Shown here: in pieces, positions 1 through 64,000 of the stretch
How the letters are laid out: each line of letters begins with the position of its first letter
Position numbering within the stretch: position 1 is the stretch's first letter
Source of the DNA: a virus
Taxonomy: Duplodnaviria; Caudoviricetes
IMG/VR virus record: IMGVR_UViG_3300028886_000078
Span: 17,321 to 81,320 of that record
DNA length: 64,000 nt
Direction: 5' to 3' (one strand)
The notes under the pieces: generated by a model
Told to the model about the DNA's origin: nothing
Seen by the model: only the letters and a program-made list of their open reading frames with translations
The model's database searches: none
Position numbers and translations under genes: made by a program

Positions 1-65
1 TGCAAAAGGGGGAATTTCGGGAAATCATAAAGTAACATACACAGAATATTTAAATTCCGTGTAAG
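1..65 (+). repeat. Direct repeat copy 1 (partner 630-694); may extend left of the window
   Basis: 61/65 identity with 630-694; ends in an imperfect TACAC(A/G)GAAT...ATTCCGTGTA hairpin. Confidence 0.9.
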
Positions 66-179
66 TTAAATATATTTAATGATTTTTGTTGTGGTTCATG
101 TGCAATCTCAATACAATTAGTGAATTTTGGGGTGAAACCTGAAAATTAATACTTTTTCTGAAAGTTGGAGTTTGTCAAA

Positions 180-620
180 ATGGAATTGAATAGTTTTTTG
201 TATTTTAACGTGAAATATGAAGCTTTGGATGATGGCGGTTATTCAGCAACTATTGAAGATCTGGAAACCGATGATTATTACTTTACAGAAGGAGACTCTT
301 TAGAAGACGCTGAAAAAATGGCGAAAAGTTGTATTATTGATATGTTCAAAGCAGATATAGCATTAAAAAGAAAAGTACCTGTTTCAAAAGCTTATGAACA
401 TGGTAACTATAATCTTAAACTTGATTATGATTTAGCACTTAAATTTATGCTTAATAATTTAATGTATGATTTAAAAATTACAAAAACAGATCTTGCAAAT
501 AAGTTAAATATATCTTTCGCAAATTTGTCTAATAAATTAAAATTAAATAAAACAACATCATTAAACGATTTAGCCAGAATGTTTGAAGTGTTGGGAACAC
601 CGCTAAAAATCTCGGTATAA
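180..620 (+). CDS. hicB: HicB-like antitoxin with C-terminal Xre-type HTH
   Basis: N-terminal DDGGYSATIEDL...TEGDSLEDAEKMAKSCI is the HicB pattern; C-terminal KTDLANKLNIS...TTSLNDLARMFEVLG is an HTH; ATG at 180 preferred over TTG at 165. Confidence 0.75.
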   Translation: MELNSFLYFNVKYEALDDGGYSATIEDLETDDYYFTEGDSLEDAEKMAKSCIIDMFKADIALKRKVPVSKAYEHGNYNLKLDYDLALKFMLNNLMYDLKITKTDLANKLNISFANLSNKLKLNKTTSLNDLARMFEVLGTPLKISV

Positions 621-629
621 TTAAATTTG

Positions 630-694
630 TGCAAAAGGGGGAATTTCGGGAAAGCATAAAGTAACATACACGGAATTTTTGAATTCCGTGTAAG
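630..694 (+). repeat. Direct repeat copy 2, hairpin-containing
   Basis: 61/65 identity to 1-65; tacacggaat-N6-attccgtgta stem. Confidence 0.9.
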
Positions 695-736
695 CATTTG
701 AAAAGTGATTTTTTAGAAGTTATTGATTTGTGATTT

Positions 737-1153
737 TTAATAATTTCGCAAATAATCAACAATCTCTTTAAACGTTTTTTCGTTAAATTCTCTGCTATTA
801 ACGAATTTTTTAATACGTTTAGTTATGATTTTAATCAATGTTTCTTCATCTGCATATCGTAAACCAAGATCTTTCTCATCATCTTGATAACAAGGGTCAT
901 CCCAGTATTTACCAATTGGATCTGGTGAACCAAATAAACTACTCCAAATGAAGTCGATTGCTCTCTTATCTAATCTGTCAATATAGTTTGCTAGATATTC
1001 AGTAAAAGATGCATAAAATGCTATAGATTCATCATCAAGCAAAACATATATATGATCAGCAATAACTACTAACTCATCTGCATCAAGACCATCTAACGTA
1101 TCGATGATGTTTTCTAATTCATCATCAATATTAATTCCGTTTCTCTTTTTCAT
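737..1153 (-). CDS. Hypothetical protein
   Basis: 138 aa ORF with AAGGA RBS. Confidence 0.7.
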   Translation of the reverse strand: MKKRNGINIDDELENIIDTLDGLDADELVVIADHIYVLLDDESIAFYASFTEYLANYIDRLDKRAIDFIWSSLFGSPDPIGKYWDDPCYQDDEKDLGLRYADEETLIKIITKRIKKFVNSREFNEKTFKEIVDYLRNY

Positions 1154-1218
1154 TGTATTTTTCCTTTTTTATAATTTAATACCCCCCCCCATATAAAAAT
1201 GAGAGAGGGACAAAAATC

Positions 1219-1698
1219 TTATTCAAGAATCAGTTCATCTTCATCATCAACAATGTACTCATTGTCGTAATCCCAGATTTCCTTATCACAGCACATTTCA
1301 CGAACTGCTTCAATCCAATCGTTTTCATTATAGAATGTATACAGTGATGCATCGTAATCTTCATTATCAAACAGATAATAACAGTCTATATCGCCATGTG
1401 TTAATGGTTCGTTATTTTCATTATTGTCTTTTAATGATTTTAAAACGAACTGGAAGAATTTTTCACCCCACCATTCAGTGTCATCGGCATATTCTTTTAA
1501 ATCCTGACCGCATTCAATATATACTTCAGAAAGACGGAGATTCCAGAAGTTTTCCTTGAACAGTTTTTTATCATTACAGATTTTTTCAATCTTTTCCTGC
1601 AAGGTCAGTTCTTCTTCATGAAGTCTTGCCTTACGGCGCATAGACATAGTATCACGATAACCCTTTGTGTTGCCGAATTCGCCAAAATTTTTACGCAT
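1219..1698 (-). CDS. Hypothetical acidic protein with basic leader ending ..RLHEE (possible virion internal protein)
   Basis: 159 aa ORF, AGGA RBS, basic N-terminus then acidic body. Confidence 0.65.
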   Translation of the reverse strand: MRKNFGEFGNTKGYRDTMSMRRKARLHEEELTLQEKIEKICNDKKLFKENFWNLRLSEVYIECGQDLKEYADDTEWWGEKFFQFVLKSLKDNNENNEPLTHGDIDCYYLFDNEDYDASLYTFYNENDWIEAVREMCCDKEIWDYDNEYIVDDEDELILE

Positions 1699-1715
1699 TT
1701 TAATGTTTCCTCTAT

Positions 1716-2228
1716 TTAATACAAACTTTTCTTCTTAAGAATACTGCCGCCGGGATGCTCAGTATTCATACGCAATTTTTCGATAAATGCCTTTTCTTCA
1801 AGTGCCACTCTCGATGCTTCACCTACATCGTATATAATTGCATTCGAGTTGTCAATATTTTTAGCTTTGCAGCAGCATTTTTTGTTACAGCAATCACACT
1901 TTTTATGATTATGGCATTTATTATAAGGTTTTTCAGTTTCAATTTCGATGTTATTTGCATCTTCCATGTATTCCGAAATTATAATATCTTTATCGTTTTC
2001 GATTCTGATATCATAATCAACCGAAGTCTGTATAATATCTTCCAGCGATAAAGGTTTTACATTTCCTTTATAGACTTTAACAATATTATCTTCAAACCAG
2101 ATTGGATTTATCGGTCCTGTGATAATAGTTCCAACCGGTAATGTCCGATGTTTTAAATTCAGCGGTTTCATTAAAATATATTTTCTGTCCGCCGGAATCT
2201 CATGACAGTCACAATTACAATTTTTCAT
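1716..2228 (-). CDS. Cys/His-rich hypothetical late protein
   Basis: CNCDCH and CHNHKKCDCCNKKCCC clusters; TATAAATA late-promoter motif on the minus strand near 2251. Confidence 0.7.
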   Translation of the reverse strand: MKNCNCDCHEIPADRKYILMKPLNLKHRTLPVGTIITGPINPIWFEDNIVKVYKGNVKPLSLEDIIQTSVDYDIRIENDKDIIISEYMEDANNIEIETEKPYNKCHNHKKCDCCNKKCCCKAKNIDNSNAIIYDVGEASRVALEEKAFIEKLRMNTEHPGGSILKKKSLY

Positions 2229-2390
2229 ATTTAAAAAACCTTTTTTATTATATTTATATTTTTTAAATAAAAAATCATAATTTTGAGAGCAACGTCAAAA
2301 TTGTTATTCCTCATTTAGCATTTGCAATTTTGTATATCTTGATGCAATGGCAAGGAAGTCACTTGCGTTCTCATCATGCCTAGAATAAAT

Positions 2391-3107
2391 TTAGCTTACA
2401 CTAGCCGCACTTAGTACCCCGGTTATAATTTCTATTTTACTTTCAGGAATCTCTAGCCCCCAATTATCCCAACCGATATAATTATTTCTTGCAAACAATT
2501 CTATTTTATTTTGTTCAGGAAACATTTTAGTTATACCATCAATAACCTCAGCTGGCTTTACACTATGTTCTCCACGATGAACTTGCACCATTTGTCTTAT
2601 GTTTCTTGCCCCTCTCGGTTGAGGAAACTTTCCTCTCTTAAAGGCTAGTACAAATTCTGTCTGACTTAACGTATAACGTCCGGGATTATGAACCATTTTA
2701 TCCCAAACAAAAGCAATAGTTTTGTATTCAAAACCCCACGATTCACCTAACTCAATTGCGTTCGCCATTTGAGGTCCGGTTGTCCACATAAAAAGGATGC
2801 AATCGTCCTCAGCTATTGACAAGATATTAAGTTCCTTTAGTTGTTTTAACTTCAACGTTGGATATTTAAATTCCGCGGAACTGATAAAAATTTTTTTCTT
2901 AAAACCCACATTCTCATCTTTTATGATAGTTTTGTCATATTGCATTTTGCCACCATAATCCCATGGCGGATCTGCATATATAACAGCATATTTTTTACAA
3001 GGTAAATCCGGGTACAAATCCTTTAACGGATTAATTTTTGTCCTCTCTTTTTGCTGAACGCTGTATAGAGAGTATGCTGTAACATCTTGTGATTCAATAT
3101 TTTCCAT
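2391..3107 (-). CDS. MT-A70 family N6-adenine methyltransferase
   Basis: IYADPPWDY motif, LFMWTT, WGFEYKTIAFVWDK, HSVKP, KIELFAR; start moved to ATG 3107 (GAAGGA RBS). Confidence 0.9.
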   Translation of the reverse strand: MENIESQDVTAYSLYSVQQKERTKINPLKDLYPDLPCKKYAVIYADPPWDYGGKMQYDKTIIKDENVGFKKKIFISSAEFKYPTLKLKQLKELNILSIAEDDCILFMWTTGPQMANAIELGESWGFEYKTIAFVWDKMVHNPGRYTLSQTEFVLAFKRGKFPQPRGARNIRQMVQVHRGEHSVKPAEVIDGITKMFPEQNKIELFARNNYIGWDNWGLEIPESKIEIITGVLSAASVS

Positions 3108-3256
3108 TGTTAATCCTTCGTGAACGATTACTTTAAAACACATATGGTCAATATTTTGAAAACGACACAGTTTTACTGTGTTCGTCAAATTCGATACATT
3201 CAATAATTTTCAAAATCCGTTTCAATTTAATCGCCTTTCCTTAATCTATTCAAGAA

Positions 3257-4078
3257 TCACAAACTCCACGAATTAGGATAGAAGTTAGGAAATTCATCAA
3301 AGTTAAATATCTCAGATTTCAAACAGTGAGGGCATTTAACCTTGTTTACTGTATCTACATAGAATTTGATTGAATTATAATCATTAAAAAATATCTCAAA
3401 AACATCTGAGTTCCAGTTTTCAAGTTCATCTCTTAATTTATTACGGTCTTCTATAATAACATCATTTATAGATTTAATATGATATATAAAATCAATCAGT
3501 AATATATTAAACTCATCACCCTCATTGGCAATTACATTTTCGTATTCTGGAAAATCTTTCTCGGAAAGATGGGTAAATACCATCTTAACAGTTTTACCGT
3601 CAATTTCATGGGTGAACTCACGATCTTCCGAATAACCGTTGCAGCCACGGTATAAATCAGCTAAATCATAAGCAACTTCATATTCCTTTCCACATTCAGA
3701 GCATGTAAAAGTGTATTTAATCGGTTGCTTAAATGAATAATCTCTAATCTTATATAATACATAATTGAATTCTTCAGAATCCAACGGCACTTTTTCTTTA
3801 AGATTGTTATAAACTAGAACATTTCGGCGGTCAATGAATGTCTTGCAGTTTGCAAGTTCAGACCTCGTTTTTACTTTCCATTTATCAAATATTATATGCT
3901 TTCCATTAAGGTAGAATTCATTATCACTTATGAATTTAACATTTAAAGGCTTTTGAACTTCCTGTACTTCTACAGGTTCTTTAACTTCAACCGGTTTAAC
4001 TTTTTTGGTAGGAAGACTGTTTTTTCTTATGTATGTGCCATCTTCTGAGAATTCAGCGTTTAAATTAACTTTTTCCAT
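3257..4078 (-). CDS. Baseplate hub assembly protein (T4 gp26/gp51-like)
   Basis: YVLYKIRDYS, CSECG and CPHC motifs; directly downstream of the wedge gene. Confidence 0.55.
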   Translation of the reverse strand: MEKVNLNAEFSEDGTYIRKNSLPTKKVKPVEVKEPVEVQEVQKPLNVKFISDNEFYLNGKHIIFDKWKVKTRSELANCKTFIDRRNVLVYNNLKEKVPLDSEEFNYVLYKIRDYSFKQPIKYTFTCSECGKEYEVAYDLADLYRGCNGYSEDREFTHEIDGKTVKMVFTHLSEKDFPEYENVIANEGDEFNILLIDFIYHIKSINDVIIEDRNKLRDELENWNSDVFEIFFNDYNSIKFYVDTVNKVKCPHCLKSEIFNFDEFPNFYPNSWSL

Positions 4079-4191
4079 TATGAAAACCTTTTGAAAGCCG
4101 GGCAAACCAAGCTGCCCGACAAAATTTTTGGATTAAATGAACTATATTCAAAACATTATATTATAATATTATAATATATATGTCAAATATT

Positions 4192-7100
4192 TTAATGTAT
4201 TTTAGACGCATTTTTAAAGGTTACATCATGCAGTCTAGGGATTACATTCTTTATAACTCTGAAATTGTTTGACGGATATTTAAGATTCAAATATCTATCA
4301 ACCTTGAACATATCATAAGTTAAAGGTGAATGCAGATACATACAAGGGTCAAATGCTCTAACCAGTTGATCTATGTATTGCTGGTTTTCCTCATTCTCAG
4401 GGTCTACCAGATATCCCTCAAAAGTTAAATAATACTTATAATTAAGATTTGAACCATCTTCAAACATCACATCATAAGAATTGTTCTTTGCCTTTTTAAA
4501 GGTTAAAGGATTTGAAGTGTTTTCATATGTCTTAAAGTACCTTTCATCTTTTGAATACAGATAGGCTGCCGGTGTGGTATAGGTTCGGTCAATATACTTT
4601 GTTACCTCGGTTATATCAACTTCATCTGTAGCCCATGTATCAGAAAATTCTTCAAGCTGCCGTTTGCCCTCTTTGTTCTTTGAAAATCCCTCTAAAGCCC
4701 TCGAAAAGCTTTCATCATACCCATTGACAAACAGATGAATTAAAATCTCTTTCTTGAATCCATTGAAAATATAATACCATCCGCATAAGGTGCTGAATGA
4801 AATCTGTATAACATCTAAATCTAAATCTGTATGTTTAATCTTTCGATCATACCATGATTTACGCACACACAGTTTATAGGTATTGTATTCAATTTTATCA
4901 TGAATTACTTCACCTTGGATCTGTGCAATTCCTGCCATATGAGTATAGGTTACAGTTTTAGAATCTTTGTAAAATGCGATATTCTGATAAAAATCATCTA
5001 AATCATTCTGATTTTCACAGTTATAACCGCAGTCACAGTAATCATAAGGGGTTTCACTTACAATGCTGTATGTGCCGTTATCGTTACGCATCTTGATATT
5101 CTTAATCTTTAAGATTTCAAAACGTTTATACAGATTTTCATCTTCATGTTTCTGCCAGCCTTCTTCTACCACATTTGTTCCAAGTTCAAGAACATAATAG
5201 GTATCTTCAATACGGTCTAATCCAACTAATGAAACAGTCTGTAAAGTGTTTGTATAAGGTGCATCAAAGGTTCTTGTAATCTTTGCACGTACCGGTGCAA
5301 CTAATGCAAGTCTGTCCTGCTGTTTAGTGGTATCTGCCAATCCGGTATCATTATCAATAGTGTTATTACCGATAATATCCGTTTTAATCTCATCCCAGTC
5401 TGTATAGATCCCAACTGTTAACAGATTGATAGTGTTTTTATTGATTAGATAGCTTTCATTATCACTTAAACTATCTCTCTCAAATGCATCTTTTTCGTCA
5501 ACTTGTGATATATCATAAGATATAAAATTCTCAGTATCTATTGATGGAATTCTAGTTACATCAAGATTGCCATCATCAAAAATGGTTTCATACGGCATAG
5601 CTAAAGGAATGTAAATGTCTTTATAAGCATTATCCCACTGCTCAACTGAGCATGTTTTCTCATTCAATACAAGGTATGTATTCAGCCATGAATTGAAACC
5701 GAACAAATCTGATATTCTATAATCAAGTCTTTTAATGATATTAGTATGGAAATATTCAGAGTTGAAATGCTCAAGATAATATGTTTCATCTTTACCGGTG
5801 AAACAATTATCAAGACACTGGAATAAATTCTGATGTATTACCGATATATCGGTATTCTTATTATACTTTAAAATATCAAACTCATAATCAAAGTTGATGT
5901 ATATAGGGTGTCTGTGATGGAATATCAGACTAGGGATTCTCTGACCCTCTAAATCGCCCCATACACCTGAATAATGAGTTAATACTTTTCCGGTATCACT
6001 GTTATAGATGTTGTTTTTATACTTGATTTCAGAATCTAATATATAATTATTATTATATACTTTCTTAAGATTTTTATTATCAAGTACTTCCTTTTCTTTT
6101 AAGTTGTCAATCAAGGTTTGAATACGCTGCAATTCAGAATCGTTAGGTACTGAATTGTCTGTTACTTTTTTATACTTGATTTGACCGTTTTCAGTATATC
6201 TGTTAATACCGTAAAGTAACCATAAACCATCTTCCTTGATTTTATAAAGATAGTTATATGTGCCGGTATCGGCATTGTTATAATGATAATGGGATGAATT
6301 ACCGTCAACGTCAACTAAAATTCTTGTATCGCTCTTTTCTGGAAAGAATGAAAACCAGATATGCCCCGGAGATTTAGGAAATTCTTCATCGCCGCCCCAT
6401 ACCGATGCATCTTTTACATGCTCATTACGTTTACATGCACTTTCATAATCAATTACACTTACAAGACGGTGTGCAGAGTTATAAACCCTAGGTGCATTAT
6501 CCTTAATTGACTGTAATGATTCAGGATTTGTAGCATTTGAAATCAGTTCAACGTTATCAACACTAATAAAATCTTCAAGTTCAATACCTGAAAAGTTAAC
6601 CGATGATGGTTCACCATCAAACGAACCGTTCAAGCCGGAACTGATTAAAATATTTAACTGTACTAAAGAGCCGTATGGGACACCCTCGCCGCATCCGGCA
6701 TATTTGAAATATATTCTAGGTGTTTCCATATCCAAATCATCCTGACGTAAGAATTTATGTTTATAAGTTCCGTCAAGTAAAGTTTCGGTTTCAAGGAATG
6801 TATCGTTAGAACGATAAAATTCAACACACTGTTGCAGATGACCGGAATCATCGAAATATGTCACAAAACATTCAATTCCGTTTTCTTCCACATTTGTATA
6901 TGGAATATCTATATAATTACGGACAATATTTGTCCCGTTTACAGTAACAGAGCCGATAGTCTGTTCAAGTGACGCTACATCATCCTCATAGGTAATCAGT
7001 TCACCCTCTTTAAAAGTCAAATCTAAAGTGTCTTGAGATAATGCAAGGCATGAATTTTCAATATCATAGTAAACCGAAATAGCAATCGGTTCACCGAAAT

Positions 7101-7551
7101 AATAATAAGACTTAGAACCGGCAGTAAAATAATCATACCGGTTAAAATGATAAATCTTAAACGGTTTTATTGAATTTGTCTCATTATTTATAGTAGTAAA
7201 CTGCAGTTTCTTATCATTAGAAAGATTATTAAATTCCTCAATAACGGCATCGGGTATTTCAAGTTTCATTGTTATACGGTACTGATACGATGTTATATGT
7301 CTTGATTCATAACCTAATACTCTTGCATCCTGCAAAACGTTCCTGCGGATTGTTGCATACGGCAACAATGTTTCATTGATATTTGCTGATGTATTAACGT
7401 TTAAAGCATTGATAAAATAAGCCATTAAAGATGCAAGCTGGGTGGTATTTGAACCGTCAGAAACATCAAAGCCGGACTCATACAGTATTTTACGTGCTTC
7501 TTCAAACAATTCATCAAAATCATAAGGAACGGTTTGTGTTAAATTAGGCAT
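4192..7551 (-). CDS. Baseplate wedge subunit (T4 gp6-like) with long C-terminal extension
   Basis: SANINETLLPYATIRRNVLQDARVLGY, PESLQSIKDNAPRVYNSAHRLVSVIDYE, VWGGDEE motifs; late promoter near 7586. Confidence 0.85.
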   Translation of the reverse strand: MPNLTQTVPYDFDELFEEARKILYESGFDVSDGSNTTQLASLMAYFINALNVNTSANINETLLPYATIRRNVLQDARVLGYESRHITSYQYRITMKLEIPDAVIEEFNNLSNDKKLQFTTINNETNSIKPFKIYHFNRYDYFTAGSKSYYYFGEPIAISVYYDIENSCLALSQDTLDLTFKEGELITYEDDVASLEQTIGSVTVNGTNIVRNYIDIPYTNVEENGIECFVTYFDDSGHLQQCVEFYRSNDTFLETETLLDGTYKHKFLRQDDLDMETPRIYFKYAGCGEGVPYGSLVQLNILISSGLNGSFDGEPSSVNFSGIELEDFISVDNVELISNATNPESLQSIKDNAPRVYNSAHRLVSVIDYESACKRNEHVKDASVWGGDEEFPKSPGHIWFSFFPEKSDTRILVDVDGNSSHYHYNNADTGTYNYLYKIKEDGLWLLYGINRYTENGQIKYKKVTDNSVPNDSELQRIQTLIDNLKEKEVLDNKNLKKVYNNNYILDSEIKYKNNIYNSDTGKVLTHYSGVWGDLEGQRIPSLIFHHRHPIYINFDYEFDILKYNKNTDISVIHQNLFQCLDNCFTGKDETYYLEHFNSEYFHTNIIKRLDYRISDLFGFNSWLNTYLVLNEKTCSVEQWDNAYKDIYIPLAMPYETIFDDGNLDVTRIPSIDTENFISYDISQVDEKDAFERDSLSDNESYLINKNTINLLTVGIYTDWDEIKTDIIGNNTIDNDTGLADTTKQQDRLALVAPVRAKITRTFDAPYTNTLQTVSLVGLDRIEDTYYVLELGTNVVEEGWQKHEDENLYKRFEILKIKNIKMRNDNGTYSIVSETPYDYCDCGYNCENQNDLDDFYQNIAFYKDSKTVTYTHMAGIAQIQGEVIHDKIEYNTYKLCVRKSWYDRKIKHTDLDLDVIQISFSTLCGWYYIFNGFKKEILIHLFVNGYDESFSRALEGFSKNKEGKRQLEEFSDTWATDEVDITEVTKYIDRTYTTPAAYLYSKDERYFKTYENTSNPLTFKKAKNNSYDVMFEDGSNLNYKYYLTFEGYLVDPENEENQQYIDQLVRAFDPCMYLHSPLTYDMFKVDRYLNLKYPSNNFRVIKNVIPRLHDVTFKNASKIH

Positions 7552-7644
7552 TTTTTAATCCTTCATGAAAACTTTTTATATATTATTTATATTTATATAA
7601 TATAAATAAATAAAGATAGTTCACTAAAATTAAGGATTGAATAT

Positions 7645-8307
7645 ATGAATTTTAGACAGTTTTTAAAAATGAATGAGATGCATGTTAAAGAACGAGGTCA
7701 TAATTGCTTTTTGCTACCAGTTATCATACCTAGAGAATCAAAATGTGTCAGTGAAGAAGAAAGAATTAACAGATGGTATAAGGTAGAAGAAGTATACAAT
7801 GTTATTATGCATATGCTAAATCAATGTTTGCATAAGCAAGCAAAACTGCAGATTGAAGAACGAAACAAGAATCTAGTCACATTCTCTTTGCTTGACATAG
7901 ATTTAAAAGATGAGAATTGTATTGAGCAATTGATTAAAAATTACCTGTTAAAATTAACACCTAACGATTTTATAGAAACGCTTAATACAAATAAGAATTG
8001 CCCGGCTTATGTATTCAAAATTAAAAATTTCCTAAATGTATGTAATACAGATTTAGCAAATCCAAGCAGTATAAGACCTAAAAATTTGTATATCAAGTTT
8101 GCATTTATATACAAAATTGATAACTTAGAAAACAAAAATACAGATTATGATCAAATTGATACGGATGCAAACATCAATCGTTATTGCGGACCAACAATAC
8201 ACAAACGCAATAATAAAAACAATCCAAACATAGAAAAAGAAAGATACATCAAGATTGAGGATAATCAAATTATTCTTCATGAGATATCTTTTCATTTAAG
8301 CAAGTAG
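7645..8307 (+). CDS. Putative MqsR/RelE-fold RNase-like protein with capsid-targeting-like leader
   Basis: RNKNLVTFSLLDI...LLKLTPNDF...AYVFKI...LYIKF...ISFH pattern; leader MNFRQFLKMNE; TATAAATA at 7601. Confidence 0.5.
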   Translation: MNFRQFLKMNEMHVKERGHNCFLLPVIIPRESKCVSEEERINRWYKVEEVYNVIMHMLNQCLHKQAKLQIEERNKNLVTFSLLDIDLKDENCIEQLIKNYLLKLTPNDFIETLNTNKNCPAYVFKIKNFLNVCNTDLANPSSIRPKNLYIKFAFIYKIDNLENKNTDYDQIDTDANINRYCGPTIHKRNNKNNPNIEKERYIKIEDNQIILHEISFHLSK

Positions 8308-8657
8308 AATTTATCTTCAAGGCATAGATTACAGTACAATTCATATCTTCCAGAATCCATGATTCTCATGCAATTATAATATATAACTGTGATCTCTTTT
8401 TCATAATTGCAAATATTTTCCAATGTGATTTTGCTGATAGTTTCAGCAAAATCTCTCCAACCTATTAACTTTAATACAATTTGAGATCTATTCAAATCCT
8501 TAATAATATCTTCATCCGTTGCATTATATTCTTCATTATTATACGATGCTCTGTCTAAAACTTCACATAATAGATCTTCTGCTATAAAAGCAAGTTCCGG
8601 TTTGGTTAGATCTGTTATTTTTTCAATTTTTACAGCCTTATTATTCTTCTTTTTCAT
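8292..8657 (-). CDS. Hypothetical protein, paralog of 8852-9223
   Basis: Shared DL...EL..(I/L)AE, GW.D.AET...ITLENI..Y motifs. Confidence 0.75.
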   Translation of the reverse strand: MKKKNNKAVKIEKITDLTKPELAFIAEDLLCEVLDRASYNNEEYNATDEDIIKDLNRSQIVLKLIGWRDFAETISKITLENICNYEKEITVIYYNCMRIMDSGRYELYCNLCLEDKFYLLK

Positions 8658-8692
8658 TTCAAACCTCTAATACTTTCTATAATTCATTATAT

Positions 8693-8821
8693 ATTATATA
8701 TAATTACAAAGTAAAAATCAACATTCAGGGATTATAAGTTTGACGTATATCACTTAATTTGTGATATGTTTCATACTTATTATAATATATTATTGATTTT
8801 TGTTGAAAAATGTTTTATATT
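8693..8821. promoter_or_regulatory. Back-to-back sigma70 promoters, each with a CRP-like box
   Basis: Minus strand: TTGATT(8721-8716)-N17-TATAAT. Plus strand: TTGATT(8793)-N17-TATATT. Boxes TTTGA-N6-TCACT (8739-8754) and TGTGA-N6-TCATA (8760-8775). Confidence 0.65.
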
Positions 8822-8851
8822 TTAAATAAAGATTTTAGAGAGGTATGACCT

Positions 8852-9223
8852 ATGAATACGAATATTAAGGATTTGAGTATTGATGAATTAATCTATCTTG
8901 CTGAATATATGATTTGCGTTTTAGACTGCAGAGCGAGAAACGATGACGAATTTGCCACACCGGATGATTTGGTAAAATCTAATCTATCAAACGTACCAAC
9001 TCTTTTATATCTAGCTGGCTGGTATGATGATGCGGAAACCGTCAGAAACATCACGTTAGAAAACATAAATGATTATGTCGATTTCCTTTATGACTTAGAG
9101 TGGAAATGCCTTAGCGTTATTGATGCACTTCCACCGCACACAATTAGATATGAATTGTTTAGGGAATCAAATACTTTTGAATTCGATTATCCACACGGGA
9201 CAACGTATTATACAATAGAATAG
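8852..9223 (+). CDS. Hypothetical protein, paralog of 8292-8657
   Basis: Shared motifs with the divergent neighbour; GAGAGG RBS. Confidence 0.75.
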   Translation: MNTNIKDLSIDELIYLAEYMICVLDCRARNDDEFATPDDLVKSNLSNVPTLLYLAGWYDDAETVRNITLENINDYVDFLYDLEWKCLSVIDALPPHTIRYELFRESNTFEFDYPHGTTYYTIE

Positions 9224-9225
9224 CT

Positions 9226-9756
9226 TTATCTAAACAATGCATACTGATCAAAATTGTCAATGCTCACGTTCGGTGTTCTAAAGTTAACAGTAAATTCAAA
9301 AATCTGATTCTCATTCTCATTATCTAACTGCAATACATCTACTGTATGGATATAACATTCTTTAGCGGTTAATATAACTTTCTCACTTTCATCGGGATAA
9401 TCCGGCTCTTTGATTACTACAATACTGAATTTGTAATCATCATAATACTTGTATAACTGGGTTCTCCATATTTTTATAAACTGTTTATAAATACTTAACT
9501 GATTATAATCACGTATTTTAAATGAACCACTATGCACTTCTTCAACACCTAAGATCTGTAAATGTCTGCCACCGGCAAAGATTGACAAATCCTCTGCCAT
9601 CAATGCATCCAGACTGAAATTTATTACATGAAGTTCACCATGATTCGGCAGAAAGTCAAACATGTTTGCATGTTCACCTTGAAAGTGAATTTTAAAATTA
9701 TTGGCAAAAGACCATTTTGTATTTACAATCTTGTTAAAAGCCTGTGAAAGTTCCAT
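9226..9756 (-). CDS. Tail tube/baseplate tube-like protein (gp19/gp54 fold)
   Basis: LQLDNENENQIFEFTVNF C-terminal tube motif; structural context. Confidence 0.55.
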   Translation of the reverse strand: MELSQAFNKIVNTKWSFANNFKIHFQGEHANMFDFLPNHGELHVINFSLDALMAEDLSIFAGGRHLQILGVEEVHSGSFKIRDYNQLSIYKQFIKIWRTQLYKYYDDYKFSIVVIKEPDYPDESEKVILTAKECYIHTVDVLQLDNENENQIFEFTVNFRTPNVSIDNFDQYALFR

Positions 9757-9764
9757 ATTTTCCT

Positions 9765-10130
9765 CTAAATCAATAATGTTACTTTTGCCCTTGCATTGAT
9801 AGATGCATCCTTAAAGTAATAATCAATCAAAGCAGCTAATGTATTTTCTTTTGATGTTATTATAGATATATTCTTTATTACTATTCTCTTTTCCCATTTT
9901 GAGATTGCTTCACGGATAACAGTAATCAAAAACAGTTTAGTGCTGTCATCGTTAGGCTCAAAAGGAACTTCATAAATTCTTGAACCGAAAGTAGGTCTTC
10001 CCGGCATTGAACCTATTCTTGTATTTAATATGTTATGCAACGCATTTGAAATCGCATTTTCATCAAATACTGTTTCTTCAGGATTTGCAAAATCCTCATA
10101 TAAACTTGTTGCAGATGAAAAAGTAGGCAT
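9765..10130 (-). CDS. Baseplate protein, gp25-like
   Basis: AISNALHNILNTRIGSMPGRPTFGS...FEP...AISKWEKRI. Confidence 0.9.
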   Translation of the reverse strand: MPTFSSATSLYEDFANPEETVFDENAISNALHNILNTRIGSMPGRPTFGSRIYEVPFEPNDDSTKLFLITVIREAISKWEKRIVIKNISIITSKENTLAALIDYYFKDASINARAKVTLLI

Positions 10131-10391
10131 ATAGAAAAATCCTTAATTTTTTACAAATTATTATAAATATTTATATATAATAACTTAAAAGACGAAAAAT
10201 TATGGATTTTGAATTTGAAGGGATCAAATACTACGTCCATACGTACTACAAAGAACCGTTTAAGAAAGCGAATTTTGTATATTTGAAAGATGGAGATCTT
10301 GTATTCGTTGATTACATCGGTCAAGACCTTCTTCAAACGATTTCGCTTTTTAAAATTTTAAATAGGTCTAAATACGTCAATAGATGTCATA

Positions 10392-11111
10392 TTAGCTGAT
10401 AAGTATCGGACACGGATCACACCATTTGCTCTTTAATTCTTCTTCAAGGGCATCAATCTCTGTTTGTGCTTCGGATTTCATATCAGAATAATTAATCTGT
10501 GCGCCGCCAATCAAGCTTTGTGAATACTTTCCTGTAATAGTTCCCCATAAAAGTTTTGTTTTTGCAATGCAATACCGTTTAACCCATTCTTGATTAAATA
10601 TGTAATCCTGCTCATCCGGCTCGTATTCATACTGATACCAGATTAAAACCTTTCCACTATAGTTTTCAAATACCTGTAAGGTTTTCTTCCATGCATTGAA
10701 ATTGTAATTGATATCATCACCAAAATAGTTATCAAGAATTGACTGTATTGCAGAGATTGCACAAATCGCATTAACAGCGGAACTCGTTAAGGTACTTGTA
10801 TAAAATTCAGTCCATATATCCGGCACATACCCAGCACCGAAATTTGTATCGAAACTGAACATATTACTTCCAGTTCCTTTAGCAACCTTTTTAATATTTG
10901 TTACCCTTGGGGGTAAATCATATTCCCCCATGCCTTTTAATTCGCATAATACAACACCTTCAAGCGTACCGTATGCATATTCAGTAAACTTTTGAATAGT
11001 ATCATCAATTATCTGTGAAATGGCTGAATCAGGTACTTCTACATTGATTACCGGTTCACCTAACTGCTCACGGATATATGCAGTTAAAAGTTTTCTAGTG
11101 TTTATTAGCAT
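10392..11111 (-). CDS. Neck protein (T4 gp13-like)
   Basis: YIREQLGEPVINVEV...QEWVKRYCIAKTKLLWG...KYS..LIGGAQIN. Confidence 0.85.
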   Translation of the reverse strand: MLINTRKLLTAYIREQLGEPVINVEVPDSAISQIIDDTIQKFTEYAYGTLEGVVLCELKGMGEYDLPPRVTNIKKVAKGTGSNMFSFDTNFGAGYVPDIWTEFYTSTLTSSAVNAICAISAIQSILDNYFGDDINYNFNAWKKTLQVFENYSGKVLIWYQYEYEPDEQDYIFNQEWVKRYCIAKTKLLWGTITGKYSQSLIGGAQINYSDMKSEAQTEIDALEEELKSKWCDPCPILIS

Positions 11112-11122
11112 TTTCTAAATCC

Positions 11123-11680
11123 TTAAAGTACTGAATAAAAAGTATACTGAAATGTGACGGTAAATGTCAATACATTACCGGGACCGCTTGAATCGTATTG
11201 CATCGGTGATATTTCCATCGGATATACGCCATAGAACTTATATCCTTTTGAACGCTGACTCTTATTATCTAAATCATTAGATAAGAAAGAAGTCTGATAT
11301 ACGGTTATGGTTTCAAGTCCGTTTAAATTTGCAAGTCTGCTTTGTGCATCGTTCGGATTAAATGCAACTACTTTGGAACGCATTTCAATACTTTGCTGCC
11401 ACTTTTCAAAATAATCTCTTACATTATGATTTTCTGTACAATAAAACTCACAGTCAAATACTCCGGTGTATTTGGTCTGTCCGGGGATATAAACCTCTCT
11501 GCCCTTGTATTTTATAGGTATAGAGATTAACTGACGGTTTGGCACAGATGCCGTCCGGCACAGAATACCCACATTTTCAGAGGTTATTTTTGTGTCATTA
11601 TGATAAAACTCGATATCATACTTGGTACTTCTTGCACCGTCCCCAAGTATTGAAATCATCTTTTCCTGTAATGTTAACAT
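11123..11680 (-). CDS. Tail tube protein (T4 gp19-like)
   Basis: LCRTASVP, YKGREVYIPG, GVYPMEISPMQYD...TFTVTFQY. Confidence 0.8.
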   Translation of the reverse strand: MLTLQEKMISILGDGARSTKYDIEFYHNDTKITSENVGILCRTASVPNRQLISIPIKYKGREVYIPGQTKYTGVFDCEFYCTENHNVRDYFEKWQQSIEMRSKVVAFNPNDAQSRLANLNGLETITVYQTSFLSNDLDNKSQRSKGYKFYGVYPMEISPMQYDSSGPGNVLTFTVTFQYTFYSVL

Positions 11681-11681
11681 C

Positions 11682-11933
11682 TTAATCCAGCTTGGTATAT
11701 TTTGATTCTGCAGAAACGGTCTGCTCGATATTAGTTAAACGCTGTTCGATGAATTCAAGCTTTTCATGTATGTTCAATACATTGTTATTAAAATCCTTGA
11801 TTTGTTCTGAACATAAATCAACCTCAGATTTAATATTGTTTAAACGTTTTGATGCTCTGTAATCCCTTATGATATAGATTACAGATAATACGATTACTGC
11901 AAGTGAAACAGCATTGATAATAATATTTTCCAT
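11682..11933 (-). CDS. Small membrane-anchored coiled-coil protein
   Basis: Hydrophobic N-terminal helix then heptad pattern; late promoter near 11967. Confidence 0.6.
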   Translation of the reverse strand: MENIIINAVSLAVIVLSVIYIIRDYRASKRLNNIKSEVDLCSEQIKDFNNNVLNIHEKLEFIEQRLTNIEQTVSAESKYTKLD

Positions 11934-12010
11934 CTTTTGAACCCTCTAAAAAGTGTCTTTTATATATATTTATATAAATAAATTTGATTTTTTAAAAAAG
12001 AGGTGTAAAA

Positions 12011-12916
12011 ATGTCAGATTACGCAATTAAATATCAACATGTAGAACGTTGGGATACCGATGAAGTTCTTTATCTTAAAGACTGTAAAGAACTTATTGTG
12101 CAACCTAAACTTGATGGAACTAACGGTGTTGTTACATATGTTAAAGAATATGACGAACTTGTAGTAGGTTCAAGAAACCGTGTTTTAAGTGTTAACAATG
12201 ATAATCAAGGGTTTGCACAGTATATAGAAGAAAATCGGGAAAAATATCTTAAATACTTTAGAAAACATCCTGATGATATTTTATATGGTGAGTTTCTAAT
12301 CAATCATATATTTAGGGTAAAACCGGAATATCATAATACTTTTTATGTTTTTGATAGATATGATACTAAGATTAATAAGTATATACCTATCGATGTTACT
12401 GCACTTGCCGAATGCGGTATAAACTTTGTTCCTAGCAAAGTGATTTCAAATGAAAATGTTGAAGAAACCGTTAAAAGTTTCAACTCGGATTTTGGAAAGT
12501 TCTTACTTGAGGATTCATTTGAATACGGTGAGGGGTATGTTATCAAGAACTATGATGCTGTTAATAAATACGGCAGACAGGTATGGGCGAAAATTCTGAA
12601 TGAAAAGCCATCAATTCAAGGCAAGGATTTATTCAGTGAAATCCGTAATAAATTCTTTACCGATGCATGGATTGAGAAAGAAACTATTAAATACGTTGAA
12701 AAATTTCCGGTGGAATTCACAGAAAGTATTGAACCTACTGAAAAATTCATTTATGATAAGTATTGCAACATGCTTATAAGTGAGTTCATCAAAGAAGAAG
12801 TCGCCAATATAGTGTTTAAATTCAAATACCCTAAAATTTCGTTTCAAGAGTTGAAAGTATTTTTAACTAAGATTTTAAAAGAATCATTGAAAAAGAGGAA
12901 CTATGAACGAGAGTGA
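12011..12916 (+). CDS. RNA ligase family nucleotidyltransferase
   Basis: Motif I KLDGTN, LYGEF, FYVFD, EGYVIK, WAK. Confidence 0.85.
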   Translation: MSDYAIKYQHVERWDTDEVLYLKDCKELIVQPKLDGTNGVVTYVKEYDELVVGSRNRVLSVNNDNQGFAQYIEENREKYLKYFRKHPDDILYGEFLINHIFRVKPEYHNTFYVFDRYDTKINKYIPIDVTALAECGINFVPSKVISNENVEETVKSFNSDFGKFLLEDSFEYGEGYVIKNYDAVNKYGRQVWAKILNEKPSIQGKDLFSEIRNKFFTDAWIEKETIKYVEKFPVEFTESIEPTEKFIYDKYCNMLISEFIKEEVANIVFKFKYPKISFQELKVFLTKILKESLKKRNYERE

Positions 12917-13109
12917 AGATAAAGTAAATCCGAATCATTATATCGATATTATTGAAGATTTATCTTCAGATCTTGATGGATTTGACGGATTTTGTATAGG
13001 AAATGTTATAAAATACATTTGGCGATTTAAACACAAAAACGGTTGTGAAGATTTAGAAAATGCCAAGTGGTATTTAGAAAAAGTTATTAAAAAATATAAA
13101 GAACTGTAA
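12903..13109 (+). CDS. DUF3310 family protein
   Basis: VNPNHY...FCIGNVIKYIWR..HKNG.EDL..AKWYL. Confidence 0.85.
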   Translation: MNESEDKVNPNHYIDIIEDLSSDLDGFDGFCIGNVIKYIWRFKHKNGCEDLENAKWYLEKVIKKYKEL

Positions 13110-13176
13110 ACTACCCCACCCACACATTTACGGTGTGGGGTTTCGGGGGGATTATAAAAGAGAAAGTTTTTAAACA

Positions 13177-14109
13177 ATGAATTACGGTATTCCATACAAA
13201 GGTTCAAAGAATAAAATAGCAGAAAACATCATAGCACAATTGCCACCGGCAAAACATTTTTATGATCTGTTTGGCGGTGGCGGTGCTATGACCCATTGCG
13301 CTTTATTAAGTGGGAAATATGAGTTTGTTCATTATAATGAGTTCAATCCATTAGTTTTTAAAGCATTTAAAATGGCTATTAATGGAGAATTTAAGAATGA
13401 AAACCGATGGATTTCAAAAGAGGATTTTGAAAGATTAAAGGATACAGATCCGTATGTTGCTTGTTGTTTTTCTTTTGGAAACAGCTTTAGAACATATGCT
13501 TATAATTCTGAAACTGAACCTTTCAAAAAAGCAGTTCATTACACTATTTTCTTTAATGATAATTCTTTACTTAATAAGTATATAGATTTGAAAGATTTTA
13601 AATATAGTTCTAATAATATTAAAGAAAGAAGATTAGAACTTCAAAGATTTTTAACAGTTCTATTGAATGAAAATAAAATCGTTGACACAGTTCGCAAACA
13701 TTTTAATACTGAGAATAATCATGCAAGAAGTGTTATCGAAAGCGTTGAAAGGCTTGAAAGACTTCAGAGCCTTTCAAGCATCAATAATGGGGGGGGGGTA
13801 CTTTTATCTAATTTAAGTTATGAACAAGTTCCTATTGAGAATGATTCAGTAATCTATTGTGACCCACCTTATATCAATACTGGTACATATCTTGATGATT
13901 TCAATCATGAAAAATTCTATGAATGGTTAAGGAAATGCAGAGAGAAAAATCAACAAGTTTTCATTTCCGAATATCAAATGCCGGATGACTTTTTTGAAGT
14001 ATATTCTAAAGATAAAACGTGTACATTTAACGGTCAAAAGGTATCTAAAAAACTTGAAAAACTTTATTCAACCTTAAAATACAGCCCGATTGAGTTACTT
14101 GAATGGTAA
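13177..14109 (+). CDS. D12-class N6-adenine DNA methyltransferase containing an in-frame G10 tract
   Basis: PYKGSK, YDLFGGGG (SAM motif), IYCDPPY, FISEY; G10 at 13789-13798. Confidence 0.9.
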   Translation: MNYGIPYKGSKNKIAENIIAQLPPAKHFYDLFGGGGAMTHCALLSGKYEFVHYNEFNPLVFKAFKMAINGEFKNENRWISKEDFERLKDTDPYVACCFSFGNSFRTYAYNSETEPFKKAVHYTIFFNDNSLLNKYIDLKDFKYSSNNIKERRLELQRFLTVLLNENKIVDTVRKHFNTENNHARSVIESVERLERLQSLSSINNGGGVLLSNLSYEQVPIENDSVIYCDPPYINTGTYLDDFNHEKFYEWLRKCREKNQQVFISEYQMPDDFFEVYSKDKTCTFNGQKVSKKLEKLYSTLKYSPIELLEW

Positions 14110-14256
14110 AAATCTTAGATTTATTAAAAGATTTGAAAGACATGCGTTTTAATCATTTATTTTCAATCAATCTCAAAATCTGTGACATTTGTCACAGATT
14201 TTTTATTTATTTTATAGTATTATATATACATCGAAACGAATGAGAGGATTGAGAAA

Positions 14257-14532
14257 ATGACTAAAATTGATAAGAAAACCGGACAGAAGTTATACCCTGT
14301 ATCAAGGGAATTCATACAGTTCAACTTGATTTCGCTGATTGATGAAGTACACCCACAGGGGATTTCACCGAATGCTGACTTATACTGGGAAATCCACGAT
14401 TTGCTTGATACAATGTACAAATACCATGGATATCTCCCCGGAAAACTGTATGCAAGGGCAAAAGAACTTGCCGTTGGCAGACATATGAAGCGTGAAGATA
14501 TCCACCGTCAACTTTCAAACTGTGAAGAATAA
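14257..14532 (+). CDS. Hypothetical protein
   Basis: GAGAGG RBS; bracketed by two TGTGA-N6-TCACA palindromes. Confidence 0.7.
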   Translation: MTKIDKKTGQKLYPVSREFIQFNLISLIDEVHPQGISPNADLYWEIHDLLDTMYKYHGYLPGKLYARAKELAVGRHMKREDIHRQLSNCEE

Positions 14533-14624
14533 GATTCTTTATAATCTGTGACAAATGTCACAGATTTTTTTAAATGCAGTTGTTCTTCAACAAGTTTCAA
14601 ATAATCATTACCCACCCCCAAACA

Positions 14625-15045
14625 GTCCCCAAGCATGCAATAAACTATTGGCAAATGCCAATAGTTTATTGATACTTTGAGCATGTTTTTAGGATTCTGC
14701 AACAGTTCAGAGCCTTGCTCTATGTTCATACAGTTGGTTAAAAAGTAATCAAAAGTCCCCAAACTGCTAATAAACTATTGGCAAACTGAAATAGTTTATG
14801 CACACTTTGAGCATGTTTTTAGGATTCTGTAACCATCAAGAACCGTGTTCTAGTACCTTGCAAACGGTTAAAAAGTAATCAAAAGTCCCCAAACTGCTAA
14901 TAAACTATTGGCAAACTGAAATAGTTTATGCACACTTTGAGGGGGTTTTATAGTCTAAAGGTCGGTAAAGAACTACTGGAAACCCCCTCAAACATGCAAT
15001 AAACTTTTACAAATCTTAAATAGTTTATATGCACTTTGAGCCACT
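14625..15045 (-). repeat. Palindromic repeat array A (4 cores, periods 130/130/99 bp), inverted relative to arrays B and C
   Basis: TAAACTWTT-N10-AAWAGTTTA cores at 14641, 14771, 14901 and 15000. Confidence 0.9.
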
Positions 15046-15092
15046 TTTTAAAGATTTCACTAAAAATCAAGAACTTTTTAATATTTTTTGAA

Positions 15093-15106
15093 TATAAATA
15101 TAAATA
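15093..15106 (+). promoter_or_regulatory. T4-type late promoter (tandem TATAAATA)
   Basis: Upstream of the prohead protease; the same motif precedes most structural genes. Confidence 0.75.
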
Positions 15107-15142
15107 GTTAATAATACTGCAGCATTATAAAAAGGAACAACT

Positions 15143-15871
15143 ATGCAACTGTTTTTTGATGATGATTCGAGAGAACTTCAAATTTTAAATGAAGAGTTCT
15201 TAACTGAATCTGGAAATAAAGAAAAAGTTTATAAGATTAAAGGTATCTTTTCTACAATCGGGGAAAAGAACCGAAATGGCAGAGTCTACCCTAGAGAAGT
15301 TTGGGAAGAACAGGTTAGAAAGTACCAGCCGTATATCTCAAACGGTTCTACACGTTCATTGATGGAATATGAGCATCCTGACAGAACCGAAGTTGATTTG
15401 ATGAAAGCTGTTGCTAAAATCACATCATTATATATTCAGGGAAATTATGTAATGGGTGAAGCTGTTTTGCTTGACAACCCGCAGGCAAATCAGTTAAAAT
15501 CATTGATTAAAAACGGTATTAAGATTTCCGTATCTTCAAGAGGGGTTGGAGATGTGGTAAACGGTGTTGTTACCGATTATGAATTGATTACATATGATAT
15601 TGTTCCTAATCCGTCAGACTTCAATGCAACTATGAACGGTGTATGTGAATCAAGTATTTTGAATGAGGGAATTGTTCAAGATAAATATTATATGATAGAT
15701 AATTACGGTAACATTATACAGATTGATGAAAACAGCAACCGTGTTGTTAGTAATAAGAATAATGTTACTCAGAGATTCCTCAGAGAATCCAAAAAGAGTT
15801 CTGGTGATAATATAAAAATGATTCAATCAGAATTTAAGAAAAGATTTAATGATTTTATTTCAAAACTTTAA
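15143..15871 (+). CDS. Prohead protease (T4 gp21-like)
   Basis: KNRNGRVYP, EYEHP, SVSSRGVG, ITYDIVPNPS. Confidence 0.95.
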   Translation: MQLFFDDDSRELQILNEEFLTESGNKEKVYKIKGIFSTIGEKNRNGRVYPREVWEEQVRKYQPYISNGSTRSLMEYEHPDRTEVDLMKAVAKITSLYIQGNYVMGEAVLLDNPQANQLKSLIKNGIKISVSSRGVGDVVNGVVTDYELITYDIVPNPSDFNATMNGVCESSILNEGIVQDKYYMIDNYGNIIQIDENSNRVVSNKNNVTQRFLRESKKSSGDNIKMIQSEFKKRFNDFISKL

Positions 15872-15885
15872 TAGAGGCTTTTAAA

Positions 15886-17154
15886 ATGTTGGATAAATTA
15901 CAGGAAAGCATCGGGGAAGCTTTCACCCCCGAATTTCAGAAAGAACTTGAAGAAACTTTCGATCAGAAAGTTAATGAGCGTGTTCAGGAAACCGTTGATT
16001 CTAAAATTAAAGAATTAACCGAGGAACACGAACAGGAAATTAAGGAACTGACCGAACAGCATGAGGAACAAATCTCAAAACTTGAAGAAGATGCAGAGGA
16101 TTATGCATCTCAGGAAGTTGATACTGCTGCTGCAAATCTTGAAAACAAATATAAAGCCGAAATTAAATCAATGACTAAGCGTTTCAAAAATGAATTAAGC
16201 GAACATACTGAATCATTGATTGAACAGGCTGAAGAATATGCCAGCGTTGTTGCCGATGAAAAGGTTAACGAAAAAGAAACTGAACTTAACGAAAAGTTCA
16301 AAAATGAACTTAACGAAAAAACAGAAAATCTTATTACTCAGGCTGAAGAATATGCTAAACTGTATGCAGATGAAAAAGTTAATGAAAAAGTTAAGGAACT
16401 TAAAGCAAAGTTCAAAGAAGAACTTAATGAGCATACTGAACAGCTTATCCAGCAAGGCGAGGAATATGCTAAATATGTGCGTGAAGAAGAACGCAAGGCT
16501 ATCAATGAGCATATCAATAAATTGAATGAACTTGCAGAGGAATATGTTGATTTGACATGCAAGGAAATCATTGAAAATCTTGATATGTATGCTGAAAATG
16601 TAATCAATGAATTTATCAATGATTATAAAGATAAGCTTGATATGAAAGTTAACGAATCTAATACCAATGTTATCCTTGATATGTTTTCTACTTTGTGTCT
16701 GAAAACCGGTATCGGCTTAAAAGAGATTAACGAAGCCAAAGCCGAAAAAGACAATGCAAAGAAAGAGGAAGATGCAGATTTACTTGAAAGATACAATAAG
16801 GAAGTGAACGAAAACATCAGACTGCGTAAAGAAAACAACAATCTGATTAAAGCCGGTATTATCAATGAAATGAAAGATGGTTTAACTATTCTGCAGGCTC
16901 AGAAGTTTGAAAAGATTGCAGAAACCATTGATTTTACCAGAGATGAAAACTTCATCAATAAGCTGAAATCAATCAAAGAAAACATTCAGGTTGTTCCGGC
17001 TGAGATTGCAAAGAAACCTACTGTAAAAGACAGAATCAAAGACCGTGAACGAGTTGTTGAATCCGATGATGATGATTACTATCTTGAAAATGATACCATC
17101 GTATCAAAGAAAGACGGTATGAGAAAGAATGACGTTTGGAATAAATTCATCTAA
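15886..17154 (+). CDS. Prohead core scaffold protein (T4 gp22-like)
   Basis: Acidic coiled coil with repeated EHTE.LI.QAEEYA units; follows gp21. Confidence 0.8.
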   Translation: MLDKLQESIGEAFTPEFQKELEETFDQKVNERVQETVDSKIKELTEEHEQEIKELTEQHEEQISKLEEDAEDYASQEVDTAAANLENKYKAEIKSMTKRFKNELSEHTESLIEQAEEYASVVADEKVNEKETELNEKFKNELNEKTENLITQAEEYAKLYADEKVNEKVKELKAKFKEELNEHTEQLIQQGEEYAKYVREEERKAINEHINKLNELAEEYVDLTCKEIIENLDMYAENVINEFINDYKDKLDMKVNESNTNVILDMFSTLCLKTGIGLKEINEAKAEKDNAKKEEDADLLERYNKEVNENIRLRKENNNLIKAGIINEMKDGLTILQAQKFEKIAETIDFTRDENFINKLKSIKENIQVVPAEIAKKPTVKDRIKDRERVVESDDDDYYLENDTIVSKKDGMRKNDVWNKFI

Positions 17155-17159
17155 CATGT

Positions 17160-17188
17160 TTCAGCACTGTTTAATACAGTGCTGATTT
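17160..17188 (+). terminator. Intrinsic terminator hairpin
   Basis: tcagcactgt-N5-acagtgctga followed by T-run. Confidence 0.6.
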
Positions 17189-17200
17189 TGAGGTTTCTAT

Positions 17201-17458
17201 ATGTCTAAGAAAATTGAAAATAAAATCATTAAGTTTAATAATAAGTTAAATACACTGATTGATAAATTTGCTCAGAATGTAACAAAGTTATCAATGAATA
17301 ACCGTGAATTATTTCCTAACTTCACCGATGATGATTTCAAAGAGGAAGAAGAAAATCTTGCAAGCTGGTTGAAACAGTGTATGATTATGAATGATGACTC
17401 ATTAGATGATGTTACCAAACGTATTGAGGATTCTTTGAATACAGCGGAAACGGATTAA
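17201..17458 (+). CDS. Hypothetical protein
   Basis: 85 aa ORF with GAGG RBS. Confidence 0.65.
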   Translation: MSKKIENKIIKFNNKLNTLIDKFAQNVTKLSMNNRELFPNFTDDDFKEEEENLASWLKQCMIMNDDSLDDVTKRIEDSLNTAETD

Positions 17459-17461
17459 AAA

Positions 17462-18406
17462 ATGTTTGGAATAAAAGGTTTATACAATTTTGTTAATGAG
17501 GAAACCTTAAACGGTGATACTCTTATAATAGGCAAGTTCAAGCTGTTAACAGATGAACTTGTTGACGGTATTCTTGATATTGTAAATAATACTAAAGGTA
17601 GAACCTTTATATATTTTACAGTATCACAGGAAACCTTGCCGCTAATAGAGGTTAGATTTACAGCATTTCAAAAATTAAAACTTTTGAAAAAGTCTAAAAT
17701 CGTAATTGTTAAACCTTTTGTGAATGATTTAACTTCTGCTGGTGCTAAAAAGTATGTTTCATATATTCCAGATATTATATTAAGAATATATGAAACATAT
17801 CCTACTGCAGACATTAAAAACTTACAATGTGAACTGTCAGCATATACTGTTAAAGATTTATTAACCGATGCAATTTCAAAATATGAGAAGTTTCCTGAAA
17901 AGAAGAAAACTGTCAAGACAATGAAAGAACTTAATATCCTTTCAAAAAGGCTTGCAATTTCGGATGAACAGATTAAATCTTTATTACAGCATAAGACAGA
18001 TTTTGCAAATGCAACTTCAAAACTTGATTTGCTGGATTCTTACGATACATACAAAGAATTTTATAATACATTAAATGAATCCATAAGTTATAAAGATTTA
18101 AACAAACAGTATATACGTGATGAATTTGTACTGTTTACAGTAATGAGGAATACATCAAAACTGTTATATAAATCAATTAATGTAATTGCTGCAAATTTTG
18201 ATGTAAACGATGAAGACCCTGATGATTGCTCATTAGTAGATTTAACATTTGATGTTCCTAAAAACAACCCATTCTGTAGAATAGGAATTACAAATCTTCT
18301 TTCAGAGCCGGATGTTGAAGTTACAAATCTTAGAGAGATAAATCTTGATGATGCAGAATTAGCGAGTGATCTGCGTAAGTTTTTATCACTTTTAACGAAT
18401 ATTTAA
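17462..18406 (+). CDS. Hypothetical protein
   Basis: 314 aa ORF in operon. Confidence 0.75.
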   Translation: MFGIKGLYNFVNEETLNGDTLIIGKFKLLTDELVDGILDIVNNTKGRTFIYFTVSQETLPLIEVRFTAFQKLKLLKKSKIVIVKPFVNDLTSAGAKKYVSYIPDIILRIYETYPTADIKNLQCELSAYTVKDLLTDAISKYEKFPEKKKTVKTMKELNILSKRLAISDEQIKSLLQHKTDFANATSKLDLLDSYDTYKEFYNTLNESISYKDLNKQYIRDEFVLFTVMRNTSKLLYKSINVIAANFDVNDEDPDDCSLVDLTFDVPKNNPFCRIGITNLLSEPDVEVTNLREINLDDAELASDLRKFLSLLTNI

Positions 18407-18408
18407 AA

Positions 18409-18873
18409 ATGAGAATTGCTGGAATTATTAAACAGTCAGTTGTTGACGGTGATGGATTACGTTATGTAATCTTTGTTCAAGGATGTCCACATCACTGTAA
18501 AGGTTGCCATAATCCCGAAACATGGGACTATGACAAAGGATTTGAAAAACCGATAAATGAAATACTTGCTGAGATAATCGAAGATCCGCTGCTTGACGGT
18601 GTTACCTTTTCCGGTGGTGAACCTTTTATCCATGCAGAGGAACTAATTGAAATCGGTAAATTCTGTAAAGAGCATAACTTGAATGTATGGTGCTATACAG
18701 GATATACCTATAAAGAACTTTTAAATACTGAGCATGTTAAAAATGCAAAGGAACTGCTTAAATACATTGATGTTCTTGTTGACGGAAAATATGTGGAAAG
18801 CAAGAAGTGTATTGATAACTTCAAAGGTTCAAGCAATCAGAATATTATATATTTAAGTAAAATCTATAATTAA
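18409..18873 (+). CDS. nrdG: Anaerobic ribonucleotide reductase activase (radical SAM)
   Basis: SVVDGDGLR.VIFVQGCPHHCKGCHN, GVTFSGGEP, IDVLVDG, GSSNQ. Confidence 0.95.
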   Translation: MRIAGIIKQSVVDGDGLRYVIFVQGCPHHCKGCHNPETWDYDKGFEKPINEILAEIIEDPLLDGVTFSGGEPFIHAEELIEIGKFCKEHNLNVWCYTGYTYKELLNTEHVKNAKELLKYIDVLVDGKYVESKKCIDNFKGSSNQNIIYLSKIYN

Positions 18874-18919
18874 AATATAAATATAATAGTAAAACAATTT
18901 TTAACAATAGGAGTTTAAA

Positions 18920-19144
18920 ATGCCAGATTTAGAAGAAGAAGAGATTATTGGCGGTGCTGGTGGTTTTGCCGAAGATGGCGGTGATGAAATCGGTACAGAC
19001 ATAAATGCAGGTGGTGCAGATGTTGGTGGTTTTGATCTCGGTGATGAAGATGATACACCAACTGCAATATCACAATCTAAATGGTATGAAAAGGTATACG
19101 AAGATGAAGAAAATGCTGAAACAGCATCACATCTCGTAATGTAA
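18920..19144 (+). CDS. Small acidic late protein
   Basis: TATAAATA at 18876 and AGGAG RBS. Confidence 0.65.
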   Translation: MPDLEEEEIIGGAGGFAEDGGDEIGTDINAGGADVGGFDLGDEDDTPTAISQSKWYEKVYEDEENAETASHLVM

Positions 19145-19191
19145 ACTGATTACCCCCATAATTTTGTGGGGGATTTTAAAGGATTAAAAGC

Positions 19192-19815
19192 ATGAAATTT
19201 TCAGAATTTTTAAACCAAAAACAATTAAATGAAAGAGTTACACCAGAGTTTCGTGACGAATTTGGCAAGCAGGAAACTAGAAAGTTAATGTCAAAAATTT
19301 CAAATCATCGCAGGGCAATGGATGCACGTATAAACAACAAAACATTGCATTTGAGTAACGCTTTGGACAGCGATGCACCATTTGATCCAAATGATCCTAT
19401 GACTAAATTTACAAGATTATCAGATGATTTTGTTAGTAAACTAAGAAGCAGCTATAGTCCTTTCAAGCTACTTAATAAAATTGAAAACTTTGAAGGTTTT
19501 TTAGTTAAAGCTGATGAATTTTCTGTATGGATTACAGTAGACAATAATGGTTTTATTGAAGACCATGAAACTGGTATTAGAGGTGCTAGATTTATTGTTG
19601 ATGGCAAGACAAGATTTAAAGATTTATTTAAACGTGCTAACATTTTATGCATTTATGGTGTTACTTCTGATCCAAATGCTACACAAAGATTGCGTCAAAT
19701 TCAAAATGATAAATTTGAAGAAATAAGCAGAGATTTCAAAAAAGGATACAATAAAGAGTTGGAACGCAGCAATAGATTGGCAAAACTTAAAGATCGCAAG
19801 GGTGCTAGGTTTTAA
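19192..19815 (+). CDS. Putative virion internal protein, paralog 1
   Basis: Leader MKFSEFLNQKQLNE; tandem paralog of 19828. Confidence 0.7.
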   Translation: MKFSEFLNQKQLNERVTPEFRDEFGKQETRKLMSKISNHRRAMDARINNKTLHLSNALDSDAPFDPNDPMTKFTRLSDDFVSKLRSSYSPFKLLNKIENFEGFLVKADEFSVWITVDNNGFIEDHETGIRGARFIVDGKTRFKDLFKRANILCIYGVTSDPNATQRLRQIQNDKFEEISRDFKKGYNKELERSNRLAKLKDRKGARF

Positions 19816-19827
19816 AGGATTAAAAAC

Positions 19828-20478
19828 ATGAAATTTTCAGAATTTTTAAACCAAAAACAGCATTTGAATGAAAGAGTTACGCCTGAGTTTCGTGATGAAT
19901 TCGGTCGTAACGATTCATCAAGAATGTTTAGAAACATTAGAAAGAGTGCAGGAAATTTAGAAAATGCACCTTTTGATCCAAATGATGCACAGACTAGATT
20001 AACCCGTCTGCCTATCGAGATTATTGATCTCTTAAAAGTAAACAAGCAGAAGTTCAAGTATTTCAATCAGATTGAAAACTTCAAAGGTTTTGTTATTAAG
20101 ACTGAAAAATACTCATTCTGGTTTGAGGTTGATAACAACGGTATAATTACAGACCATGAAGCCGGAATCCGTGATATTAGTTTCCTTGATGATGGTGCAA
20201 CTACCTTTAGACAGTTATTTAATAGACTTGATGATGTAATCATGGTTTATGCTGTTACAACGGATAACAAATCTAAAAATCACCTTGATAGACTTATGGC
20301 ACATCTGAATCAGCCTGTTATCGATGATGTTGAAGATGACAAAGTAGAAGCTAGAGAAGTTGATCGTAATGCACGTATCGGTGAAAAGAGATTTTCAAGG
20401 GAATCCAAGAGATTAACTGAAAACCGTTCACGCAGAATGTGCCGTAATCCTCGCATTTCAAGAAGAATTGATAGATAA
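19828..20478 (+). CDS. Putative virion internal protein, paralog 2
   Basis: Near-identical 5' end and RBS to 19192; shared APFDPND, IENF.GF, DHE.GIR motifs. Confidence 0.7.
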   Translation: MKFSEFLNQKQHLNERVTPEFRDEFGRNDSSRMFRNIRKSAGNLENAPFDPNDAQTRLTRLPIEIIDLLKVNKQKFKYFNQIENFKGFVIKTEKYSFWFEVDNNGIITDHEAGIRDISFLDDGATTFRQLFNRLDDVIMVYAVTTDNKSKNHLDRLMAHLNQPVIDDVEDDKVEAREVDRNARIGEKRFSRESKRLTENRSRRMCRNPRISRRIDR

Positions 20479-20569
20479 TTTAACATTTTAAAAAGCATGA
20501 TATTGTCCTCAAATCTGTGTTGAAAAACACAGATTTTTTTTATTTTTTATTAAAAATCCATGATGAAAA

Positions 20570-20825
20570 ATTATTTTTTTTATATATTATATATAATATA
20601 TTAATAAAAAAATCATAAAAAATCATTCTAAAATCATAATTTTTGACTAGAATCTAGCATTTAAGGTATTTTAAAGGCTTAAAAAGGCATTTAATATATC
20701 AAAATTGAGTGGAAATACGGATTTTTAATGCAGAAAGCCACTTAAAATATCAAAATTGAGTGAAAATACGAAAAAATTAATTATTTTTTATATATTATAT
20801 ATATAATATATTAATAAAAATAAAA
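20570..20825. repeat. AT-rich non-coding module with direct repeats
   Basis: TTATATATTATATA(TA)TAAT at 20580 and 20788; ATATCAAAATTGAGTG(G/A)AAATACG at 20696 and 20747. Confidence 0.7.
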
Positions 20826-20888
20826 AAAATATAAATATTATAAAAAGCAAACCCTAAATGGGGTCATTTTTCAATAAAAGGAGATAAA

Positions 20889-21614
20889 ATGATACGTAGA
20901 CATTTAAGAAGACCATTAAGAGAAAACAAAATAGAATTCATCTATGATAATCTTAATGAAATTCTTCATAATCTCGATGCTAAAAAGTGTCAAGCGGCAC
21001 TTGATGAAATTGTATATCAGTTAAACGTCACATTTAATACAGATAATTTTGACCGAACATATATTGAGCCGGAAGTTGCTGACATGTTCATCATCAAGCG
21101 TATTAAATCTGAAAAGATTGGTATTGAAAAGAAACTGTATAACGGCATGATTTCATGGGATGTTAAAATCCCTAATCCAACAAGCAATTTTGATGAGGAA
21201 GTTGCAGAGCAAGCCGTAGATGATTTAAATGATAAACTGTTTAACATCGGCGGAACTGTGGTTGAACTTGCCGGAAGAAGCAACGGTCATTTAGTTGTAT
21301 CTAGGGGTCAAGACATTTTCCAGATCAATAGTTTCTTTGAGAATAAACCGGTTGATGCATTTTTAAAAATCTTTGATGGTTTTGAAATTTTTAATGAAAC
21401 ATATATTGAAGATATTATGGATGATTACAATAATATCTATGATATGATTGAAAACGAAATATGCAAATCAATACGGAATGATGAATATTCTGCATCTGGA
21501 ACTTTAAATGTTATGTTAAATTTTGACGTATTTGATTTAAGCGATGATTTTATCAAAGACCTGAAACTAATTGATAGAGAAGTCAAAAAATTTCTTAATC
21601 GTTATTCAGAATAA
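20889..21614 (+). CDS. Hypothetical late protein with basic leader (MIRRHLRRPLRE)
   Basis: TATAAATA at 20830; AGGAG RBS. Confidence 0.7.
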   Translation: MIRRHLRRPLRENKIEFIYDNLNEILHNLDAKKCQAALDEIVYQLNVTFNTDNFDRTYIEPEVADMFIIKRIKSEKIGIEKKLYNGMISWDVKIPNPTSNFDEEVAEQAVDDLNDKLFNIGGTVVELAGRSNGHLVVSRGQDIFQINSFFENKPVDAFLKIFDGFEIFNETYIEDIMDDYNNIYDMIENEICKSIRNDEYSASGTLNVMLNFDVFDLSDDFIKDLKLIDREVKKFLNRYSE

Positions 21615-21668
21615 TAAAATATATTGATAAATTTATAGAAGTGACATAAAATGTCACTTCTTTTTTTT

Positions 21669-22808
21669 TTAGAATCCTATTCTTTTGCCGATATTTGTCT
21701 TTCTAACCGATAAATCTTTCAAATATTCTTTTTTAGGTTCAGTACCTTTTAGATTATTGATACAATATACTAAATCTGCAATAGTTACGGAATTTTCAAA
21801 AGGATATGGTTCAGTAATACCCTCTGATTTCCATATTTCAAGACCTTCTTCAAGGCTTAATTCACGCATTTCAATAACATCAAACAATCTACCTTTTCTA
21901 AGAATAGCCTTATCCATATCACGGTATTCCTGATTGGTGGTAACAATGAACTTAATCTTGTTCTTGCGTACCCCATCGGTAAAGGTAAGGAACTTTGAAA
22001 GGAATTTATTATGTTTTGTATCTTCACTATCTCTGCTACCTAGCATGAAATCGAAATCATCCAAGATTACTAAATCTATCTTGTTATCACGGATTTGATA
22101 CCAGAAAAAGTCATTCAGCAAGATATTAGCATCGCTGATAGTTGCAACGGTTCGATTATATGAATTTACCTTATTGCTTGCAAGGTATTCAATGGCTATA
22201 GAAGTTAGTTTAGATTTACCAGTACCGCTTTTCCCAACAAGCAATAAAATGTTTTCATCACCGGTAAAGAACTGTTTAAACATCTCATCGGTATCAATAT
22301 AAGGAATATAGTTTTTCTTAGGCTTAAAATCATTTTTAAAGAATGAACGTACATATTCACAGCCGCCCATACCGTTCAAATAATATGAAAACATCGTGAT
22401 ATTTAATTCTGATAATTCATTTTTTATAATATTATTATATATAATATTAAACTTATTAATTAATTCTAAACTTTTAGCTTTTCCGTAACCTCGAATCATT
22501 TCATCGTCATAAATGATTAAGAGTGTGAAATCATCGGAAATTACACGGATATTCAATCCGTTGCTGTTACTTAAATCATACTTTTCAAATGAATGTTCCT
22601 TTGCAATTTCAGCTAAAAACCGTTCAACGGTATCACGATATTTAAAAAGGAATTCGTTAAATTTATATAGCATTCCCTTATTTAAATAAATCAAATCTTC
22701 TGCATTTTCTACAGCATAACTTATTACAGATTGAGTCATTTCACTTTCCTTTTGAGGTATAAAATTTAAATTGTTTGAGTATTTTGCTTTTGCAAACTGT
22801 ATATCCAT
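21669..22808 (-). CDS. AAA+ ATPase
   Basis: Walker A GKSGTGKS, Walker B VILDD, VTTN, DKAILRKGR; likely start ATG 22808. Confidence 0.85.
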   Translation of the reverse strand: MDIQFAKAKYSNNLNFIPQKESEMTQSVISYAVENAEDLIYLNKGMLYKFNEFLFKYRDTVERFLAEIAKEHSFEKYDLSNSNGLNIRVISDDFTLLIIYDDEMIRGYGKAKSLELINKFNIIYNNIIKNELSELNITMFSYYLNGMGGCEYVRSFFKNDFKPKKNYIPYIDTDEMFKQFFTGDENILLLVGKSGTGKSKLTSIAIEYLASNKVNSYNRTVATISDANILLNDFFWYQIRDNKIDLVILDDFDFMLGSRDSEDTKHNKFLSKFLTFTDGVRKNKIKFIVTTNQEYRDMDKAILRKGRLFDVIEMRELSLEEGLEIWKSEGITEPYPFENSVTIADLVYCINNLKGTEPKKEYLKDLSVRKTNIGKRIGF

Positions 22809-22810
22809 AT

Positions 22811-23695
22811 TCACAATCTCTTGGTTAAAATCATTCTTGCGGTATCGAATTCCGTTCCTTTCATACCTAGATATGTAAGCCATTTAAGCATTGCATCCTT
22901 GCTTATTTCGCACTCTGTATTACACTTGGTATATTTTAAGTGTTTTGCTTTATTACAGATAGCTAAACAAAGCTGGATAAAAGCTTTTAACTGTCCGGCA
23001 TGAATACCGTTCAATTTGGTTTCATCGGGTTTATCAAACTGAAACATTCTAAACTCTATTGTATTCATAATAAAGGTAGAATGCAAGTTTAACATATGAT
23101 ATCTTGATGGATTATATTTTTCAGTTCTTGACTGCAAGGGGTCACACTGGGTTTTATACCATATGTCTTTGAAGTTATCTAAAGACAATGGTTTATCCGC
23201 ATTTAATTCCTTTAGGAACAGTTTATCGGTAGGTTTACAATAACGGTGTAATCTGCTTGGGTCAATATCTAAAGCTTTAATCAATAGCTTTTCATGCATA
23301 GCTATCATATTGCTTAAGTTTCTTAAAGAAGTTGCGGTCTGACCGCAGGATTCTACATGAACATGCACACCGCAATTCCTCGATGCATCGCTTTTAGCAC
23401 CGGCTTTACGTAAGGTTCTGCAAAGTTCCTGTAATGTTTCGATATCATTTTTATATGTTAAGACTGGGGTTATAAGTTCAACCTTATGAGTATCATCACC
23501 TAAGATACTTGCATCCTTTGCAAATTTCCATTCTCTGCCTAGACTATCCCATGCAGCCCATACACTTCCATTATGCTGTAAATCTACTACATCATAATCC
23601 CCAGTACCAAAGAATATAGATGCAAGCTTAGATGCACGTCTTCTAGTTATTGCATTCATTTCAACTTCAACACCAAATCTTTGTTCAAACATCAC
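22811..23695 (-). CDS. Putative amidoligase (Amidoligase_2 family)
   Basis: FGVEVE, DASI, ELITPVL, CGVHVHV, SRYHMLN, TIEFR. Confidence 0.9.
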   Translation of the reverse strand: MMFEQRFGVEVEMNAITRRRASKLASIFFGTGDYDVVDLQHNGSVWAAWDSLGREWKFAKDASILGDDTHKVELITPVLTYKNDIETLQELCRTLRKAGAKSDASRNCGVHVHVESCGQTATSLRNLSNMIAMHEKLLIKALDIDPSRLHRYCKPTDKLFLKELNADKPLSLDNFKDIWYKTQCDPLQSRTEKYNPSRYHMLNLHSTFIMNTIEFRMFQFDKPDETKLNGIHAGQLKAFIQLCLAICNKAKHLKYTKCNTECEISKDAMLKWLTYLGMKGTEFDTARMILTKRL

Positions 23696-23724
23696 TCACT
23701 TCCTCTTCTTCAAAACTCGTTAAA

Positions 23725-23796
23725 ATAATACTTATTTGTATTTGAAATGTCAATATATACTTAAATACTTGATTAAATAATGTGATGTATATCAAA
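23725..23796 (-). promoter_or_regulatory. sigma70 promoter with CRP-like box
   Basis: TTGACA(23753-23748)-N17-TATTAT; box TGTGA-N6-TCAAA at 23781-23796. Confidence 0.6.
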
Positions 23797-23827
23797 TATA
23801 TGGATTTTGAATGTACTGCAAGGGGGT

Positions 23828-24260
23828 CTAAAAGTGCTGAAAGTGTTAATAAACTATTTGAGTTTGCAGAAAGTTTATTGCATGTTTGATGGGTTTCGAT
23901 GGGTGAAATGACTTAAAAAGTGCTGAAAGTGTTAATAAACTATTTAAGATTTGTAAAAGTTTATCGCATGTTTGAGGGTGGTTTCTATGATTTTTAACTG
24001 TATAGAGCAAGGCTCTTTAGTCTTAAAGAACCCCAAATATGCTCAAAATGCATATAAACTATTTGAAATCGTTAAAAGTTTATTACATGTTTGAGGGTGG
24101 TTTTGAAGTTTTTAACCGTTTGCATGGTACTAGAACTAAGTTCATGACTGATACAGACTTCTAAAAAGTGGCTCAAAATAGCGATAAACTATTTAGAATC
24201 CTTAAAGGTTTATTGCATGTTTGAGGGTGTTTTTAAAGTTTTTAACCGTTTTTAACCGTT
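23828..24260 (+). repeat. Palindromic repeat array B (4 cores, periods 86/119/130 bp)
   Basis: TAAACTATT cores at 23850, 23936, 24055 and 24185, each followed by GTTTAT..CATGTTTGA. Confidence 0.9.
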
Positions 24261-24280
24261 TTTAACATGTTTTCATAAAC

Positions 24281-24345
24281 CGTGATGTATATCACGGTTA
24301 TTCTTTTATAAAATACTTGACATTTAATAATTTTTATAATACTAT
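24281..24345 (+). promoter_or_regulatory. sigma70 promoter with CRP-like box
   Basis: CGTGA-N6-TCACG (24281-24296); TTGACA(24317)-N17-TACTAT. Confidence 0.7.
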
Positions 24346-25389
24346 ATACGCATAGATTTGAGAGAGGATTGAAAAATGAGAACTATAAGAACTGCTGATA
24401 ACAATGTATTGATTAATACTTTATGGACAGAATTAAACGGTTACAAGGAACTTATTGCTGATGTTTATTATTATAATTATTATGAAAGCAAATACGAGTT
24501 CATTTGCCACCATCAAAGACCTGTTGCAAGACGTTCCGTATATGAACGCATGTGCATTCAGAATGCACTTAAAGATTATTATCATGGGTACACCGATGAT
24601 AACGGTACTGCAATCAGCTATAACGAGTACAAAGAACTTGAATATATGAGCAGTCTGTGCGAGGATGATGAGGAATAACAAAGTATTTTCTTTAGAAAAC
24701 ACTTGACATTTTGATAAGTTTTGCAATAATATCATTCTATGAATTTGAGAAAGGATTGAAAAGATGGATTTTGAAGTTGAGAATGATTTATCTGAAAATA
24801 TTGACCTTGAAGAACGTGCATCAAGCTTCAAAGCTGAAATATGCACCGATATTATTCAAACGATCAGCCATGTTGTTCTTGCAAGAATGATTGCAGATTT
24901 CACATTAAAACTTGCAATGCATGATACCACCCCAGACCGTATTGCCGGAGTTCAAATGGCTGCAAAAGAATACGACAAAGCCGTGCATAATGCAAAGAAA
25001 GCAATCATGGCAAATCTTAGTTGTTTCACTGCCGATGAAACAGAAGAACTATTGCGTTCTGATACTGGATATTATACAATCATTGAAAAATTGTCTGAAT
25101 TTTTTGAAGAGGTATGCTAAATGAATGATCTACAAAACGCAATTGTTGAAATAAACCAGCGTTTGAAAGAATTCTGCAAGGAACTTCATACTGCATATGA
25201 TTGTACAGAACTGTTTCATGAGATACGCAAAAAGTATGGTTTTGAATTTGAAATAAATCCATATTCCCAAGCTGTAGGGTCGGTAGGTTCAAACTTTCCG
25301 TATGTATACGGTCAATGTGTTGAATGGATTCGTTTCCATTATTCATTTTTTAGAAAAGATGGGTTAATTGAATACAAGATGTATCTTGA

Positions 25390-25662
25390 ATGATAATAGA
25401 TAAAAATTTGCAACTTGATTGCCGGATTAAAAGAACCAGTGATATTCTGACACCGTTCACTTATTTTGTTGCAAAGACTTTGCGAGGTGAAACCGTGTAC
25501 TACACGGATGTCGCATACGGTTTTTGCAATCTTGATGAATGTCCAAAAGGGATTTTAATTGATGTGAATGATTGCCCTTATTCAAATTATCGGTTTAAAA
25601 TCAGAAACGAAAGACAGATTATTGATGCACAGTTCATAATCCCTGAGAGGTGGTTGCGATGA
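25390..25662 (+). CDS. KLDKRI-family protein (N-domain only)
   Basis: LDCRIKRTSDILTPF...NLDEC.KG.L...FIIPE. Confidence 0.65.
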   Translation: MIIDKNLQLDCRIKRTSDILTPFTYFVAKTLRGETVYYTDVAYGFCNLDECPKGILIDVNDCPYSNYRFKIRNERQIIDAQFIIPERWLR

Positions 25663-26811
25663 CGGAAAGCGAATACAAAGTTTTGAGATATTCAAAAACA
25701 TTAGAAGTACTTAAAAAATATGATAGTGGCATATGGAAAACCAAGGAAGATATTGAAGGTACTTTAAAATATCTTTTAGACACTTTAACAATTCAATACC
25801 AGAATCCAGAACCTATGCATACTGAAATAAGGGATTTTGTACTAAATGAGATTTTCAATATCGATGTTGCCCTTGATGTACTGTTTCATTTGAGTGCTGA
25901 GATCTATTATATTAATCAGATTTTTCTTGAACTCGAATTGAGAAAGAACGGTTCGTTATGCGATTATTTAAAACCTAAAAACATTTTTGATAATGTTTAA
26001 GGAGTTTAAATGAAATTTTCTGAATTCTATATCAATACACGATATGATTTTGCTGTAATAAATGTCATTACAGAAAAAGTTGGTGAACTTGTTTCAAATG
26101 TTTTAAATCTGCCTACAGATAGTAATATTAAACAGTATAAAGATTTTCAAATCTTTCATATGCAGCCGGTTATTGAAAATGAGAAACACGGTTTCAGAAT
26201 GTTCATAGCAAAGAGTTCAAAAGAATACGGCTCTTTTTGTTTAAAAAATCAAGTGTGGAGTACAACAAATATGGAATATAAAGCTATTGCAAATCAATTT
26301 AATTATTATTATAATCTTTGGAAAAATGATCAAATAACTTTTGAAACCCCTGATGATGAGGAAAAATTCCTTAGTGCAGTATGCATTTCACGGCTTCGTG
26401 CAAATGATGGTAAGTTTCAAGAAGATACTAAAATGCATTGTGATGTCATTCTTGAGAGAGAATTAAAAAAGTTAAACGATTTTAAGATTAACTATGACAT
26501 ATAATGTCATATTAAGGGTATATTAACATAAAAATGGATAGGAATTATGAAGAGATGGAACAATGTTGGGGACTATAGAAGTAAGTATATGGAGAAATGA
26601 TGTATATATGCTTACAGTTAACAGAAAAGAAAATGAAGTTAATGACTTTATTATAAAGTTTTTATCATCATTTAATGATGATGATGGTGACTACGAGATA
26701 GTTGGTACTAATAAAGATGTGTATTGTGTTATAGATTTGTATGGTACAATATCTACTATCTATAAATGTATAGATAACGATAAACCATTTAACATATAGG
26801 AGACAGTTAAT

Positions 26812-27402
26812 GTGAATATAAGTTCTCTATTTCCTGCATATGAAGAATATGAAAATTATAGTGAATGTTATCGTAAAATAATTGAAGCTTATGATGCTCT
26901 AGTTGATGTAAAATATGGTCAGTTAGACATATATACTAAGAAACCTATTAAAGATAAAGTTAGTGATGATGCTATATTGGTATGTAAACCTGACCAATTA
27001 ATGAAGTATAAGGTTGGTACTTGTTGGGATCAGTCGTTATACACATATGCTAGATTAAAGAAAGATCTAGGTACAGCTAATGTACGTGCTATAGGTTATG
27101 CGTATACTGATGCACATAATAAGATTACAACGCATACTACAATTATAGCTAAAGATACAATTATAGCTAAAGATAGAAAAGATTACTATTGGACTGAACA
27201 TGCTTGGGACGAACAACAAGGTGTACATGGTCCATACAAATCGGTTGATATAATAACATGTGAGATAAAATCCTATTTACCTAAGAGTAGTAAAATATTC
27301 ATATGGAAAGACAATCTCAATGCAGTATATGATAAATTGCTTGCTCAAAATAAAGATATATCAGCAAAACAATTTGCTACTGAGGTATTTAATTTTAAGT
27401 AA
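26812..27402 (+). CDS. Hypothetical protein, possible transglutaminase/papain-like fold
   Basis: GTCWDQ...HTT...YWTEHAW; internal 18-bp duplication (TIIAKD x2). Confidence 0.45.
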   Translation: MNISSLFPAYEEYENYSECYRKIIEAYDALVDVKYGQLDIYTKKPIKDKVSDDAILVCKPDQLMKYKVGTCWDQSLYTYARLKKDLGTANVRAIGYAYTDAHNKITTHTTIIAKDTIIAKDRKDYYWTEHAWDEQQGVHGPYKSVDIITCEIKSYLPKSSKIFIWKDNLNAVYDKLLAQNKDISAKQFATEVFNFK

Positions 27403-30011
27403 AATAATTAATGAGGTGAAAATGGATAGGAATAACGTAAGTCACGTTTACGTGTTAACAAATTTACAAGGTTTGTGTGAATTGGCTAAAACCGAACTTT
27501 TTAAAAAGAAAATTGCCCGAACTACAATAACTAAAACAAAAGATGATCGTTACTTTTTCGAAAGTGTAGCGATACATTATTGGAAGTGTGCTCCAGCAAG
27601 CAGTGCTGATAATATACGTGAATTTATGGATGTTCTTAAACAACAGGAATATTACGAATATGTTCGCCGAAAGTTCAATAGTGATATCGGTGGTAGTGAA
27701 GTAGTTGAAATACTAGGTTCACCTGATGCAGATACATTGGGATTAGAACCGGTTAAATTAATTCCTATTCTAAATGAAGGACATATACTATCTTCCGATG
27801 AACTAACTGCTTTAGGAATATAGCTTAGTGTGAACTACCTCACACAATAAATGTGTGGGGGTTGTATGAGATTAAAAATATGACTAAATTATCAGAATTT
27901 TTAGATTTAACCACTGCAGACTTCTATATTATTGATATAGAAGACCTCGAAACTTATAACCGCAGATTGATTATGGATGATGTTCATTATGTGGATTCTA
28001 ATAAGTTTGATAATTTTAGAGTTGTTAAAAGCAAAACAATATATTTTGAAAACGGCTTTCTTGATGATGAAAAACATAAGATTTGCATTCATGTAACCTT
28101 GATGAGGTAAATTAAAATGAGTAAATTTGCTGTATTCCACATTTTTGACGTTGATGGTGGGTTTGGAGATGCAATCGCTCAAAAAGAGATTATCTGCATC
28201 TTTGATACTGAAGAAGAAGCAAATACATTCAAAACTAAATACGAGAAACCGCATGTTTATGATACCCCTTATCAGTCCTTAGAATGCGGCATACTTGAAG
28301 TGATGGAATTACCAACAACCTATAACGAAAAAAGTTTTTGGTGGCTGCATGATAGTAAAGAAGAGGATGATGATGACTGCTAAAGAACTGATTGATAAAC
28401 TTGATCCGAATACAAAAGCAAATCTCTGGGAAATCATGGTAGATTGTTGCAATTATGATGCGAGTAAAACTAAAACGCTCAATAGCGAAGTCAAAACATG
28501 GAGTTTTGAATATTGTCTTGATAATCAGTTTTTTAAACTGGTTTTAAAAATATATACCGCAAATTGTAAGCTGCCTTATGCATAAAGATGTGTGGTTTTG
28601 TGAGGATTATAAAAAATGACAGCGAAAGAACTTATTGAAAAGCTTGGCTCGAATACCAAAGCAAATCTCTGGGATATCATCATTGACGGCAATGAATACA
28701 ATGAGGATGATACAGAAAACATTCCAGAACACTTAAATTCGCAACTTCACAAATGGGAACTGGATTACGGCATTTGTGAAAGATTTTTCCAACTGACTTT
28801 AAGGATCTACACGGTAGATTATGAACCATACTTTTTTGAGGAATACGAATAATTCTATATTATACGTAATTTTTAAGTATTTAAATTTTTTCTTTATGTT
28901 ATTATATAAAGAATATAAAAATTTTTAAGATAATTAAAACAAAAGATTAAAAATGGATGCTTTAGATTTTATCTGTAAACTTTCACCGGAAACAAGAAAG
29001 AACTGCCAGATTTTTATTGATGATTTTGACTATGAAACGGAACATATCATTTCAACTACAAGTGAGATTGAAAAAGTTGATATTGAACCTGAGATAGTTG
29101 AAAATCAAGTTAAAATGAGCATTAAAATTTTAACAGTTGATTATAGAAAACAGCATGATTATTATATAAGATATAATAACAATAATATTAAAGATCCTAA
29201 CGCTTTGGCAAGATTGACCTTACGAGGTTGTTTTTCCTTAATAAGGAATTATAGAGGCCCTATTGTAATAAAATCTTTAAATGATGAATTAAAAATCAAA
29301 CTTGATAAAGATTTTCCTAATCGGAAAGAAAGAATTGATTTTTTAAAAGATGCTTATTATAAACATTTAGATAGATTCGTTTATACAATTAAAGAATGTG
29401 GAAGTCTTGAAAAACACCGGGAGATTATCCTTGAAAACAGTTGATTTTTATCCACTATCGAGAATAATCTTGATGATGTGGATTTTAAAAAGGAATAAAC
29501 AAAATGATCGGAAATGAGAAACAGATTGCAAATGATGTTATCACTGCAGCTAGAAAACTTCAAAACTGTTTAGCCATGTACAATACTGCAAATCCATTTA
29601 TAAAAGTTAAAGACTATTATTATATAGATTTTCATGACAAACTTGAAAATCTTATTGATAGAGTAAAATCTGAAAACAATATAGATACGGATTTTCAAGA
29701 TACTTTAAATGCTATTAAAGACAACAAAAAGAAAGTTGAAACCGTAAATCAGAAACTTTCCGAGTACATGAAAACTCTAAAAGACTTCTATGGTGAGATC
29801 ACCGTCAAAACTTTAAAAGATAATTACGATGATTCCTTTGAGATTTCATTCTATACTGATAAAATAGATGATAATATTATCAAAACTTTAGAAAAGTATA
29901 AAAATTATGAGGTGTATGATGTGCGTTGTGAGCAATACTGCTCATTACCACCGATTGACTGCAGAATAATCATTTTAGACAATAGGAAAACTAAACCATG
30001 GTAGGTGCATT

Positions 30012-30305
30012 ATGAAACTAGACCCAAGAATTAAGCAAGGTTGCAGACCCTTTACAATGTTTGATACCGATGCTGCAAAAGAGTTCATCGGCAAGCAAGG
30101 ATTTTTTCACGATGATTTAGATGTTTTCCATGATTTGAATTATAACGCATGGAGAATTGGTTTCGGCACTTTGAAAAAAGTCAGCGATAATGTTAATGCA
30201 CCGTTCTTTTTCAATCAAAGAGATGGTTTAAAATATTTTCTGCCGTTGGAATATACTGAGGGAATTAATGTTCTTGAAATTAAATTTAAATTTAAGGAAA
30301 ATTAA
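30012..30305 (+). CDS. KLDKRI-family protein (N-domain only)
   Basis: MKLDPRIK..FD..AKEFIGKQGFF...YFLP. Confidence 0.75.
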   Translation: MKLDPRIKQGCRPFTMFDTDAAKEFIGKQGFFHDDLDVFHDLNYNAWRIGFGTLKKVSDNVNAPFFFNQRDGLKYFLPLEYTEGINVLEIKFKFKEN

Positions 30306-31461
30306 ATGAACAAGCAAACAATTTTAAAGGAATATGAGGAAACTATTGAAAAAGAATTTGAACTTTCAATGCTGCTTTCAAATTTTGATAATAATACCGA
30401 GTTCAGTCATTCTAGCAGTCATACAAGTTATAATCTTTTACTTTTACTACAACAAAATTTAAACCAAAAATTAAAAATCCTTGAAATGATTGCTTTAAAT
30501 GAAAAACTTTATGAAATTGCTGATATTCAAAGAAAGCATTTTGATAAATTGACTTCAACTTCTGGGGATTAAAATGAGTTGGAAAAAACCTAGATATCTG
30601 AATGATGATATTGATAATTTAAGGAAGGAAATTTTAGAAAATCCATCTGAAGATAAACTTCAATATTTAGAATATCTTTTAAAACTTAGATGGTTTACTA
30701 TGTTATATGAGAAAACATCATTTATTACTTTAAGCGATTTTAAAAAAGAGGATTTAAAAAATGAATAAAGAAACAATCGTAAAGGAATACGAGGAAACCA
30801 TTCAAAAAAGATCTGAACTTTCAAAGCTGATTTCAAATTTTGATACTAATACTGAGTTCAGTCATTCAAGTTTAGATCTGTTATTTTTGTTAAGACAAAA
30901 TTTAAATCAAAAATTAAAAATCCTTGACATGATTGCTCGAACTGAAAAAATATATGAAAACGATGATATTCAAGACTTGACTTCAACTTCCGGGGAATAA
31001 AAAATGAGCAAGGAAAAGCTTATTGAACTTCGCAATAACATAGACTGGATTGTGAACAAAGTTAAAAATAAGGAAGTCAGCGATTCTGAAATGTACGATA
31101 AACTTTCAAACATTTCACCGATTCTTGTTGAAGCTAGAAACCGTCTTGACAGGCAGATTGAATTTCATAAACAATATGCAGAAAAACTGATTTGGTCAAA
31201 AACTTTTGGAGTGAGGGATTAATTATGAGTTATGCACTTTTTGCAGTAAATGCGAAAACCGATGAACAAGCTTGGGATATTCTTGAAGAATATTATGAGG
31301 TAAATAAATATGTTTGTTCAATCGGCAATACACATATTTTTGTTTGCTTTTATGACTTAAGTGTAGGTGATAATTCACCTAGGGATATCGGGGATAATAT
31401 CATATTTTTGCAGGATGATATCAATCCGAATACAAAAATATATACTACAAAGGATTAAAAA

Positions 31462-31818
31462 ATGAAGTTAGATAAAAGAATAAAAAGAGGTAAAAAACCT
31501 TTAACACCTTTAGATCTTGAAAAGGCATATGAATTTATAGGGAAAATATGTTTATTCTCAAATTACGCTTCATATTTTGAAAATCTTGATTTAGTAGATC
31601 CGAGAATTGATTTTTATCAATTAAGTTCTATTAACGAAAAAGACGAAAAAGATTGTCCGTTTTGCGGTATGGGATTTTTCATTAACAGTAATTTTAGATA
31701 TTGCTTACCAGCAGAATGGATAAAATTAAAAGAATTAAAATATCGTGCAAATTCGACCGAACAATGTTTAAACGATTTAATAAAAAATAAACAATGCAAG
31801 GAAATTAATAATGAATAA
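31462..31818 (+). CDS. KLDKRI-family protein (N-domain)
   Basis: MKLDKRIK..PLTPLD.EKAYEFIGK...YCLPAE. Confidence 0.75.
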   Translation: MKLDKRIKRGKKPLTPLDLEKAYEFIGKICLFSNYASYFENLDLVDPRIDFYQLSSINEKDEKDCPFCGMGFFINSNFRYCLPAEWIKLKELKYRANSTEQCLNDLIKNKQCKEINNE

Positions 31819-34800
31819 CGATTTTGCAAAAACTTTAAAAAGTTACAGCATCACTTATTTGCCAGAATTGCCATCGAAAGATCTAAAAGTAGAAGAAAAC
31901 ACTGTAATAGCAATTCCGGCAGAAGAGAAAGATAAGTTTAAACTTTACACATGGTTTGAAAATAAGTGGGTTCTAACTACTACTATCTATAAGTCAGATT
32001 TTGATTTAAAAGACCTTAAAGATATCTACAATGATTTAAATAATGCAGCAAATAAACTCACAAAAATTTCAGCAAACACTGAAAGTAATGAGATGTTTTT
32101 AAAACTTGGAAAAATCACAAACAAGGTTTTGCAGGCAATGTATGAACTTGCCGATGATGTTATAGACCCATTTGAAAAGACTTGCGATGCCGAAAAAGAT
32201 TATAAACGTGCTGAACAACAGCAGGAATACTTTGAGCATCAGCTAGAAGAAAGTTTGAAAGATACGGTTCAAAATGGATTATAAAAATGGCATCAACCTT
32301 AGAAGTTTTTATACAAATTTTTAGTGAATACGGGAAACTTAATACTGATATGTGCGTTATTAAGTACGATGGTGCTGACTATATATCATCAGAGTTCAAA
32401 GCATACACAAAGCTTTCTGAAATACCGTCATTAACAAGCATTGACATGAATTCTAAGGTTTGTTATGCTTATTATGAAGATGGTTGTCTGTTTGTGGAAT
32501 TAGAATCATAACTAGATGAATAAACTGAACAAAAACACTTTAAACGATGAGGAATAACATTGGATTATAAGAAAGAAGCTGAACGATGGCAGAAAAATTA
32601 TGAAGCTATGCCATTTAAAAAGGGTTTGTATGCACCATTGTTCAAACGTTCCGAGCATGAAAGTGATGAAGAATACGTTAAAAACTGTGAGGAAGCATAT
32701 ACTTTATTGTGTTGTATGGGATTATACTCAAGCAGTGATGAAGCGATTCGAGAAAACATTAAAGAGTATATGGATAAAACATATTCTGATTGGACTGATA
32801 ATCATCTTCTAGAATTGATGAAACGTGACCTTGAAAATGATAAAACAAAGAATGAGAATATTGAAGATATTGAAGGCTTTCAAATAATTCCTATTCCCAA
32901 AAATCCATTCAGGTCTTGAAATTGCTGACGATGTTATAGAACCTTTTGAAAACTCTTTGAAAGCGGGAGATAAAAATGAATAATGAAGAAAATCTTGAAA
33001 TTCTTAAAAATTATATAAATGAAAAAATAAAAAATATGTAGAAAATACTATAGACACTACTAATATCCCAAAAGTTAATTATTGGTGCGGCTATATAAAA
33101 GCATTGAAAGATTTGAAGGATTTTCTTGGAATAAAGGAAGACGAATGAATATTTTAAAAGTTATTAAAGAATTCTTTTGTCCTAAAATGTACTCAGGAAT
33201 TGAAATTGCTGAGATGGGAAAAAATATCAAGTTTGATTATTATCCTGAAGCTGTAGATTTGATTTACAGTTCAGATAAACTTACAGATTCTGAAAAGAAC
33301 AGAATAGTTGATAATATCATTCATGGTTATACTCAAAATAAGTTTATTGATAAAAATGCTTTCGAATATCTTAAAAGGAAATTGGAATGAACTTTTTAGA
33401 AAACCGATTAAAAAATGCAGAAGATACTCTGTTTCAAGTTCAAAATGATTTAGATAAACTCATTAAAGAACTTGAAAACAAGCCGGAATTGTTTAATATT
33501 TATCTTAAAGTTTTAAAAATAAGACAATCTATTTTAGAACGAGATTCAGAAGTCAAGACGTTTATTCCAACAATTTGAGGTTAAAAAATGAACATCCAAA
33601 TACCCTTTGATTTACTTGGTAATTATGAATCCATTGTACTGAATACAGATGATTCATTCTACCAGTTGACAATCAGATATCGATGTGCTAACATAACAAT
33701 CACATTGAACAGTCACGATATAGAATCGTATAATTTCAGGTATAATTTCACAAATCCTAACATGGATAACATAGAAAGAGTAAAAGAGGTTTTACCGAAA
33801 TTGATTGAATATTTTGAAAAACTTGGTCATAAAGATGCTTACAGAATGAGGGAAAAATGGAAGATTTGAAAAAGGAAATGAAAAAATGACTAAAAAAGTT
33901 ATAAAAGAATTGATTTTTGATTTACCGAATAAAGAAGAATTTTTCTTTGTTCATAAGCCGTTTCAAGAAAATGTTAAAAGTGTTAATGTTTATACTGACA
34001 GTTTTGATGATAATATTATCAGAATATCAATAAACTCAAAATTCCAAAACAAACATAGCCCAGAAAACTTTGTTTTGGAGTATGACTTATATCAAGAACA
34101 TTGTTATCTGATTTATGAAGATGAGTATGACCATTCTGAAATTATTGAATGTGGTAGAAAGTGTGCAGCAAAACTTGAAAAATTTGTTAATGATTTTATA
34201 TCTAAAGAAAAAGAAACATTTAGAGAGATGGATAAAAAAATTCCCTTCAAAATGGATTTATACACGTTGATCGAAAAACTCAAAGATATACAAACAAGGT
34301 GCGAGAATGAAGGAAAAAACGTTGAAGTTGTAATTCAGAACGATTTTGAAGAGTTTCATGCTTATGGCATACATGGCAATAATAATATTGTATTCTTAGA
34401 TGTGAAGGAGTAATAAATGGATTTGATTGATTTTCCGTATGAACGAGATGAGCGTTTCTATGCCGAAATTGATATGCATGATTTGTCTGAGCAGGACAGA
34501 GCGCATCTAATGTTAAAAGTTGCAATTGATGCAAATTTCATAAACTACAGAAAAAGCCAGCTTGAACTGCAGTATTTTGATTACCTTAAACAGATTGAAA
34601 ATTTTGAAACATTAAGGTATGATGATAATATTAATGATTTATATATAATAAAAGATAATATTTTATTTTTCAATTCTTTAAAATTTCACAGCCTTGCTGA
34701 AGAACTTCTCCGTTTGAAAGAGGATTTAAGGATTTTAAATTCTATAGTTTCTAAAAATTTCAGCAAAGATATTGTAAGAATGCTCATTGAGCAGATGTTC

Positions 34801-35078
34801 TATGATGCTAGTCTGCATTCCGGCTATACGGCAACATACAAGTTGATGTATGATGATACAATTACAATGCACTGCATTATGTATAAAGGTTTAAAACTGT
34901 ATGACGTATATATAACAAAAGGCAGTCTTAGTAAGATGCTTAATGAACGTAATGATCGGATTGTAGATTACATCTCAAAGAATATTGAACAACTAAAGTT
35001 TAGAAAGCCATCAAATGATGACGAAACTAATCTCATTTATAAAAAATTCAATACAAGTAAAAGGGAAATGACATTTGA

Positions 35079-35423
35079 ATGACAAAATTTGGCATATTCA
35101 TTAGAAAGTTCAGACTTGATAGAGGGGTATTATTGAGAGATATGGCAAAAGACTTAGGAATAAGTCCAGCATATCTTTCCGGCATGGAAACCAGTCATAA
35201 AGATATTCCTCAATCGCTTGCAGATCATATAATAAGTGTGTATAATTTAAGTACTGAACAAACAAAAGAACTTAAACATTCAATCATGCTTTCAAAGCAG
35301 AAAATCTGCATAACAACCGGGCAAATTGCTTGGAAAAATGAAATCGTTTCAATGCTGAAAGAAAAACTTGATAATCTTTCGGAAGAACAAAAATTTAAAA
35401 TCATCGAGGTTTTAAAGGAGTAA
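35079..35423 (+). CDS. Xre-family HTH transcriptional regulator
   Basis: TKFGIFIRKFR...LRDMAKDLGISPAYLSGME. Confidence 0.85.
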   Translation: MTKFGIFIRKFRLDRGVLLRDMAKDLGISPAYLSGMETSHKDIPQSLADHIISVYNLSTEQTKELKHSIMLSKQKICITTGQIAWKNEIVSMLKEKLDNLSEEQKFKIIEVLKE

Positions 35424-35646
35424 GTATGTTAATATTAACTGACTTTTATAACTATGCTAAAGAATGGAATAACCACTGCAAAGAACAAGGCTACAAGGTA
35501 GCCTCGGAAAGTGAAACAGCACAGATGTTCCGCAAGATTGCAAGGCTCTGCTACTGCAATGAGAATCCATTTGAATATACCAGAAAACATTTTAAGAACA
35601 TTGTTCAAGATGATGAATTCTGTTACGTTGTAAAAGACATTTCAAG

Positions 35647-35678
35647 AAGAATTTTGTGATATATATCACAAAATTCTT
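35647..35678. terminator. Perfect 32-bp palindrome between convergent genes (bidirectional terminator; core is TGTGA-N6-TCACA)
   Basis: aagaattttgtgatatatatcacaaaattctt. Confidence 0.7.
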
Positions 35679-35684
35679 AATGGA

Positions 35685-37043
35685 TTAAATTCGTACATCG
35701 TCCAAAGATGTCAAAAAATCTACAATATATAAGATAGGGTTAGGAACATTTTGATTATCACCGCTTATAGTGTAAATGAGTGTGTTATTTTCATCGTACA
35801 ATTCAAAGGTATAGAAGTCAACTTTGTAAGTAGTTGTTTGACCAAAGTTTCCCATATAAATTCTTAAATCTTGTAAGAGGTTTATATTAACTTTGTCAAG
35901 GAATTCGATGGTCAAGGTTAAATAACCGCTGGCTGGGAATATACATGCATCATGTGATATTCTTTGAAATTGCGCTAAGGCAAATAAGTTATGCGGTGCA
36001 TAATCATCATTTCCGTTATCCGACCATCTTGAACTAACGGATATTTGACACTTGTATTCGTTTGCGTCTATATCGCTGAAAACAACCGTTTCTGACGTTG
36101 CAGATGGGTTACGTGGGGATAAACATCTCTCATAATGTAGATGCTCAAATTTGCCCCTAGAGAGCATTGTAAGGTAAGGATAACGATTAACACTCGATGC
36201 AGCCGTTAAAACTATCTTAAAGTTTTGAACAAGGTTCTTTTCTTCTTCATCAAATACAATATTCGGGATTAAGGTTCTTGCAGTAAGATACTTTTCACCG
36301 TTCTGGATTGATTCCTCAATCTTAACTAAAGGTTTCAAAGGGGTCTGAGTTTCAATAATTCTTTCAATATTGATATCTGATATGTCAATTCCCCCCTCAC
36401 TAACAGATGATGTATAAATCCTTAAATCATTCTCGTATATATCAGGGAATGGAATACTGCCGATGATTACATCATCGATTTTTATATTACATATTGTTTT
36501 ATTATAAAACTCTAAATAAATTTTAAATGATGTTTTAGTTAATCTATAATCTATAGTATTAGTTGAATCAACAATAGCCAATCCATGCGAACCATCTCTT
36601 TTTATATCTTTAATCTGTATATAAGAATTATTACATTTAATAAATCCGCATTCAAAGTTATCATCATATTCGTTCAGTTCCACATTGAAACTTAGAACAT
36701 ACGGCTGATTATATGTTACCGAGGTATTAACATCAAAATGAAAATACAGATAATGAGAATCATATACAGAGCCGTAATTTGTATTTGAACGAAATACGTA
36801 TTTATCATCTTTTAATAAGATTTCACCGGGGTCTTCATATTCATAGGTGACTTGCTGACCATAAATAGGATCACCCCATGAATATCCTACTATAACAGTA
36901 GTAACGATTTTCTTAGGTGTTGTTACTGCAGTTAACTCAAAATTTTTATATTTGTTAGTATTTGTTAAAATCTGTTTATCTTTAACAATTCCAATATCTT
37001 CTGAGGAAAACCATTCATTTTCCAATTTCCACTTCAACGGCAT
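35685..37043 (-). CDS. Hypothetical late, beta-rich protein (possibly virion-associated)
   Basis: 452 aa; late promoter motif near 37071; divergent from the tail fibre. Confidence 0.65.
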   Translation of the reverse strand: MPLKWKLENEWFSSEDIGIVKDKQILTNTNKYKNFELTAVTTPKKIVTTVIVGYSWGDPIYGQQVTYEYEDPGEILLKDDKYVFRSNTNYGSVYDSHYLYFHFDVNTSVTYNQPYVLSFNVELNEYDDNFECGFIKCNNSYIQIKDIKRDGSHGLAIVDSTNTIDYRLTKTSFKIYLEFYNKTICNIKIDDVIIGSIPFPDIYENDLRIYTSSVSEGGIDISDINIERIIETQTPLKPLVKIEESIQNGEKYLTARTLIPNIVFDEEEKNLVQNFKIVLTAASSVNRYPYLTMLSRGKFEHLHYERCLSPRNPSATSETVVFSDIDANEYKCQISVSSRWSDNGNDDYAPHNLFALAQFQRISHDACIFPASGYLTLTIEFLDKVNINLLQDLRIYMGNFGQTTTYKVDFYTFELYDENNTLIYTISGDNQNVPNPILYIVDFLTSLDDVRI

Positions 37044-37140
37044 AGTTTAATCCTTTTTAGTTTTTTATTATATTTATATAAATACTAATATAATAATTAT
37101 AATAAATTAATAAAAATCTTATATAAAAAGGAATAAAATT

Positions 37141-38930
37141 ATGATTTTAACCGAAAATGGTGTTTTAAAACTTATGCAACGCATTAAAAGTTTTATAGCA
37201 TCTCAATTAAACACAAAAGCTGCATCTGTGCATACACATTCAATCTCCGAAATTGATAATCTTGCATCTCAATTGGGGGGGGGTACACTAAAAGTGAAGT
37301 AGATACCCTTTTAACTGGTAAAGCAGATACTTCACATACTCATACTAAATCACAAATAACAGATTTTCCGTCATACGGAACAACTGCAAATACTATTTGC
37401 GAGGGAAATGACTCAAGATTGAGTGATGCTAGAACCCCTACATCACACACTCATACTAAAAGTGAAATAACGGATTTTCCTAGTTTATCAACAGTAGCTA
37501 CAAGTGGAAGTTATAACGATTTGAGTAACAAACCTACAATTCCAACTGTCAATAATGCTACTCTTAAAATTCAAAAGAATGGAACTGACGTTAAGACGTT
37601 TACTGCTAATGCTAGTTCAGATGTTACTTGTAACATTACAGTTCCAACTAAAACTTCTGATTTGACTAATGATAGTGGTTTCTTAACATCACATCAAGAT
37701 TTAAGTGGATATGTTCCTAGAAGCGGTGGGAATGTAATTACTGGCACAACCTTTAATCGAACTGTTAATGATTCTTCCGTAACATTGTGCGGTGGCACAG
37801 ATTGGGACGGCGGTGCATCTATTACTTTAAGCGGTAAAGACCGAACTAATGATAACGGTGACGTTATAATCAGAACAAAAGGCAATTCAAACGTTTCAGA
37901 TTTCGTATTAAGACCTAATGGTACTGCTACATGGGGCAATAAAAATCTTGCTATGCAAGAGGATACTGTGCCTAGGTCTGGCGGTGCGGTGATAACAGGT
38001 CCAATATTCAGCAGAACAGTAAATGATAGCGAATTTAGGCTTGACGGTGGTACAACGTGGGGTCAAGGTGCATCTTTAGCACTTTCCGGCAAAGATAGAC
38101 CAGGGTCAACAGGATTAGCAACATTACATACTTCAGATGGTACAGATACAAGTGATCTTTTGCTTAGGCCGAATGGAATATTCGCACTTGTTACTAACGG
38201 TACTTCAAAATACGTTGCTATGCAAGAAGATGTTGTACCGAGAAGCGGTGGGTATGTGCTTAATGGGACTGAGTTTAGCCGACCGGATTCTTCGGCTTAT
38301 GTTACCATTTGTGGAGGTTATGGTCAGCAAGGCGGTGCATTCTTAGCTTTACACAGTAAGGGATATACTAATGCTAACTGGTTGCTAAGAACAACCAACG
38401 GCTCAAACTTAACTAAAAGCTTTTTAGGTGGGTATGATGGTACACTCGCATGGGATGGGACAGCAATTCAATACACTTCAGATAAACGCTTAAAACAACA
38501 AATAACACAAATAGATAACGCTTTATTAGATGCTTGGGAAGATGTAACCCCATGTCAATTTAAATATAACGATGCTGTTGATCAAAAAGGTGACAATGCA
38601 AGACTTCATACCGGTTATGTTGTTCAGCAAATTGATGAAGCATGTCAAAAACATAACATAGATATATCTGAATACGGTCTATATTGTCATGAAGAATACC
38701 CAGAAAGGACAGAAGAAGTCACTATTGAAAATGAAGATGGAACTACATCTAAAGAAACTAAAGTCATAGAACCAGCTAGAGAGCATTATTCATTACGATA
38801 TACCGAAACCTTAGTGGTTGAATGTGCATATTTAAGACGTGAAAATGCACGTTTGAAAGAAAGACTGCAACAGCATGATGAATATTTTTCAAATATCGAA
38901 AAGCGATTGCAATCCCTTGAAAATTCTTAA
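37141..38930 (+). CDS. Tail fibre / receptor-binding protein with C-terminal S74-type chaperone, frameshifted at a G9 tract
   Basis: ATG 37141 (AAGGA RBS) reads to G9 at 37275-37283 and then stops; the other frame continues YTKSEVD...HTH repeats, three VPRSGG repeats and SDKRLK. Confidence 0.85.
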
Positions 38931-38939
38931 AAATATTTT

Positions 38940-38970
38940 TAAAATCTGTGACGTATGTCACAGATTTTTT
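38940..38970. terminator. Bidirectional terminator-like palindrome
   Basis: aaaatctgtgac-gtat-gtcacagatttt between convergent genes. Confidence 0.7.
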
Positions 38971-38975
38971 AATAT

Positions 38976-39527
38976 TTAATAATTCCAGTCTTGTTCCCAC
39001 CAGTCATCGATATTTTTCAAGTCACGTACATCACAAAGAATGCCATCAGCATCGCGTTCAGAGACTTCAACAACTCTATGACCTTTTGAATTGATGTATG
39101 ATCTGACATATATTGGATCATCATCATCAAACTTCACATCAAATTCACGTTCATACTTTTTTAATGCAACAACTGCTTTATCATTGAAATCTGTATTGTT
39201 CCAAATTGCAAGACAGCATGATTTTGAATACAAATCTTCATCAACAGGATAACGTTTATTTTCATATAATACATGTGTGAAATAAACTTTATCACTTCCT
39301 TCGATATAGTAATATTCAATCGTTACTTGGTCTAACTCGATTGTAAGAACTACATCGGTATCAATTTCACGTTCAGCCTGTTTAAGTGAATCGAAAGATT
39401 CTACTTTGTAAGTATCGGTAGGTTCACGCATGGAATCTGCAGCATCGATATAACCTTGATACTTTACAAGTTTTTCAAGATACTCATTAATATCAATTTC
39501 AATAAATGCTTTCTTAATTGTATACAT
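38976..39527 (-). CDS. Hypothetical protein in late-promoter cassette
   Basis: 183 aa, GAGG RBS, TATAAATA upstream. Confidence 0.7.
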   Translation of the reverse strand: MYTIKKAFIEIDINEYLEKLVKYQGYIDAADSMREPTDTYKVESFDSLKQAEREIDTDVVLTIELDQVTIEYYYIEGSDKVYFTHVLYENKRYPVDEDLYSKSCCLAIWNNTDFNDKAVVALKKYEREFDVKFDDDDPIYVRSYINSKGHRVVEVSERDADGILCDVRDLKNIDDWWEQDWNY

Positions 39528-39677
39528 TTGAATTTCCTCTATTTGAAATGTTTTATTATATTTATATTTATACTATAAAAATAATAAAAAATCTGTGTCC
39601 TAGAACACAGATTTTGAAAGTGGATTGAAAATTGTTAAAAATAATAACTACAATATGTGTTGCAGATTTTTTAATAT

Positions 39678-40013
39678 TTAATAATTCACAACTATTGATA
39701 AAAATACTTTTTTACCAATGAATGATAATGTGAATGAATCTGAGCGAATATTGCAAGTATAAAGTTTTACTGTAGTATCAAATTCATCAGATAACAATTT
39801 TTCAAGTTTTTCAATATAGAATGCTTTTGGAGAACTGAGCATAACTTTTTGAATTTGCTTATTCAATCCATCGGTCATTTCAAATTCATCATCCATAGAC
39901 CAAAGATATGATATTCTGCCGTAATCAGCACTTCCAGTATTGTATTCTACACTTCTTACCTTTGCACTTTCGTTCATTCGTGTTCTTGAAAATCTTGGGG
40001 TTCTTCTTAACAT
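39678..40013 (-). CDS. Putative internal protein, paralog of 40749-41063
   Basis: MLRRTPRFSRTRMNE leader; high identity to paralog. Confidence 0.75.
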   Translation of the reverse strand: MLRRTPRFSRTRMNESAKVRSVEYNTGSADYGRISYLWSMDDEFEMTDGLNKQIQKVMLSSPKAFYIEKLEKLLSDEFDTTVKLYTCNIRSDSFTLSFIGKKVFLSIVVNY

Positions 40014-40156
40014 TTTTATTTTTCCTTTCTTGAATTAAATTCACCCACATGGGGGAGATGTCTGTTTATTATATATTTATATTTATACATTAAAAATAAT
40101 AAAAAATCTGTGTTCAAGAACACAGATTTTAAAAGTGGATTGAAAAATTTTGTTAA

Positions 40157-40576
40157 TTATTCATTTTCATCTTCATCATCGTAGTTATCCCTAAAATACT
40201 CAAGTGCATTTTGAGCAGATTTAATATCAATAATAAATAAATTGTCATCTAAGATTAAAAATGCATAAATCTTAGGCTTATTGAAATACTTTTTAAGAAG
40301 TGATAATGATTTTGAATTCAACTTATAATATCTATTAACATAGTCTTCCAATTCTTCTAAATCAGCAAAATTTGTGAAATGATGATAACCACATGAACCA
40401 TCACATTGATAGCACATCTCACCTTCCATCAAAGAGTCTACATTATCATAGTTGATTGAGAAAGTTTCAAAAATAGCAGCGATATACTCTAGCAATTTAT
40501 GATCTTCAGTATTGAATTCTACTACCCCATAATATTTTATCTCGCCAAAAGTTGGATAACCAGAATAATTTAACAT
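40157..40576 (-). CDS. Hypothetical protein in late-promoter cassette
   Basis: Start reassigned to ATG 40576 (AAAGGA RBS). Confidence 0.65.
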   Translation of the reverse strand: MLNYSGYPTFGEIKYYGVVEFNTEDHKLLEYIAAIFETFSINYDNVDSLMEGEMCYQCDGSCGYHHFTNFADLEELEDYVNRYYKLNSKSLSLLKKYFNKPKIYAFLILDDNLFIIDIKSAQNALEYFRDNYDDEDENE

Positions 40577-40748
40577 TTTAAATTTCCTTTTAATTGAATT
40601 CACCCCATGGGGGAGTGTTTACTTTATTGTGGTTATATTTATACTATAAAAATAATAAAAAATCTGTGTTCTTGAACACAGATTTTAAAAGTGGATTGAA
40701 ATTTTTGTTAAATATAAGAATTGCGATATGTGCTGCAGATTTTATTAT

Positions 40749-41063
40749 TTAAAAATTCACAATTATTACTAAAAATACCTTTCTGCCGGTAAAAGATAAT
40801 GCAAATGATTTTGAGCGAATGCTACACGTTCTATGTTCCACTTTAGTATCAAAAATATCTGATAACAAATCTTCAAGTTTTTCAATATAGAATGCATCTG
40901 AATAATTAAACATCATTTTTTGAATTTTATTATTCAGTTCATCGGTCATTTCAAATTCATCGGTCATAGACCAATAATATGATAATCTGCCGTAATCAGC
41001 ACGTCCAGTATATGAACTTTCGTTCATTTGTGTTCTTGAAAATCTTGGGGTTCTTCTGAGCAT
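40749..41063 (-). CDS. Putative internal protein, paralog of 39678-40013
   Basis: MLRRTPRFSRTQMNE leader; duplicated UTR. Confidence 0.75.
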   Translation of the reverse strand: MLRRTPRFSRTQMNESSYTGRADYGRLSYYWSMTDEFEMTDELNNKIQKMMFNYSDAFYIEKLEDLLSDIFDTKVEHRTCSIRSKSFALSFTGRKVFLVIIVNF

Positions 41064-41383
41064 TTTTATTTTTCCTTTCTTGAATTAAATTCACCCACAT
41101 GGGGAGATGTTTTTGATATTATATAGTATTTATATTTTATTTCAAAATCAAAACGAAAAAGCCTGTTTTCACAGGCTTTGGTCGTTCACTTACTAAGGAG
41201 TTAATTTGCTGTAATCGATGGGTGGAATAACGCATCCACCCGTGCGTGAGGAAGAAAATATGACAATGCCCTTATCGGACAATTATGATTATCAACCTTT
41301 TCAAAATTTAAAACTGTGATATAAATCACATTTTACAATATTTAATCAATTTTGTGATATTCCTTGCAAAATCTATTAGGAAC

Positions 41384-42850
41384 TGTAAATAAATAACTTC
41401 CGAAATTTAATGTATATAAATATTTATAAAAAATAATTAAATTTTTTATTGCATTATTATATATAGTATAGTATTATAACAAATATGAAAGATGAAACAA
41501 AAACATTATTATCTTGTATTATTCAAGTAACACCGTTTGATTCAATTTATGAAGAATTGGATCATGAATTGTTTTTGTCTAAAAATCTATATAATACATG
41601 TGTATATATAATACGTCAACTTATCTTTAAAAAGCGTGATTGCACAGATCCAGTTTTAAAATCTAGCATGAAAGGATATATGACTGGATTTGAGTTGTCA
41701 AAAATGCTTCAAGATGAAGATAATGTTGATTATAGAGCCTTGCCTGCTGCTGCAGCGCAGCAAGTTTGCAAGCAAGTTGATGAAGCTTTCAAGGCATATT
41801 TTGCAGCATGTAAAGAGGGTTTAACCCCAGAACTACCAAAATACTTAGATAAAGTAAAAGGTCGTAATAAACTTTCTTTTGCAAAGAATGGAATATCAGC
41901 ATCTAAATTAGAAAAGGGAATCATAAAGCTTGCTAAATCAGATATCACATTTAAACTTCCAGAATATATAGATTGTGAATCAGTTCAGCAAATTGATATT
42001 ATTAAAACAGATAATAGAACCATAAAAGTTATAATCATTTATGCAGTTCCTAAAGTTGAAATGAAAAAGAACAACAATAGAATTTTAGGAATTGATGTAG
42101 GTGTTAATAATTTGATGGCAGTAGTATCAAATACTAATGATTTTAAGCCAATAATTTATGATGGAAGACCAATTAAGGAGATCAACCAGTTTTGTAATAA
42201 ATATGTTGCTAAATATAAAAGTTTATCTAAAAATGTAATAACTGAACGTATATGTTCAATTTATAGAAATCGAGAAAACAAAATCGATGATTGTTTTCAT
42301 AAAATAGTCAACGATTTGATTAATCAAGCAGTTTCTAACGATTTTAGTGTTATCGTTATCGGTAAAAATAAAGGTTGGAAACAAGAGGTCAAACTTGGTG
42401 ATCAAAACAATCAAAATTTTGTTTGTATACCTCATAATCTGTTAATCAAGATGATTAAGTATAAAGCCGCATTATATGGTATTACGGTTATAGAAACTGA
42501 GGAATCTTATACTTCTATATGCTCTTTCTTTGATAATGAATTTCCGTGTTATCACGAAAATTATAAAGGAGAAAGAGTGAAAAGAGGATTGTTTAAGAGT
42601 TCTTTAGGGTTTATAAATGCCGATTTGAATGCTGCTTTAAACATAATCAGAAAAGTATTTCCAGAGTTTAGCTGTGAAACAGCTAATTTGAGTATAAATC
42701 ATTTTAAAAATGTATTAAAGGTAAGCCCTAAGATGCTGTGTAACAGCAATCATCGGGTCTAGTGGGGTCGGGCGATTCCTTCAATTTTAAAGCCTTAAAC
42801 AAGTTTTAAAGTTGTAAATGTAGATAAATTTCGGAAGTTATTTATTTACA
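41384..42850 (+). mobile_element. 1467-bp tnpB-only element bounded by perfect 26-bp terminal inverted repeats
   Basis: TGTAAATAAATAACTTCCGAAATTTA (41384-41409) and its exact reverse complement (42825-42850). Confidence 0.8.
41485..42762 (+). CDS. tnpB: TnpB-family RNA-guided nuclease
   Basis: SKNLYN, RuvC-I GIDVGVNN, IGKNKGWKQ, EESYTS, RVKRGLF, RuvC-III NADLNAALNI. Confidence 0.92.
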   Translation: MKDETKTLLSCIIQVTPFDSIYEELDHELFLSKNLYNTCVYIIRQLIFKKRDCTDPVLKSSMKGYMTGFELSKMLQDEDNVDYRALPAAAAQQVCKQVDEAFKAYFAACKEGLTPELPKYLDKVKGRNKLSFAKNGISASKLEKGIIKLAKSDITFKLPEYIDCESVQQIDIIKTDNRTIKVIIIYAVPKVEMKKNNNRILGIDVGVNNLMAVVSNTNDFKPIIYDGRPIKEINQFCNKYVAKYKSLSKNVITERICSIYRNRENKIDDCFHKIVNDLINQAVSNDFSVIVIGKNKGWKQEVKLGDQNNQNFVCIPHNLLIKMIKYKAALYGITVIETEESYTSICSFFDNEFPCYHENYKGERVKRGLFKSSLGFINADLNAALNIIRKVFPEFSCETANLSINHFKNVLKVSPKMLCNSNHRV

Positions 42851-43314
42851 ATGCCTTATCATGTCTTGATTTCACTTGAAATAGGTGATAAATTCACAAA
42901 AACTGGAAAAGGAATTTAGAAAATGAGTAAATTATCGCAAGCGAAAACAGATTTGAATTTTTTGAAAAAGAAAATTGATGAGATTTCAGATGTTGTAAAC
43001 AGACCTTTGCATAACAGTGTTTTTGATGAGTATTCTGAGCGTGATTTAGAAGCCTTGAAACGATGTTATACCTATTGCGAAACCTATATTAAGCTTTTGG
43101 AAATCAAAAAACTAAGGAAGGAAGAAAATGCTGAGAGAGTTGAAAACCCATAATCCAAAATATGCAGATCGTTTGATTGAATATTATAGATTAAAACATA
43201 AAAACCTTTCTGAACAGACTGCAATTGATGAACTCGAATTCATGTTTGAAAAATCATTTGATTTTTTAAATAATTATATGATAATGATAACTGGCAAACT
43301 TTTGGAGTCTTGGA

Positions 43315-43548
43315 ATGAAACTTGATAAAAGAATTTCAAAACAACCGTTTCACTGTTTTGACAGTAATGATGCATCTTGTTTTCTTGGGGAATGGGGATA
43401 TTTTTCAAATTCCTTAGAAAATTATAGCGATTTGTCAAAGACCGTCAAAAGTGTTCTTGATGAAATTGACTTATGTTCTGATAAGCCGTTTAAAACTAAA
43501 GTATCACATAAATATAGATTTTTTGTTCCGGCAACATTTTTGGAGTAA
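43315..43548 (+). CDS. KLDKRI-family (N-domain only)
   Basis: MKLDKRI..PFHCFD..GYFSN...FFVP. Confidence 0.8.
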   Translation: MKLDKRISKQPFHCFDSNDASCFLGEWGYFSNSLENYSDLSKTVKSVLDEIDLCSDKPFKTKVSHKYRFFVPATFLE

Positions 43549-43550
43549 AT

Positions 43551-44039
43551 ATGTTAGAACTTGATAAAAGAATAATTAGCAATGCACGCCCTTATGACTG
43601 TTTTTCAAATGCTGAAGAAGTTTCACAGTACTCAAAAGGTTGGTTTACTAATTTTTTAGAAGATTTTACGAACCTTGATAATGATACCATTATATTTGAT
43701 ACATTAACGGAAGTTAAAAATTCAAATTATCCGTTTATGGCTGAAAAAGGATTTTATAAATTTTTTCTACCTGAATGTATGGCTAAAGTACAAAAAAAAT
43801 TTAGAGCATATGATTCCGTAAAAGAATTACCGTTTACGGTAGGTGATGTATTGTTTATAAAAGACAAAGAAAGTCCGACTATCAATAAATGCATTTGTTC
43901 GAATATAACATGTATAAATGACAGCATATCACTTATCACATTAGGAACAACTGCATACTCTGTACAGGAACTTTTTGAAAATTACAGATGGAAATTTACT
44001 GAAACCGGTGACTGGAAACCTTTTGGAGAAAAAGAGTGA
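43551..44039 (+). CDS. KLDKRI/PFGVEE-family two-domain protein
   Basis: LDKRI...ELFENYRW..WKPFGEKE. Confidence 0.8.
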   Translation: MLELDKRIISNARPYDCFSNAEEVSQYSKGWFTNFLEDFTNLDNDTIIFDTLTEVKNSNYPFMAEKGFYKFFLPECMAKVQKKFRAYDSVKELPFTVGDVLFIKDKESPTINKCICSNITCINDSISLITLGTTAYSVQELFENYRWKFTETGDWKPFGEKE

Positions 44040-44581
44040 AATTAGATAAACATATTAAAGATTTTAAGATTTTGACCCCTTTTAGTACAATGAAAGAGAT
44101 TGAACCGTATATCGGCAAAGAATGTTATTTTGCAGATCACTTAGCAGATTTTAAAAGTCTTGAACAATACTGCAAAAAAGGTATTCTTGACAGATGCATT
44201 TTCGGTGATTATAATGAGAATAGATATCCGTTCAGGATCAATGATGGTACTGAAGATGCAGATGATTTCGGGTTTTGTCTGCCGTGCGATTTCATAAAAG
44301 AAGTTCCTGAAGAAAAACCATTAAAATACAGACCATATACCGTTAAAGAATTTAAGAAACAATTTCAAATCGGTGATGTAATTCTATATAGATTTATCAA
44401 CGATGAATCCGATGCCTTACAATATAGATTTTTGTATCTTGGGGATAAAACACTTGAAGATAACTTCATTGTATATTTTGGAACTGAATCTTATACATTA
44501 TCAAAACTGTTTAACCGTTTTGAATGGTTTGATAAAATAACCGATAGCTGGAAACCTTTCGGAGAAGTAGATGGAAAGTAA
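44036..44581 (+). CDS. KLDKRI/PFGVEE-family two-domain protein
   Basis: KLDKHI...YRPY...WKPFGEV. Confidence 0.8.
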   Translation: MKLDKHIKDFKILTPFSTMKEIEPYIGKECYFADHLADFKSLEQYCKKGILDRCIFGDYNENRYPFRINDGTEDADDFGFCLPCDFIKEVPEEKPLKYRPYTVKEFKKQFQIGDVILYRFINDESDALQYRFLYLGDKTLEDNFIVYFGTESYTLSKLFNRFEWFDKITDSWKPFGEVDGK

Positions 44582-44655
44582 GTTAGAACAGAAAGTAAAA
44601 ATTTTCAATGATGTTCATGCATATAACTATGTTGAAATCACAGAAGATGGAAAAA

Positions 44656-44718
44656 TGTGATGTACTTAACATTTTTAAAATAATTATATTGACTTTTTAA
44701 ATAATAAAAAGTTATTAT
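44656..44718 (+). promoter_or_regulatory. sigma70 promoter with CRP-like box centred at -61.5
   Basis: AAATGTGATGTACTTAACATTT; TTGACT(44689)-N18-TATTAT. Confidence 0.7.
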
Positions 44719-44747
44719 TAAACACATATTTTAAATGAGGTTGAAAA

Positions 44748-45248
44748 ATGATTGAATATGATAAGAGGATTAAAGATCCAAGTAAAATTTTAACACCGTT
44801 TTCATCAAGTATGGAAGATTATTATGGAAAAGAATGCTATTGCACAGATAATTTATATGACTTCCGGGATCTCAAACTCTGCATTGTAGATACATTAGTT
44901 GATAGACCAATATATAATAAGGAATATCAGTTCGCAACCGAAAATGGTCGTTTTAAATACTGCTTACCTAGTGAATTTGTGGAAAAACCAATTAAAAAAC
45001 AGTTAAGACCTTTTAAAACTGCTAAAGAATTACCGTTCACGGTAGGTGATAAAGTTTATTTTAAAGGAAAAGGTTTGAAAACTTACGTATATACAATTGT
45101 AACTGCATTGAATTTCAATTCTAACGGCACATTAACAGGTATTAATTTCGGATGTTCAGAGATAATTGATACAGAACATTTGTTTAATAATTGCGAGTGG
45201 AAATTCGGACTTGATAGCGAATGGCGTCCGTTTGGAGTTGAAGAATGA
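44748..45248 (+). CDS. KLDKRI/PFGVEE-family two-domain protein
   Basis: YDKRI...LRPF...WRPFGVEE. Confidence 0.8.
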   Translation: MIEYDKRIKDPSKILTPFSSSMEDYYGKECYCTDNLYDFRDLKLCIVDTLVDRPIYNKEYQFATENGRFKYCLPSEFVEKPIKKQLRPFKTAKELPFTVGDKVYFKGKGLKTYVYTIVTALNFNSNGTLTGINFGCSEIIDTEHLFNNCEWKFGLDSEWRPFGVEE

Positions 45249-45745
45249 AATTTGATAAAAGAATAAGTCTCGATTTAAGAGATGTGTATACATTGTATTG
45301 TCGAAACAATGATAATCTGTTGGGAATTGAAGTCTATGCTTCAAATGATATTGATGATTTTAATAATATAGACAGATGTAGAAAAGGCAAAGTAGAATAC
45401 CTAGATCCCGTTCACGGGTATTCTGTAAAAATTGATTCTGAGAATACATGTTATTTCAATTTTGTAATACCGGCTATGTGTGTTAAAGAAAAGACTTTAA
45501 GACCATATACCCTTGAGGAATTTACACTTGAGTTTGATGTAGGGAAACCGATTAAGTTCAGAAGAAAAAATAATAAAACAAGTGAATGCTATCTGGTCTA
45601 CCTTGGATATTCATTTGATGAAAGTGAACACGATTATGAGCAGATTCTAATTGGAAAAAGTACTTATACATTGCCGGAACTTTTTGAAAATTATGAATGG
45701 CAGGATGATTCAAATGTTTGGAAACCTTTTGGAGTTGCAGTATGA
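45245..45745 (+). CDS. KLDKRI/PFGVEE-family two-domain protein
   Basis: FDKRI...LRPY...WKPFGVAV. Confidence 0.8.
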   Translation: MKFDKRISLDLRDVYTLYCRNNDNLLGIEVYASNDIDDFNNIDRCRKGKVEYLDPVHGYSVKIDSENTCYFNFVIPAMCVKEKTLRPYTLEEFTLEFDVGKPIKFRRKNNKTSECYLVYLGYSFDESEHDYEQILIGKSTYTLPELFENYEWQDDSNVWKPFGVAV

Positions 45746-46266
45746 AGTTAGATAAAAGAATTAAATCAAAATCAGATATTTTATCATGTTTTGATATCGA
45801 AAACGCTAAAGAATTTGTATTTGTAGATCAAAAGGGGTATTTTGCAAATGAGATAAGTTCTTTTTGTGATATAAACATATGTAAATATGGAACTTTAGGA
45901 AGTGTTTTAGGCGATCAACAAGAATCTTTTTATATGAGTGAAACTGAGGAAAGTTTTAGCTTTTTTATACCGGATTGCGAACTGTTACCAAGAAAACCAA
46001 AAGAAAAACAGTATAGACCGTATACACTTATGGAATTTACGAATATATTCACAGTTGGACTGCCGATTAAATTCAGGAAAAAGGGAGAGGTAGGAAATGA
46101 GCGTTATTTAATTTTGAACGGTTATTCAAATTGTAAACTCTTTGATGAAATAACTACAGATATTTACATTGGAAGAGGGGCATATACTCTCGATGAATTG
46201 TTTAACAAGTATGAGTGGCAAGCATCTGATACAGAAGATTTCCAGCCTTTTGGAGTTGAAGAATGA
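45742..46266 (+). CDS. KLDKRI/PFGVEE-family two-domain protein
   Basis: Start ATG 45742 (ATGA overlap); ends FQPFGVEE. Confidence 0.8.
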   Translation: MKLDKRIKSKSDILSCFDIENAKEFVFVDQKGYFANEISSFCDINICKYGTLGSVLGDQQESFYMSETEESFSFFIPDCELLPRKPKEKQYRPYTLMEFTNIFTVGLPIKFRKKGEVGNERYLILNGYSNCKLFDEITTDIYIGRGAYTLDELFNKYEWQASDTEDFQPFGVEE

Positions 46267-46802
46267 AGTTAGATAAGAGATTAAAAATTTCACCATTTAA
46301 CTGTTTTGATTCAAAACAAGCAAGAAGATACATTGACAAAATGGGTTACTTTTCAAATAATCTAGGTGATTTTTCAGATTTGGCTAAATGCAAATTTGGG
46401 ACTTTAGGTTCTATTCATGATGATACAGAACACCCATATTACATGAAAGAAAATGTAACCTTCCACCCATATTACATGAAAGAAAATATAACCTTCAATG
46501 GGTTCAATGGGTTCTTTGTTCCTGAATGTTTGGTTGAACCTACCAAGCATAACAAACGGCCTTTTGGAATGCAGGAATTCAAAGATAATCTGCCTAAGAT
46601 GATGTTTTCCGATGATTTAATACATTTTAGGGATAAGGCAACTGATGCTAAATTTTCATTAAAATTTGTCGGGGAAATCTTAGACGGTTCAGACTGGTTT
46701 GTTTGCCTAGGTACTAGGGAATACAGCTTGAAAGAACTTTTTGAAAACTTTGAATACCTTGATAAAGATGGCGGTTGGAATACTTTTGGAGTTAAGGAGT
46801 AA
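46263..46802 (+). CDS. KLDKRI/PFGVEE-family two-domain protein
   Basis: Ends WNTFGVKE; internal 33-bp duplication. Confidence 0.8.
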   Translation: MKLDKRLKISPFNCFDSKQARRYIDKMGYFSNNLGDFSDLAKCKFGTLGSIHDDTEHPYYMKENVTFHPYYMKENITFNGFNGFFVPECLVEPTKHNKRPFGMQEFKDNLPKMMFSDDLIHFRDKATDAKFSLKFVGEILDGSDWFVCLGTREYSLKELFENFEYLDKDGGWNTFGVKE

Positions 46803-46805
46803 AAA

Positions 46806-47321
46806 ATGAAGTTAAAACTTGATAAAAGAATACCGAATCATAGTAGTATTTTCACATGTTTTGATACTGAACGTGCAGAACAGCATATAGGTAAGCAAGG
46901 CTATTTCACCAGTACTTATTCTAACTTTGCAAATATAAACAATCTACCTAAAGGCAGATTAACAGGAATAGATGAGAGTTTTGTTAGTGAAAAATACCAT
47001 GCAATTGTGGGTAATGCAAAAGTGCGTAAAGAGTATTATTCGTTCTTTTTGCCAGAAGATTATCTTAAACCGGAAGAAAAAGTATTTAGACCATGCACAT
47101 TAGATGATTTTGGTCTTCATATCGGAGATTTGATAAGATTCAGGAAAAAAGAGGATCATAATTTTGAAATCTGTACTATATACATGGGGTATAGAAAAAA
47201 GAATGGCGGCGTAAACGTATTATTAGGAAATAATTATTATACCTTAGAAGATCTTTTTAATGAGTATGAGTGGTATGATAGCGATTCTAACACATGGGAA
47301 ATATTTGGAGTAGAAGAATGA
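46806..47321 (+). CDS. KLDKRI/PFGVEE-family two-domain protein
   Basis: Ends WEIFGVEE. Confidence 0.8.
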   Translation: MKLKLDKRIPNHSSIFTCFDTERAEQHIGKQGYFTSTYSNFANINNLPKGRLTGIDESFVSEKYHAIVGNAKVRKEYYSFFLPEDYLKPEEKVFRPCTLDDFGLHIGDLIRFRKKEDHNFEICTIYMGYRKKNGGVNVLLGNNYYTLEDLFNEYEWYDSDSNTWEIFGVEE

Positions 47322-47791
47322 AATTAGATGCAAGAATTTTAAAAAATCCTTTAACCGGTTTTGATTTTAAAATCGCTCAAGAATTTATCGGCAAATCAGG
47401 TTATTTTGGTAATAGTGTTGAAGATTTTTTCCACCTTGATAAATTAAAACATGGCGAATTACTTCGTATAGACGAATACAATGGAGAATTTTATTACGGT
47501 GTCAATCATGTTAGCGATTTTTGTACATATTTTTTACCAGATGAATATGTAAATCATGTTAAACCTATTGAAGAAGATATAACCCTCGCTAAACTTTTAA
47601 GCAAGTTAGAAGTTTCCCCTTTTACTAGAATTGTTATCCATGATGAGTCAGAAAATATGGTTTTTGATTCTGAAGATCCTGAAACATTTTATTTTTACGA
47701 TTATTGGAAATTACTTGAGAAAAAAGTTTGCCGATTTGCGGATACAACAAGAAACGGAAAAAGAAGTGTTTATATTTTTATGAGTTATTAA
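47318..47791 (+). CDS. KLDKRI N-domain fused to a different C-domain
   Basis: MKLDARI...FLPDE then ITLAKLLSKL... Confidence 0.75.
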   Translation: MKLDARILKNPLTGFDFKIAQEFIGKSGYFGNSVEDFFHLDKLKHGELLRIDEYNGEFYYGVNHVSDFCTYFLPDEYVNHVKPIEEDITLAKLLSKLEVSPFTRIVIHDESENMVFDSEDPETFYFYDYWKLLEKKVCRFADTTRNGKRSVYIFMSY

Positions 47792-47801
47792 GGGTTGAAG
47801 A

Positions 47802-48290
47802 ATGAAATTAGATGCAAGAATTAAATCAATATCAGATATATTAACATGTTTTGATATTGAAGAATCAAAGCAATATATAGGTCAAAAAGGTTATTTTTCT
47901 AATGACATTGAACATTATAGATGTTTAGATAGCACAAAGTATGGTATTTTAACTGAGATTAGGGATAGTCACTATCAATTTAAAGAAGATAACAATTCTT
48001 GGAGATTCTTTATTCCTGAAAGCAGATTACTTAAAGATAAGAAAAAGGAATTTAGACCTTATACTCTGAGGGAGTTTTTGGTTAAATTTCCTTTGCTTAC
48101 AACCATTACAGTGAGAAAAAGGGGGGATAATGACTGCATCATTACTAGTACTTTTACTGCTTATCGAACTAGGATTATCTGTATTGATGTATGTTTAGGT
48201 GCGGAGTGGATTTCGCTAGGAACACTTGCTGATGAATATGAGTATAAAAATACATTAGGTAATTGGCTGCCTTTTGGAGTTGAAGAATGA
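47802..48290 (+). CDS. KLDKRI/PFGVEE-family two-domain protein
   Basis: Ends WLPFGVEE. Confidence 0.8.
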   Translation: MKLDARIKSISDILTCFDIEESKQYIGQKGYFSNDIEHYRCLDSTKYGILTEIRDSHYQFKEDNNSWRFFIPESRLLKDKKKEFRPYTLREFLVKFPLLTTITVRKRGDNDCIITSTFTAYRTRIICIDVCLGAEWISLGTLADEYEYKNTLGNWLPFGVEE

Positions 48291-48476
48291 CTGCTAAAAA
48301 AATTGATACTTTATTAGAAAATCAAAAAATTAATGCTGATACAATTTCAGTTTCATTGTCAAAGAAAGAATTAGAACTACTTATAGATACGGTGTCTGAT
48401 ATGCCAATCACGAATAAACAAGCGAATAGTATATATCAAAAATTAACAGAAAAACTTGAAACTCTGGAGAGTAAAA

Positions 48477-48752
48477 ATGAAATTAGACAGAAGAATTGAA
48501 AACAAGTCTTTAATTTATACACCGTTTACTGCATCCAAACTTAAATTACATGAAAAAGGCTATTTCGCAGATGATATGCTGGCATTTGCTAATTTAGCAA
48601 AATGTGTTTATAGTGAACTTAGTGGATATGACATTAAATTAAAATATCCATATCGGTGCAAACATGATGATAACATTCTTGCTCTTGCTTATTGCTATCA
48701 CAGTTTTTTCATTCCTGAAAGCAGACTTGAATCAAAAGTGAAAGGAGAATAA
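48477..48752 (+). CDS. KLDKRI-family (N-domain only)
   Basis: MKLDRRI...FFIPESRL. Confidence 0.75.
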   Translation: MKLDRRIENKSLIYTPFTASKLKLHEKGYFADDMLAFANLAKCVYSELSGYDIKLKYPYRCKHDDNILALAYCYHSFFIPESRLESKVKGE

Positions 48753-49150
48753 AAATGACTGAAGAACACTTAACTGATGAAGAATATTTAAAAGATTTGT
48801 ATGGCAATTTGCATGATTTAATAGAGTGCTGCATGGAATGCAAAGAAAAAATACAAGACCTAGATAACTGGCAAGCTGTTCATGACCTTGAATTTCAATT
48901 AGGTTTAGCTGCTGAAAAACTCAGAAGATACCTAACTAAAATAGGGATTGAAGAATGAGTGAAAAATTGCCTGATGATATCATGGATTTTGATGAACTGA
49001 GGGGTTATATTTGGGCTTGGATAGCAAGAACGGTAACTCACAAAGAAGATTTTAAAGGTGATGCTAATGAGCAACTTGTCAAAGTTATTACAAGTATTGA
49101 TTATTACTTTGATTGGTTTATAGACAAAGTGAATGAATTAGAGGTAAAAA

Positions 49151-49642
49151 ATGAAACTAGACAGTAGAATTAAATCAAAATCAGATATTTTATCATGTTT
49201 TGATATCGAAAAAGCTAAAGAATTTGTAGGGCAAAAAGGTTATTTTGCGAACGACTTATATTGTTTTAGTGTTGTAGAAACATGTTATTATGATACTTTA
49301 GTAGAAGTCTTTAAAGACGCTAACGACCCATTTAAGGACGATGATGGTTGTTATTGGGGTTTATTTATCCCTGAGAGTGTTTTAAAACCAAAACCAAAAG
49401 AAAAGAAGCACAGACCTTTTAAAGATATAAACGAATTTTTTATAAAAACTAATTTTGATGCTGGTGATATAATACGTGTATATTCTAAATCGCAGAATAG
49501 TGAATTACATCTCATGCTTGTTGGATGGTCCGATAATGAGTTAATACTCGGAAGTTTACGGAGGTCTTTTAAAGAATTGCTTGAATTGTTTGAATTATGG
49601 GACGGAGAAGAAAAATTTATCCCATTTGGAGTTGAAGAATGA
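49151..49642 (+). CDS. KLDKRI/PFGVEE-family two-domain protein
   Basis: Ends FIPFGVEE. Confidence 0.8.
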   Translation: MKLDSRIKSKSDILSCFDIEKAKEFVGQKGYFANDLYCFSVVETCYYDTLVEVFKDANDPFKDDDGCYWGLFIPESVLKPKPKEKKHRPFKDINEFFIKTNFDAGDIIRVYSKSQNSELHLMLVGWSDNELILGSLRRSFKELLELFELWDGEEKFIPFGVEE

Positions 49643-50145
49643 AACTAGACAGCAAAATTAAATCATTATCAGACATTTTAACATGCTTTGATAATGAAAA
49701 GGCAAAATCCTTTATAGGTCAAAAAGGCTATTTTACTAATGATCTGTATCGCTTTAGTGATGTACTTTCATGCTATCATGATACTTTAACAAATGTTAAA
49801 GATAATGATGATGATAATTACTTATTTAAGGATGATGATAACCATTCTTGGGATCTCTTTATTCCAGAGAGTAGATTGCTTATAGAGAAAAAGAAGTACA
49901 GACCATTCGATCCCACAACCTTTGAACAGCATTTCGATATAGGTTCAGTTATTGAATATCGTAAAAAAGATGAGAAAAATCGTATATATAAAGAAACCAT
50001 AGAATCAACTTCAAGAGATTATAATTTAAATGAGTTCTATGTTGAAATTGGAGAATATACTTATACTCTTAGCGACATGTTTGAAGATTTTGAACTTTTT
50101 GAAAATGGGGAGTGGAAACCTTTTGGAGTAGAAAATGACTTTTAA
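49639..50145 (+). CDS. KLDKRI/PFGVEE-family two-domain protein
   Basis: Ends WKPFGVENDF. Confidence 0.8.
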   Translation: MKLDSKIKSLSDILTCFDNEKAKSFIGQKGYFTNDLYRFSDVLSCYHDTLTNVKDNDDDNYLFKDDDNHSWDLFIPESRLLIEKKKYRPFDPTTFEQHFDIGSVIEYRKKDEKNRIYKETIESTSRDYNLNEFYVEIGEYTYTLSDMFEDFELFENGEWKPFGVENDF

Positions 50146-50557
50146 AGAATTAGCATTAAAAATGCTAAAAGAATATCCCGATGGGATTTGGGTTCACTTT
50201 CCTGATATGCCCGATAGGTTCAGAATACGCAATGAGATATATCTTGATGAGCAAAGTCTTGATGAATTTGAAAGTCGTTTGAAAAAGGAAGTTGCCGATT
50301 ATTATATTGATGATTTTGGGTATGATGTTCTTGAAGTTACTTTGAAAGAGGATTTAAAGAATGACTAAGGAAGAACTCGAAAAAGAAAACGAAAGATTAA
50401 GAAACCTTGTTAATAATTTAAAAATAGAAAACAGTAAATTTAAAGTAACATGCAAAGCATTAAAATTGGAACTTAAAAAATATTTAAAGGTAGAAAATCA
50501 AAAATAAAATCATTGATTATTATACGGATATTTGTGGGTCTAAAAGAGGATTGAAAT

Positions 50558-51193
50558 ATGTACGAACCGGAAACAAACATTTCAGAAGAAGACCTTGAAT
50601 TATATGCAGATTATGCAGTCGAACATGCAGCGGAAGTTGCTAAAATAATTGAGCAAGCTGTTGAAACAAACAAAGTACGTTTCAAAGAATATCTGATATA
50701 CATGATTTGGTGTGATTTGGATGATGATGATGATTCTGAAATAACCGTTTATTATCAGGATTATGATAAGAAACGTGAAAAGCTTGGTGAACTATATAAG
50801 CATCATACAGTAAAATATAGTGAAACAACAATCCATGATTATTTAAATTTTCATAATACATCATTTCATAATTATGATGAATTCGGATTAAACTATGGTT
50901 ATAATTCAGATGATTACATGCAGGAAATGAATAGCTACACATTCACATATATTCTCAAGGATATTAAAAAGTATATAGAAGATGTTTTCTACATTCAAAT
51001 GACGGATAAAGAATTTGATTATCTTGTAGAAAATGCATCTTATTTTGATTCTGCATATGATAAGTGTACCACAATACCGCCGATGATTGATGCTCGTTTT
51101 ATTGCCGATTATACTGGCATTAACGATATGACTTTGAGTGAAGTCAATGATTATGAGTTTGAAACTGATATAGATGAGTTTCCTGATGACTAA
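50558..51193 (+). CDS. Acidic hypothetical protein
   Basis: 211 aa, GAGG RBS. Confidence 0.7.
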   Translation: MYEPETNISEEDLELYADYAVEHAAEVAKIIEQAVETNKVRFKEYLIYMIWCDLDDDDDSEITVYYQDYDKKREKLGELYKHHTVKYSETTIHDYLNFHNTSFHNYDEFGLNYGYNSDDYMQEMNSYTFTYILKDIKKYIEDVFYIQMTDKEFDYLVENASYFDSAYDKCTTIPPMIDARFIADYTGINDMTLSEVNDYEFETDIDEFPDD

Positions 51194-51590
51194 AACTATT
51201 TTTGGTGCAGTAATCGGTGTTCCTGAAGATTTAAAACTTAAAGCATTAGAATATTTTGAGTTTGAAAAAGAACTTATTAATATTATAATACAATTTGAAG
51301 AAAAAATTTGCTAGGAGTAGATAATGGATATTGAAATAGATGATTTTGAACTGGAACAACTAAAAAACAGTCAACAAATTTCAAAAGAAGATTTTGAAAA
51401 ATACAAACTTAAACAGATAGAACGTGAAATGAACGTTTCAGATTATGAAAAGTATAAACTCACTCAAACTTTAAAAGACCTTGCTGGTACAGTAAGAGGA
51501 AGTAAAAATGATAATTCATAAGTGTCATTTTCATGGGGCTTTTCTTAATTGTGTGTATAGTATTTTTGTTTGCATTAAGGAATTATTTAA

Positions 51591-52401
51591 ATGATTGAAT
51601 GTACATTTCCATATATTCCGATTTGCATAGGAATAGCAGCAATCCTTTTCATAATCGCTATTTTTAAAGAATCATTTAAAAATGCAGTCATTGCAGTGAT
51701 TGTATTGCTTTCAATTCCAGTATACCTTATACTAGATTCTGATACGATTGAACAATGCAAAATACAGCAAAACAAGCAAAGAATTGAAAATGATAAACAG
51801 TATTTGCTTGATAATCTTGAGCAAGGGCAATGTGGCGATGTATGTCTTAAGGAAACAAATAGTGTTCATTCTACAAGGTACGAGCATTATACGATGTGTG
51901 AAGTGAGTATTAAGGTTTGTAAAGAATGAATAGTACCGTTTGTTCAAGTAATTCAATTTTTAAATAGTACCTTTGGAGAATAAAAATGAAACTACCATCA
52001 TTATTATTTTTAATAGCTTTCGGATTGCTTTTCCTTTTCTACTATGCTTTTGATAAGGAAAAGGAAGAGATAAGGTCTGATCCTACTTTAGAAAGGACAA
52101 ATTATATCGCTAAATGCACACAGTGGATTCTTGGTGCTGGTTGTAAGGAATTTGAAATTTATAAAGTAAAGGCTGAAAAATGAGTACATGCGATATTATT
52201 TGGTTTTGTATTATAGGTGCTTTTGTATGCGGAATCTTAGGTTTTTGGATAGGATACCAAAGAGGTGAACTTCAAGGTGGTAAATACATAATCCATCAAT
52301 TAATGCAGAAAGGTTCTGTAACTATGATTCATACAGAAGGAAATACTAAAATGATTTGGGAGGTAGATGTACCTGATGAAAAAATCGCAAACGAGCAATA
52401 A
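51591..52401 (+). other. Cluster of small membrane-anchored proteins (51591, 51986, 52180)
   Basis: Hydrophobic N-terminal segments in each ORF. Confidence 0.6.
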
Positions 52402-52677
52402 GGTATTTACAATTCAAAAATTGAGTGACAACGGTTTAGATGAACTCATCAAAGACTTAAAAACAGATATTGAGCATCTTGAATTTGTATATACTGCTAG
52501 GAATCTTTCCGGCATTTGCACAAAAGAAGATTTTGAGAATGATTCGAGATACCATCTATATTGTGAGTTACTTCTCGAAATTGCTAAAAATGAGCAGAAA
52601 AATAGAAAAAATAATTGACTTTATTAATATATTATTATATAAAATATATATGTTTTTTAAAATGGAGAATTTGAATT

Positions 52678-53184
52678 ATGAAATTAGATGAGAAAATGAG
52701 TAGATTACCGTACACATGCTTTGAAAAGGATGATTGCGAAAAATTTGTCGGACAAATGGGTTATTTCACGGATTCTATTGAGGATTATTCAGACCTTAAA
52801 GAATGCTGCTATCGTAAAAGATTAAAAAATGTTTTATCGGATGGCAATTATCCATTTCGTGCCACTGATAATATCACTTATAGATTTTTCTTTCCTGATG
52901 ATTTATTAAAAGAGTCGGTTAAACAGTTAAGACCGTTTGAAACAGTAGAAGAACTTCCGTTTGGTGCGCTTGGTTCATTGTATATGCGCCATAAATCAGA
53001 ACCGGAAAGGGTTTATTTAACATCTATACAAGGTTTCATCATCAAAGATGACAAACTTTGTAGCGTTATTATATTTTCAAAAGAACGTTCAATGTATGAC
53101 TTGATGAAAGATTGGGAGTGGAAATTCGTCCATAAATCATCAGACCTTGAAAATGAATGGCAGCCGTTTGGAGTTTTTGAATGA
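52678..53184 (+). CDS. KLDKRI/PFGVEE-family two-domain protein
   Basis: Ends WQPFGVFE. Confidence 0.8.
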   Translation: MKLDEKMSRLPYTCFEKDDCEKFVGQMGYFTDSIEDYSDLKECCYRKRLKNVLSDGNYPFRATDNITYRFFFPDDLLKESVKQLRPFETVEELPFGALGSLYMRHKSEPERVYLTSIQGFIIKDDKLCSVIIFSKERSMYDLMKDWEWKFVHKSSDLENEWQPFGVFE

Positions 53185-53678
53185 TTTTAGATAAACATTT
53201 TAATATATTACCGCTTAACTGTTTCACAGTAAATCTAGGTAAACGTTTTGTGAAACGTCAAGGCTATTTTTCAAATGATATTGATAATTTTTCAAATCAT
53301 AGATTATGCGGTCACGGAACATTGGAATGCATATATCATGATGCGAAAGACCCTTACGAGATGAAAGAATGCGGAAGTCGATTCAAATATTTTTATCCCG
53401 ATGACTTATTAAACAATGTGCCGAAATTAAGACCTTATAAAACTTTTGATGAAATACCTTTTTTGAATTTATTCATCAAAATACGCAAGAAAGGTTCTGA
53501 AATATACGCATTGCGTATGGCTATGGGATTTAATGTCAATGCAGATAATGAATTAACAAGCATTTTGTTTTATGGTAAAGAGATAACCATACAAGACTTG
53601 TTTGATAACTACGAGTGGCAGTGGGGTTATGATATTTCAGATGCCGATGAATGGAAACCTTTTGGAGTTGAGGTATAA
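53181..53678 (+). CDS. KLDKRI/PFGVEE-family two-domain protein
   Basis: Ends WKPFGVEV. Confidence 0.8.
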   Translation: MILDKHFNILPLNCFTVNLGKRFVKRQGYFSNDIDNFSNHRLCGHGTLECIYHDAKDPYEMKECGSRFKYFYPDDLLNNVPKLRPYKTFDEIPFLNLFIKIRKKGSEIYALRMAMGFNVNADNELTSILFYGKEITIQDLFDNYEWQWGYDISDADEWKPFGVEV

Positions 53679-53680
53679 TT

Positions 53681-54217
53681 ATGTTAGAATACGATAAAAG
53701 AATTAAAAATGTTGATGTTAAAAACGCATTTTCAGACATGCAGGAAATAGAAAAACTCGTTGATACTGAGGGTTATTTCACATCTTACTATTCAGATTTC
53801 AGCAATCTTGAACTGTGTACATATGGTAATCTTGAACAAATTTCATGCAATGATAAACCATTTCAATGCAGTACAAACAGTTTATGCTACGCTTTCTTCT
53901 TGCCGGAAAAATGTGTTGTATCTAAAGAAAAAGAAAAAACTTATAAACCATTCACACTTGAAACTTTTCTTGAATGCTATAATAAGTATGACAGTCCATT
54001 CAGTACAGACTGGTTTCAAATACGCAATAAAAATCATAACGATGAAAGCAATTTATTATATTGCGGCTATCGTAATGCAAAGAATTGCCCTAAAGAAAAA
54101 TACATGGGAGATGGAATTTATTTAGGCGGCATATTCTATGATTTTAACTTGCTGTTTGAAATTTATGAGATTTTCTTAAACGATAAATGGCAGCCTTTTG
54201 GGATTGAGAAAGCATGA
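53681..54217 (+). CDS. KLDKRI/PFGVEE-family two-domain protein
   Basis: Ends WQPFGIEKA. Confidence 0.8.
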   Translation: MLEYDKRIKNVDVKNAFSDMQEIEKLVDTEGYFTSYYSDFSNLELCTYGNLEQISCNDKPFQCSTNSLCYAFFLPEKCVVSKEKEKTYKPFTLETFLECYNKYDSPFSTDWFQIRNKNHNDESNLLYCGYRNAKNCPKEKYMGDGIYLGGIFYDFNLLFEIYEIFLNDKWQPFGIEKA

Positions 54218-54691
54218 ACGCATCAAAAGATTTAGTATTTTTTAAAGCATTTGAATATGTTTCAATCTGCAATCCTGACAGTACCCTTTCGGATAATCTG
54301 AATGTACTTAAAAATCTACTTGCAACACCAGTAAATTTAAAGTATTTTGATAAAGAGCATGACTGGGAATACGCTTTTGATTATTTTGAAACAAAAGCAA
54401 TCTATGAGTTTCTTTGTGAAACCTTTACCGATGGTAACATGCTCATGAAAGACGTTCAAGTATATATGCATAATTATATGGTTTGCTGGTACGGTAAATA
54501 CTTCTGAGCGAGGGGGTTTCCATGGATTGTGATATATGGATATGTGCAGGTCTAACGTGTTTTCTTTCATTACTGTTTCTGTTGCTTGTTAATCTCTCTA
54601 TGAGAGATTACAAGAATGATGTACAAGTACTTTGCAAAGAATTAAAAGACAATACAAATCCAGCAATATTAAAAATCTGCGAGGGTGAAAA

Positions 54692-55198
54692 GTGAAATTA
54701 CAGTTTGATGATCAGATCGAAATTGGTTCAGTTTACGGTATCCATGATACAGATAAACTTGAAATCATTCCGGGGGTTAAAAAATATTTTTATGGCTCAA
54801 AGCACCTAGAGGATTTAGAAAATCTTGATAACTGCGTTCATGGAATATTATATCGGATTGATAACAATTCTGAATACCCTTATTTATTAAGTATCTCAAA
54901 AGATAAGATACTTATTGAGGAATGCCGATATATAGTAGATGCATGGGTTAAAAATGAAAACATGACTGTTCGTGAGTTCATTGAAACAAACCGAAATAAC
55001 TTAATCGGATATAAAATACGATTTGAGGATTTCGATGAGTACGAACTTTTTTATATAACTATGACCGCAGAAACAAATCTTGATAATATCAAGGATTCCT
55101 TATGCCAGCAATTACTGGATGATCTATTGATTGATATTATTGAATATAATGATGAAGAGGGCAAACTGATAATGCTGCAATCTAGGTGCGAATTATGA
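54692..55198 (+). CDS. Divergent KLDKRI N-domain fused to another domain
   Basis: NLDNCVHGILYRIDNNSEYPY resembles the family core; C-terminal MTVREFI domain. Confidence 0.55.
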   Translation: MKLQFDDQIEIGSVYGIHDTDKLEIIPGVKKYFYGSKHLEDLENLDNCVHGILYRIDNNSEYPYLLSISKDKILIEECRYIVDAWVKNENMTVREFIETNRNNLIGYKIRFEDFDEYELFYITMTAETNLDNIKDSLCQQLLDDLLIDIIEYNDEEGKLIMLQSRCEL

Positions 55199-55693
55199 AT
55201 GAATACGAAAATTTAAAGGAAATATGTAATTCTTGGGAAAAAGATGCTAAAAAACTTATAAATATAAGAAAAGATTCACAGTATCGTGACGAATTATTAC
55301 ATATTTTAACACTATTTAATGATGCCCGTGAGAGCATGTATGAATTGCTTTCCGAGGTTGATAGTGAAAACTAAAGGCACTTAACTTGCAGAAAAGTACA
55401 TAACTGATAATCCAAGATTATCTTATGAAACATTACATGACATGTCAGATGAAGATATTGAAAGTATTCTTAAAATGTATCTAAAAGATGACATAAAATG
55501 TCATATTTCAGAGTTTAGACACTGTATTCAAGAACATTTGTACGAACGCTTTCATAAGCTTGAAAATGATATAGAACGTTTATATGAAATCCTATACGAC
55601 TTCAAGGGTGATGATGAAAGCAGAAAAGTTCATAAAAGAGTCTTACAATATCTGCTAGAACTCAAACTGCACTGGGAACACCTAAAATAATAC

Positions 55694-55721
55694 AATCCGG
55701 CATTAAAAAGCCGGATTTTTC
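55694..55721 (+). terminator. Intrinsic terminator ending the accessory block
   Basis: aatccggc-N8-gccggatt followed by T-run. Confidence 0.75.
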
Positions 55722-55769
55722 ATTTAAAATGAGGTGAAAAACCCCTTTAGAAACGCATTTTACAGCATT

Positions 55770-56030
55770 TTACTTATATATTATATATAATGAATATATA
55801 AAAATTATTAAAAATCATGTAAAAAACAGCATGTTTTTAGTCTGAAAATAAGTTTTTGGGGTATTTAGATGGGTAAAATAACCCTAAAATACCCCAAAAC
55901 AGCATTCTAAATCATGTTTTAGTGGATTTTGAGTGAAATTCTAGTGATTTTAGAGTGATTTTTAATATTTTTTTATTATTAATGTTATATATTATATATA
56001 ATAAATATATAAAATTTATTAAAAACTGAT
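55770..56030. repeat. Second AT-rich non-coding module
   Basis: TTATATATTATATATAAT at 55774 and 55985. Confidence 0.65.
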
Positions 56031-56214
56031 GTTAAATCATCTGTAAGCAGTATTCCCAAGCAGTCCCCAAGTAATCCCTAGAATACAAAAAGAAAGCTGT
56101 CAAAAGCATTCCGAGATGGAGTGCTGCTGACAGCATAAATATGTAAAATATCATACACCTTTTACAGTGCATGATTATTATAATTCTGTATCAAACATGA
56201 CAAATTATGTCATG

Positions 56215-58014
56215 TTATTCAATATCTGATGTATCAAAATCACCTAATTTTAGAGCGTCTTCCGGTTGTTCGGTTTCTGGTTCCTCAGTAGGTTCTTCTT
56301 CTTTTTCCGGCTCTGTTTCCTTACGTCTATTACGTATATTGCGTCTAGGTTTTTCCTCTTTTGGTTCTTCCTCAGGAGTTTCCTCAGGTTCTTGTTCCGG
56401 TTCTTCCTCAGGTTCTTCAACTGAACCTTGAATACCACCCATATCAAAGATATCATTAAGATTTATATTAGATTTTTCCAAATCTGATAAATCGATTTCA
56501 CCCTCGCCATCTTCTAAAGGTGGATATAAAGTCTTTAAGAACGGATCGTGACGTTCAATCACAATCTTCTTAATATTATCAAGAATTTCCTTTTCATTAT
56601 AACCAAAGATACGTTTAAGAACATCTGTAACCGGCAGAACTTTACCGCACATATTTTCGTAAATCGAACCAAAGGCTTCAACTCTCGATGCAAAAATATC
56701 GAGTTTCATTTTTTCAATGAAAAGGTTATCATTTGTGAATTCAACGTTAATTCTATTATCTGCATTATTCCATTCATTTTCATTCATAATGCGTGAACTG
56801 ATTACTTCACGTTTTAAAATTTCCTTGATTGCTTTAGCATACACTTGACGGATACGTGAAATAAACATCATGAATTTAACATCTTCCTGTGTTGTTTCAG
56901 TAGCGTCATAAGCAAATGTATGATTTGCATCAGGGTCAATATCCATCTTTGATGATGGAACATTCAAAGAACGATACAGCTTTTTATTGAAGTAGATGAT
57001 ATCATCAAGATTACCTAATTCCCCTCTTTCATCGAGAAGTTCAACCTGTGTTCCTCTCGAACCGGAACGGTTTGCAAACCAGTAATCTTCAACCATAGAG
57101 ATTACATGCTGCTGATTTGAAATTTCACCGGTCTGGGTATCGTAAGATTTTTTATATCTGAAAGCATTCCTTAAATGATCGAGATATTCTTCACCTCTTT
57201 TAGATGGTAAATCCCCGATATCAACATTAAATACACGTCTTGAAATACTTCTTGAAAATCTTAACGGAACAAGCAAATCTTCTAAGGTTCTTAAAATATT
57301 TGCTGTTTTAGTACCGTATTCAAGGTATGATAAACATACATTATTATCATACAATCCGAAATCAACTCGAATGATTTCCTCTGCAGAATATTCAAAACGT
57401 TTATCAAATTCATTCAGATAAATTGTATCACTTGTAATGTTGTCATATCGCCATACATTCTTTTCAAAATCATAATATAAACCAACCGGGTCTAAGAGTT
57501 TAATTTTCTTAATACCTTTGTTTTGATTTTTCTTATCGTATGCTACATGCAAAACAATCTGACCATCGATATAGGTCTTTTTTACAAGTTCATAAAATGT
57601 TTTATTAAAATTACAAATACTGTAAATTTTATCAAAAGCTTTTTGAAAAGCTTCCTGCAACTGAGCATTTTCTTCAGTGTATTGAAGTTTAAAAATTACA
57701 TCTTCATAAGAAAATACTACTTCATTAACAATAGCATCAATAGCATTGTTTACATCAGGATTTGCCGCACAGTTACGGTATTCCTGTATTTTTCTTTTCT
57801 GTTTATCAAGTAATGTTTCTTTTGAGAAACCATTTAAAAGAGACTGAAATGAGTATGTTTCAGAATCATTTGTGCCATCGAAAAAATCATTAAATTTTGA
57901 ATAAAAATCATTATTTGTTAAATCGACAGAAACCTTGTACGGATGCACAATAGATGAATCCGAACTTTTCTTAGTTGAATTTAAAAATGATTTTACGACT
58001 TCATTTAATTTCAT
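56215..58014 (-). CDS. Portal vertex protein (T4 gp20-like)
   Basis: YIDG, LEDLLVPLRFSR...RRVFNVDIGDLP, MVEDYWF..R.GSRGT, LYRSLNVPSS; acidic tail. Confidence 0.95.
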   Translation of the reverse strand: MKLNEVVKSFLNSTKKSSDSSIVHPYKVSVDLTNNDFYSKFNDFFDGTNDSETYSFQSLLNGFSKETLLDKQKRKIQEYRNCAANPDVNNAIDAIVNEVVFSYEDVIFKLQYTEENAQLQEAFQKAFDKIYSICNFNKTFYELVKKTYIDGQIVLHVAYDKKNQNKGIKKIKLLDPVGLYYDFEKNVWRYDNITSDTIYLNEFDKRFEYSAEEIIRVDFGLYDNNVCLSYLEYGTKTANILRTLEDLLVPLRFSRSISRRVFNVDIGDLPSKRGEEYLDHLRNAFRYKKSYDTQTGEISNQQHVISMVEDYWFANRSGSRGTQVELLDERGELGNLDDIIYFNKKLYRSLNVPSSKMDIDPDANHTFAYDATETTQEDVKFMMFISRIRQVYAKAIKEILKREVISSRIMNENEWNNADNRINVEFTNDNLFIEKMKLDIFASRVEAFGSIYENMCGKVLPVTDVLKRIFGYNEKEILDNIKKIVIERHDPFLKTLYPPLEDGEGEIDLSDLEKSNINLNDIFDMGGIQGSVEEPEEEPEQEPEETPEEEPKEEKPRRNIRNRRKETEPEKEEEPTEEPETEQPEDALKLGDFDTSDIE

Positions 58015-58018
58015 ACAA

Positions 58019-58369
58019 TTACCTGATATTTAAAATTAGTTTCTTTTTAAGCATAAAGAAAGTATAAGTACGATCTTTAGAAACTATAACTATGCCGCTG
58101 TTAGAATATGTTACACTGCTGAAAACATCACCGTGATAGTTTTCAATCAGATTTTTAAAATCTGATGCAGTTAATCTGCTTTTTAATTTTTCAGTTATAG
58201 AATCCTTTTCAGTATCCATTAAAAAATGCTTAAATTTGATATAATCAATACCAAATCTTTCAGCAATAGTTTTTAACAAATCATCTTTCACATAGTCAAT
58301 CTGCATCCTAACAGATCCTTTGTCAAATGTCAAATTTGTTTTAATTTTATTAAATAATGAATACTTCAT
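58019..58369 (-). CDS. Hypothetical protein
   Basis: 116 aa in operon with the portal. Confidence 0.65.
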   Translation of the reverse strand: MKYSLFNKIKTNLTFDKGSVRMQIDYVKDDLLKTIAERFGIDYIKFKHFLMDTEKDSITEKLKSRLTASDFKNLIENYHGDVFSSVTYSNSGIVIVSKDRTYTFFMLKKKLILNIR

Positions 58370-58377
58370 GATAAATC

Positions 58378-58884
58378 CTAAGATCTGCGTCTAAGTTTAA
58401 CTATATGCCTACCTTTTTTAATCATCGCACGTCTTGACTTCTGATATGCTTTAATCTTACTTTTATTTATACGATAATATTTTTTACGTTTTACACGGTT
58501 CTTGCGGTTAAATCGCATTCTCTTTACTTTTTCTCTGCGTAAGGTTGCTTTTGATTTGCTCATAAACTTTCTGCGTTTATGATTTAAATGCGATGGCAGC
58601 ATTCTTCTTGATACGGACTCATCAAGTTCGGCTGGATATGATAAATCATCAAGTAATAGATTGATTATATCAAGTACTTCTTCTTCCTCACAGTTTTCAA
58701 GAATATCATAAATCATGCTCTTAACTTCAAACGAGGTTACAAAGTCGATTTCATCTTCTGCATCATAAAATGTTTCAAGAATATATTCAGCAAAATCCTG
58801 TAATTCAGTTATAGTTAACTGATTTATAGTATCCATCAAATTGTTTAATTTAAAATTTACTGCTAATCTTTGATCTAAGGTCAT
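58378..58884 (-). CDS. Putative prohead core protein (gp68-like architecture)
   Basis: Acidic N-half, LDE junction, very Arg/Lys-rich C-half; next to the portal. Confidence 0.5.
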   Translation of the reverse strand: MTLDQRLAVNFKLNNLMDTINQLTITELQDFAEYILETFYDAEDEIDFVTSFEVKSMIYDILENCEEEEVLDIINLLLDDLSYPAELDESVSRRMLPSHLNHKRRKFMSKSKATLRREKVKRMRFNRKNRVKRKKYYRINKSKIKAYQKSRRAMIKKGRHIVKLRRRS

Positions 58885-58895
58885 AATATCATTCC

Positions 58896-59783
58896 TTATA
58901 ATGTTTCAATGCCGTTATCTAAATCCTTGAACAAATCTGTATCTTTTGAAGTCTGCGGCATATACTCACGGTCAAATGATGATACGTGAGGGGTATTGTA
59001 TTTCAACTGCAGAACATTCTGATACAAATCTTCTACCGGCTCTGTATAGTATTTATCAAGATGCTCTAATGCTGTTTCTGTAATATTATTTTTTATATAT
59101 TTATTAATACTATTATCACTAATTTTAAAAATATTTTTACCCTGCACCTTTTTAAGATTCAAGTTGCCGGTATTTGAACCGATGGTACTCTGAATTGCTT
59201 TTAACAGTGCAATAACGGTTAACTGCCCGGTGATATTGATAACCTTAATATTTGCATTTGGATTGGTTATATAAATCTGTGACCAGCGATGATGACCGTC
59301 AACAATAAAATTATGATTGAATGTAACAATAGGTCTTTTGATAACTACACCGGTTTTTTCATCATCAAAACATACATCAATATTAGCCGGTTTAAAATTC
59401 TTTGCAGCACCGATAATAAAATCCAAGGATTCCCCAAGACCGATTTCATTCTGAGTAGGAACTAAAGTCTGCACCGGTAATACAGCTTGATTTATATTAA
59501 GATTAAGACTTGCAAAATTACCCCCGAAACCTAAAGAAAGTAAAAATTTTAATTTAGGTTCTTTTATAATATCATCGATAAAATCAATTGATTTTGTATA
59601 AGATGATTTGCGGATAGTATCTATAAGTTCATCATAAAATTTCAAAACCTCAGGACACTTTTGCTGTGCCTGTGATCTCGATAACTTTGAGATGTCTTTA
59701 GGTATTTTAAGTTTTTTAATATCTGCAATTGCATCCCTTGCAGTCATCTCATATAAGTATGAACGAAACGAATTAAAAATCAT
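58896..59783 (-). CDS. ParB/Srx N-terminal-like domain protein
   Basis: LVPTQ...PIV...IVDGHHRW; leader MIFNSFRSYLYE. Confidence 0.65.
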   Translation of the reverse strand: MIFNSFRSYLYEMTARDAIADIKKLKIPKDISKLSRSQAQQKCPEVLKFYDELIDTIRKSSYTKSIDFIDDIIKEPKLKFLLSLGFGGNFASLNLNINQAVLPVQTLVPTQNEIGLGESLDFIIGAAKNFKPANIDVCFDDEKTGVVIKRPIVTFNHNFIVDGHHRWSQIYITNPNANIKVINITGQLTVIALLKAIQSTIGSNTGNLNLKKVQGKNIFKISDNSINKYIKNNITETALEHLDKYYTEPVEDLYQNVLQLKYNTPHVSSFDREYMPQTSKDTDLFKDLDNGIETL

Positions 59784-59823
59784 TTATATACTACCTCAAT
59801 AATATAATACTGTGTTCAAAAAA

Positions 59824-60840
59824 TTATAAACTTCCACCCGGATTATTTGGAACATTCATAATAATATGCAGATAATATTTATATGTTTTGTCACCGTCAA
59901 TAACAGTAAAGATCATATCATATTCACCATTTGGGACCCAGCCTTCACAGATTTTAACACCATAATGATTTTCAGGGGTTGTATCATCAATATTATCACC
60001 TCTGATATTATTAACAATAACTGGATTATTATCAATATTTGAACAATTTTGAGTCCATCTTGATTTTATTGAAGATCTGTTTGAAACAACATCCCATGTT
60101 AAAGATTTTCCTTCTAATGCCGGGTCAAAACCACAGAACTGTTGATACGGTGTACCGGTTCCCGTTTTATTTGTGATTGTTATTGTTGAACCATTATCTG
60201 AATAAGTTCCTAAGTATCTTGTATTAAAATCAACCCAGAAAACAGTTGATTCAAACAAATCAGCATTTTTATAAATGTGAATATAATTTGAAGTAGTAGT
60301 AGCACCTTTAGAGTCAGTTACCTCAACACTTAAAACATAATCACCCATATTTGTATAACCGTTTGCGCCCGATTCGGGAACGTAACCGGAAAAACTGATT
60401 GTTGATCCTGAGGAAACATTTTCATAAGTTTTTATAGCGGTTTGATAAAAATTGTATGCTGAACCGGGTGTAGGGTTATTTTGAGTACAATAAATCTTGA
60501 CAGTTAAAAGATCATTATCAATATCTGTAACTGTAAATCTTAAAGAGTTCGTTTCACCGATAACACCACCGGTAATACCCGATGGATATGATAATATTTG
60601 AATAGCGGGACTATGATTTGCAACTTCTCGGCTAATAGCGGCTCTCAGATTTGAAACTTTAAATTTCCCAAGTTTATAGTTATAGCTGTTATATGTTATA
60701 ACAGCATTTTCATCACCGCTGAACAACGGAATATAATATGTAGAACCGTTTTTACTGCATATTATAGACGGTGTTGTTATGCGCTCTGAACTGTTCCAAA
60801 GGCTTTCTGTTATTCCATTTTTAGAAACTGTAAAATCCAT
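59824..60840 (-). CDS. Tail-fibre-associated protein with Ig-like domain
   Basis: NHSPAI...VTDIDND...VEVTDSKGAT Ig-like pattern; follows the fibre gene. Confidence 0.55.
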   Translation of the reverse strand: MDFTVSKNGITESLWNSSERITTPSIICSKNGSTYYIPLFSGDENAVITYNSYNYKLGKFKVSNLRAAISREVANHSPAIQILSYPSGITGGVIGETNSLRFTVTDIDNDLLTVKIYCTQNNPTPGSAYNFYQTAIKTYENVSSGSTISFSGYVPESGANGYTNMGDYVLSVEVTDSKGATTTSNYIHIYKNADLFESTVFWVDFNTRYLGTYSDNGSTITITNKTGTGTPYQQFCGFDPALEGKSLTWDVVSNRSSIKSRWTQNCSNIDNNPVIVNNIRGDNIDDTTPENHYGVKICEGWVPNGEYDMIFTVIDGDKTYKYYLHIIMNVPNNPGGSL

Positions 60841-60845
60841 TTATA

Positions 60846-63608
60846 TTAACCTATTGAAATAGTCCATCCATCAACTACAAGACTTCCTGTATTAACACTA
60901 TTTACCGAAATCGAATCATTAAGATTCATGGTAGTACCTGATAAATTCATATTTGTACCGGCAGAATACGTTGTATTGTGTGTGTTTATATAATCAATTA
61001 AACTTCCAATAGTATATTGTGAAGGGTGACAAGCATTTTGACTTATATCCAATGTCATTATATATGTCGCATCAGGATTAGTCCCATCACTCACTTTATA
61101 ATTAGGAATATTAACATTAAATTGCGTTCCATTTAAACTTAAACCCGTTCCAGCACTATACTTAGTATCTGTATTAGGATTTTGAGGTAATTTAGCTTTA
61201 ATAGCTAAACCCCCGACAGTACCTAAAGTAACCTCAGAATTCCATTGTAATGCTGAACTTCCAGCAGTACTTGTAACATTAAAGGTAGTTCCACTTAAAC
61301 TTAAACCGGTACCAGCATACATATTACATGAAGTCATATAGGTTTTTTCATCATAATATACAAACGATTTTTCAGTATTTTCATTATATATTCTTGAATA
61401 ATCCGCAACCTCATCAGATACTTTTCTGTTTGTTAAATACCATGAATTATTATTTGAATCATAAGCATAAATAACATTATTTAATGTATCATATATATCA
61501 TTTGAATTAAATAAACCATCAAAACGTTCAAGATACATAAAACCGTTTTGTGATAATAGCGATACACCCACACTGCTTTTATTTAAAAGCATATTCCTTA
61601 TATTGTTATAGGTATCTATAGCTAAGTTATCAGGCACGTCTGATGCGTTATACGTAAACGATATGCTATAATTATCTTCATTTATCTGTGAACCACGAAT
61701 ATTTAAAGTAGAGCCGTCCCTTTGAACTTCCATGTGGGCATATTTCATATACCAACCGTCATCTGTACCACCGGATTCACCATTTCCTTTATGAATAACT
61801 GTTATTTGTGAACGGGCATCATATAACATAACAGAAGTGGATTTTCCATAATCGTAGTATAAACCGCAAATGGTTGCTGCAGCATCTCTAATAAAAGATA
61901 AAGTATGCTCATTGCCTTGATTGTCTTTCATATAACCGCAGACAATACCAAACATATCATCATCTTTTAAATACCCAGCAGTACCAAATAATTGCTCAAA
62001 TTCTTCATCTGGACCACAGACTTTAATACCTAATGTATATTTTTTATACTTTCTGATTGATATAAAACCTGTATAAGTAACCGTGTTTACATTATTTGCA
62101 ATACGCATTTTGTTTTCATCAAACTGCCATCCTTGAAGATCTGTAAGTGCATTCCCCGTTGCATTTGATAAATTATATTGTGTATTGCCTGTATGTGAAA
62201 ATCTATACCATGTTTCAAAAACATCTTTTAATGTAGGTGGTTTGGTATTTAAAGCATTTTCCAAATCCTCGGCAGTATCCACCATATTTAAAAAATATTC
62301 TGTACATGTATTAGCATTACCGTTTAAATCACCATTTATTGTTTCATTAAAGGTTTTAATTCCATCAATAATTTGATTTGATGTTAAATCAACAACATTA
62401 GGATTATCAGTGAATGTTCCGGTTGAACCGTCAAGGCATGTATAACTAAATGTTAATCCCGAACGTGTAATGCTTTTAATTGCTTTAGACTGATCGTAAT
62501 TAGAAACATTTCCAAGACCTAAATCAGATTTAGATTGATGGGTGGTTAAATATCCTCTGTCATTTGCAAGTTCCGATACCTTTGTCGGAATTGTGGTTGT
62601 AACAGTCTTAGTTGAAATATTTGTTATTCTGCCTTTTGAATCAACTGTAATCAAAGGAACTTCAATCTGATATGTCTTTTGATTACTTATATCACTTGAC
62701 TGACCGTATGTACCGCTTACAACACCGCTGTTTGCAAGTACCGTTGAAATAGTCCAGTTACCTTTTGAAGATGCTGTGCCGGTTACATCACCACTTAATT
62801 CAATGGTTTTATTTTCCTTGAATTCATCTGCAGTTCTTGCATTACCGTCAATCAGGTGCAAATCTGTATCGTTTGCATGGGTATCAAGACTTGATTGCAA
62901 ATAATTAAAATTGTTTTGAATATCAATTTTTTCTTGACGTGAGGTATGAATATCCGTATTGTTTTTATGCGCTGTTAAATCATCATTAACGGCATCTATA
63001 CGGTTATTAACATTTGTAAAGGAATTTTGTATATCATTCTTCTGCTGTAATGAGGTATGGGCTTCTTCATCGGCAATATGCTCACGTAATGCATTTAACG
63101 CTGTTATTGCAGTCTGGGTATCATAATTGCTGATTTTCAGATAAGTCTGTGAAATATCATTACCATCATTATCACATTTTGCTTTTGTTGCAGAATCCGC
63201 AGTTACAGCTTTATTACATCTTTCAGCATAATTTGAACTGTATGCACTTGTAGCATATGCAGAAGTATCTGAAGTATGTGCAGTATCGGCTGAATTTGCA
63301 TGATTTGCATTGGTTGCTGTATCCGCAAGGATTGCATGATCTGCATCATTTGAATGAATTGCATATGTAATAGTGCCTTGCACCGTATTCGCAAAATTCC
63401 ATTCACCGTTTACATTTACATTTGAATTTATAATCTGGGTGGTTGTTGATGTTCTGTCAAGTTTTCCAGAAAGCTTTGTATTATAATCAATCTTAACATT
63501 ATCAATACCATTAGACAATATAACAAAGTTATTATTGACCTGCTCTCCCCAAGGGCTTTCGCTGATTTCCGGCAGATAGACACCATTTGTTAAATATGAC
63601 CCAGCCAT
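60846..63608 (-). CDS. Long tail fibre protein
   Basis: LSGDVTG, ITVDSKGRIT, PTKVSELAND, LGLGNV, repeated YSAGTGLSL; late promoter near 63640. Confidence 0.8.
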   Translation of the reverse strand: MAGSYLTNGVYLPEISESPWGEQVNNNFVILSNGIDNVKIDYNTKLSGKLDRTSTTTQIINSNVNVNGEWNFANTVQGTITYAIHSNDADHAILADTATNANHANSADTAHTSDTSAYATSAYSSNYAERCNKAVTADSATKAKCDNDGNDISQTYLKISNYDTQTAITALNALREHIADEEAHTSLQQKNDIQNSFTNVNNRIDAVNDDLTAHKNNTDIHTSRQEKIDIQNNFNYLQSSLDTHANDTDLHLIDGNARTADEFKENKTIELSGDVTGTASSKGNWTISTVLANSGVVSGTYGQSSDISNQKTYQIEVPLITVDSKGRITNISTKTVTTTIPTKVSELANDRGYLTTHQSKSDLGLGNVSNYDQSKAIKSITRSGLTFSYTCLDGSTGTFTDNPNVVDLTSNQIIDGIKTFNETINGDLNGNANTCTEYFLNMVDTAEDLENALNTKPPTLKDVFETWYRFSHTGNTQYNLSNATGNALTDLQGWQFDENKMRIANNVNTVTYTGFISIRKYKKYTLGIKVCGPDEEFEQLFGTAGYLKDDDMFGIVCGYMKDNQGNEHTLSFIRDAAATICGLYYDYGKSTSVMLYDARSQITVIHKGNGESGGTDDGWYMKYAHMEVQRDGSTLNIRGSQINEDNYSISFTYNASDVPDNLAIDTYNNIRNMLLNKSSVGVSLLSQNGFMYLERFDGLFNSNDIYDTLNNVIYAYDSNNNSWYLTNRKVSDEVADYSRIYNENTEKSFVYYDEKTYMTSCNMYAGTGLSLSGTTFNVTSTAGSSALQWNSEVTLGTVGGLAIKAKLPQNPNTDTKYSAGTGLSLNGTQFNVNIPNYKVSDGTNPDATYIMTLDISQNACHPSQYTIGSLIDYINTHNTTYSAGTNMNLSGTTMNLNDSISVNSVNTGSLVVDGWTISIG

Positions 63609-63654
63609 TTTAAATTCCTTTTTTGCTACACTTATAATATATTTATATTTTCTT

Positions 63655-64000
63655 GCTCAAAATCCTAAAAAGTTACTCAAAATAGCAATAAACTATTTAA
63701 GATTTGTAAAAGTTTATTGCATGTTTGAGAGTGTTTATTACTTTTTAACCACATGTATGAGCCTAGAACACAGTTCTGAACTGTTACAGAATCCAAAAAC
63801 ATGCTCAAAGTATCAATAAACTATTGCCAAAGGGCAATAGTTTATTGCATGTTTGAAAGGTTTTGTTCACTTTTTAATCAGTTGTATGATACTAGAACTG
63901 GGTTCTTGATGGGTACAGAATCCATAAAAGTGGCTCAAAGTATCAATAAACTATTGCCAAAGGGCAATAGTTTATTGCATGTTTGAAAGGTTTTGTTCAC
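63655..64000 (+). repeat. Palindromic repeat array C (at least 3 cores, periods 128/130 bp; runs off the window)
   Basis: Cores at 63689, 63817 and 63947; reverse-complement homolog of array A. Confidence 0.9.

Follow-up and report, generated by a model that had tools for sequence, protein, structure and literature searches.

A 1477-bp segment of a cattle-rumen phage genome, positions 41379-42855 of the window (the whole 64,000-nt stretch of DNA analysed here), is probably a non-autonomous solo-TnpB insertion sequence. We hold with moderate confidence that this element, with its inverted ends and target duplication, is moved in trans by a DDE-type transposase, and that its TnpB probably cuts empty alleles. 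The element is mobile now, or was so recently, among related myovirus-like rumen phages, in which occupied and empty alleles both exist. Its features are listed in Table 1.

Table 1. Features of the TnpB element and its flanks, in positions of the window
Feature	Position	Strand	Basis
Left target-site duplication copy, TTA	41376..41378	.	X3 contig junction 41375/42856 and sequence
Left terminal inverted repeat, 31 nt	41379..41409	+	Outer GGAAC imperfect; 41384-41409 is the perfect 26-mer
Leader between left end and tnpB start, presumed promoter region	41410..41484	+	Conservation
tnpB, 425 aa	41485..42762	+	Pfam, PHROG 506, alignment A3, Cas12f alignment
Predicted omega-RNA scaffold, overlapping the tnpB 3' end and ending at the right end of the element	42640..42855	+	Fold, covariation, conservation
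Predicted omega-RNA terminal hairpin, 11-bp stem (42819-42829 with 42840-42850), loop TTCGGAAGTT	42819..42850	+	Fold
Right terminal inverted repeat, 31 nt	42825..42855	-	Perfect 26-mer 42825-42850 plus outer ATGCC
Right target-site duplication copy, TTA	42856..42858	.	Empty allele and sequence
Predicted guide part, read-through into flank	42856..42875	+	Inference

Ends of the element and its target-site duplication

The perfect 26-bp inverted repeat described in an earlier note on this DNA was confirmed, its two copies being exact reverse complements of each other. With up to 3 mismatches allowed, the 26-mer gave 2 matches in the window versus 0 in every one of 100 dinucleotide-preserving shuffles of it. 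A single open reading frame, tnpB, lies between the repeats, which supports the earlier proposal of a non-autonomous element bounded by terminal inverted repeats with tnpB as its only gene. The whole inverted repeat is 31 nt long with 2 mismatches, the inner 26 positions being perfect, and the ends read GGAAC-TGT...ACA-ATGCC. GGAAC and ATGCC had been taken for flanking sequence; both move with the element to other sites and are missing from the empty allele, and the element ends are therefore 41379 and 42855. The common sequence of the copies ends directly after ATGCC. Each repeat also holds a small palindrome, TAAAT...ATTTA.

An empty allele, a kind of evidence that the earlier note had named as a check, was found in X3, an independent bovine-gut DNA run. 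A contig of 339 nt (depth 36.4, shorter side 114 nt) joins 41375 to 42856 and holds a single TTA; 1480 nt (41376-42855) are skipped, and 3 letters fit either side of the joint. This site in X3 may never have been occupied. The result overturns the earlier statement that no obvious target-site duplication is present, for the empty allele shows TTA to be duplicated on the two sides of the element.

Related rumen phage contigs (IMG/VR and metagenome) contained seven full copies with the same 26-mer ends, distributed over six distinct sites, along with decayed remnants; the copies in G002 and G004 share one site. Identical 3-nt flanks adjoin canonical ends at 4/6 sites (TTA once, TAA three times), one of them proven by the empty allele, and the G003a and ERZ sites (2/6) deviate from the simple 3-bp pattern. 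Further right flanks read TTA, TAA, CAA, CTA and TAC. The best explanation is that the element duplicates a 3-bp T(A/T)A target. A TA duplication of the IS630 type was rejected as less parsimonious, because it demands two extra indels between copies that are 98.5% identical. A flap-retention model (an 8-bp stagger yielding '3 bp + GGAAC'), worked through by hand, was rejected because it predicted a right junction other than the one observed.

The same triplets bear on a different account, in which an IS200/IS605 (IS1341-like) element moves as single-stranded DNA through a Y1 HUH TnpA acting in trans and inserts 3' of TWA, the right TWA being the last bases of the element. The empty allele alone cannot tell a duplication from a target plus an element end; moreover, a small palindrome is present in each repeat, and the same phage record encodes an intact Y1 TnpA (PF01797, 1e-33) at G000:388-792, adjacent to an IscB-like gene. 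However, the right triplet co-varies with the left flank at 5/6 sites (TTA/TTA, TAA/TAA three times, CTA/CTA), as an inherited element end would not. The window element has inverted ends, not ends of like orientation, and the Y1 TnpA of G000 belongs to an IscB unit with GC-rich hairpin ends of its own (CCCCAC...GTGGGG), unlike the 26-mer repeat. We consider this account very improbable.

Copies at other sites

The G001 insertion, at TATATAAAAATGGG, is missing from G002 and G004, where the empty site shows a one-A difference in a run of A. When the element and one TAA are taken out of Ga0256405_10005378, 53 + 129 open codons run across the joint. No homologous empty site was seen among G000-G004 for the insertions of the window, G003a and Ga0256405_10005378.

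The search for further copies with the same ends, suggested in the earlier note, was productive: an identical 26-mer bounds intact tnpB genes of just 54-67% protein identity. The left end is 31/31 identical in G001, Ga0256405_10005378, ERZ842401.1565 and G002 and 28/31 in G003a, the right end is 31/31 identical in 5/5 other full copies compared, and CDS identity between subfamilies with 31/31 ends is 62-74%. Ends that stay identical across subfamilies with diverged CDS would be best explained by selection acting on them. A megablast search of 50,697 phage records with 40000-44500 as query returned no match. In the TnpB protein search, relatives had at most 43% identity among the matches listed (25 of 44 records), and one other record fell in the 60-80% band.

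The TnpB gene and its catalytic site

TnpB matched the Pfam families OrfB_IS605 (1e-13, 52 bits, cut-off 30.5) and Cas12f1-like_TNB (2e-10, 41.1 bits, cut-off 26.3) as well as PHROG 506 (3.4e-39), and the tnpB frame was intact (424-435 aa) in 6/6 full copies read. The earlier reading of the RuvC site agrees with our alignments. D204 (RuvC-I Asp) and D380 (RuvC-III Asp) are invariant in the 4-sequence alignment A3, and the RuvC-II Glu is replaced by G293 of the IGKN motif. G293 occupies the canonical RuvC-II Glu position, where it aligned to a Glu of Cas12f chain 9nzo_B; we take that Glu to be the catalytic residue. E340 of (E/N)ESYTS, the candidate alternative Glu, is invariant in A3, and E339 is variable. 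The canonical RuvC D-E-D triad is absent from TnpB. Rearrangement of the RuvC-II Glu to Gly with a compensating Glu is described for TnpBs in PMC10691335, and by its residues the present protein matches this published RuvC-II-rearranged class.

Upstream of tnpB, the leader is 88-91% identical to that of the G002/G003a subfamily, versus 62-66% for the CDS. A promoter may lie in this leader; the promoter scan gave 15 sites versus 12.1 ± 3.7 in shuffles, a count not above that of the shuffles.

Predicted omega-RNA and guide

The right end of the element is reached 93 nt after the tnpB stop. The predicted scaffold has a fold energy of -50 kcal/mol (z = -2.87), and the consensus fold of 3 sequences contains 45 pairs, 6 of them with compensatory changes. 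The stem of the terminal hairpin is kept in L054, with a G-U to G-C change. Over the non-coding stretch 42763-42824, near copies show 98-100% identity and ERZ shows 90%. An Rfam search of 41000-43300 with E up to 1 returned no family. The last hairpin of this conserved, predicted fold is made by the right repeat, in line with the earlier suggestion that the right terminal inverted repeat would be the end of the omega-RNA scaffold. The guide start had been placed at 42851; since ATGCC is element sequence and the flank begins at 42856, the predicted start moves to 42856. Guides are about 16-20 nt long in the TnpBs studied so far, and the same length is assumed here. Contigs covering the element were present in the RNA libraries X15 and X16, but these libraries may contain DNA, and the contigs show neither transcription nor RNA ends.

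Relatives linked to IS1595 transposons

In the tree, the 26-mer TnpB family (100/100) is sister to L059+L064 (support 86/82). Solo TnpB elements of the L064 and L072 types have inverted ends of about 21-28 nt that start GGT(A/G)A, and these ends are common to transposons encoding IS1595-family transposases. One such transposase is encoded at L136:7756-8670 (PF12762, 1.1e-48; 8-bp duplication TTTTCATA), and L233 carries a 3153-bp element with an 8-bp duplication. IS1595-family transposons duplicate 8 bp of target. Duplications of 8-9 bp were observed at 9/16 distinct L072-type sites and 2/11 L064-type sites; the window and three other sites of the 26-mer elements have 3 bp, not the 8 bp expected of IS1595. 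At 8/9 L072-type sites TAA stands just 5' of the 8-bp duplication, and at 26-mer elements TA precedes the TWA. The open literature searched holds no link between TnpB and IS1595 and nothing on this element; the supplementary branch lists of PMC10691335, which lay outside the search, may include the family.

The flanks of the sister families are often scrambled, and in L200 and L204 one site holds the sister-family element in opposite orientations. Both observations would suit an element with no dedicated transposase that spreads by recombination or homing between co-infecting phages, its repeats serving RNA-level pairing or inversion; phages are well known for the homing of free-standing nuclease genes (PMC13565253). 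Against this stand six unrelated sites, where the boundaries are sharp and the same throughout and the duplications are short. As the left repeat encloses the predicted promoter region, the mRNA could lack that repeat. No inverted copy of the 26-mer family was seen, and this also speaks against the invertible cassette entertained in the earlier note. Spread of this sort appears quite improbable.

Search for a transposase

We scanned IMG/VR with the 26-mer and a 19-letter pattern, and GTDB genomes and JGI metagenomes with a 20-mer; apart from one unrelated match, every exact occurrence of these ends was on a TnpB element or a remnant. An autonomous partner with these ends and a DDE transposase was not found in the scans or records searched, which are incomplete collections. 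DDE_Tnp_1, DDE_Tnp_1_2, DDE_Tnp_4, DDE_3 and rve were each found in 0/5 phage records (24-59% complete); among these families are PF01609, PF13586 and PF13359, which stand for IS5/Harbinger-class transposases. Nor was an intact IS1595 transposase with 26-mer ends found. These phages contain a single IS1595-type gene, G003:36281-37318, which is interrupted by 2 stops and has only a 20-nt, 80% inverted repeat that starts TGTAATT; its boundaries could not be fixed.

A serine recombinase is another candidate, the element then being of the IS607 type minus its tnpA, moved in trans by a serine TnpA, with the flank repeat as a 2-nt crossover dinucleotide. TnpBs of the same broad clade lie behind MerR-HTH/resolvase TnpA in L003, L065, L068, L107, L113, L114 and L125, and inverted repeats of 13-15 nt are present close to both ends in L065, L068 and L107. 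The earlier premise that the usual TnpB carriers have no terminal inverted repeats thus goes too far. Inverted repeats near IS607 ends with GG tips also appear in Chen 2018 (PMC6188088), and the left end of the window element starts GG. TAA at 3/4 clean sites would likewise fit a 2-nt crossover combined with target preference. However, the flank repeat is 3 nt, and it reads TTA in the window versus TAA in the 98.5% identical Ga0256405_10005378 copy; this variation counts against IS607, because the crossover of a serine enzyme has to be the same throughout a lineage. In addition, the right tip is CC rather than a GG in direct orientation, Resolvase was found in 0/5 records and tblastn with 4 TnpA queries gave nothing, and the closest relatives bearing terminal inverted repeats ride DDE transposons. 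An IS607 origin is accordingly unlikely.

Discussion

Under the preferred reading, movement in trans by a DDE-type transposase, this enzyme would come from the host or another element, bind both identical ends and cut and paste the element. TnpB and its omega-RNA, the last hairpin of which would be the right repeat, would read into the right flank TTATCATG... and cut genomes with an uninterrupted site beside a short TA-ending motif. In co-infection, an occupied genome would then serve as the template for repair, by which the element would be restored or spread, amounting to a homing drive. As to the kind of transposase, the tip sequence is similar to IS1595-type ends, while a 3-bp duplication of TWA would suit the IS5 (ISL2/IS1031) and Harbinger type.

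A wider reading is offered tentatively, as one that we think may well be wrong. TnpB/omega-RNA modules of gut and rumen phages may have been captured repeatedly by DDE transposons with inverted ends, such that the transposase-binding right end became the last hairpin of the guide RNA; the elements would hop by means of a borrowed transposase and afterwards serve as RNA-guided homing drives that pass from one co-infecting phage to another. Such capture and homing would explain why identical ends bound nucleases of only 54-67% identity, why a short motif stands just 5' of the duplicated target, and why the IS1595-type partnership occurs in two separate TnpB clades.

The element, of which occupied as well as empty alleles exist, offers a natural example of an RNA-guided nuclease inside a target-duplicating transposon; PMC13565253 terms the association of OMEGA systems with DDE transposases relatively low. 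One 26-nt sequence is apparently under double constraint, as transposon end and as guide-RNA hairpin, and this is directly testable. The nuclease is compact (425 aa) and RuvC-II-rearranged, phage co-infection provides a setting for measuring a TnpB drive, and with the element boundaries defined, the guide start and a candidate TAM can be stated for assay.

Comparison with known systems

IS607 and IS200/IS605 (IS1341 group) elements, the usual TnpB carriers, share with the window element the nuclease family and a layout, predicted for the window element, in which an omega-RNA is encoded at the right end and continues into the flank. In contrast, they do not duplicate their target, and their ends are unlike or form hairpins, whereas the window element combines 31-nt inverted ends with a 3-bp duplication. 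IS5 (ISL2/IS1031) and PIF/Harbinger elements have inverted ends and a 3-bp TNA/TWA duplication, which the 26-mer elements match (TTA once, TAA three times). IS1595 transposons and their solo TnpBs (L136, L233, L072- and L064-type) share GG...CC tips with the window element, and the first dozen bases are similar, GGAACTGTAAAT versus GG(T/G)AACTATATAC. The L072 and L064 types, the latter from the sister clade, also carry one tnpB of about 1.3-1.5 kb with an omega region at the right end. These IS1595-linked elements duplicate 8-9 bp, whereas the 26-mer elements have 3 bp at 4/6 sites.

The closest published counterparts are described in Altae-Tran 2023 (PNAS, PMC10691335), according to which DDE-associated TnpBs have inverted terminal repeats in all six branches and solo TnpBs with the same ends occur. 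As here, tnpB lies between inverted terminal repeats, its 3' end is at most 250 bp from the transposon end (93 nt in the window), solo copies have no transposase and are presumed mobile in trans, and the catalytic site can be rearranged. The DDE partners of TnpB named in PMC13565253 are ISL2, IS630 and IS1031. The window element differs from those of Altae-Tran 2023 in that its host replicons are rumen phages and no partner transposase was found. DDE-linked and solo TnpBs with inverted ends are thus already in print (Altae-Tran 2023), and the element belongs to a kind that is known and still rare.

A 3-bp target-site duplication brackets the element

The perfect 26-bp inverted repeat reported in the earlier note is real: both arms were located, the right one being the exact reverse complement of the left, and with up to 3 mismatches allowed the 26-mer matched the 64-kb window at these two places only and matched nothing in any of 100 dinucleotide-preserving shuffles. 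Comparison with a 96% identical copy on another phage contig (L002, in the related rumen phage record G001) showed that the common sequence is limited to about 41371-42856 and takes in the outer tips next to the 26-mers, GGAAC on the left and ATGCC on the right. Public sequencing runs aligned to window positions 40900-43400 settled the boundaries. A contig (339 nt, depth 36.4) from X3, a bovine gut DNA run of a study other than that of the probable source, X1, covers 41150-41375 and resumes at 42856-42969, skipping 1480 nt, and 3 letters at its joint can be assigned to either side. The site is thus ...TCTA-TTA-TCATG... when empty and ...TCTA-TTA-[GGAAC...ATGCC]-TTA-TCATG... when occupied. This places the 1477-bp element at 41379-42855, bracketed by a 3-bp TTA target-site duplication; its ends are 31-nt inverted repeats whose 2 mismatches both fall within the outer 5 nt. 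The earlier note had seen no duplication because it set the ends 5 nt too far inward; TTA stands on both sides of the element and once in the empty allele.

Features of the element, and flanks of its clean full copies
Feature	Window position	Strand	Description
Left inverted end, 31 nt	from 41379		26-mer part 41384-41409; outer tip GGAAC
tnpB	41485-42762	+	425 aa, only long ORF between the repeats
Last helix of predicted omega-RNA	42819-42829 paired with 42840-42850		loop TTCGGAAGTT
Right inverted end, 31 nt	to 42855		26-mer part 42825-42850; outer tip ATGCC
Flanks in tnpB orientation, window			TTA - element - TTA
Flanks in tnpB orientation, G001			TAA - element - TAA
Flanks in tnpB orientation, G002/G004			TAA - element - TAA
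Flanks in tnpB orientation, Ga0256405_10005378			TAA - element - TAA

The window (G000:C1:17321-81320) lies in an 81-kb IMG/VR virus record with a GC content of about 30%, carries baseplate, portal, scaffold and tail-fibre genes, and was found in bovine and sheep gut runs. The element sits in the divergent gap between two arrays of paralogous small genes, at 39678-41063 (minus, MLRRTPRFSRT...) and 43315-45248 (plus, M.LDKRI...). A tandem repeat of about 130 bp forms arrays at many places in all five phage records, G000-G004 (e.g. G003:17733-18368 and 37642-38366), and in L033 and L027, often adjoining the TnpB element or the IS1595-type pseudogene.

Copies at other sites

IMG/VR was scanned for exact matches to the 26-mer, and GTDB genomes and JGI metagenomes for matches to a 20-nt core; these scans yielded the further copies with the same ends that the earlier note, like the empty allele, had proposed to look for. 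Seven full copies occupy six distinct sites: the window, G001, G002/G004 (a single common site, flanks 100% identical), G003a in record G003, ERZ842401.1565 (ERZ) and Ga0256405_10005378. Other matches were a copy cut by the contig end (L008), a truncated right end (L033), the deletion remnants described below and an unrelated sequence (L030). The G001 insertion is absent in G002/G004, where the site ...TATATAAAAATGGG... is consistent with one TAA, bar one A in a homopolymer. Removal of the element and one TAA from Ga0256405_10005378 left 53 + 129 open codons across the joint, which suggests that this insertion may interrupt a gene. The right tip of the element (42848-42855, ...ACAATGCC) bears an outward-facing ATG. 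At this junction (L027) the ATG is in frame with the part of the interrupted ORF that lies downstream, and in the window it opens a frame of only 22 codons. Among loose contig ends from X3 and X15 (an RNA library whose contigs may derive from DNA), right flanks read TTA in three cases and CAA in one, and one left flank reads TAA.

Two sites are aberrant. G003a has the left tip GCGCAT, not GGAAC, overlapped by an 8-nt direct repeat, CTAGCGCA, with TAA before it; in ERZ the left junction is TAT-TG-GGAAC and the right one ATGCC-TAC-TGGGATC. Both matter because sister families make 8-bp duplications.

Deletion remnants (L023, L024, L026 and L032) lie at a single conserved phage site (...accggtcataggaaatta), and L008 and G000:1-143 (G000 being the full virus record) were grouped with them. 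They keep the left end, the leader and part of the omega region, without tnpB; two of the contigs were binned in Saccharibacteria and Malacoplasma MAGs, which is probably phage contamination. A remnant at G002:C1:30300-30640 (also G004:24183-24270) holds the leader and about 130 nt from the start of a G002-type tnpB; it lacks the left repeat and stops at a TTAGGAACTGT motif resembling a left junction.

Diverged nucleases between conserved ends

The copies form three subfamilies. Compared with the window, the TnpB protein is 54-55% identical in G002 and G003a and 67% in ERZ, and the CDS of these three copies is 62-74% identical. Both 31-nt ends are identical to those of the window (31/31) in G001, Ga0256405_10005378, ERZ and G002, and the left end of G003a matches at 28/31. 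G002/G003a match the window at 88-91% over the 75-nt leader but at only 44% over the non-coding 3' part (42763-42824), their scaffold being shorter; over that 3' part ERZ matches at 90%. All six full copies read have an intact ORF of 424-435 aa. Judged from these alignments, the ends are apparently under selection, being identical on diverged coding sequences.

The repeats bracket only tnpB, as first described. Its product matches Pfam OrfB_IS605 (1e-13), Cas12f1-like_TNB (2e-10) and PHROG 506. In A3, an alignment of four TnpB sequences, D204 (GIDVG), E340 ((E/N)ESYTS) and D380 (NADLN) are invariant, E339 is variable, and of the usual CxxC...CxxC zinc finger there remain C346, C355 and H357. 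Sequence search found only two solved relatives, both Cas12f chains (E ~7e-4), in which the Glu of IQMERL, presumably the RuvC-II catalytic residue, aligns with G293 of IGKN. This bears out the initial reading that the RuvC-I and RuvC-III aspartates are kept, the RuvC-II Glu is lost at IGKN and a candidate alternative lies in EESYTS. A RuvC-II rearrangement in which Gly replaces Glu and a Glu on the following strand compensates has been described, some rearranged branches being virus-specific (Altae-Tran 2023, PMC10691335); the element's TnpB shows exactly this pattern of Gly and candidate alternative Glu.

The region 42640-42855 folds at -50 kcal/mol (z = -2.87, 200 shuffles), and a consensus fold with ERZ and L054 has 45 pairs, 6 with compensatory changes, which is modest evidence since it comes from three sequences. 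An Rfam search of the element matched no family. The last predicted helix spans 42819-42850, so that most of the hairpin would come from the right repeat, in line with the proposal that this repeat ends the predicted scaffold. The sequence common to the copies ends after ATGCC, so the guide is predicted to start at 42856, displacing the 42851 first suggested. The TnpB of L054 is 66% identical and in the tree falls within the 26-mer family. L054 lacks a left repeat but retains a homologous right-end hairpin of its own, diverged sequence, and may be an immobilised copy. Its locus (L054:3501-4751, IMGVR_UViG_3300028048_000060) encodes an intact 416-aa TnpB between an endonuclease-VII-like and a thymidylate-kinase-like gene.

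Relatives with inverted ends

A profile scan of IMG/VR gave 79 loci. Some are IS607-type units that encode a serine TnpA and have inverted repeats of 13-15 nt. Past the right repeat of five IS607-type loci (L065, L068, L107, L116, L095) stands (G/A)TAAC-T(G/A)T, e.g. ATAACTGTAAGTAAAG in L065, resembling the left tip of the TIR families.

The L072 type (L072-L132, L133-L183) is a large solo-TnpB family (~1327 bp, ~38% protein identity) with ~21-nt ends GGTAACTATATACCAG...; perfect 8-9-bp duplications were found at 9 of 16 distinct sites, TAA preceding eight of the nine, and one more site matched at 7/8. A 3071-bp transposon with the same ends and an 8-bp duplication, TTTTCATA, encodes an IS1595-family transposase (L136:5708-8778; PF12762, 1.1e-48). 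L136, L174, L145, L149 and L182 also contain mini elements, 38 bp and 79 bp long, that consist of TIRs only. The L064 type (L064, L194-L273) is a solo TnpB with 28-nt ends GGT(A/G)ATTATATAC, a motif present in at least 114 IMG/VR stretches, and with 8-bp duplications in 2 of 11 full-size rows; a 3153-bp version (L233:179-3331) encodes an IS1595-type transposase and is likewise flanked by an 8-bp duplication. At one site, occupied in both L200 and L204, the L064-type element lies in opposite orientations, and flanks are exchanged in many L064-type copies.

In a maximum-likelihood tree of 28 TnpBs of at least 350 aa (shorter or broken ones excluded), the 26-mer family and L054 formed one clade (100/100) with L059+L064 as sister (86/82), and the L072 type fell in the other half. 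Four IS1595-type elements have ends of the form GG(N)A(A/C)(C/T)TATATAC, versus GGAACTGTAAAT in the 26-mer family. The L072- and L064-type ends shared with IS1595-type transposons, together with the tree, indicate that TnpB in DDE-type inverted-end transposons recurs in gut phages. On this phylogenetic evidence, DDE-type TnpB elements are the nearest TIR-bearing kin of the 26-mer family.

Proposed mobilisation in trans

Nothing inside the element is able to move it. Searches of five phage records, 24-59% complete, found no IS607 TnpA (tblastn), no Resolvase, DDE_Tnp_1, DDE_Tnp_1_2, DDE_Tnp_4, DDE_3 or rve domain, and no autonomous partner with a DDE transposase or recombinase such as the earlier note envisaged. 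G003 carries an IS1595-type gene that two stops disrupt, flanked by a 20-nt inverted repeat (80%) beginning TGTAATT. About 15 kb before the window, at G000:388-2057 (locus L191), an intact IS200/IS605-type Y1 TnpA (134 aa, PF01797 at 1e-33) adjoins a gene for a 436-aa IscB-like protein with a PLMP-type N-terminus and an HNH motif; GC-rich hairpins (CCCCAC...GTGGGG) stand on both sides of the unit, unlike the 26-mer ends. This second OMEGA-type element in the record seems to interrupt a gene starting MSVLKSQRKES.

A DDE-type enzyme acting in trans, by cut-and-paste or copy-paste, would account for the inverted ends, short duplication, sharp common boundaries and kinship, although the searches turned up no transposase bearing these ends. 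Were a serine or HUH mechanism to move the element, chance or a target preference would have to explain why the third flank base agrees at all clean sites, and the crossover or end triplet would have to change between 98.5% identical copies. For the invertible cassette once considered, no evidence of inversion was found in the 26-mer family. A 3-bp TWA-type duplication is a property of IS5 (ISL2/IS1031) and Harbinger elements, and that of the present element fits these better than IS1595.

Alongside the proposed transposition in trans, we infer that TnpB may have a homing role, by analogy with the IS605/IS607 work cited in a review (PMC13565253) and given that occupied and empty alleles coexist. 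Five sites have TCTA, TATA, TTTA, TCTA and ATTA 5' of the duplication, and three have ATAA, ACGA and TGTA, which suggests a candidate TAM ending in TA.

A TnpB-IS1595 link was not found in the open literature searched, and the supplements of PMC10691335 may already cover it. The review (PMC13565253, citing Altae-Tran 2023) places TnpB between inverted ends with ISL2, IS630 and IS1031 transposases. To these systems the 26-mer family adds its occurrence in phages, a 3-bp duplication for which an empty allele is documented, diverged nucleases bearing identical ends, and a repeat that doubles as a predicted guide-RNA hairpin.
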